The notes under the pieces: generated by a model
Database searches by the model: none
Told to the model about the DNA's origin: nothing
What the model saw: the letters and a program-made list of their open reading frames with translations, nothing else
Shown here: piece after piece, positions 1-7,989 of the stretch
How the letters are laid out: each line of letters starts with the position of its first letter
Position numbering within the stretch: the stretch's first letter is position 1
Program-made: the position numbers and the translations under genes
Virus record (IMG/VR): IMGVR_UViG_2671180360_000012
Length of the DNA stretch: 7,989 nucleotides
Reading direction: 5' to 3' (one strand)
Source of the DNA: a virus
Taxonomy: Duplodnaviria > Heunggongvirae > Uroviricota > Caudoviricetes

Positions 1-574
1 GTATGTCTGCAAGGAACTGGTGTATGCCTATGCAATGTGGATCAGCCCGTCATTCCATCTGAAGGTGATCCGTACTTTCGATATGGTAACCAGCGCACCG
101 GAAAAATTATCCGGACAGGCTGCTGACAAGATGCAGGCTGGCGTGATCCTGCTGGACTTTATGCGCCGGGAGTTAAACCTGTCTAACTCTTCAGTGCTTG
201 GTGCCTGTCAGAAACTCCAGGAGGCTGTTGGCTTACCGAATCTGGCACCGCGCTATGCCATTGATGCTCCTGCTGATGCACACGATGGCTCAAGTCGCCC
301 GACACTGTCACTGAGTGCACTGCTGAAACAGTATGGTATACGCCTGACGGCTAATCAGGCATATCACCAGATGGTGAAACTGGGGATCGTCGAGCAGCGC
401 GAACGATACAGCCGTACAGCGATTAACAACATCAAAAAATTCTGGTCGCTGACAGCGAAAGGTTGCATGTTCGGCAAGAACATCACCAGTCCCGCAAATC
501 CGCGCGAGACACAGCCGCATTTCTTCGAATCCCGATTCCCTGAGCTGTTAAAGCTGCTCGATACCGTTCATTGA
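1..574 (+). CDS. Phage antirepressor-like protein (KilA-N-like N-terminus, KilAC/Ant-like C-terminal domain); 5'-truncated by the window edge
   Basis: Frame 2 is open from position 2 to the TGA at 572-574 with no upstream stop, so the gene starts outside the window; the GTG at 20 in the ORF track is internal. The visible N-terminal residues (AYAMWISPSFHLKVIRTF) look like the end of a KilA-N/Bro-N type domain, and the C-terminal ~100 aa (LSALLKQYGIRLTANQAYHQMVKLGIVEQRERY...) look like a KilAC DNA-binding domain. Family assignment is from recalled motif patterns, not a search. Confidence 0.5.
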   Translation, partial: YVCKELVYAYAMWISPSFHLKVIRTFDMVTSAPEKLSGQAADKMQAGVILLDFMRRELNLSNSSVLGACQKLQEAVGLPNLAPRYAIDAPADAHDGSSRPTLSLSALLKQYGIRLTANQAYHQMVKLGIVEQRERYSRTAINNIKKFWSLTAKGCMFGKNITSPANPRETQPHFFESRFPELLKLLDTVH

Positions 575-575
575 G

Positions 576-1610
576 GTGACCGTGAGAGCACTACTGACCC
601 CTGAAATTGCCCCGCGTATGGGGATCGTATTGTTCAGGCCAGGTTCAGAGCTGATGCCCCTGTTTATGCAGGGGCGTGTCCTGCTGGAGCCTGAGCCGGA
701 ACGTTATTCATCTTTCGCCAGTGGTGCCGTTCCGGCGGCATCACAACCGCTGGCGGATGATCCTGCCGTTCCGGCGGCATCACAACCGCTGGCGGATGAT
801 CCTGCCGTTCGGGCCGTGTTCCGCAATGAGGCAGTGATCCGTCGTGCTGGTGGCGTGGAATGTCTTGAAAGCTGGTTACTTCGTGAAAAAGGCTGCCAGT
901 GGCCTCATTCCGACTGGCACAGCGAGAACATGACCACAATGCGACACGCTCCGGGTGCAATCCGTCTGTGCTGGCACTGCGATAACCAGCTGCGCGATCA
1001 GTTCACGGAACGGCTGGAATCAATGGCAACGGATAACTGTGCCCGCTGGGTGTTGTCTGTTGTGCGTCGGGATCTCGGTTTTGATGACAGTCACGTTGTG
1101 ACAATGCCGGAACTGTGCTGGTGGCTGATTCGTAATGATCTGGCGGATGCCTTACCGGAAAGTGCAGCCCGTAAGGCACTGAGATTACCGAAGCCTGTTG
1201 TGCCGTCTGTTACCCGGGAAAGTGACCTTGTGCCTTCGGTTCCTGCCACCAGCATCATCCAGGATAAGGCGAAAAAGGTGCTGGCGCTGAAAGTGGATCC
1301 GGAGTCGCCGGAGTCTTTTATGTTACGCCCAAAACGTCGCCGCTGGGTTAATGAAAAGTACACGCGCTGGGTTAAGACACAGCCGTGTGCATGTTGTGGA
1401 AAGCCAGCTGATGATCCGCATCATCTGATAGGCCATGGTCAGGGTGGAATGGGTACAAAAGCGCATGACCTTTTTGTGCTGCCTTTGTGCAGAAAACACC
1501 ACGACGAACTGCATGCGGATACCGTGGCATTTGAAGAGAAGTATGGCTCCCAGCTGGAGCTGATATTTCGTTTTATCGATCGCGCACTGGCGATTGGTGT
1601 GCTGGCCTGA
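576..1610 (+). CDS. DUF968-family phage protein (YdfU-like) with a C-terminal HNH-like Cys/His motif
   Basis: A 344-codon ORF sits directly between the antirepressor-like gene and Q. The C-terminus carries [44 protein letters not shown], and there is a second CxxC (CWHCDNQL) mid-protein. The start is uncertain: GTG at 576, GTG at 582 (GAGGTG 4 nt upstream), or ATG at 615 are all possible. It contains a 2x39-bp tandem repeat. Confidence 0.7.
725..802 (+). repeat. Perfect 39-bp direct tandem duplication (2 copies) inside the DUF968 CDS, in-frame, encoding a repeated 13-aa unit
   Basis: Positions 725-763 and 764-802 are identical (tgccgttccggcggcatcacaaccgctggcggatgatcc). The next 8 nt (803-810) start a third copy and then diverge. 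The protein reads ...[31 protein letters not shown]... Confidence 0.95.
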
Positions 1611-1627
1611 TTTTGTGGAGAAAGTTA

Positions 1628-2011
1628 ATGCGTGATATTCAGATGGTTCTTGAACGTTGGGGAGCGTGGGTGGCTAATAATCATGAAGATGTGACCTGGT
1701 CGTCCATTGCCGCCGGTTTTAAGGGATTAATTCCTTCAAAAGTAAAATCTCGCCCGCAATGTTGTGACGATGACGCGATGATTATTTGCGGGTGCATGGC
1801 CCGTCTGAAAAAGAACAACAGCGATTTGCACGATTTATTAGTAGATTATTATGTAGTCGGTATGACATTCATGTCACTGGCAGGTAAGCATTGCTGCTCT
1901 GATGGTTATATCGGGAAAAGGTTACAGAAGGCTGAGGGCATAATTGAAGGGATGTTAATGGCATTAGATATCCGGTTAGAGATGGATATCGTTGTTAATA
2001 ACTCTAATTAA
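1628..2011 (+). CDS. quuD: Late-gene antitermination protein Q (phage 21 / DLP12 QuuD type, 127 aa)
   Basis: ATG at 1628 is preceded by GGAG at 1617-1620 (7-nt spacing); the TTG at 1613 in the ORF track is less likely. The 127-aa product ([39 protein letters not shown]...[12 protein letters not shown]...) matches my recollection of the small cysteine-rich 21-type Q. Its position immediately upstream of the lysis region is canonical. Confidence 0.85.
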
Positions 2012-2032
2012 TATGCCAATTGTTTACTGAAA

Positions 2033-2062
2033 GTTATTAAAAATGGGGCGTTGCAACGCCCC
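2033..2062 (-). terminator. Candidate rho-independent terminator of the porin gene (palindrome GGGGCGTTGCAACGCCCC followed by a T-run on the - strand)
   Basis: There is a 7-bp GC-rich stem (2045-2051 with 2056-2062) and a 4-nt loop. On the - strand it is followed by ATTTTTAATAA; on the + strand it is flanked by A-runs instead, so it is unidirectional for leftward transcripts. It lies about 140 nt downstream of the porin stop. Confidence 0.55.
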
Positions 2063-2150
2063 CAAAAATAAAGGGTAATATATAACAGAAGGTTTATATA
2101 GTTAGAAGCAAGGTTGTGCTCCTAAAGGAAGTGGCTTGAGGGAGTCACTT
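2063..2150 (+). promoter_or_regulatory. Expected location of the late promoter P_R' and Q-utilisation (qut) site
   Basis: This is positional inference: in lambdoid phages P_R' and qut lie immediately downstream of Q, and this is the only non-coding DNA between Q and the + strand terminator hairpin. Several TATA-rich hexamers are present (TAATAT/TATATA around 2076-2100) but I could not pair one with a convincing -35. Confidence 0.3.
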
Positions 2151-2190
2151 ATATGTTGGGGAGGCAACGCCTCCCGCAACATATCTTTTT
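2151..2190 (+). terminator. Candidate tR'-like intrinsic terminator on the + strand (15-bp bulged hairpin followed by CTTTTT)
   Basis: The 5' arm is 2151-2165 (atatgttggggaggc), the loop is AAC at 2166-2168, and the 3' arm is 2169-2184 with one bulged G at 2176. It is followed by c + TTTTT at 2185-2190. On the - strand the hairpin is preceded by an A-run and not followed by U's, so it is + strand specific. It lies 11-50 nt beyond the porin stop codon. Confidence 0.4.
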
Positions 2191-2200
2191 CGTAATCAGA

Positions 2201-3298
2201 TTAGAACTGGTAAACCAGACCTACAGCAACGATGTCATCAGTGCTTACACCGAGTGCTTTAGTGAAGTCATTTTTGTCAAGCAGGTTGATTTTGTAATCA
2301 ACGAAAGTAGACATATTTTTGTTGAAGTAATAGGTTGCACCTACATCAACATATTTGACTAAGTCCTGATCGCCCCATACTCCAAGATCCTTACCTTTAG
2401 ATTGCAGGTAAGCAACGGACGGACGCAGACCGAAATCGAACTGATATTGTGCAACAGCTTCGAAGTTTTGAGCTTTATTAGCAACGAAGTGATCAGCAAA
2501 TACAGTCATATTCTGGGTTTCAGAATAGGTAGTGGCCAGGTAAATGTTGTTAGCGTCATATTTCAGACCTGCGGCCCAAACTTCTGCATTTTTACCGGAA
2601 GCAAATACTTCAGGAAGAACTTTCCCTGCATTAACTTGAGTGTCGGTACGATCAGATTTCGCATAAGTTGCACCGATACCGAATCCTTCGTATTCATAGG
2701 TAGCAGAGAAACCGAAGCCATCACCGTTACCTTCGGTGTAGTTATCGAAATCGCTACGATCGTTTTTGCCTTGGTACTGAGCAGCAAAGTTCAGACCATC
2801 AACCAGACCAAAGAAGTCGTTGTTACGATAGGTTGCAACACCAGTGGTGCGACCAGTCATGAACACATCTGTTTGGGTCCAGGTATCGCCACCGAATTCT
2901 GGCAGAACGTCAGTCCACGCACCGATGTCGTATGCTACACCGTAGTTACGGCCGTAATCGATTGAGCCGTAGTCACCGAATTTCAGGCCTGCAAATGCAA
3001 GACGGGTTTTGTCTTTGGAGGAACCTTGAGATTCAGCGCGGTTGCCTTTGAATTCATATTCCCACTGACCGAAACCAGTCAGCTGATCGTTGATTTGGGT
3101 TTCGCCTTTGAAGCCCAGACGAACATAAGTAGTATCACCATCATCTGCATCGTTAGAGGAAAAGTAGTGCTTGGCATTAACTTTCCCGTACAGATCCAGC
3201 TTGTTACTGTCTTTATTATAAATTTCAGCTGCCTGAGCAGACATCGCCATCAGTACTGATGCAGCTACAGCAGAAATTGCCACTGTTAATTTTTTCAT
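2201..3298 (-). CDS. nmpC: Outer-membrane general porin of the OmpC/OmpF family, phage-encoded Lc/NmpC type (365 aa), intact
   Basis: The product begins with a classic porin signal peptide ([23 protein letters not shown]|AEIYNKD...), has the conserved porin N-terminal motifs ([31 protein letters not shown]) and a C-terminal Phe (GLVYQF). The sequence matches my recollection of NmpC/Lc. The ORF is full-length with no internal interruption. Confidence 0.9.
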
Positions 3299-3886
3299 CG
3301 TGAGCCCTTTTTTTTGAACTATTATTAAAAAATGATGTCACTGCGCGATAAATATTCATCTAATCAATGTGATTATTTCAAGATGTAAGTTTTAGTTTCT
3401 CATTTAATTTGTGAAGTAGATCTCTATTTTTATCTGAACTTTTTCTATCGAAACCTATTTATGGCTCTTATTTGAACAAAAATAAATCTATTAGCTAATT
3501 TATATTAATGGCTGTTATTTATGGTGGTTCTATAATTCGTCTGTTTAATTTAAACCGGCTAAAAATAACACTGGAAATTATTTATTGGTTATTTGTTGAG
3601 GTTTTCTTATGTATTTGTTGTGATGTTTTGAACACTCGGTAGCATTCTCATAAATATCATTCAGTGGTTTACGTACGTAAAAAATTGGTTATGCTGTTAA
3701 GAGTGGTTACTTCGTCACACAGCTTAAACCCGCCGTCGAGCTGGTTTTTCCATTTTTTGAGTCTCGATATTAGCTGATAACTCAATACCTGAGTTATTCA
3801 CTGACTCGGAGTCAGTTACGTTTCTGCTTTTTTGCGATACGTTGTATTCCCTCAATTTACACCCGCTTTGTCTGCGAGGTGGGGTT
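3299..3886. promoter_or_regulatory. AT-rich intergenic region holding the porin promoter and 5' leader (- strand) and the region upstream of the holin
   Basis: This ~590-bp stretch is conspicuously AT-rich compared with the flanking coding DNA and has no ORF of 60 aa or more. The porin ATG at 3298 is preceded on the - strand by AAAAAAAAGGGCTCACG. An imperfect ~20-bp direct repeat is at 3455-3474 and 3502-3521 (16 of 20 matches), and TTATTTAT(T)GG-like motifs recur. Confidence 0.5.
3801..3833 (+). terminator. Weak terminator-like hairpin with T-run about 55 nt upstream of the holin start
   Basis: The stem is ctgact (3801-3806) paired with agtcag (3810-3815), with a cgg loop, followed by acgTTTCTGCTTTTTT (3818-3833). 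It is not followed by a T-run on the - strand. Confidence 0.3.
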
Positions 3887-4102
3887 ATGAAATTCATGGA
3901 TAAGTTAACAACTGGAGTCGCCTATGGCACCTCAGCAGGTAGTGCCGGTTACTGGTTTTTACAGCTGCTCGATAAAGTCACTCCCTCACAGTGGGCAGCA
4001 ATAGGTGTGCTGGGTAGCCTGGTATTTGGCCTGCTGACGTACCTGACAAACCTTTATTTCAAGATTAAAGAAGATAAGCGCAAGGCTGCGAGAGGTGAAT
4101 AA
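3887..4102 (+). CDS. essD: Class II holin, phage 21 S21-type pinholin (71 aa) with a dual-start motif
   Basis: ATG at 3887 is preceded by GAGGTGGGG. The product is [71 protein letters not shown], with two transmembrane segments and a charged C-terminus. Met1 and Met4 (MKFM) mirror the S21 71/68 antiholin/holin dual start. The TAA stop overlaps the endolysin ATG (TAATG). The upstream ATG at 3842 lacks support. Confidence 0.9.
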
Positions 4103-4599
4103 TGCCTCCATCATTACGAAAAGCCGTTGCTGCTGCTATTGGTGGCGGAGCAATTGCTATAGCATCAGTGTTAATCACTGGCCCAAGTGGTAACGATGGT
4201 CTGGAAGGTGTCAGCTACATACCATACAAAGATATTGTTGGTGTATGGACTGTATGTCACGGACACACCGGAAAAGACATCATGCTCGGTAAAACGTATA
4301 CCAAAGCAGAATGCAAAGCACTCTTGAATAAAGACCTTGCCACTGTCGCCAGACAAATTAACCCGTATATCAAAGTCGATATACCGGAAACAACGCGCGG
4401 CGCTCTTTACTCATTCGTTTACAATGTGGGTGCTGGCAATTTTAGAACATCGACGCTTCTTCGCAAAATAAACCAGGGCGATATCAAAGGCGCATGTGAT
4501 CAGCTGCGTCGCTGGACATACGCTGGCGGTAAGCAATGGAAAGGCCTGATGACTCGTCGTGAGATTGAGCGTGAAGTCTGTTTGTGGGGGCAACAGTGA
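4102..4599 (+). CDS. rrrD: SAR (signal-anchor-release) endolysin, T4-lysozyme-like muramidase of the phage 21 R21 type (165 aa)
   Basis: The N-terminus has a Gly/Ala-rich weakly hydrophobic SAR domain ([20 protein letters not shown]). The lysozyme catalytic region follows ([25 protein letters not shown], an E...D...T arrangement). It is start-coupled to the holin stop. Confidence 0.9.
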
Positions 4600-5057
4600 G
4601 CAGAGTAACCGCGATTATATCCGCTCTGATTATCTGCATCATCGTCAGCCTGTCATGGGCGGTCAATCATTACCGTGATAACGCAATCGCCTACAAAGCC
4701 CAGCGCGACAAAAATGCCAGAGAACTGAAGCTAGCGAACGCGGCAATTACTGACATGCAGATGCGTCAGCGTGATGTTGCTGCGCTCGATGCAAAATACA
4801 CGAAGGAGTTAGCTGATGCGAAAGCTGAAAATGATGCTCTGCGTGATGATGTTGCCGCTGGTCGTCGTCGGTTGCACATCAAAGCAGTCTGTCAGTCAGT
4901 GCGTGAAGCCACCACGGCCTCCGGCGTGGATAATGCAGCCTCCCCCCGACTGGCAGACACCGCTGAACGGGATTATTTCACCCTCAGAGAGAGGCTGATC
5001 ACTATGCAAAAACAACTGGAAGGAACCCAGAAGTATATTAATGAGCAGTGCAGATAG
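4596..5057 (+). CDS. rzpD: Rz i-spanin (inner-membrane spanin subunit), lambda-type, 153 aa
   Basis: The product ([55 protein letters not shown]...YINEQCR) matches my recollection of lambda Rz. The start is GTG at 4596, overlapping the endolysin TGA (gTGA), where lambda has ATGA. The GTG at 4584 in the ORF track would add 4 residues inside the endolysin C-terminus and is less likely. Confidence 0.85.
4816..4998 (+). CDS. rzoD: Rz1 o-spanin (outer-membrane lipoprotein spanin subunit), fully embedded in the +1 frame of Rz
   Basis: The 60-aa product is [60 protein letters not shown], with a lipobox (LVVVGC) and a proline-rich mature part. AAGGAG lies 9 nt upstream of the ATG. Confidence 0.9.
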
Positions 5058-5083
5058 AGCTGACCATATCGATGGGCAACTCA
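5058..5083. terminator. Imperfect palindrome between the convergent Rz/Rz1 and bor genes (possible bidirectional terminator)
   Basis: The sequence gagctgaccatatcgatgggcaactc is a near-palindrome with 2 mismatches in the outer stem. It is followed on the + strand by atgcaattatttt. It sits exactly between the Rz stop (5057) and the bor stop (5089). Confidence 0.3.
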
Positions 5084-5088
5084 TGCAA

Positions 5089-5382
5089 TTATTTTGAGCA
5101 ATACACACGCGCTTCCAGCGGAGTATAAATGCCTAAAGTAATAAAACCGAGCAATCCATTTACGAATGTTTGCTGGGTTTCTGTTTTAACAACATTTTCT
5201 GCGCCGCCACAAATTTTGGCTGCATCGACAGTTTTCTTCTGCCCAATTCCAGAAACGAAGAAATGATGGGTGATGGTTTCCTTTGGTGCTACTGCTGTCT
5301 GTTTGTTTTGAACAGTAAACGTCTGTTGAGCACATCCTGTAATAAGCAGGGCCAGCGCAGTAGCGAGTAGCATTTTTTTCAT
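5089..5382 (-). CDS. bor: Bor lipoprotein (lambda bor-type serum-resistance outer-membrane lipoprotein, 97 aa)
   Basis: The product is MKKMLLATALALLITGCAQQTFTVQNKQTAVAPKETITHHFFVSGIGQKKTVDAAKICGGAENVVKTETQQTFVNGLLGFITLGIYTPLEARVYCSK, with a lipoprotein signal peptide and lipobox (LITGC). It matches my recollection of lambda Bor. Confidence 0.9.
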   Translation of the reverse strand: MKKMLLATALALLITGCAQQTFTVQNKQTAVAPKETITHHFFVSGIGQKKTVDAAKICGGAENVVKTETQQTFVNGLLGFITLGIYTPLEARVYCSK

Positions 5383-5672
5383 GGTGTTATTCCCGATGCT
5401 TTTTGAAGTTCGCAGAATCGTATGTGTAGAAAATTAAACAAACCCTAAACAATGAGTTGAAATTTCATATTGTTAATATTTATTAATGTATGTCAGGTGC
5501 GATGAATCGTCATTGTATTCCCGGATTAACTATGTCCACAGCCCTGACGGGGAACTTCTCTGCGGGAGTGTCCGGGAATAATTAAAAACGATGCACACAG
5601 GGTTTAGCGCGTACACGTATTGCATTATGCCAACGCCCCGGTGCTGACACGGAAGAAACCGGACGTTATGAT

Positions 5673-6083
5673 TTAGCGTGGAAAGATTTGTGTAGTGTTC
5701 TGAATGCTCTCAGTAAATAGTAATGAATTATCAAAGGTATAGTAATATCTTTTATGTTCGTGGATATTTGTAACCCATCGGAAAACTCCTGCTTTAGCAA
5801 GATTTTCCCTGTATTGCTGAAATGTGATTTCTCTTGATTTCAACCTATCAAAGGACGTTTCTATAAGATGCGTATTTCTTGAGAATTTAACATTTACAAC
5901 CTTTTTAAGTCCTTTTATTAACACAGTGTTATCGTTTTTTAACACAATGTGAATATTATCTGTGGCTAGATAGTAAATATAATGTGAGACATTGTGACGT
6001 TTTAGTTCAGAATAAAACAATTCACAGTTTAAATCTTTTCGCACTTGATCGAATATTTCTTTAAAAATGGCAACCTGAGCCAT
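5673..6083 (-). CDS. ybcV: DUF1398-family protein (lambda p78 / DLP12 YbcV-like), 136 aa
   Basis: The 177-codon ORF in the track (5673-6206) most likely starts at the internal ATG at 6083 ([19 protein letters not shown]...), which is preceded on the - strand by GGAAGG. This gives a 136-aa product, matching the size I recall for this family. Confidence 0.7.
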
Positions 6084-6368
6084 TGGTAAAACCTTCCATG
6101 TGATACGAGGGCGCGTAGTTTGCATTATCGTTTTTATCGTTTCAATCTGGTCTGACCTCTTTGTGTTTTGTTGATGATTTATGTCAAATATTAGGAATGT
6201 TTTCAATTAATAGTATTGGTTGTGTAACAAAGTGCGGTCCTGCTGGCATTCTGGAGGGAAATACAACCGACAGATGTATGTAAGGCCAACGTGCTCAAAT
6301 CTTCATACAGAAAGATTTGAAGTAATATTTTAACCGCTAGATGAAGAGCAAGCGCATGGAGCGACAAA

Positions 6369-6575
6369 ATGAATAAAGAACAATCTGCTGATGATCCCTC
6401 CGTGGATCTGATTCGTGTAAAAAATATGCTTAATAGCACCATTTCTATGAGTTACCCTGATGTTGTAATTGCATGTATAGAACATAAGGTGTCTCTGGAA
6501 GCATTCAGGGCAATTGAGGCAGCGTTGGTGAAGCACGATAATAATATGAAGGATTATTCCCTGGTGGTTGACTGA
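6369..6575 (+). CDS. ybcW: Small conserved lambdoid late-region protein (lambda p79 / YbcW-like), 68 aa
   Basis: ATG at 6369 is preceded by GGAG (7-nt spacing). The product is [68 protein letters not shown]. The position after bor/ybcV and before cos matches lambda and DLP12. Confidence 0.75.
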
Positions 6576-6596
6576 TCACCATAACTGCTAATCATT

Positions 6597-6605
6597 CAAA
6601 CTACT
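6597..6605. repeat. IS1 target-site duplication, left copy (CAAACTACT)
   Basis: These 9 bp immediately flank the IS1 end at 6606 and are identical to 7374-7382. Confidence 0.9.
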
Positions 6606-6620
6606 GGTAATGACTCCAAC

Positions 6621-7124
6621 TTATTGATAGTGTTTTATGTTCAGATAATGCCCGATGACTTTGTCATGCAGCTCCACCGATTTTGAGAACGACAGCGACT
6701 TCCGTCCCAGCCGTGCCAGGTGCTGCCTCAGATTCAGGTTATGCCGCTCAATTCGCTGCGTATATCGCTTGCTGATTACGTGCAGCTTTCCCTTCAGGCG
6801 GGATTCATACAGCGGCCAGCCATCCGTCATCCATATCACCACGTCAAAGGGTGGCAGCAGGCTCATAAGACGCCCCAGCGTCGCCATAGTGCGTTCACCG
6901 AATACGTGCGCAACAACCGTCTTCCGGAGCCTGTCATACGCGTAAAACAGCCAGCGCTGGCGCGATTTAGCCCCGACATAGCCCCACTGTTCGTCCATTT
7001 CCGCGCAGACGATGACGTCACTGCCCGGCTGTATGCGCGAGGTTACCGACTGCGGCCTGAGTTTTTTAAGTGACGTAAAATCGTGTTGAGGCCAACGCCC
7101 ATAATGCGGGCAGTTGCCCGGCAT
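6621..7124 (-). CDS. insB: IS1 insB' reading frame (transposase catalytic part, expressed as the InsAB' fusion by -1 frameshifting)
   Basis: The 167-codon frame ([29 protein letters not shown]...) matches my recollection of IS1 InsB. Its stop codon lies inside the terminal inverted repeat. Confidence 0.9.
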
Positions 7125-7318
7125 CCAACGCCATTCATGGCCATATCAATGATTTTCTGGTGCGTACCGGGTTGAGAAGCGGTGTAAGTGAACTGCAGTT
7201 GCCATGTTTTACGGCAGTGAGAGCAGAGATAGCGCTGATGTCCGGCGATGCTTTTGCCGTTACGCACCACCCCGTCAGTAGCTGAACAGGAGGGACAGCT
7301 GATAGAAACAGAAGCCAC
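7043..7318 (-). CDS. insA: IS1 InsA (transposition inhibitor / DNA-binding protein, 91 aa)
   Basis: The product is [91 protein letters not shown], with a zinc-finger CxxC...CxxC and a helix-turn-helix. It overlaps the insB' frame at the frameshift window. Confidence 0.95.
7061..7067 (-). other. IS1 programmed -1 ribosomal frameshift heptamer (AAAAAAC on the coding strand)
   Basis: The + strand reads gtttttt at 7061-7067, which is AAAAAAC on the - strand. It lies in the insA/insB' overlap. Confidence 0.8.
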
Positions 7319-7373
7319 TGGAGCACCTCAAAAACACCATCATACACTAAATCAGTAAGTTGGCAGCATCACC

Positions 7374-7382
7374 CAAACTACT
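7374..7382. repeat. IS1 target-site duplication, right copy (CAAACTACT)
   Basis: Identical to 6597-6605 and directly abutting the IS1 end at 7373. Confidence 0.9.
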
Positions 7383-7516
7383 TAACCTGTGACAGAGCCA
7401 ACACGCAGTCTGTCACTGTCAGGAAAGTGGTAAAACTGCAACTCAATTACTGCAATGCCCTCGTAATTAAGTGAATTTACAATATCGTCCTGTTCGGAGG
7501 GAAGAACGCGGGATGT

Positions 7517-7711
7517 TCATTCTTCATCACTTTTAATTGATGTATATGCTCTCTTTTCTGACGTTAGCCTCCGACGGCAGGCTTCAATGACCCAGGCTGA
7601 GAAATTCCCGGACCCTTTTTGATCAAGAGCGATGTTAATTTGTTCAATCATTTGGTTAGGAAAGCGGATGTTGCGGGTTGTTGTTCTGCGGGTTCTGTTC
7701 TTCGTTGACAT
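7517..7711 (-). CDS. Small hypothetical protein (YlcI/DUF3950-like, 64 aa), possibly ribbon-helix-helix-like
   Basis: A 64-codon ORF on the - strand between IS1 and cos. The product (MSTKNRTRRTTTRNIRFPNQMIEQINIALDQKGSGNFSAWVIEACRRRLTSEKRAYTSIKSDEE) has a basic N-terminus and an RFP...IEQI...L stretch reminiscent of RHH/Arc-type folds. A small gene in this position is conserved in DLP12-like prophages as I recall. The RBS is weak. Confidence 0.45.
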   Translation of the reverse strand: MSTKNRTRRTTTRNIRFPNQMIEQINIALDQKGSGNFSAWVIEACRRRLTSEKRAYTSIKSDEE

Positions 7712-7910
7712 GAGGTTGCCCCGTATTCAGTGTCGCTGATTTGTATTGTCTGAAGTTGTTTTTACGTTAAGTTGATGCGGATCAATTAATACGATACCTG
7801 CGTCATAATTGATTATTTGACGTGGTTTGATGGCGTAGATGCACGTTGTGACATGTAGATGATAATTATTATCATTTTGCGGGTCCTTTCCGGCGATCCG
7901 ACAGGTTACG

Positions 7911-7922
7911 GGGCGGCGACCT
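7911..7922 (+). other. cos: cosN: the 12-nt cohesive-end sequence (GGGCGGCGACCT) of a lambda-type cos site
   Basis: The string ccgacaggttacg|gggcggcgacct|cgcgggttttcgctatttatgaaaattttccggtttaaggcgtttccgttcttcttcg matches the lambda right-end/left-end junction as I recall it, including the 12-nt 5' overhang sequence. Confidence 0.85.
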
Positions 7923-7989
7923 CGCGGGTTTTCGCTATTTATGAAAATTTTCCGGTTTAAGGCGTTTCCGTTCTTCTTCGTCGTAACTT
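7923..7989 (+). other. Start of cosB (terminase small-subunit binding region, including the R3-like element GGCGTTTCCGTTCTTCTTCG); runs off the window end
   Basis: This sequence immediately follows cosN and matches the lambda left-end sequence that precedes nu1. The window ends before the nu1 start. Confidence 0.7.

Follow-up and report, generated by a model that had tools for sequence, protein, structure and literature searches.

A rare and apparently young in-frame tandem duplication in a DUF968 gene carried by a DLP12-like lambdoid prophage

A repeated segment within a prophage gene

A DUF968 gene in a prophage of one Escherichia coli assembly contains a 39-nt segment that is written twice in succession, which raises the questions of whether the second copy is real, how common and how old it is, how it arose, and whether it matters to the protein. 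The stretch of DNA analyzed here (the window, 7,989 nt) is the entire contig CYDK01000068.1 of assembly GCA_001285005.1, and it covers the late-regulatory and lysis part of a DLP12-like lambdoid prophage. The genes are arranged in the order KilA-N (3' part), DUF968, quuD, a porin gene (minus strand), essD, rrrD, rzpD, bor (minus strand), ybcV, ybcW, IS1 and ylcI. The KilA-N gene (1-574) is cut by the 5' end of the contig, which probably ends at sequences that several prophages of the genome have in common. An intact 365-aa OmpC-like porin gene (PF00267; 2201-3298, minus strand) separates quuD from the lysis cassette; the copy of this porin gene in the K-12 DLP12 prophage (nmpC) is interrupted by an IS element.

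The start of the DUF968 gene was fixed at a GTG codon (582) by the RefSeq annotation of the single-copy orthologue WP_001360050.1, giving an open reading frame of 1,029 nt whose stop codon ends at 1610. The product matches Pfam DUF968 (PF06147) over aa 175-341 with 271.6 bits against a gathering cutoff of 27.8 (E 3.9e-81), together with a weak match to HNHc_6. Of the 204 positions that vary in the gene, 147 are third positions of codons in the plus-strand frame. The features that concern us are as follows.

582-1610, plus strand: DUF968 / His-Me-finger (HNH-like) prophage gene, 342 aa here and 329 aa in nearly all relatives (from the ORF list, Pfam, RefSeq and codon-position bias)
725-763, plus strand: first copy of the 39-nt unit, which with the last base of G48 codes for A49-P61 (13 aa)
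764-802, plus strand: second copy, 100% identical to the first, coding for A62-P74; it abuts the conserved AVRAVF flank and aligns to the single copy of the homologues
803-810, plus strand: third occurrence of the octamer TGCCGTTC, the other occurrences being at 725-732 and 764-771
759-774, plus strand: novel junction, GATCC-TGCCGTTC-CGG, diagnostic of at least two copies

Both direct reading and a script showed that positions 725-763 and 764-802 hold the same sequence, TGCCGTTCCGGCGGCATCACAACCGCTGGCGGATGATCC. In the script, each base equals the base 39 positions downstream without a break from 725 to 771 (47 positions), and the period-39 stretch therefore runs from 725 to 810; Tandem Repeats Finder (TRF) reported 725-814 with period 39, 2.3 copies, 98% matches and a score of 173. 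The chance of 47 matches in a row at one offset is approximately 4^-47 per position, so that the repeat is far beyond chance. An earlier note on this DNA had described a perfect 39-bp tandem duplication, and its coordinates and identity proved exact. The same is true of its statement that the reading frame of the DUF968 gene is preserved: the unit amounts to 13 codons and repeats in frame, and the two-copy protein is 13 aa longer. What had been taken for a third copy that decays is instead the downstream octamer TGCCGTTC at 803-810, which already flanks the unit in single-copy alleles. The two-copy junction sequence, with GATCCTGCCGTTCCGG at its centre, is present in the window (locus L004) and in loci L002 and L003, and is absent from locus L001.

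Copy number among relatives

With the window gene as query, the best E. coli matches spanned 996 nt and not 1,035, and they aligned in two overlapping pieces; once one unit had been deleted from the query, these matches became one ungapped piece of 990 nt. Neither megablast nor blastn matched a 46-nt probe across the junction (745-790) to any of 5,426 complete E. coli genomes, and a 46-nt control probe lying within one unit matched 2,276 records of the same set at 2,980 places. The junction 24-mer was absent from three contig collections (genome, viral and metagenome), the single-copy span was found in all 30 phage records listed, and in all 80 IMG/VR loci the gene has 329 codons and no more than one unit. 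Apparent junction matches that a sensitive-mode probe returned from the phage collection were rejected, being two-piece joins of partial matches from single-copy genes.

Protein comparisons gave the same picture. Homologues down to 66% identity are 329-330 aa long, that is, they have one copy, and in the alignment with unit counts that the earlier note had proposed as a check, 43 homologues had one unit each and the 13-residue insert occurred only in the window protein. The single-copy form of the same protein was present in at least 1,000 contigs and the two-copy form in 3, carriers amounting to less than about 0.3% of the contigs with this protein. Exact-sequence look-ups in a collection of 15 billion proteins returned neither the 0-copy (316 aa) nor the 3-copy (355 aa) form. 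Exact look-ups likewise returned no two-copy version of six other protein backgrounds, a weak negative in that these backgrounds are mostly rare cluster representatives. The comparisons point to one copy as the ancestral state, and to the two-copy allele as derived, rare and recent; the 342-aa DUF968 proteins in the databases are best regarded as rare length variants of the 329-aa protein and not as a separate family.

That the event is recent, as had been proposed from the perfect identity of the copies, is borne out by the nearest relatives, the closest complete genomes, which are 99.9% identical to the window over 7.2 kb and yet have one copy of the unit. What sets the window apart from them is the duplicated unit, an inserted IS1 element and, over 7,173 nt, 5 SNPs. 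Two of these differences are given here.

6606-7373, transposase genes on the minus strand: IS1, 768 bp, with a 9-nt target-site duplication, CAAACTACT, at 6597-6605 and 7374-7382
701, plus strand: synonymous SNP, GAA against GAG in L001, 24 nt upstream of the duplication and the sole in-gene difference from L001

The IS1 element sits between ybcW and ylcI. Because it is missing from the closest complete genomes, its insertion appears to be recent, like the duplication. A Shigella source, to which the IS1 element might have pointed, was rejected, since the contig belongs to an E. coli assembly. As for the SNP, each of the 42 best complete genomes has exactly one mismatch, whose position was checked in L001 alone. 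Most single-copy alleles (68 of 81) have A701. A lone in-gene SNP at 24 nt from the duplication has a chance probability of approximately 0.07 with 5 SNPs in 7.2 kb, and A701 may reflect chance, a co-converted marker, or a mutation from the same repair event.

The suggestion that copy number varies among related prophages holds in a narrow sense: it does differ, but only between one copy (nearly always) and two (very rarely). The locus resembles the coding VNTRs and contingency loci of bacteria and phages in having an in-frame tandem repeat whose copy number differs between strains. It differs from them in that there are two states, the expanded one very rare, that frame switching is absent, and that the unit is not of low complexity. 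States 1 and 2 alone were found, with no copy-number series, and a 39-nt unit is always in frame, so that neither frame nor expression would be switched. On the sequences sampled, we see no allelic series, and we regard the locus as unlike a VNTR or contingency locus.

Origin of the duplication

Single-copy alleles contain TGCCGTTC twice, 39 nt apart and with 31 nt between. In 59 of the 81 single-copy alleles the arrangement is TGCCGTTC, the window's own 31 nt, TGCCGTTC and GGGC, and most of the other 22 keep both octamers. The locus thus has the features by which slipped-strand events are recognized: identical head-to-tail copies, a pre-existing direct repeat spaced by one unit, and near-identical single-copy siblings.

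We propose that the ancestral allele had the octamer TGCCGTTC at both ends of the 39-nt spacing, and that the nascent end, with the second octamer just copied, slipped back and re-paired with the first. The 31 nt and one octamer would then have been copied again, leaving unit, unit and the original downstream octamer, as is seen at 725-810. The process would be RecA-independent slipped-strand mispairing (microhomology-mediated duplication), and it would have inserted the second 13-aa unit just before the central domain. Lovett and others are said to have described RecA-independent rearrangements at short repeats in E. coli. Slipped-strand duplications of E. coli have the same anatomy, with head-to-tail copies, a unit equal to the repeat spacing, a breakpoint that is ambiguous within the microhomology and a single-copy progenitor; in the present case we infer the mechanism from that anatomy. 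Where the earlier note had left slippage and unequal recombination side by side, the octamers 39 nt apart in the single-copy alleles are a signature of slippage.

An 8-nt repeat within 50 nt is expected approximately once per kilobase by chance, and the TGCCGTTC site is therefore an ordinary accidental microhomology. The predicted DNA fold of 715-825 was not significantly more stable than that of shuffled sequences (z = -1.45), and we set aside hairpin-assisted slippage as unsupported by the local fold. Taking the evidence together, we think it highly probable that the DUF968 duplication in the window is a young and rare in-frame product of slippage in a DLP12-like lambdoid prophage of E. coli, and as such it is a clean case, from nature, of in-frame duplication templated by microhomology.

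In a perfect tandem repeat of 86 nt, deletion should be far more frequent than duplication at an 8-nt repeat, and this by itself would make for few and young carriers. Because the repeat is prone to deletion and the segment contains conserved residues (described below), two-copy alleles should stay rare and short-lived. The extra copy is most likely neutral or mildly deleterious.

Three carriers of the same allele

NCBI lists the exact 342-aa protein under 4 accessions, and it is encoded on contigs of 3 assemblies: GCA_001285005.1 (the window), GCA_013704905.1 and GCA_049822625.1. The surroundings of the two-copy gene are different in each carrier. Downstream of it are quuD and the porin gene in the window; a 115-aa Q protein, an NA37-family gene and an HK97-type head module in L002; and a 250-aa antiterminator and another lysis cassette in L003. 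With the duplication removed, the three genes differ pairwise at 16-26 positions, all synonymous and none non-synonymous, a pattern that speaks for strong purifying selection on the DUF968 protein.

Each carrier also has near-identical single-copy relatives. L003 shows no difference from the single-copy loci L005 and L008 within the gene and at most one over 3 kb, the window has one in-gene difference from the single-copy L001, and L002 differs from the single-copy L007 at three sites. The three two-copy alleles are mutually identical over gene positions 58-314. Judging from these haplotypes, we consider two or three independent duplication events most likely: recurrent slips at a fixed site, on three synonymous-site haplotypes and in three prophages, would account for the carriers, and the same allele can arise repeatedly because the slip site fixes the product. 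To our knowledge, recurrence on three haplotypes has rarely been documented for a natural prophage gene. With the same product on three prophage haplotypes, the locus could be used, on a small scale, to weigh recurrent mutation against patchy recombination in mosaic lambdoid prophages.

The duplicated segment in the protein

The duplicated segment had been read as a Pro/Ala-rich interdomain linker. It is indeed rich in Pro and Ala, and it does lie between the small N-terminal beta module and the central domain, but it is more constrained than this description would imply. In the motif V-P-x3-Q-P-L-A, the P, Q and P residues are invariant in 44 of 44 aligned sequences, and the L, A and following D are nearly so. 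The length of the segment is constant in the 43 homologues, and it therefore shows neither the poor conservation nor the variable length of a free linker.

AlphaFold2 models were obtained for both forms. In the single-copy protein, aa 41-60 are predicted with moderate confidence (pLDDT of approximately 70), and PLAD forms a short helix. The two-copy model has a pLDDT below 50 for aa 44-65 and is less confident over the N-terminal 65 residues, the helix being kept in the copy that adjoins AVRAVF; the drop in confidence may come partly from missing alignment depth over the insert. Because of the invariant residues and the constant length, we regard the segment as a conserved connecting element that joins the small N-terminal beta module to the central Cys/His-rich domain, and not as a freely evolving spacer. 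The conserved P-x3-QPLA-[DE]-[DE] segment is a minor lead for the study of uncharacterized DUF968 proteins.

Alternative explanations

We weighed four other accounts of these observations. Draft assembly is an obvious concern, since all three carriers are draft short-read assemblies with contigs of 8-79 kb, and the junction occurs in no complete genome; on this account the true copy number would be one. The copy number is indeed taken from the assemblies, but three independent assemblies share the identical junction, within differing flanking haplotypes and prophage contexts, and we therefore consider an assembly or sequencing artefact very unlikely. In addition, the whole repeat (86 nt) is shorter than usual reads, and an 8-nt direct repeat is not enough to lead a de Bruijn assembler to a spurious 39-nt tandem copy. 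The opposite idea, that two repeats are an ancient and fixed architecture of the family, draws on a weak AVP/AVR resemblance at the unit boundary and on nothing else. The earlier note had said that its reading would fall if all homologues had two diverged copies; one unit was found in all 43 aligned homologues and in every sampled DNA allele, and the copies are 100% identical to each other, against differences of 2-3% between alleles elsewhere, so that we regard an ancient architecture as ruled out for practical purposes. A more serious competitor to recurrence is a single duplication event whose product was passed among the DUF968 alleles of co-resident lambdoid prophages by short-patch gene conversion. 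The carriers are identical over gene positions 58-314, so that no trace would be left by a patch of up to 300 nt, and an E. coli genome may have up to 6 DUF968 copies, which means that donor and recipient can share a cell. A701, 24 nt from the duplication, is in all three two-copy alleles but not in L001, as co-conversion would have it; it is also the majority state among single-copy alleles (68/81), however, so that it is no donor marker, and we rejected it as decisive for a single origin. Against a single origin there is also the lack of a common two-copy haplotype that could have served as donor (none in 5,426 complete genomes), and each two-copy allele is known from only 1-2 samples. We consider gene conversion the less likely of the two, though a possibility to be taken seriously, and our preference for recurrence is clear without being strong.

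It might also be asked whether recurrent slippage, if that is the source of the allele, yields variation that is put to use, either as a contingency or VNTR locus or through selected doubling of a docking motif, P-x3-QPLA-[DE]-[DE], that alters activity or partner binding. Such a role would suit the family-invariant residues within the unit, the in-frame duplication, the strong purifying selection (16-26 synonymous against 0 non-synonymous differences between carriers) and the occurrence of the same allele in three prophages. It fits poorly with the restriction to states 1 and 2, exact look-ups having returned no 0- or 3-copy form and no two-copy form of the six other backgrounds, and with the frequency of carriers (below approximately 0.3% of contigs with the same protein), among which no lineage has expanded. 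With a unit length divisible by 3 there would be no on/off switch of expression, and the two-copy AlphaFold2 model, with its lower confidence in the N-terminal 65 residues, gives no hint of a gain. We therefore hold functional copy-number variation to be improbable, and no function is indicated for the extra copy. It would be equally surprising if the TGCCGTTC repeat were a true mutation hotspot and the doubled P-x3-QPLA-[DE]-[DE] a functional short linear motif such as a docking site; were this so, prophages would be sampling, in the two-copy allele, a variant that arises again and again and brings a gain or change of function, and not neutral noise. The preferred reading remains that of a real, recent and rare in-frame duplication, which belongs to an ordinary class of mutation and is of little importance by itself.

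The minus-strand open reading frame

An open reading frame on the opposite strand overlaps the repeat.

664-960, minus strand: antisense shadow ORF, not a gene, judged by the lack of a Pfam match, the changes in its translation and the stops

It had been explained as an artefact of the repeat, which is correct in that it is non-coding and incorrect as to its source. We rejected it as a gene on three grounds: it has no Pfam match, its translation changes approximately 14 times more than the sense translation across 84 alleles, and internal stops interrupt it in 2 of the 84. The set consists of 81 natural single-copy alleles, the rest having been reduced to one copy. In their one-copy form, 82 of these 84 alleles still have 99 open codons in the antisense frame, so that the repeat does not create the ORF and only lengthens it. 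The ORF at 664-960 should stay unannotated.

The DUF968 protein and its variants

Within the His-Me finger (HNH) superfamily, DUF968 has been assigned to group 7, with DUF1364/YbcO (PDB 3g27) (PMC5714182), and Gram-positive DUF968 members are described as having an Orf-like DNA-binding domain fused to HNH (PMC4118853). The protein described here shares with the DUF968/DUF1364 group (YdfU of the Qin prophage; YbcO of DLP12, PDB 3g27; PMC5714182) the same Pfam domain, here at aa 175-341, the motif C-x-CC ... DDPHH ... C-x2-HH-x2-LH, and the nin-region site between RusA/KilA-N and Q (PMC5714182). It differs from the group in that the window allele has 13 extra residues upstream of the part covered by Pfam.

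In the 44-sequence alignment, C269, C271, C272, H281, C303, H307 and H311 are invariant and H280 and H306 nearly so (at least 90%). This Cys/His set of the His-Me finger and zinc site is conserved in DUF968 proteins, which align weakly to YbcO (3g27) over the same region. When the family profile was compared with PDB sequences, YbcO was the sole match, a weak one (E 0.31) over the Cys/His region, and a Foldseek search of PDB gave nothing below E = 1, with a faint resemblance to Cap5 (HNH). We assigned no function by fold, given that Foldseek found no significant PDB match and the profile search only YbcO at E 0.31. We know of no biochemical function for the enterobacterial 329-aa DUF968 proteins.

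The central domain contains a further group of such residues (window 895-990, aa 105-133), in which C105, H109, H113, C130 and C133 are invariant and H132 nearly so. From its residues, this set resembles the C-terminal His-Me finger/zinc motif, and it may be a second, degenerate finger that lies outside the Pfam DUF968 model.

We also note two kinds of unusual DUF968 protein among the sequences collected. Three singletons (P0016, P0017 and P0018, of 526, 476 and 406 aa) have much larger in-frame internal duplications of approximately 77-197 aa, which either are real, having arisen when paralogous prophage copies recombined unequally, or are chimeras made during assembly. Four other singletons (P0020, P0024, P0025 and P0034) are 584-587-aa fusions of DUF968 to the downstream antiterminator (PF03589). 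Because the DUF968 and antiterminator genes are only approximately 14 nt apart in L003 (compare 10001-11795), these fusions probably stem from read-through after stop loss or a frameshift, or else from sequencing errors.

Follow-up and report, generated by a model that had tools for sequence, protein, structure and literature searches.

The stretch of DNA analysed here (the window; 7,989 nt, IMG/VR record IMGVR_UViG_2671180360_000012) covers the late-regulatory and lysis genes of an E. coli lambdoid prophage that is integrated at argU/intD (DLP12). Many complete genomes contain near-identical copies (99.9% identity over 90% of the window). The gene order in a near-identical, RefSeq-annotated prophage is RusA, a KilA-N protein, a DUF968 protein, quuD (Q), a porin, essD and rrrD, followed by rzpD, bor, ybcV, ybcW, ylcI and nohD. 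The window itself begins within the KilA-N gene and, beyond the porin gene, its ORF list comprises the lysis cassette, bor, ybcV, ybcW, IS1 and ylcI. The gene studied here encodes the DUF968 protein, and Q starts 17 nt past its stop codon (Table 1). Given this nin-type location, with the replication genes on one side and Q on the other, the gene would be expected to have delayed-early expression.

Table 1. Features of the window and of the DUF968 gene, with the basis of each assignment.
Feature	Position (nt)	Strand	Basis
KilA-N-domain (KilA-N/Roi-like) gene, 3' part, truncated by window start	1..574	+	PHROG 129, E=6.6e-84; annotation
DUF968 gene, 342 aa + stop	582..1610	+	Between KilA-N/Roi-like gene and Q
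39-bp in-frame tandem repeat	725..814	+	Tandem Repeats Finder
Cys/His cluster C105, H113, C130, C133	894..980	+	Alignment and model
Basic motif P250-K-R-R-R-W255, directly before the nuclease domain	1329..1346	+	Alignment A2; K251 invariant
C-terminal His-Me finger (HNH) domain, residues 256-342	1347..1607	+	
Zinc knuckle C269-A-C-C272	1386..1397	+	Alignment
H280-H281, end of β1	1419..1424	+	Alignment
D296, position of the structural 'N' of H-N-H	1467..1469	+	Invariant, 33/33
C303-R-K-H306-H307-D-E-L-H311	1488..1514	+	Alignment
quuD-type antiterminator Q gene	1628..2011	+	Pfam Phage_antitermQ, E=1.2e-53; RefSeq coordinates
GC-rich hairpin followed by T-run	2062-2045	minus	
Intact nmpC-like porin gene	2201-3298	minus	ORF list
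IS1	6606-7373		

In the near-identical prophage, RefSeq places the start of the DUF968 gene at a GTG equivalent to position 582, and a GAGGT Shine-Dalgarno sequence is located at 573-577. Residues are numbered here along the 342-amino-acid protein that begins at this GTG; the initial annotation counted 344 amino acids from position 576 and its residue numbers are thus two higher. The interval that it singled out (1330-1610) encodes residues 250-342 plus the stop codon; the stretch with the C-terminal motifs is encoded at nt 1383-1514 and the upstream CWHCDNQL at nt 969-992. Between the start codon and this last motif, the gene carries the 39-bp repeat in 2.3 copies, as compared with 1.3 elsewhere. 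The extra copy adds 13 amino acids to a Pro/Ala-rich linker that was predicted to be disordered (pLDDT <50 for residues 51-64), and it was missing from all 18 of the 18 aligned close homologues; the best hits to the repeat segment among complete E. coli genomes cover 72 nt, against 111 nt here. Three singleton database proteins of 406-526 amino acids (P0001-P0003) were considered as possible carriers of additional copies of the 13-residue repeat, a reading that we rejected: they represent this DUF968 protein with long stretches (77-197 residues) duplicated internally, which probably results from misassembly in genomes that have several near-identical prophage copies.

Membership of the DUF968 family was clear. 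The Pfam DUF968 model (PF06147) matched residues 175-341 of the 344-amino-acid ORF with 271.6 bits (E 3.9e-81, cut-off 27.8 bits), and it was also matched by each of the 33 diverse homologues collected in alignment A2. PHROG 96, which is labelled 'HNH endonuclease', gave E=2.1e-176, and three more PHROGs carrying this label (131, 22514 and 7370) matched as well. Pfam HNHc_6 (PF16784) produced a threshold match (26.8 bits vs a cut-off of 26.6 bits) that covers only positions 123-184 of the 204 in the profile, while the match to RecA_dep_nuc (PF16786), the model for P1 Ref, was weak and below the cut-off (12.8 vs 26.9 bits, E 0.14). At E<=1, the window protein did not match the YbcO/DUF1364 model (PF07102; cut-off 29.9 bits), which was matched by one of the 33 homologues (E 0.16); neither the window protein nor the homologues matched the λ NinG/Rap model (PF05766), and none of the PADLOC defence-system models was matched at this same threshold. 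More distant relatives were recovered with a profile of the C-terminal ~93 residues, derived from 27 diverse homologues and compared with hhalign: Gp16 of phage ΦNM1 (probability 95.5%, E 1.5e-8), P1 Ref (75.4%, E 2.4e-5) and YbcO (74.5%, E 2.7e-5). The relation to YbcO was visible only in profile-profile and fold comparisons. The initial annotation had read C-terminal motifs in the order of those of HNH endonucleases; the residues that it quoted are all present in the sequence, the DUF968 and PHROG 96 matches place the resemblance far beyond chance, and the HNHc_6, PHROG 96 and Gp16 comparisons support the relationship to HNH/ββα-Me profiles that it had proposed.

The predicted structure led to the same conclusion. 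Our AlphaFold model, built from the 33 diverse homologues, reached a mean pLDDT of 87.1 and superseded an earlier, poor model built from 19 close homologues (pLDDT 62.5). The C-terminal domain was modelled as a helix (258-265), the zinc knuckle, a first β-strand (β1, 278-281), a loop, a second strand (β2, 299-302), an α-helix (304-312) and two further helices; the ββα-metal core of the His-Me finger superfamily is therefore present in the prediction, as the initial annotation had anticipated. When the whole two-domain model was searched against the PDB with Foldseek, nothing was found at E<=0.001, the top entry being McrA (0.19). The search against predicted viral structures returned small phage proteins of 89-173 amino acids, the top one named DUF968, which match the C-terminal module alone (~90 aligned columns, target-normalised TM-scores up to 0.77); this implies that the C-terminal module is an autonomous domain. 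Structural similarity was highest to P1 Ref (PDB 3PLW; RecA_dep_nuc), the closest structure.

Conservation of individual residues within this domain revealed two sets that vary independently of each other. C269 was invariant in the 33 diverse homologues, whereas C272 was found in 25 and was lost solely together with the ligand at position 306, which is Cys in 14, His in 11 and another residue in 8 sequences. Hence positions 272 and 306 both carry a Cys or His ligand in 25 of the 33 and both lack it in 8, with no mixed case; C303 was also lost in six of these eight. As for the histidines, H281 was kept in 30/33 and H280 in 29/33, and H307 and H311 were each kept in 29/33, with one or both missing in four sequences. 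The four histidines were all intact in 29 homologues, and the remaining four lack two to four of them and keep the zinc cysteines. Because residues are lost jointly within each set and independently between sets, we propose that they form two separate functional sites, predicted by analogy to be a structural zinc set (C269/C272/C303/[C/H]306) and a catalytic set (H280/H281/H307/H311). The eight homologues that lost the zinc ligands 272 and 306 (P0169, P0182, P0198, P0255, P0216, P0219, P0227 and P0254 in A2) kept all the catalytic histidines, which suggests that they have a form of this nuclease domain that does without the zinc.

Colicin E9 is one of the sources from which roles can be assigned to these residues by analogy. 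The others are P1 Ref (PMC3973344) and Gp16. By such analogies, the last ~90 residues would constitute a zinc-stabilised HNH (ββα-metal) nuclease domain whose structural zinc, coordinated by C269, C272, C303 and H306, joins the knuckle to the beginning of the helix. The predicted general base is H281, the histidine at the end of β1. The catalytic divalent metal would be coordinated by H307 and H311, which are separated by one turn of the helix, probably together with H280, and D296 would brace the hairpin. The basic motif that precedes the domain might contact DNA.

Gp16 of the S. aureus phage ΦNM1 (L004:8051-8722) allowed a residue-by-residue comparison. This protein matches HNHc_6 with E 4.9e-117 and is also above the DUF968 cut-off; its nuclease module is homologous to that of the window protein and has in common with it the pattern CxxC...H...CxxHH...H. 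In the alignment, C145/C148 of Gp16 correspond to C269/C272, H157 to H281, and C181/H184/H185/H189 to C303/H306/H307/H311. The two proteins come from different hosts and phage lineages, and they also differ in their N-terminal parts, as the domain of Gp16 is NinB/Orf-like whereas the ~250-residue region of the window protein is unrelated to it and has its own Cys/His cluster. Gp16 was reported to bind dsDNA and to nick plasmid DNA in vitro (Xu et al. 2026, PMC12817073). In that study, cleavage was enhanced by RecA, with which Gp16 interacts; the protein also inhibited the growth of the host, and efficient replication of the phage DNA required it (PMC12817073). Mutations in its zinc finger abolished growth inhibition, H185A and H189A gave partial relief and H157A gave none (PMC12817073); this last result means that a general-base role for the counterpart of H281 is not established even in Gp16.

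The same mutants bear on an alternative in which the DUF968 protein is a non-catalytic zinc-finger protein that binds DNA or has a regulatory role, with the HNH scaffold used for binding only, since the toxicity of Gp16 depends more on its zinc-finger residues than on H157 (PMC12817073). The PdcB protein of phage P1 is a second point in its favour. PdcB is a full-length homologue (~25% identity, E 2e-29) that possesses both Cys/His clusters and whose catalytic positions are replaced (HH by PY, H307 by Q and H311 by E) with the zinc cysteines kept; judging from its sequence, it probably has no nuclease activity. Three to four other full-length relatives likewise keep the zinc cysteines and the N-terminal cluster and have lost catalytic histidines, and the existence of relatives such as PdcB implies that a part of the function of the DUF968 family needs no catalysis. 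Moreover, genes of this family adjoin late-gene activators, Q in lambdoid phages and lpa in P1. However, every catalytic residue is kept in the window protein and in the 29 diverse homologues mentioned above, and the full C-C-HH-D-C-[C/H]-H-H pattern was found in 160 of 185 homologous C-terminal domains, a redundant set that is weighted to close relatives. This conservation argues for selection on catalysis, and we consider a purely binding role of the window protein unlikely. pdcB itself (L005:2501-3544) lies directly upstream of the late promoter activator gene lpa (L005:3633-4085), an arrangement that parallels the adjacency of the DUF968 gene and Q; it is non-essential in P1 (PMC10695390) and was annotated without a function (PMC10067587).

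The N-terminal part of the protein contains a second cluster of Cys and His residues. The initial annotation had noticed a CxxC (CWHC) about 120 residues upstream of the C-terminal motifs and had suggested that it could complete the HNH zinc site. The CxxC is indeed present, but it lies 136-139 residues before C269, and its two cysteines, C130 and C133, belong to a separate cluster with the composition C105/[C/H]113/C130/[H/C]133. The interpretation as an HNH nuclease was supported, but the idea that this motif completes its zinc site was not. All four cluster positions are Cys or His in 32 of the 33 diverse homologues: C130 is invariant, C105 occurs in 32, position 133 is His in 24, and position 113 is Cys in 18 and His in 15. 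The cluster was also present in the eight homologues that lack the C-terminal zinc ligands. The AlphaFold model places it on a β-hairpin (residues 117-130) and the helix that comes next (131-137), an arrangement that resembles a treble-clef-type zinc finger. We propose that it is probably a second, non-catalytic zinc site, and it could be an undescribed zinc-finger targeting module. No Pfam model matched the N-terminal region in any of the 33 homologues, and a comparison of its profile with PDB sequences found nothing. We rejected the possibility that the N-terminal module arose by duplication of the HNH module and then degenerated (hhalign P 0.088, probability <1%).

Other relatives help to define what is particular to the window protein. 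YdfU, encoded by the Qin prophage of E. coli K-12 (PF06147), has the same architecture and shares 55% identity overall. Its last ~110 residues are nearly identical to those of the window protein, whereas the N-terminal two-thirds have diverged and the window copy has the extra 13-residue repeat. Like the window gene, ydfU is directly upstream of a Q gene, ydfT, which is of another type. The DLP12 protein YbcO (PDB 3G27; YbcO/DUF1364), of 96 amino acids, has no N-terminal module and a different spacing of the zinc knuckle; by alignment, its corresponding residues are H32 (equivalent to H281), D47 (equivalent to D296), C55, C58 and H59. In Ref, the region preceding the nuclease domain is disordered and basic, not a folded domain.

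Assignment of these proteins to the HNH or His-Me finger nucleases has precedents. A zinc-finger HNH motif was described in DUF968 proteins by Curtis et al. (2014, PMC4118853), who reported fusions of the domain to Erf, Rad52 and RusA. On the basis of the treble-clef structure of YbcO, Kaur and Subramanian (2016, PMC4999995) predicted that this protein functions as a nuclease. Jablonska et al. (2017, PMC5714182) placed DUF968 (YdfU) together with DUF1364 (YbcO, 3G27) in group 7 of the His-Me fingers, noted RusA, Q and antirepressor genes as neighbours of this group and suggested that it acts in recombination. In phage records of GenBank, the gene is named 'HNH endonuclease', 'YdfU family', 'DUF968' or 'hypothetical'. 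As these papers, the PHROGs and several GenBank annotations already state an HNH or His-Me finger assignment, the inference made in the initial annotation rediscovers a published classification; it is correct but already known and ordinary. The present analysis makes modest additions, namely a table of ligand co-loss in which two Cys/His clusters stand apart as independent, a mapping of individual residues onto those of the recently characterised Gp16, and the recognition of P1 PdcB as a full-length homologue that appears, from its replaced residues, to be catalytically dead.

Taken with the gene context, it is reasonably likely that the DUF968 gene encodes a two-module protein, made up of a zinc-stabilised His-Me finger nuclease domain and an N-terminal targeting part, that would most likely act in phage recombination or replication by nicking or cleaving DNA in a metal-dependent manner. 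A nickase or endonuclease in one of these processes is favoured because of the properties of Gp16 and of Ref, which cleaves only RecA-bound DNA (PMC3973344). The most likely function of the N-terminal two-thirds would be to bring the nuclease to DNA or a partner protein; as this region is unlike the corresponding parts of Gp16 (NinB-like) and Ref (disordered and basic), the targeting may differ from that of these two proteins. By comparison with P1 Ref and ΦNM1 Gp16, the DNA on which the window protein acts might be branched or bound by RecA.

A narrower version of this explanation is a RecA-dependent nuclease that would cut only, or mainly, at RecA filaments or D-loops and would thereby stimulate recombination or suppress host replication. 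By analogy with Ref and Gp16, a dependence of the window protein on RecA is plausible; in this specific form we nevertheless regard the explanation as somewhat improbable. Even more speculative, and in our view doubtful, is the idea that the long-form DUF968 proteins constitute a distinct class of targeted nickases, in which an HNH domain like that of Ref and Gp16 would be guided by the N-terminal zinc module to DNA that is bound by RecA or being replicated, and dead paralogues such as PdcB would keep the targeting alone. If this were true, the recurrence of these genes directly upstream of late activators (Q, or lpa in P1) might indicate that they act at a set time, when early expression gives way to late expression.

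Gene position also invites comparison with λ Rap (NinG), a predicted His-Me finger structure-specific endonuclease (PMC5714182) whose gene is similarly found upstream of Q in the nin region. The DUF968 protein might accordingly act in the role of Rap, as an endonuclease of branched DNA or Holliday junctions. In support of this idea, the role in recombination proposed for group 7 was likened to that of NinG and the RecA-dependent endonucleases (PMC5714182), and the reported fusion partners of DUF968 domains are Erf, Rad52 and RusA (PMC4118853). However, the likeness to Rap is one of position and fold class only, given that the Pfam NinG model was not matched, and the reference prophage harbours the RusA resolvase two genes upstream. 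With RusA in the same prophage type no resolvase is missing, so we rejected a simple replacement of RusA or Rap, and a function in the role of Rap seems improbable to us. The targeted His-Me finger nuclease outlined above remains our preferred reading.

Phage HNH domains have also been connected with DNA packaging, and the window protein could in principle assist packaging and the cleavage of cos as a terminase-associated HNH protein of the HK97 gp74 type; packaging proteins with an HNH domain are widespread (cited in PMC12817073). Genes of that kind adjoin those of the terminase, whereas Q, the porin gene, the lysis cassette, bor, ybcV, ybcW and ylcI are interposed between the DUF968 gene and nohD. 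λ-type terminases are not known to need an HNH partner. We rejected this alternative on gene position and consider it extremely unlikely.

The gene type is very common. A 111-nt segment (nt 715-825) matched 2,344 of 5,426 complete E. coli genomes, and the protein matched 186 phage records, including Stx2-converting phages, SfIV, ST64B and mEp460, as well as 3,052 cluster representatives at E<=0.001. Thousands of genes would therefore gain an annotation from a clear nuclease assay.

Two further features of the window deserve mention. The porin gene located between Q and the lysis genes is an intact nmpC/ompC-like gene of 365 amino acids, and the hairpin with its T-run on the same strand (Table 1) looks like the porin terminator; the copy in DLP12 of K-12 is interrupted by IS5. 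An IS1 element of 768 bp, with terminal inverted repeats of 23 nt, is inserted between ybcW and ylcI and is flanked by a 9-bp direct repeat, CAAACTACT, that corresponds to target duplications at 6597-6605 and 7374-7382. This element is absent from the closest reference prophages, whose coverage of the window is limited to 90% for this reason.

Follow-up and report, generated by a model that had tools for sequence, protein, structure and literature searches.

Two hairpins of opposite polarity between quuD and the porin gene of a DLP12-like prophage lie in the ipeX locus, with the late promoter most likely on the far side of the porin

Between the stop codon of the antiterminator gene quuD and that of a porin gene on the opposite strand, lambdoid prophages of the DLP12 type carry a short interval with two strong hairpins. 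Which transcripts are served by these hairpins, and where late transcription starts in relation to them, are the questions raised by this locus. A sequence-only reading had taken the first hairpin (hairpin 1) as the porin terminator and the second (hairpin 2) as a terminator of the tR' type, and had placed the late promoter PR', qut and tR' inside the porin 3' UTR, the region to which the porin-inhibitory RNA IpeX was mapped in DLP12 and PA-2. We followed up this proposal by computational analysis of a stretch of 7,989 nucleotides of viral DNA (hereafter the window), in which the interval occupies positions 2012-2200. Overall we consider it likely that the interval is the 3' end of a porin moron in reverse orientation that lies between quuD and its cognate PR'.

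In E. coli O111:H2 strain 12A the window had a 100% identical counterpart, a lambdoid prophage. It represents a DLP12-like E. coli prophage and is colinear with DLP12, the cryptic prophage of K-12, with quuD, porin and essD in the order found in DLP12-like prophages. The porin gene is intact in the window, whereas that of K-12 is split by IS5. QuuD showed 80% amino acid identity to the Q protein of Stx phages and is a distant relative of the solved Q21, and the porin alleles were 76-100% identical between loci. The interval was found in 2501 of 5426 complete E. coli genomes (46%) and also in 36 phage records. The features discussed below are collected in the table.

Features of the quuD-porin-essD region (window coordinates). 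Promoter, start site and transcript ends are predictions.
Feature	Position	Strand	Basis
DUF968 gene	576-1610	+	
quuD, Q antiterminator (PF06530 / Q21 fold family)	1628-2011	+	Pfam E = 1e-53; RefSeq annotation quuD
Porin 3' UTR, counterpart of IpeX RNA, from porin stop to hairpin 1 U-tract	2034-2200	-	identity and length
Hairpin 1, predicted intrinsic terminator of the porin/IpeX transcript (U-tract 2044-2034)	2045-2062	-	fold and tail scores
Hairpin 2, 15 bp with bulged G2176 and loop AAC	2151-2184		folds and tail scan
C followed by T5, U-tract giving hairpin 2 its + strand terminator polarity	2185-2190	+	tail score -3.46
Porin gene, nmpC/lc type	2201-3298	-	Pfam Porin_1, E = 2e-156; annotated porin
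Predicted late promoter PR'	3668-3710	+	-35 TTTACG 3668-3673, -10 TATGCT 3690-3695, core TAAGAGTGGTTAC 3698-3710
Predicted PR' start site	about A3702	+	homology to Stx-phage PR'
Hairpin and T-run next to the promoter in the PR' module; the change G to T at 3742 weakens the hairpin	3726-3750	+	alignment
Second terminator-like hairpin of the late leader (ACTGACTCGGAGTCAGT), T-rich tail, candidate tR'	3800-3836	+	fold and tail scan, inference only
essD, S21-type holin, first late/lysis gene	3887-4102	+	Pfam Phage_holin_2_1 and annotation
rrrD, rzpD, bor	3' of essD		gene order only

Over all 189 nt the interval was 96.8% identical both to DLP12 of K-12 and to the PA-2 lc record J02580. For DLP12, IpeX is described as an RNA of 167 nt that arises within the porin transcript (Castillo-Keller et al. 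2006, summarised in PMC12197685 and PMC5069750). According to these reviews, the RNA is processed from the longer porin transcript, and OmpC and OmpF of the host are reportedly repressed by the prophage porin 3' UTR, or IpeX (PMC12197685, PMC5069750). In the window the span between position 2200, next to the porin stop codon, and position 2034, where the hairpin 1 U-tract ends, was exactly 167 nt, the published length, and hairpin 2 falls inside this span, as the sequence-only reading had it. The locus of DLP12 and PA-2 takes the same position, between the porin stop and the terminator and directly downstream of Q, and differs from that of the window by a few point changes, among them T2145, which weakens a small internal hairpin. 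Rfam, scanned with the whole window up to E = 1, returned a chance match to a snoRNA and no IpeX family, and in the RefSeq records the interval carried no annotation of any kind. We concluded that, judged by identity and length, the interval is the already described ipeX locus and that the identification of hairpin 1 and of the UTR holds nothing new.

Folding of both strands agreed with the structures that had been proposed. The 189-nt interval was more stable than all of 200 dinucleotide shuffles in either direction (z = -3.9 for the + strand, z = -5.7 for the - strand), and both hairpins were recovered in their predicted places, with opposite polarity according to strand-specific tail scores. 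Hairpin 1 reads GGGGCGT-TGCA-ACGCCCC, a stem of 7 bp (6 of them G-C) with a loop of 4 and a dG of -12.5 kcal/mol. Its T-run is found on the - strand only, where the tail ATTTTTAATAA scored -3.46, against -1.53 for the + strand tail CAAAAATAAAG. Hairpin 1 was listed by the consensus terminator scan, and the fold and tail scan gave no other - strand terminator between the porin stop and hairpin 1. Among about 80 loci the stem was essentially unchanged and the tail ATTTTTAA was the same in all but one, with a loop that varied by locus between TGCA, TGAG and TGAA. The assignment of hairpin 1 as the predicted terminator of the porin/IpeX transcript is well supported; it fits the anatomy and agrees with the earlier prediction. 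The 3'-end supplements of Adams 2021 (eLife) contained no entries for ipeX, nmpC, quuD or essD.

Hairpin 2 starts 17 nt past the porin stop codon on the - strand. Its T-run was found on the + strand only: the + strand tail CTTTTTCG scored -3.46, or -4.0 when the stem was ended at 2183, and the - strand tail AAGTGACTCC scored -1.7. The hairpin had a dG of -20.8 as + strand RNA and -22.2 as - strand RNA, and was missing from the list of the consensus terminator scan of the window. Above singleton frequency it varied in only two places, the loop nucleotide 2168 (C, A or T) and the bulge (G, A or deleted). The + strand T-run was T5 in 45 of 79 loci and T4A in 34, and had been reduced to TTT in strain AR_0077; in this last locus a T insertion on the 5' arm and a change of the bulged G to A together create an extra T-A pair. 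From its fold and tail, a function of hairpin 2 as + strand terminator is plausible, and to this extent the sequence-only reading, which had called it a tR'-like terminator, was right about the polarity.

Variation within the interval was limited. Among 31 variants the recurrent changes inside the hairpins were in loops and bulge, and stem changes were seen in a few singletons only. Variable columns made up 17 of 98 paired and 28 of 92 unpaired positions, a mild depletion in stems. Apart from the event that turned the bulge into a pair, no two-sided compensatory change was found in the IpeX fold of the 31 variants, which are too little diverged and therefore give no ground for a statistical claim of covariation. 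The motif GCAACGCC, which had been pointed out as a core shared by the two hairpins, is indeed present in both (2053-2060 and 2164-2171). The sharing is most simply incidental, because the motif includes loop bases that differ between loci, and we treat it as a coincidence of two G+C-rich stems.

The proposal that late transcription starts within the interval can be laid out on the sequence. In such a model PR' would lie near 2051-2081, a pause element TATAGT would follow at 2097-2102, and hairpin 2 would be the tR' that is overridden by Q-modified polymerase, with late transcription running antisense through the porin gene to the holin. The envisaged architecture is that of lambda tR'/6S RNA and of the Q21 loading site, in the order promoter, early -10-like pause element, terminator and late genes. 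The + strand does contain a promoter-like TTGCAA-19-TAATAT at 2051-2081, TATAGT lies about 9-14 nt past the predicted start, hairpin 2 lies about 100 nt downstream as a strong predicted + strand terminator, and positions 2064-2110 were nearly invariant among the 31 variants. However, the spacer is 19 bp long, the -35 element is located inside the hairpin 1 loop with two of its six bases varying between loci, and the invariance of 2064-2110 is equally well explained by membership in IpeX. The consensus promoter scan found no sigma-70 promoter in the interval. In a matrix scan, which is crude and does not discriminate here, the candidate scored 6.8 and ranked 54th of 79,540, and the PR' module described below ranked 35th of about 80,000 with an only slightly higher score. 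The core TAAGAGTGGTTAC was absent from the interval. Alignments of the interval to the window's own PR' module, to the PR'-tR' region of Stx phages and to the corresponding segment of ev087-type phages gave scores of 13-19, where shuffles averaged 15-18 and a fraction of 0.16-0.90 of them reached the same score or more; positive controls scored 43 and 64. A similarity between 2064-2096 and the PR' module (AAAAA...TAAnAG..GGTT) was rejected, as it was at chance level by Smith-Waterman alignment with shuffles. The QBE of Q21 is a direct repeat of TGAGCA between -35 and -10 (PMC6606751, bioRxiv 10.1101/651190); nothing comparable was evident in 2012-2200, and no homology was detected there.

An arrangement like the proposed one does occur in relatives. 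In 12 ev087-type phages, which have a QuuD-like Q and are without the conserved core, a PR'-like sequence and a Stx-like tR' follow immediately on Q and are succeeded by a blc gene in reverse orientation, and such an architecture is therefore possible within this Q family. In the loci studied here, however, the interval always accompanied the porin, whereas the module at 3668-3755 accompanied the Q family. With the core absent and the alignments at or near chance, the novel part of the sequence-only reading, the late promoter, qut and tR' within the UTR, is not supported by the sequence comparisons, and we regard it as highly improbable. By homology PR' instead lies upstream of the holin gene (3668-3755), a location which that reading had itself named as the alternative.

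On this other side of the porin gene, window positions 3667-3749 aligned over 83 nt, with 76-77% identity, to Stx phages of the 933W/H-19B type, in a stretch that takes in the end of Q and their annotated PR'. The local alignment score of the module against the Stx PR' was 64, compared with 17.9 +/- 2.4 for shuffles. Four features were kept in the alignment, namely the -35, the -10 (TATCAT in the Stx phages), the invariant block TAAGAGTGGTTAC, which occurs once in the window, and a hairpin followed by a T-run. In strain Sakai, mapping by dRNA-seq and Term-seq gave a distance of 258 nt between the PR' start and the tR' 3' end (PMC7547250). In the homologous phage sequence, the position 258 nt upstream of the tR' U-tract is the second A of TAAGAG, 7 bases past the -10, which is the start predicted from the -10. 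The essD gene starts 185 nt downstream of the predicted PR' start. The promoter-proximal hairpin has a conserved stem and a variable loop; its dG was -2.4 in the window versus -11.5 in K-12, and the G to T change at 3742 was found in 38 of 78 loci. Based on this homology to a mapped promoter, the late promoter most likely lies in 3668-3755, 1.6 kb from the interval and on the opposite side of the porin. Because PR' would then be downstream of hairpin 2, hairpin 2 cannot be tR', provided that this is the PR' in use; as a + strand terminator it may act on transcripts that read through Q, and not on Q-modified late transcripts.

The -35, the -10, the start region and the promoter-proximal hairpin of the Stx phages 933W, H-19B and Sakai Sp5/Sp15 are thus homologous to 3668-3755, but the context differs. 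In those phages PR' overlaps the Q stop codon, whereas here a reverse porin cassette of 1.66 kb intervenes, and beyond about +50 their leaders are unrelated to that of the window. The PR'-tR' cassette of Stx phages is also the source of the StxS RNA (PMC7547250), and the interval 2012-2200 is not part of such a cassette.

An exact-pattern scan for the core TAAGAGTGGTTAC gave matches in at least 120 viral contigs. Among the loci listed, a Q homologue was located upstream on the same strand in 100 of the 100 in which Q was detected, with 39-100% amino acid identity to QuuD. Of the other 20 listed loci 19 had less than 1.6 kb of sequence upstream of the core, and one (L147) had 3.9 kb with no Q match. 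The distance from the Q stop to the core, among the matches listed, was 5-40 nt when the two were adjacent, Stx phages included, and otherwise 626-2461 nt. Each of these longer gaps held a cassette; more than 20 unrelated kinds were seen, almost all on the reverse strand, and the porin cassette with its 1668-1687 bp is one such insertion between Q and core. Across 80 DLP12-like loci the module was 97-100% identical, with porins diverging to 76-88%. The interval itself was found only together with the porin cassette; other Q homologues were followed by unrelated sequence. We concluded from these comparisons that the module at 3668-3755 travels with the QuuD/933W family of Q, whatever cassette is inserted, and that the porin and both hairpins most likely form one cassette between Q and PR'. 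A repeat of GTTTAC at 2021 and 3667 was considered as an insertion-junction repeat and was rejected, as the other cassettes have no such repeat.

Autonomous cassettes of promoter, gene and terminator located between phage genes are known as morons, a concept of Hendrix and Juhala. The porin resembles a moron in being encoded on the opposite strand, in having its own terminator (hairpin 1), in using a junction that is shared by many unrelated cassettes, and in its upstream region, for which CRP sites are annotated in the PA-2 record. It differs from other morons by an unusually long 3' UTR with trans-acting activity (IpeX) and by a second hairpin of opposite polarity.

We propose that the porin cassette, roughly 2012-3667, sits between quuD and the late promoter. 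Porin transcripts of the - strand would pass hairpin 2, where they encounter no U-tract, and end at hairpin 1. The resulting 3' UTR of about 165 nt would be IpeX, with hairpin 2 as its 5'-proximal protective stem-loop and hairpin 1 as its terminator. On the + strand, readthrough past quuD from the early rightward operon would ignore hairpin 1, and transcripts that are not antiterminated would stop at hairpin 2, 10-15 nt ahead of the porin stop codon, a stop that would keep antisense transcription out of the porin gene. Late transcription would start at the PR' of 933W/H-19B type (-35 at 3668, -10 at 3690, start at about 3702), and Q-modified polymerase would never meet hairpin 2, because the late start lies downstream of the porin.

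For hairpin 2 there is a competing explanation. It might work in the - strand RNA only, where its stem-loop would serve to stabilise or process the porin 3' UTR and IpeX; its + strand T-run would then be incidental and of no practical use for termination. The variation among loci fits this: in AR_0077 the stem was kept, and even improved, where the T-run had decayed, and T4A was found in 34 of 79 loci, as opposed to the hairpin 1 tail, which was constant in all but one locus. A T-run that decays while the stem stays suggests that the stem may serve the - strand RNA rather than + strand termination. In addition, hairpin 2 is slightly more stable as - strand RNA, and as IpeX is said to be processed, a stem-loop at its 5' end would protect the product. 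On the other hand, a hairpin of -20 kcal/mol followed by C and U4-5 is compatible with what is known of functional intrinsic terminators. In many of the other reverse cassettes at the junction of Q and PR', the Q stop codon is likewise followed at once by a hairpin scoring as a terminator, either for the + strand or for both directions; this suggests that readthrough on the Q strand repeatedly has to be stopped and favours a real insulating role, which hairpin 2 may therefore have. Taking both sides together, we consider it rather unlikely that hairpin 2 functions in the - strand RNA alone.

A further explanation sees the crossed terminators as a regulatory device. As the two polarities stand in crossed order, the Q-strand and the porin transcripts would overlap by about 157 complementary nt (2036-2192), and these perfectly complementary 3' UTRs could couple the porin and IpeX expressed in the lysogen to the lytic activator Q by antisense pairing. 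This geometry follows directly from the two polarities, and most other cassettes have a single post-Q hairpin and not two crossed unidirectional terminators. If such coupling were real, it would link a lysogenic-conversion gene to the activator of the late genes: in lysogens, stray expression of Q could be held down by plentiful porin/IpeX RNA, and after induction Q-strand transcripts could titrate IpeX and relieve the repression of OmpC and OmpF. However, the Q strand should be almost silent in a repressed prophage, N-type antitermination would probably read through hairpin 2 after induction, and selection of a long 3' UTR, IpeX, for its action in trans could by itself account for the crossed order. 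We therefore judge antisense coupling to be improbable.

The moron arrangement, with PR' beyond the porin, would correct the picture of late gene control in this group. Phages of the DLP12/PA-2 type most likely keep their late promoter on the far side of the porin, and the porin is therefore to be seen as a cassette between Q and PR', and not as a gene downstream of tR' in the manner of stx. The expression of porin and IpeX would be uncoupled from Q-dependent late transcription, and the porin gene would be free of antisense late transcripts.

The location of PR' also bears on a published reporter of the DLP12 lysis genes. In the work of Pasqua et al. the regulatory region of the lysis operon was cloned from -121 to +650, with reference to Rueggeberg 2015, and this fragment was used to follow lysis gene expression controlled by Q and sigma-E. 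The primers map to about 3226 and about 4009 of the window, and the fragment contains the PR' module and excludes the Q-porin interval. In work by Rueggeberg, such a reporter was reportedly activated by QuuD supplied in trans, and QuuD reportedly bound to the fragment; in that case the target of Q lies within 3226-4009. By the primer positions the proposed sigma-E start is placed near 3347, where GAACTA-16-TCACT is read at 3317-3343. The predicted PR' module, of sigma-70 type, lies about 350 nt downstream of this start, which offers a second reading of the DLP12 lysis reporter.

The junction between a PF06530-type Q (antiterminator) gene and its predicted late promoter, PR', is an insertion hotspot. 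Among the matches listed, at least 120 viral contigs with the exact PR' core (L091-L210), the cassettes at this position were of more than 20 unrelated kinds, measured 626-2461 bp and lay on the reverse strand in nearly all cases; the porin cassette of the window is one example. Some of the cassettes matched anti-phage defence proteins: KwaB of Kiwa in contig L100, PDC-S20 / KAP-like NTPase in L109 and PDC-M68A / HNH protein in L137. By appearance, the cassette of L178 looks similar to the KwaB cassette, the protein match itself being that of L100.

A QuuD-like Q gene with 87% nucleotide identity was found in phage Lambda_ev087 and 11 relatives (loci L004, 2894-3049, and L211). Anywhere from Q to the holin gene in these phages, the conserved PR' core was not found. 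Directly after Q they carry TTGCTG-17-TAATGT, then TAGAAT, which resembles a -10 element, and a terminator with homology to tR' of the Stx phages; downstream of this terminator lies a reversed lipocalin (blc) gene.

In the PR' module of the window, the stem of the promoter-proximal hairpin is mutated and its dG is -2.4, compared with -11.5 in K-12, the carrier of DLP12. Since the mutated form was present in 38 of 78 related loci, the early terminator or pause hairpin of PR' may have been lost in about half of the population. On the 5' side of the invariant core, a short dyad with an A-run after it occurs in every module, both in the window and at the corresponding positions of L091-L210; it takes the form ACGTACGT, ACGATCGT, GCGTACGC, GCGGTCCGC or GGAATTCC. 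From reading of the sequences the dyad appears to differ among Q subgroups, and it may be the Q-binding element.

Features of the window, with positions in nucleotides
Feature	Position	Strand	Details
Tandem repeat	725-814		inside DUF968 gene; 39-bp unit x 2.3, 98% matches
Porin cassette	2012-3667	-	between quuD and PR'
Small hairpin	2131-2148	-	T at 2145
69-codon ORF	2153-2362	+	ATG within hairpin 2
Sigma-E-like site	3317-3347		GAACTA-16-TCACT
Dyad and A-run	3668-3689		5' of PR' core
Promoter-proximal hairpin	3726-3750		stem mutation G to T at 3742
IS1	about 6600-7370	-	InsA and InsB domains

Just upstream of the porin start codon and divergent from the porin gene lies a sigma-E-like sequence. 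Its position agrees with the start that follows from the limits of the DLP12 lysis promoter fragment published as '-121 to +650'. The sigma-70-type PR' module follows about 350 nt downstream.

At the other end of the porin gene, an ORF that begins in hairpin 2, in the IpeX region, extends in antisense orientation into the 3' end of the porin gene. The 1986 PA-2 record names this ORF ORF1, and the phage 434 record lists it as a hypothetical gene; it is unlikely to be a real gene. The T at 2145 was shared by the window and one other locus of the 81 compared (a variant group of n=2), the other 30 variants having C. On the minus strand, this T leaves the small hairpin with an A-C mismatch in place of a G-C pair.

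The repeat inside the DUF968 gene is in frame, because its 39-bp unit corresponds to 13 codons. The IS1 element was inserted downstream of ybcW; the locus of E. coli O111:H2 strain 12A, otherwise identical, is without it.

Follow-up and report, generated by a model that had tools for sequence, protein, structure and literature searches.

The porin Lc of phage PA-2, also called protein 2, and NmpC of the K-12 prophage DLP12 (qsr′) are well-described systems, and for this type of locus the porin itself, its phage context, its control by CRP, the sRNA made from it and its effect on the host porins were all described between 1975 and 2006. For PA-2 Lc and IpeX, lysogenic conversion of the outer membrane is documented (PMC8065619), with IpeX being a 167-nt sRNA made from the porin transcript (PMC12197685) that is cut from the porin 3′UTR and represses OmpC and OmpF. 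The nmpC promoter (PnmpC) is activated by CRP, has reported operators for OmpR, IHF and MprA, and is active in K-12, where it is the source of the sole detectable ins5A mRNA and of the brightest 5′RACE product (PMC11677980). In strain NCM3722, having an intact nmpC, NmpC makes up ~2% of the proteome with OmpC >10-fold below its level in MG1655, and NmpC behaves as a carbon-limitation protein reciprocal to OmpC (PMC8144880). For the nmpC homologues of CFT073 and MC4100, expression at 37°C furthermore far exceeds that at 23°C (PMC12890032). These reports, whether on the activity of the promoter, on its control by CRP, on IpeX or on the high expression, all concern copies other than the one analyzed here.

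That copy lies in a 7,989-nt stretch of DNA from a virus of the Caudoviricetes (IMG/VR record IMGVR_UViG_2671180360_000012), the whole of which is here called the window. In our reading, to which we assign a probability of roughly 85%, the window carries the classical Lc/NmpC cassette as a self-contained ‘moron’ of ~1.7 kb, located between the gene for the late antiterminator Q and Q's own late promoter pR′, and hence outside of the late operon.

The porin gene occupies positions 2201–3298 of the minus strand as an intact ORF of 365 aa. Its residues 29–365 matched the Porin_1 profile (PF00267) over positions 1–337 of 337 (E 1.8e-156), and it scored 527.8 bits (cutoff 484) with the NCBIfam OmpC subfamily. 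Residue 24 aligned to residue 1 of mature OmpC chains, which places cleavage between AQA and AEIYNK and the signal-peptide codons at 3230–3298; a signal peptide of 23 aa is also annotated in the PA-2 record, and the C-terminus reads YQF. The full-length protein with signal peptide and C-terminal Phe that had been predicted from the DNA was thereby confirmed, as was its assignment to the Lc/NmpC type, since it was 99.2% identical (362/365) both to Lc of PA-2, with the differences V59A, R99H and V154F, and to K-12 NmpC, again with three differing residues. For the latter comparison NmpC was reconstructed by taking out the IS5 together with its 4-bp duplication; this insertion interrupts the K-12 copy and is absent from the window copy, in agreement with the prediction that the window porin would lack it. 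Identities to the general porins of K-12 were lower, at 63% for OmpC, 62% for PhoE and 58% for OmpF, with the solved OmpC structures matching at E about 1e-132 to 1e-136 and 63% identity, and we take Salmonella OmpD to be a further relative among the general porins. By its sequence the protein is thus a member of the Lc/NmpC type of lambdoid-prophage porins. Its identity to OmpC, together with the retained motif LPEFGGDT, which includes the PEFGGD of the constriction loop, suggests a trimer of 16-stranded beta-barrels having an L3 constriction loop.

On its left side the porin gene is preceded by Q (1613–2011, plus strand; PF06530, E 1.2e-53), which is of the QuuD/Q933 type, has its RefSeq start at window position 1628 and is annotated as quuD in an identical genome copy. 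This Q was 78% identical in amino acid sequence to Q of the 933W-type Stx phage 06-3462, with the solved Q21 structure found as a distant match (E 2e-8). On the right side, across an intergenic gap of 588 bp (3299–3886), follows the holin/antiholin gene S (3887–4102, plus strand; PF04971, E 3.5e-35), annotated essD in RefSeq. It opens the late lysis operon and has two starts, at 3887 and 3896, a dual-start arrangement also annotated in 434B. The porin is accordingly flanked by Q and by a P21-type holin, a SAR-type lysozyme and Rz, with its own strand being the opposite one. A 57-aa ORF on the minus strand at 3724–3897 had no family match, overlapped pR′ and was treated as spurious. The window also contains an IS1.

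This arrangement is both old in the literature and common. Positions 1991–4600 (2.6 kb) were 98.2% identical to the PA-2 lc record of 1986 (J02580), and among 5426 complete E. coli genomes, 2396 (about 44%) carried at least 80% of the segment spanning Q, porin and holin. It was likewise found in 36 phage records, including plaque-forming phages, always in the same arrangement. The GC content of the porin coding sequence (44%) was within the range of its neighbouring genes (42–56%), with only the upstream region standing out, at 27%. As expected for a moron, the gene has a promoter and a terminator of its own and separates elements that in related phages lie next to each other.

Transcription of the porin probably starts at the G at 3346 or 3344 on the minus strand, giving a 5′UTR of 3299–3346, as judged from 5′RACE in K-12, where transcription from PnmpC began at a G and the 1.4-kb product fitted a UTR of ~50 nt (PMC11677980); window and K-12 are the same over 3299–3346 except for one T within a T-run. 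The candidate promoter core (3352–3381, minus strand), as read from the sequence, has a −35 element TTGAAA (3376–3381), an 18-nt spacer and a −10 element GAATAT (3352–3357), agrees with the published sigma-70 promoter (PMC11677980) and showed 96% invariant columns among seven copies of the locus. A CRP site at 3407–3427, identical to that annotated in J02580, is centred ~71 bp upstream of the proposed start, and beyond it a distal regulatory spacer with 27% GC (3431–3660) separates the divergent porin and late promoters. The original prediction had described some 590 bp of strongly AT-rich upstream DNA with an imperfect 20-bp direct repeat, and neither feature stood in full. The GC content of the gap was uneven, being 27% over 3299–3660 and 42.5% over 3661–3886, so that only the former part is strongly AT-rich. 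The repeat does exist, with 16/18 matches between 3456–3473 and 3503–3520, but was marginal against dinucleotide shuffles (length 18 equalled in 1.6%, lengths of 20–21 in 19–45%), and it was not conserved, matching at only 12/18 in PA-2 and falling within the block where conservation was lowest (76% invariant columns). A consensus promoter scan of 1900–4000 gave zero matches, fewer than in shuffles, with both PnmpC and pR′ below threshold; the scan is thus uninformative for promoters such as these, which need an activator or Q.

A homologue of the late promoter was found at 3668–3702 on the plus strand, with a −35 element TTTACG (3668–3673), a −10 element TATGCT (3690–3695) and a likely start at ~3700–3702. 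Its counterparts by homology are the pR′ annotated in Stx phage 06-3462 and sequences of SfII and phiP27, and its block had 96% invariant columns in the seven copies compared with 76–82% in the flanks. The proposed start agrees with the dRNA-seq start site of the Sakai PR′, 258 nt upstream of the 3′ end of tR′, which falls 5–7 nt past the equivalent −10 element. The initial transcribed region TAAGAGTGGTTACTTCGTCACACAGC (3698–3725, plus strand) was nearly invariant among the Stx phage, SfII, phiP27 and the window, and is the likely Q-loading and pause region; positions 3702–3722 within it are annotated as a second CRP site in PA-2. Q type and pR′ motif also occurred in matching sets of phages, with 123 Stx2a-converting and 47 Stx1a-converting records recovered in both searches. 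As pR′ thus lies to the right of both the porin gene and its promoter, late transcripts are not expected to cross the porin; Q-dependent transcription should begin ~187 nt ahead of the holin gene and leave the porin gene untouched, as the latter lies upstream of this promoter and on the opposite strand.

Downstream of pR′ we noted two hairpins on the plus strand. That at 3726–3758, followed by a T-run, scores as a terminator in its K-12 copy but does not fold in the window, where a T at 3742 (G in K-12) breaks the stem. The second (3800–3835), with the stem CUGACUC/GAGUCAG and a U-rich tract, is by folding the candidate tR′ here, with 17 bp of the tract missing in K-12. The disruption of the first hairpin in the window allele weighs against our reading, as it blurs where basal pR′ transcripts would stop. 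The lysis genes of DLP12 have been reported as RpoE-regulated, and we therefore searched 3200–3900 for a sigma-E-like promoter (GGAACTT, 15–17 nt, TCNAA), finding none. The reporter fragment published for the DLP12 lysis promoter is contained entirely in the interval from the porin signal-peptide codons to essD, which supports our placement of pR′, but its numbering of −121 to +650 implies a +1 near window position 3347, ~350 bp upstream of the pR′ start proposed here, and in this counts against that placement. A literature search gave no pairing of nmpC with ‘late promoter’.

At the other end of the cassette, the porin 3′UTR (2037–2203, minus strand, with approximate ends) would be the source of IpeX in this copy. 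The distance from the stop codon to the end of the terminator U-run is about 165 nt, the segment folded at −56.4 kcal/mol (z −7.2), and it was about 97% identical to both K-12 and PA-2. The transcript probably ends at an intrinsic terminator found in a terminator scan at 2045–2062 of the minus strand, reading GGGGCGTTGCAACGCCCC then ATTTTT, with a fold of −13.9 kcal/mol. On the plus strand, a bulged hairpin of 15 bp followed by CTTTTTCG (2151–2192; fold −21.4 kcal/mol, z −3.5) is a candidate intrinsic terminator for early rightward transcripts leaving Q. This hairpin, which on the minus strand is an internal stem of the porin 3′UTR, was kept in all seven copies; a strict terminator scan gave no match to it, probably owing to the bulge. 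The 3′ end of the Q mRNA and the porin 3′UTR thus converge, and between the two terminators they would share about 150 nt. Searching the entire window against Rfam, with E values up to 1 allowed, gave nothing but a chance snoRNA match, Rfam having no IpeX family, and no ipeX feature was found in the RefSeq record of MG1655.

The original prediction had late transcripts running antisense through the whole porin gene after induction, which could shut it off; this would take a late promoter just after Q, with antiterminated transcripts reaching S through the porin. The gene order, with the porin on the strand opposite to Q and S, agrees with such a view, as does the location of pR′ directly after Q in lambda and in Stx phages, and the plus strand at 2080–2205 folds well, with a final hairpin and T-run resembling a tR′. 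A pR′ at ~2052–2085, with the 2151–2192 hairpin as its tR′, was indeed considered and then dropped after the pR′ homology had been found at 3667–3749. Nucleotide homology to the Stx phage covers Q (1628–1960) and then jumps to 3667–3749, corresponding to the annotated pR′ and first terminator of that phage, where they lie 88 bp past the Q homology; the cassette accounts for the 1.7 kb found here instead. The pR′ motif is moreover single-copy in the window, its sole copy for this type of Q being at 3668–3725, whereas 2012–2200 is confined to porin-carrying phages (36 of 36 records) and was never seen in porin-less phages with this Q, and the consensus scan gave no promoter-like site after Q. 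We consequently regard antisense shut-off by late transcripts as very improbable; what stands of that description is the opposite orientation between Q and the lysis genes. Antisense transcription could otherwise come from early pR transcripts that, modified by an N-like factor, pass Q and the 2151–2192 hairpin and cross IpeX and the porin, damping both NmpC and IpeX in lytic growth. In lambda, polymerase modified by N ignores intrinsic terminators, and the converging 3′ ends with their overlap would suit such read-through, but the window does not contain the antitermination system of this prophage, nor did that system turn up in the identical genome copy. The hairpin and T-run on the plus strand are moreover conserved, as though it mattered that transcripts end there, and we consider such read-through unlikely. 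There is also a slim chance that the tail of the Q mRNA, ending at 2151–2192, and IpeX, ending at 2045–2062, form a sense–antisense switch, in which induction would raise early rightward transcription and the Q tail would pair with IpeX or the 3′ end of the porin mRNA, leading to decay. If true, this would couple the decision for lytic growth to a resetting of the way in which the host regulates its porins. Such pairing may be the sole form of the antisense idea compatible with the evidence, though we would give that, too, little credence.

A different possibility is that the porin is silent in the lysogen, as a quiescent passenger whose AT-rich upstream DNA is covered by H-NS-type proteins. 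The 27% GC over 3299–3660 would suit this view, and E. coli B reportedly carries a ‘quiescent’ nmpC. The rise in expression from 23°C to 37°C seen in CFT073 and MC4100 is also a pattern common for H-NS targets, and leaves room for modulation by nucleoid proteins; a literature search for H-NS binding at the nmpC locus found none. Against silencing stand the prominent 5′RACE product of PnmpC in K-12 (PMC11677980) and the ~2% of the NCM3722 proteome made up by the product of an intact gene (PMC8144880), which also contradict the earlier expectation that this upstream DNA is of a silenced kind, and we find a silent porin very unlikely. Lysogenic conversion of the outer membrane, in contrast, had been anticipated correctly, being borne out by the literature (PMC8065619, PMC8144880).

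With the porin cassette located between Q and pR′, the following sequence of events seems probable. In the lysogen the porin would be transcribed leftward from its own CRP-activated sigma-70 promoter, starting at ~3346 and stopping at its own terminator at 2045–2062, whereupon IpeX from the 3′UTR would lower OmpC and OmpF and the prophage NmpC would take over from the host porins, as lysogenic conversion. OmpC is the receptor of PA-2-type phages, and conversion by NmpC would also remove it. Upon induction, Q would act at pR′, with rightward transcription from ~3700 into S, R and Rz. As pR′ and the porin promoter would diverge over a ~350-bp AT-rich spacer, late transcription should miss the porin gene, and unmodified early transcripts leaving Q would probably be halted before that gene by the 2151–2192 hairpin and T-run.

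As a discovery this carries little weight, with the module being so widespread in E. coli. Its use is rather as a correction for annotation and modelling, in that the cassette lies between Q and its cognate late promoter and not, unlike stx, in the late operon. Intact alleles like this one should shift the balance between OmpC, OmpF and NmpC in carrier strains, which in turn should alter the entry of phage, colicin and antibiotic.

Compared with known systems, the window shares with PA-2 Lc (J02580) the upstream region, both annotated CRP sites, the 3′UTR, the start of the lysis genes, the orientation and the neighbours, and differs by scattered changes clustering in 3431–3560 and by the better-matched direct repeat. 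With NmpC of the K-12 prophage DLP12 it has in common the locus between quuD and essD and the blocks of both promoters, but not the IS5, so that the native promoter can serve both the porin and the IpeX region beyond it. The leader also differs between these two, with the first hairpin after pR′ intact and 17 bp missing in K-12, and the genes upstream are KilA-N and DUF968 in the window compared with ybcN through rusA and ylcG in K-12. OmpC, PhoE and OmpF have the same full-length Porin_1 family match, PEFGGD motif and C-terminal YQF; the window gene is instead prophage-borne and, as would follow from its relatives, CRP-controlled rather than under EnvZ/OmpR or PhoB, and it differs in the surface-loop regions. 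The Stx phages (933W, Sakai Sp5), finally, share the Q family (78%), the −35 and −10 elements of pR′, the initial transcribed block and the first hairpin, with the homology to the 258-nt StxS precursor being limited to its first ~50 nt and excluding the mature 74-nt sRNA. In those phages pR′ is followed, on its own strand, by the cargo of tRNAs and stx, as a true late gene, whereas in the window the cargo comes before pR′, runs on the other strand and has a promoter of its own.

The window is the right-arm regulatory and lysis region of an E. coli lambdoid prophage. From its left edge it holds a truncated KilA-N-like ORF (20-574), a DUF968 gene, the gene for the Q antiterminator (1613-2011; PF06530), the porin gene on the strand opposite to Q (2201-3298), a P21-type holin gene (3887-4102), a SAR-type lysozyme gene, Rz with embedded Rz1, bor and ybcV on the minus strand, ybcW, a complete minus-strand IS1 of 768 bp (6606-7373) and ylcI. 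The IS1 is flanked by a 9-bp target duplication (CAAACTACT) and was found at the same spot in none of 5426 complete E. coli genomes, though many of these are 99.9% identical to the remaining window. In L002, an otherwise identical genome copy of the prophage, the counterpart of the KilA-N-like ORF (7192-8001) is a RefSeq pseudogene with an internal stop. A 39-bp tandem repeat inside the DUF968 gene (725-814; 2.3 copies, 98% match) encodes a repeated peptide of 13 residues, and this array is polymorphic, since the L002 copy is shorter by one unit.

Between the start codons of the porin and holin genes lie 588 bp, with 27% GC at 3299-3660 and 42.5% GC at 3661-3886, so that the AT-rich upstream region of the original prediction held for the former part but not for the latter. 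A sensitive search of this gap against phage genomes matched porin-carrying phages and, over 3667-3749 alone, some 300 Stx-converting and related phages, in which the match sits at the Q gene's 3' end. The corresponding stretch of Stx phage 06-3462 is annotated as the late promoter pR' with the first terminator. Upon alignment of the window with the Stx phage, SfII and phiP27, the -35 element was common to the aligned phages (TTTACG in the window and the Stx phage), the -10 element was TATGCT in the window versus TATCAT in the Stx phage, the initial transcribed block (TAAGAGTGGTTAC..G.CAC.CAG) was nearly invariant, and a GC hairpin with a T-run was seen. In the Sakai Stx2a phage, dRNA-seq put the PR' start 258 nt ahead of the 3' end of tR' (Sy et al., PMC7547250), a distance that in the Sakai sequence places it 5-7 nt past TATCAT. 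The homologous start of pR' in the window is predicted at about 3700-3702, leaving roughly 187 nt ahead of the holin ATG. The 1986 record of phage PA-2 has a second 'CRP site' at window 3702-3722, within the conserved stretch that is transcribed first from pR' and hardly varies among Stx phages, SfII and phiP27. The annotated site more likely forms part of the Q-loading or pause signal than a CRP site for a porin promoter 360 bp off.

Sequence comparison further identifies the pR' homologue at 3667-3749 as the predicted cognate late promoter of the window Q. This Q shares 78% identity with its Stx-phage counterpart, and DNA homology with that phage extends over the Q gene (1628-1960), breaks, and begins again from 3667, with a spacing between the two blocks of 88 bp in the Stx phage versus 1.7 kb in the window. 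Phages with this Q type and phages with the pR' motif were matching sets, both searches giving, for example, 123 Stx2a-converting and 47 Stx1a-converting records, and the motif occurs a single time in the window. Among seven diverged copies (window, K-12, PA-2, ev099, 2G7b, PhiR70_1 and mEp332), 96% of the alignment columns were invariant in the pR' block (3661-3760), with 76-82% in the distal spacer and 80% in the porin coding sequence. The stretch from Q to the porin stop codon (2012-2200) was exclusive to porin-carrying phages (36 of 36 records) and is accordingly assigned to the porin unit instead of the late promoter. The DLP12 lysis-operon promoter fragment used by others, running from the porin signal-peptide codons to essD with primers at window 3226-4009, lies wholly right of the porin gene body.

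The porin cassette would thus be placed between Q and pR', with Q-dependent late transcription starting at about 3700 and running rightward into the lysis genes S-R-Rz, and late transcripts should bypass the porin gene. That the gene would be antisense to late transcription, as first proposed, is consequently not supported. We regard as unlikely a weaker antisense idea, in which early rightward transcripts leaving Q read through into the porin gene. At 2151-2192, a 15-bp hairpin that is conserved and precedes CTTTTTCG looks like a stop for such transcripts; modification by an N-like factor might let polymerase pass it. Less probable again is an RNA-RNA interplay of the Q mRNA tail with the convergent IpeX, an sRNA reported to be cut from the phage porin transcript and to repress OmpC and OmpF (PMC12197685, PMC5069750, PMC8065619).

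Two alternative terminator designs were seen after pR' (window 3742 and 3817-3835; compare 5754-5775 in L011). The first hairpin is intact (GCGGG) in K-12, 2G7b, PhiR70_1 and mEp332, with 17 bp of the U-rich leader absent in K-12, PhiR70_1 and mEp332 and present in 2G7b. The window and PA-2 have a broken first hairpin (GCTGG), a perfect second hairpin and the U-rich insert; in ev099 the first hairpin is broken and the second imperfect. Cargo near the late regulatory region is seen in other phages as well: SfII has a minus-strand gene of 340 aa (L004, 421-1443) directly upstream of its pR' homologue, phiP27 a GIY-YIG nuclease gene (L005, 239-1468) between Q and the pR' homologue, and 434B an LpxR-like outer-membrane deacylase gene (L001, 993-1952) flanked by a Q fragment and ylcG and upstream of a complete Q. 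The late regulatory region looks like a recurrent insertion hotspot.

For the porin itself, the best reading of the minus strand gives a -35 element TTGAAA (3376-3381), an 18-nt spacer, a -10 element GAATAT (3352-3357) and a predicted start at a G (3346 or 3344). This putative promoter fits the sigma-70 promoter of K-12, PnmpC, with its G start determined by 5'RACE, and the RACE product size (PMC11677980). The window shares with the PA-2 record an unchanged copy of the annotated CRP site (3407-3427), whose centre lies some 71 bp before the predicted start; the promoter and CRP blocks were 93-96% invariant among the seven copies. The numbering of the DLP12 reporter fragment (-121 to +650) implies a rightward +1 at about 3347, coinciding with the leftward porin start and some 350 bp before the pR' homologue. 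This +1 might reflect a second (RpoE-type) promoter or a mere numbering convention, and no sigma-E-like motif was found near it within 3200-3900. The direct repeat pointed out upstream of the porin is present (16/18 matches, 47 bp apart) but marginal, as 1.6% of dinucleotide shuffles equalled it at length 18 and 19-45% at lengths 20-21, and it is poorly kept in PA-2 (12/18 matches), sitting in the least conserved block. We see no reason to regard it as a functional element; operators for OmpR, IHF and MprA have been reported for PnmpC (PMC11677980). The RNA past the porin stop codon is highly structured (z -7.2) and runs for about 165 nt to a clean intrinsic terminator (2045-2062); the 167-nt IpeX should be encoded there.

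The AT-rich spacer invites the idea of H-NS silencing, but published expression data speak against silencing of the porin. In K-12, PnmpC is the source of the only strong ins5A-containing transcript (PMC11677980), and in NCM3722, with an intact nmpC, NmpC accounts for some 2% of the proteome and is the predominant porin when carbon is limiting; its level is reciprocal to that of OmpC, itself >10-fold lower than in MG1655 (PMC8144880). These data lend good support to the proposed lysogenic conversion of the outer membrane. Expression of nmpC homologues is far higher at 37 C than at 23 C (PMC12890032), which makes temperature control, possibly through nucleoid proteins, plausible.

The porin gene is full-length, as had been claimed: its 365-aa product matched Pfam Porin_1 end to end (E 1.8e-156), residue 24 (AEIYNK) aligned to residue 1 of mature OmpC in solved structures, and the C-terminus is YQF. 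Alleles across phages are 91-92% identical (360 vs 365 aa), with differences nearly confined to three short indel patches at residues of about 181-190, 218-234 and 266-272 (window about 2480-2760), coinciding with the stretches variable between OmpC and NmpC. These are presumably surface loops, in which variation is expected if phages, colicins or antibodies exert selection. The window porin is 63% identical to OmpC, 62% to PhoE and 58% to OmpF of K-12, and its assignment as Lc/NmpC-type was borne out by only three positions differing from PA-2 Lc (J02580, GenBank 1986) and three from a 365-aa NmpC, rebuilt from the DLP12-derived copy in 434B by taking out IS5 and its 4-bp target duplication. 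The window and J02580 are 98.2% identical across 2.6 kb that extend from the Q end as far as the lysozyme gene. The Q-porin-holin segment was found at ≥80% coverage in 2396 of the 5426 complete E. coli genomes, IS5-interrupted copies included, and in 36 phage records, which include phages grown on K-12, C and ECOR13. With this prevalence and near identity to Lc and NmpC, the window porin gene is an intact allele of one that is both very widespread and well known, and the porin system is one already known.

Follow-up and report, generated by a model that had tools for sequence, protein, structure and literature searches.

IS1 elements of the IS1A/IS1R type, known from E. coli and Shigella, are 768 bp long, end in 23-bp repeats, carry insA and insB' together with an A6C frameshift site, and leave a 9-bp duplication in AT-rich targets. 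The target-site duplication of IS1 is 9 bp, occasionally 8–11 bp, and the preference of the element for AT-rich targets is a regional one. Insertion sequences are also found in comparable positions of related phages and prophages. The lambdoid Shigella phage SfIV (KC814930), which has the same KilA-N/DUF968/Q module as the locus described here, carries a full-length IS1 in its Q-dependent late path. This IS1 is complete (768 bp, 99.3% identical) and lies between Q and the holin gene (35186–35953 of KC814930 by BLAST; positions 3806–4573 of the fetched locus), but it differs from ours in being upstream of the lysis genes and in the opposite orientation with respect to late transcription. SfIV was induced, formed plaques and lysogenised, and its original description annotated only an "IS1 transposase B" (orf47), the orfs 47–49 being taken as one moron (PMC3851460). 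Similarly, phage 434, which is a viable laboratory phage, and the DLP12 prophage present an insertion sequence between S and a Q of the same family, although in this case the element is an IS5 (1.2 kb), which belongs to another family and interrupts the nmpC porin gene. Finally, an IS1 is present in the Qin-like prophage of the E. coli strains TST3 and TBE6, in the homologous spacer between the ybcW-like gene and the ylcI side, offset by 12 nt and with a perfect 9-bp duplication of its own (positions 6318–7085 of the fetched TST3 locus). In contrast to the copy studied here, this element is an IS1B variant in a clearly defective prophage, and its duplication, CAAGTGACA, cuts the left arm of the inverted repeat discussed below.

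The DNA analysed here, which we call the window, is a stretch of 7,989 bp that is identical to the entire draft contig CYDK01000068.1 (GCA_001285005.1) and covers only part of a prophage. It represents the end of a lambda/DLP12-like prophage where late regulation and lysis are encoded, with the order KilA-N fragment, DUF968, Q, porin (opposite strand), S, R, Rz, bor (minus strand), ybcV (minus strand), ybcW, IS1, ylcI and cos (Table 1). The window begins inside the KilA-N gene and ends 79 bp beyond the nick of cosN, presumably at repeats that other lambdoid prophages of that genome also contain.

Our results make it very probable that this IS1 results from a simple transposition into the ybcW–ylcI spacer, private and most likely neutral, with Q-modified polymerase reading through the element. 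The event is an ordinary, textbook simple insertion of IS1, already known in kind, and it has little import beyond annotation, where it represents a clean and datable IS1 insertion with an exactly rebuilt empty site. It nevertheless raises, at the level of the strain, the question of whether Q-modified polymerase crosses an antisense IS1; the general form of this read-through question is already answered by the literature together with the SfIV and 434 precedents.

Table 1. Coordinates in the window of the IS1 insertion, its components and the neighbouring prophage features.
Feature	Position	Strand	Details
Q, late antiterminator (DLP12/phage 82/434 type)	1628..2011	+	PF06530, 1.2e-53
Porin gene, intact, 365 aa	2201-3298	opposite strand to Q	lies between Q and S
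ybcW (lambdap79 homologue)	6369..6575	+	stop codon 21 nt ahead of the left repeat
Target-site duplication, left copy, 9 bp	6597..6605	.	CAAACTACT; single copy at the empty site of relatives
Complete IS1 (IS1A-family variant)	6606..7373	-	768 bp, insA leftward; 767/768 identity and Pfam domains
IRR, insB-proximal terminal inverted repeat	6606..6628	.	inverted-repeat detection
insB' reading frame, DDE domain	6621..7124	-	PF03400, 9.5e-78
InsAB' fusion via -1 frameshift, 232 aa	6621-7318	-	reconstructed; a 232-aa product is annotated there in the source record
Private substitution, T to C on the insA strand, IS1 nt 520	6854	-	TCA to CCA, InsAB' S156P
insA, 91 aa, GTG start	7043..7318	-	PF03811, 6.8e-21; PF12759, 4.8e-31
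A6C slippery site, AAAAAAC	7061..7067	-	IS1 nt 307-313
insA promoter-like site	7366-7339	-	within the insA-proximal repeat
IRL, insA-proximal terminal inverted repeat	7351..7373	.	contains the insA promoter-like site
Target-site duplication, right copy, 9 bp	7374..7382	.	CAAACTACT; identical to the left copy
Conserved inverted repeat, GTGACAGA-N12-TCTGTCAC	7389..7416	.	just right of the insertion, intact
ylcI (DUF3950)	7517..7711	-	convergent with ybcW; IS1 on its 3' side
cosQ (GGGTCCT)	7881-7887	+	untouched; cosQ is annotated in the 434 record
cosN cohesive-end region	to 7922	+	nick 7910/7911, 12-nt end 7911-7922; untouched

The IS1 copy and its variant

An earlier reading of the window, based on the sequence alone, had described this IS1 as complete, with both inverted repeats, insA, the insB' frame and the A6C site, and the ends of the element, its Pfam domains and the frameshift reconstruction all agree with this description. 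The left end reads GGTAATGACTCCAACTTATTGAT and the right end ATCAGTAAGTTGGCAGCATCACC. The terminal inverted repeats, with the canonical ends GGTAATGACTCC and GGTGATGCTGCC, are 23 bp long and imperfect, 18 of the 23 positions being complementary. The insA product displays the Pfam domains Zn_ribbon_InsA and HTH_Tnp_IS1, both above the gathering cut-off, while the insB frame matches DDE_Tnp_IS1 with 259 bits, and the conserved D, W and E positions of the IS1 DDE domain are present in the family alignment. In our reconstruction, a -1 shift at AAAAAAC leads to the canonical InsAB', whose 232 aa correspond to the length given in a recent IS1 paper (PMC12428005). All the traits that define the IS1 family were found in this copy, namely a length of about 768 bp, imperfect repeats of about 23 bp, a 91-aa insA, an insB' with a DDE domain, the A6C site and the 9-bp duplication, and its reading frames and ends are intact.

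At the nucleotide level, the element is nearly identical to an IS1A-family variant found in many E. coli genomes, and nt 520 is the sole difference from the M217-type IS1A copy. This private base, which changes residue 156 of InsAB', also distinguishes the element from the IS1A/IS1R type. In contrast, InsA T24I, by which the window IS1 differs from the K-12 copy, is common to a widespread sub-variant. The substituted Ser156 is located ten residues ahead of the Asp in the MTDGW motif and is retained in IS1A, in IS1B, in a K-12 copy and in an isoform of about 91% identity. The parent form of InsAB' with Ser156 was found in 26 contigs, and its exact database entry is named IS1A family transposase. 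The exact 167-aa InsB with S156P occurs in only one other contig on record, a short Logan contig (SRR14209598) with an unrelated context and a different IS1 background, so that S156P has arisen at least twice. The fused InsAB' sequence with S156P was not retrieved from the cluster index, and the product of the source record may be written differently.

The possibility that S156P inactivates the transposase was considered and rejected, as it found no support. In an alignment of 20 IS1 family representatives (37–82% identity), column 156 is variable, being occupied by S, A, K, R, G or E, and lies outside the near-invariant positions. Therefore, the description of the element as intact stands, with no sign that the private change disables it. 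As judged from the sequence, this substitution would reflect either some time elapsed since the insertion or a sequencing error.

The insertion site and its empty counterpart

The element is bracketed by identical copies of CAAACTACT, as the sequence-only reading had stated, and a 9-bp match at fixed positions would arise by chance with a probability of 4^-9 = 3.8e-6. The same reading had proposed a comparison with IS1-free relatives, expected to contain a single CAAACTACT, and such relatives were indeed found. The corresponding site of phage PhiR29_1 reads ...ATCATTCAAACTACTTAACCTGTGACAGAGCC..., with one CAAACTACT only, and both PhiR29_1 and PhiR29_2 match the window throughout, IS1 excepted. 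The exact 32-mer of the empty site is present in 12 of the 17 fetched loci, including PhiR29_1 and the K-12 DLP12. When IS1 and one repeat are deleted from the window, the reconstructed empty site (624 bp) is 100% identical, in a single piece, to sequences of many complete E. coli genomes, and 1,052 complete E. coli genomes hold at least 80% of it. Likewise, the ybcW–ylcI spacing is 942 bp in the window, that is 165 + 768 + 9, compared with 165 bp in the relatives in which both genes are called. The empty site can thus be rebuilt exactly, in agreement with the simple insertion proposed before.

The occupied junction was detected neither in 5,426 complete E. coli genomes (megablast) nor in 185,579 species-representative genomes, IMG/VR and JGI metagenomes (exact 30-mer). 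The junction being known only from the draft contig CYDK01000068.1, the insertion is probably private to the source strain and evolutionarily recent, as far as sequence comparisons indicate, and the earlier proposal of a recent event gains from its absence in every other collection scanned. We propose that an ordinary IS1A-family variant transposed once into the AT-rich DNA that separates ybcW from the convergent ylcI. InsAB' would have made a staggered 9-bp cut, the repair of which would have generated the CAAACTACT duplication. The element lies in antisense orientation on the route of the late transcript that depends on Q. The target region has a GC content of 35–42%, which fits the regional preference of IS1.

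Multicopy IS1 usually breaks short-read assemblies, and it is slightly unusual that the window, all of it one contig of a draft assembly, runs straight through such an element. The junctions could have been joined across a larger IS1-bounded composite, since a composite flanked by two direct IS1 copies would show identical outer junctions and an identical 9-bp duplication, or the interior of IS1, S156P included, could be a consensus of several copies. We regard such an artefact as very unlikely. The two junctions and the exact duplication of 9 bp are those left by a real transposition, whereas a misjoin creates no target duplication; moreover, the flanks rejoin to 100% identity with natural empty sites, and the interior departs from a real variant at one of its 768 positions.

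From ybcW to ylcI, the window is 99% identical to lambda 47,738–48,119, ybcW corresponding to lambda 47738–47944, and the insertion site corresponds to lambda nt 47,966–47,974, starting 22 nt past the lambdap79 stop. The region from Q to cos is 96% identical to phage 434 and syntenic with PhiR29_1. Once IS1 is removed, the differences between the window and the latter, a deposited viable phage, amount to 25 substitutions and an in-frame duplication of 39 bp; all window genes are equal in length to those of PhiR29_1, and no other damage is visible in the window. The duplication is a perfect tandem one (725–802; 13 aa twice) in the DUF968/YdfU-like gene, of which PhiR29_1 has one copy of the 39-bp unit, and no more than three recorded contigs encode the exact form of the protein with the 13-aa duplication.

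The insertion does not interrupt any gene, any subsite of cos or any recognisable RNA element. IS1 had been located in non-coding DNA, about 540 bp upstream of cosN, with cos and the flanking ORFs intact; the gene lengths shared with the viable PhiR29_1 agree with this, and the nick of cosN, the position (7910) at which the matches of linear phage records stop, lies 528 bp beyond the right repeat, or 537 bp when counted from the end of IS1. The claim that IS1 separates ylcI from its upstream sequence had to be abandoned, because ylcI is on the minus strand. The convergent orientation of ybcW and ylcI places IS1 on the 3' side of both genes. The inverted repeat located between these two genes is also found in lambda and in the TST3 prophage, and its hairpin is modestly stable (z = -2.1). 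The disruption of a structured RNA or of a terminator by IS1 was considered and rejected, since Rfam retrieved no family match anywhere in the window and this nearby hairpin, which lies on the right of IS1, is retained.

Late transcription across the element

The late genes follow the order Q - porin - S R Rz - ybcW - IS1 - cos - Nu1 A, and IS1 is consequently located between pR'/Q and the distal genes (Nu1–A) of one transcription unit, as in polar insertions. That late transcripts must cross IS1, as pointed out in the sequence-only reading, is supported by this gene order and by a roadblock studied in lambda. When lambda was screened by CRISPRi, blocking lambdap79 with dCas12a reduced the plating efficiency (EOP) to 3e-4, even though the gene is classically dispensable, and the authors ascribed such discrepancies to polarity of the roadblock on the downstream genes of the transcript, while the opposite-strand bor and lambdap78 were scored nonessential (PMC10695390). 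An essential lambdap79 together with nonessential bor and lambdap78 is consistent with the late transcript being blocked at that position in a polar manner.

The insertion could accordingly be viewed as a strong polar block, in which Rho-dependent termination within the antisense IS1 would end the late transcript before cos, and the terminase, head and tail genes would be starved, leaving a prophage defective for virions. In ordinary operons, polarity is a classical and well-established effect of IS1 insertions. The plus strand of IS1 amounts to 768 nt of untranslated RNA and displays one weak terminator-like hairpin (7233–7247), and the lambdap79 roadblock indicates that late transcription has to pass the ybcW region. 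Nevertheless, Q-lambda is cited as a proven polarity suppressor, and both Q21 and Q-lambda make the RNA exit channel narrower, with a probable block of Rho (PMC12360218). In addition, the late transcript of this phage type already survives the gap of about 1.9 kb between Q and S (2011–3887), where it runs untranslated and antisense through the porin DNA, and phages with this same layout have been isolated and deposited. Insertions located between Q and the lysis genes are also known from viable phages, with IS1 in SfIV and IS5 in 434. In phage 434, a Q of the same family drives the late genes across the 1.2-kb IS5 of the porin gene. The terminator-like matches in the region are near the number expected by chance (10 found against 5.8 +/- 2.6). 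Both the block itself and the ensuing loss of virions thus appear improbable. Independently, a GC-rich palindromic hairpin resembling a terminator is located at 2045–2062, between Q and S.

We favour instead read-through of the inserted element. Q-modified RNA polymerase, resisting intrinsic and Rho-dependent termination, would cross IS1 with at most a modest loss, and, given such read-through, IS1 alone would leave the expression of the packaging and head genes un-abolished. The earlier view that IS1 polarity decides whether virions are produced therefore seems overstated in our analysis, considering the polarity suppression by Q, the antisense porin DNA, and the SfIV and 434 phages. Regarding genome size, lambda packages roughly 78–105% of its own genome length; the PhiR29_1 genome has 46,273 bp, and the addition of 777 bp would bring it to about 47.05 kb, below the 48.5 kb of lambda and within its packaging limits, so that genome size is no obstacle. 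Overall, our analysis suggests that the phage can probably still make particles despite IS1, and the insertion, located in a dispensable spacer between convergent genes, is probably neutral. This must be interpreted cautiously: the Q82-type proteins require NusA (PMC12360218); as the IS1 of SfIV is in the opposite orientation and 434 carries an IS5, neither is a direct precedent for an IS1 in the orientation of the window, and, since a full block at this position is lethal for plaques according to the lambda CRISPRi results, even partial termination could reduce the burst size.

IS1 insertions around the ybcW–ylcI spacer and cos

The IS1B of TST3 and TBE6, inserted 12 nt away in a Qin-like prophage and flanked by its own duplication, raises the alternative that the ybcW–ylcI spacer, beside the conserved inverted repeat, is a preferred IS1 target because of bent or AT-rich DNA or of protein binding, instead of having been hit at random. 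In agreement with this idea, the spacer region is AT-rich, and Ec-RL2-1X, ZH193 and K-12 derivatives carry further independent IS1 copies at a distance of up to about 1 kb from cos. However, two events at the spacer, compared with the 1,052 complete genomes that hold most of the empty site and with about 59,000 chromosomal IS1 places in the same collection of complete E. coli genomes, are weak evidence for a hotspot, and the shared orientation of the cases is a by-product of joining BLAST pieces. A gapped pattern that allowed either end of IS1 at up to 30 nt from the 3' end of ybcW retrieved no match in the JGI metagenomes or in the species-representative genomes. Targeted insertion thus seems unlikely. 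It is very unlikely that the GTGACAGA-N12-TCTGTCAC spacer serves as a recurrent landing pad of IS1 in lambdoid prophages, where antisense insertions, instead of being neutral, partly attenuate the Q-dependent transcription of the packaging genes as an early and reversible step of domestication.

Some matches were considered as possible occupied sites and rejected. In the full-coverage matches of K-12, the IS1 is actually in nohD and the ybcW–ylcI site is empty, and in another match, from Ec-RL2-1X, the IS1 is on the other side of ylcI. The nohD insertion of the K-12 derivatives spans positions 2640–3460 of the fetched locus, and that of Ec-RL2-1X, between ylcI and the gene for the terminase small subunit, spans positions 2821–3518. 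In ZH193, IS1 is located in a DUF1398 gene (fetched-locus positions 1495–2270) with the duplication CATTCTCTG.

Copies of insertion sequences near cos represent portable homology, which can later drive deletions leading to defective prophage remnants. Several of the related loci that we fetched are prophage remnants of such a deletion-derived kind. Finally, in PhiR11_1_star (PV340548.1), a propagated lambdoid variant, an IS1 (1–768) splits the integrase gene and an IS2 is present in the b region (about 47014–48242), showing that insertion sequences do hop into this group of lambdoid phages.
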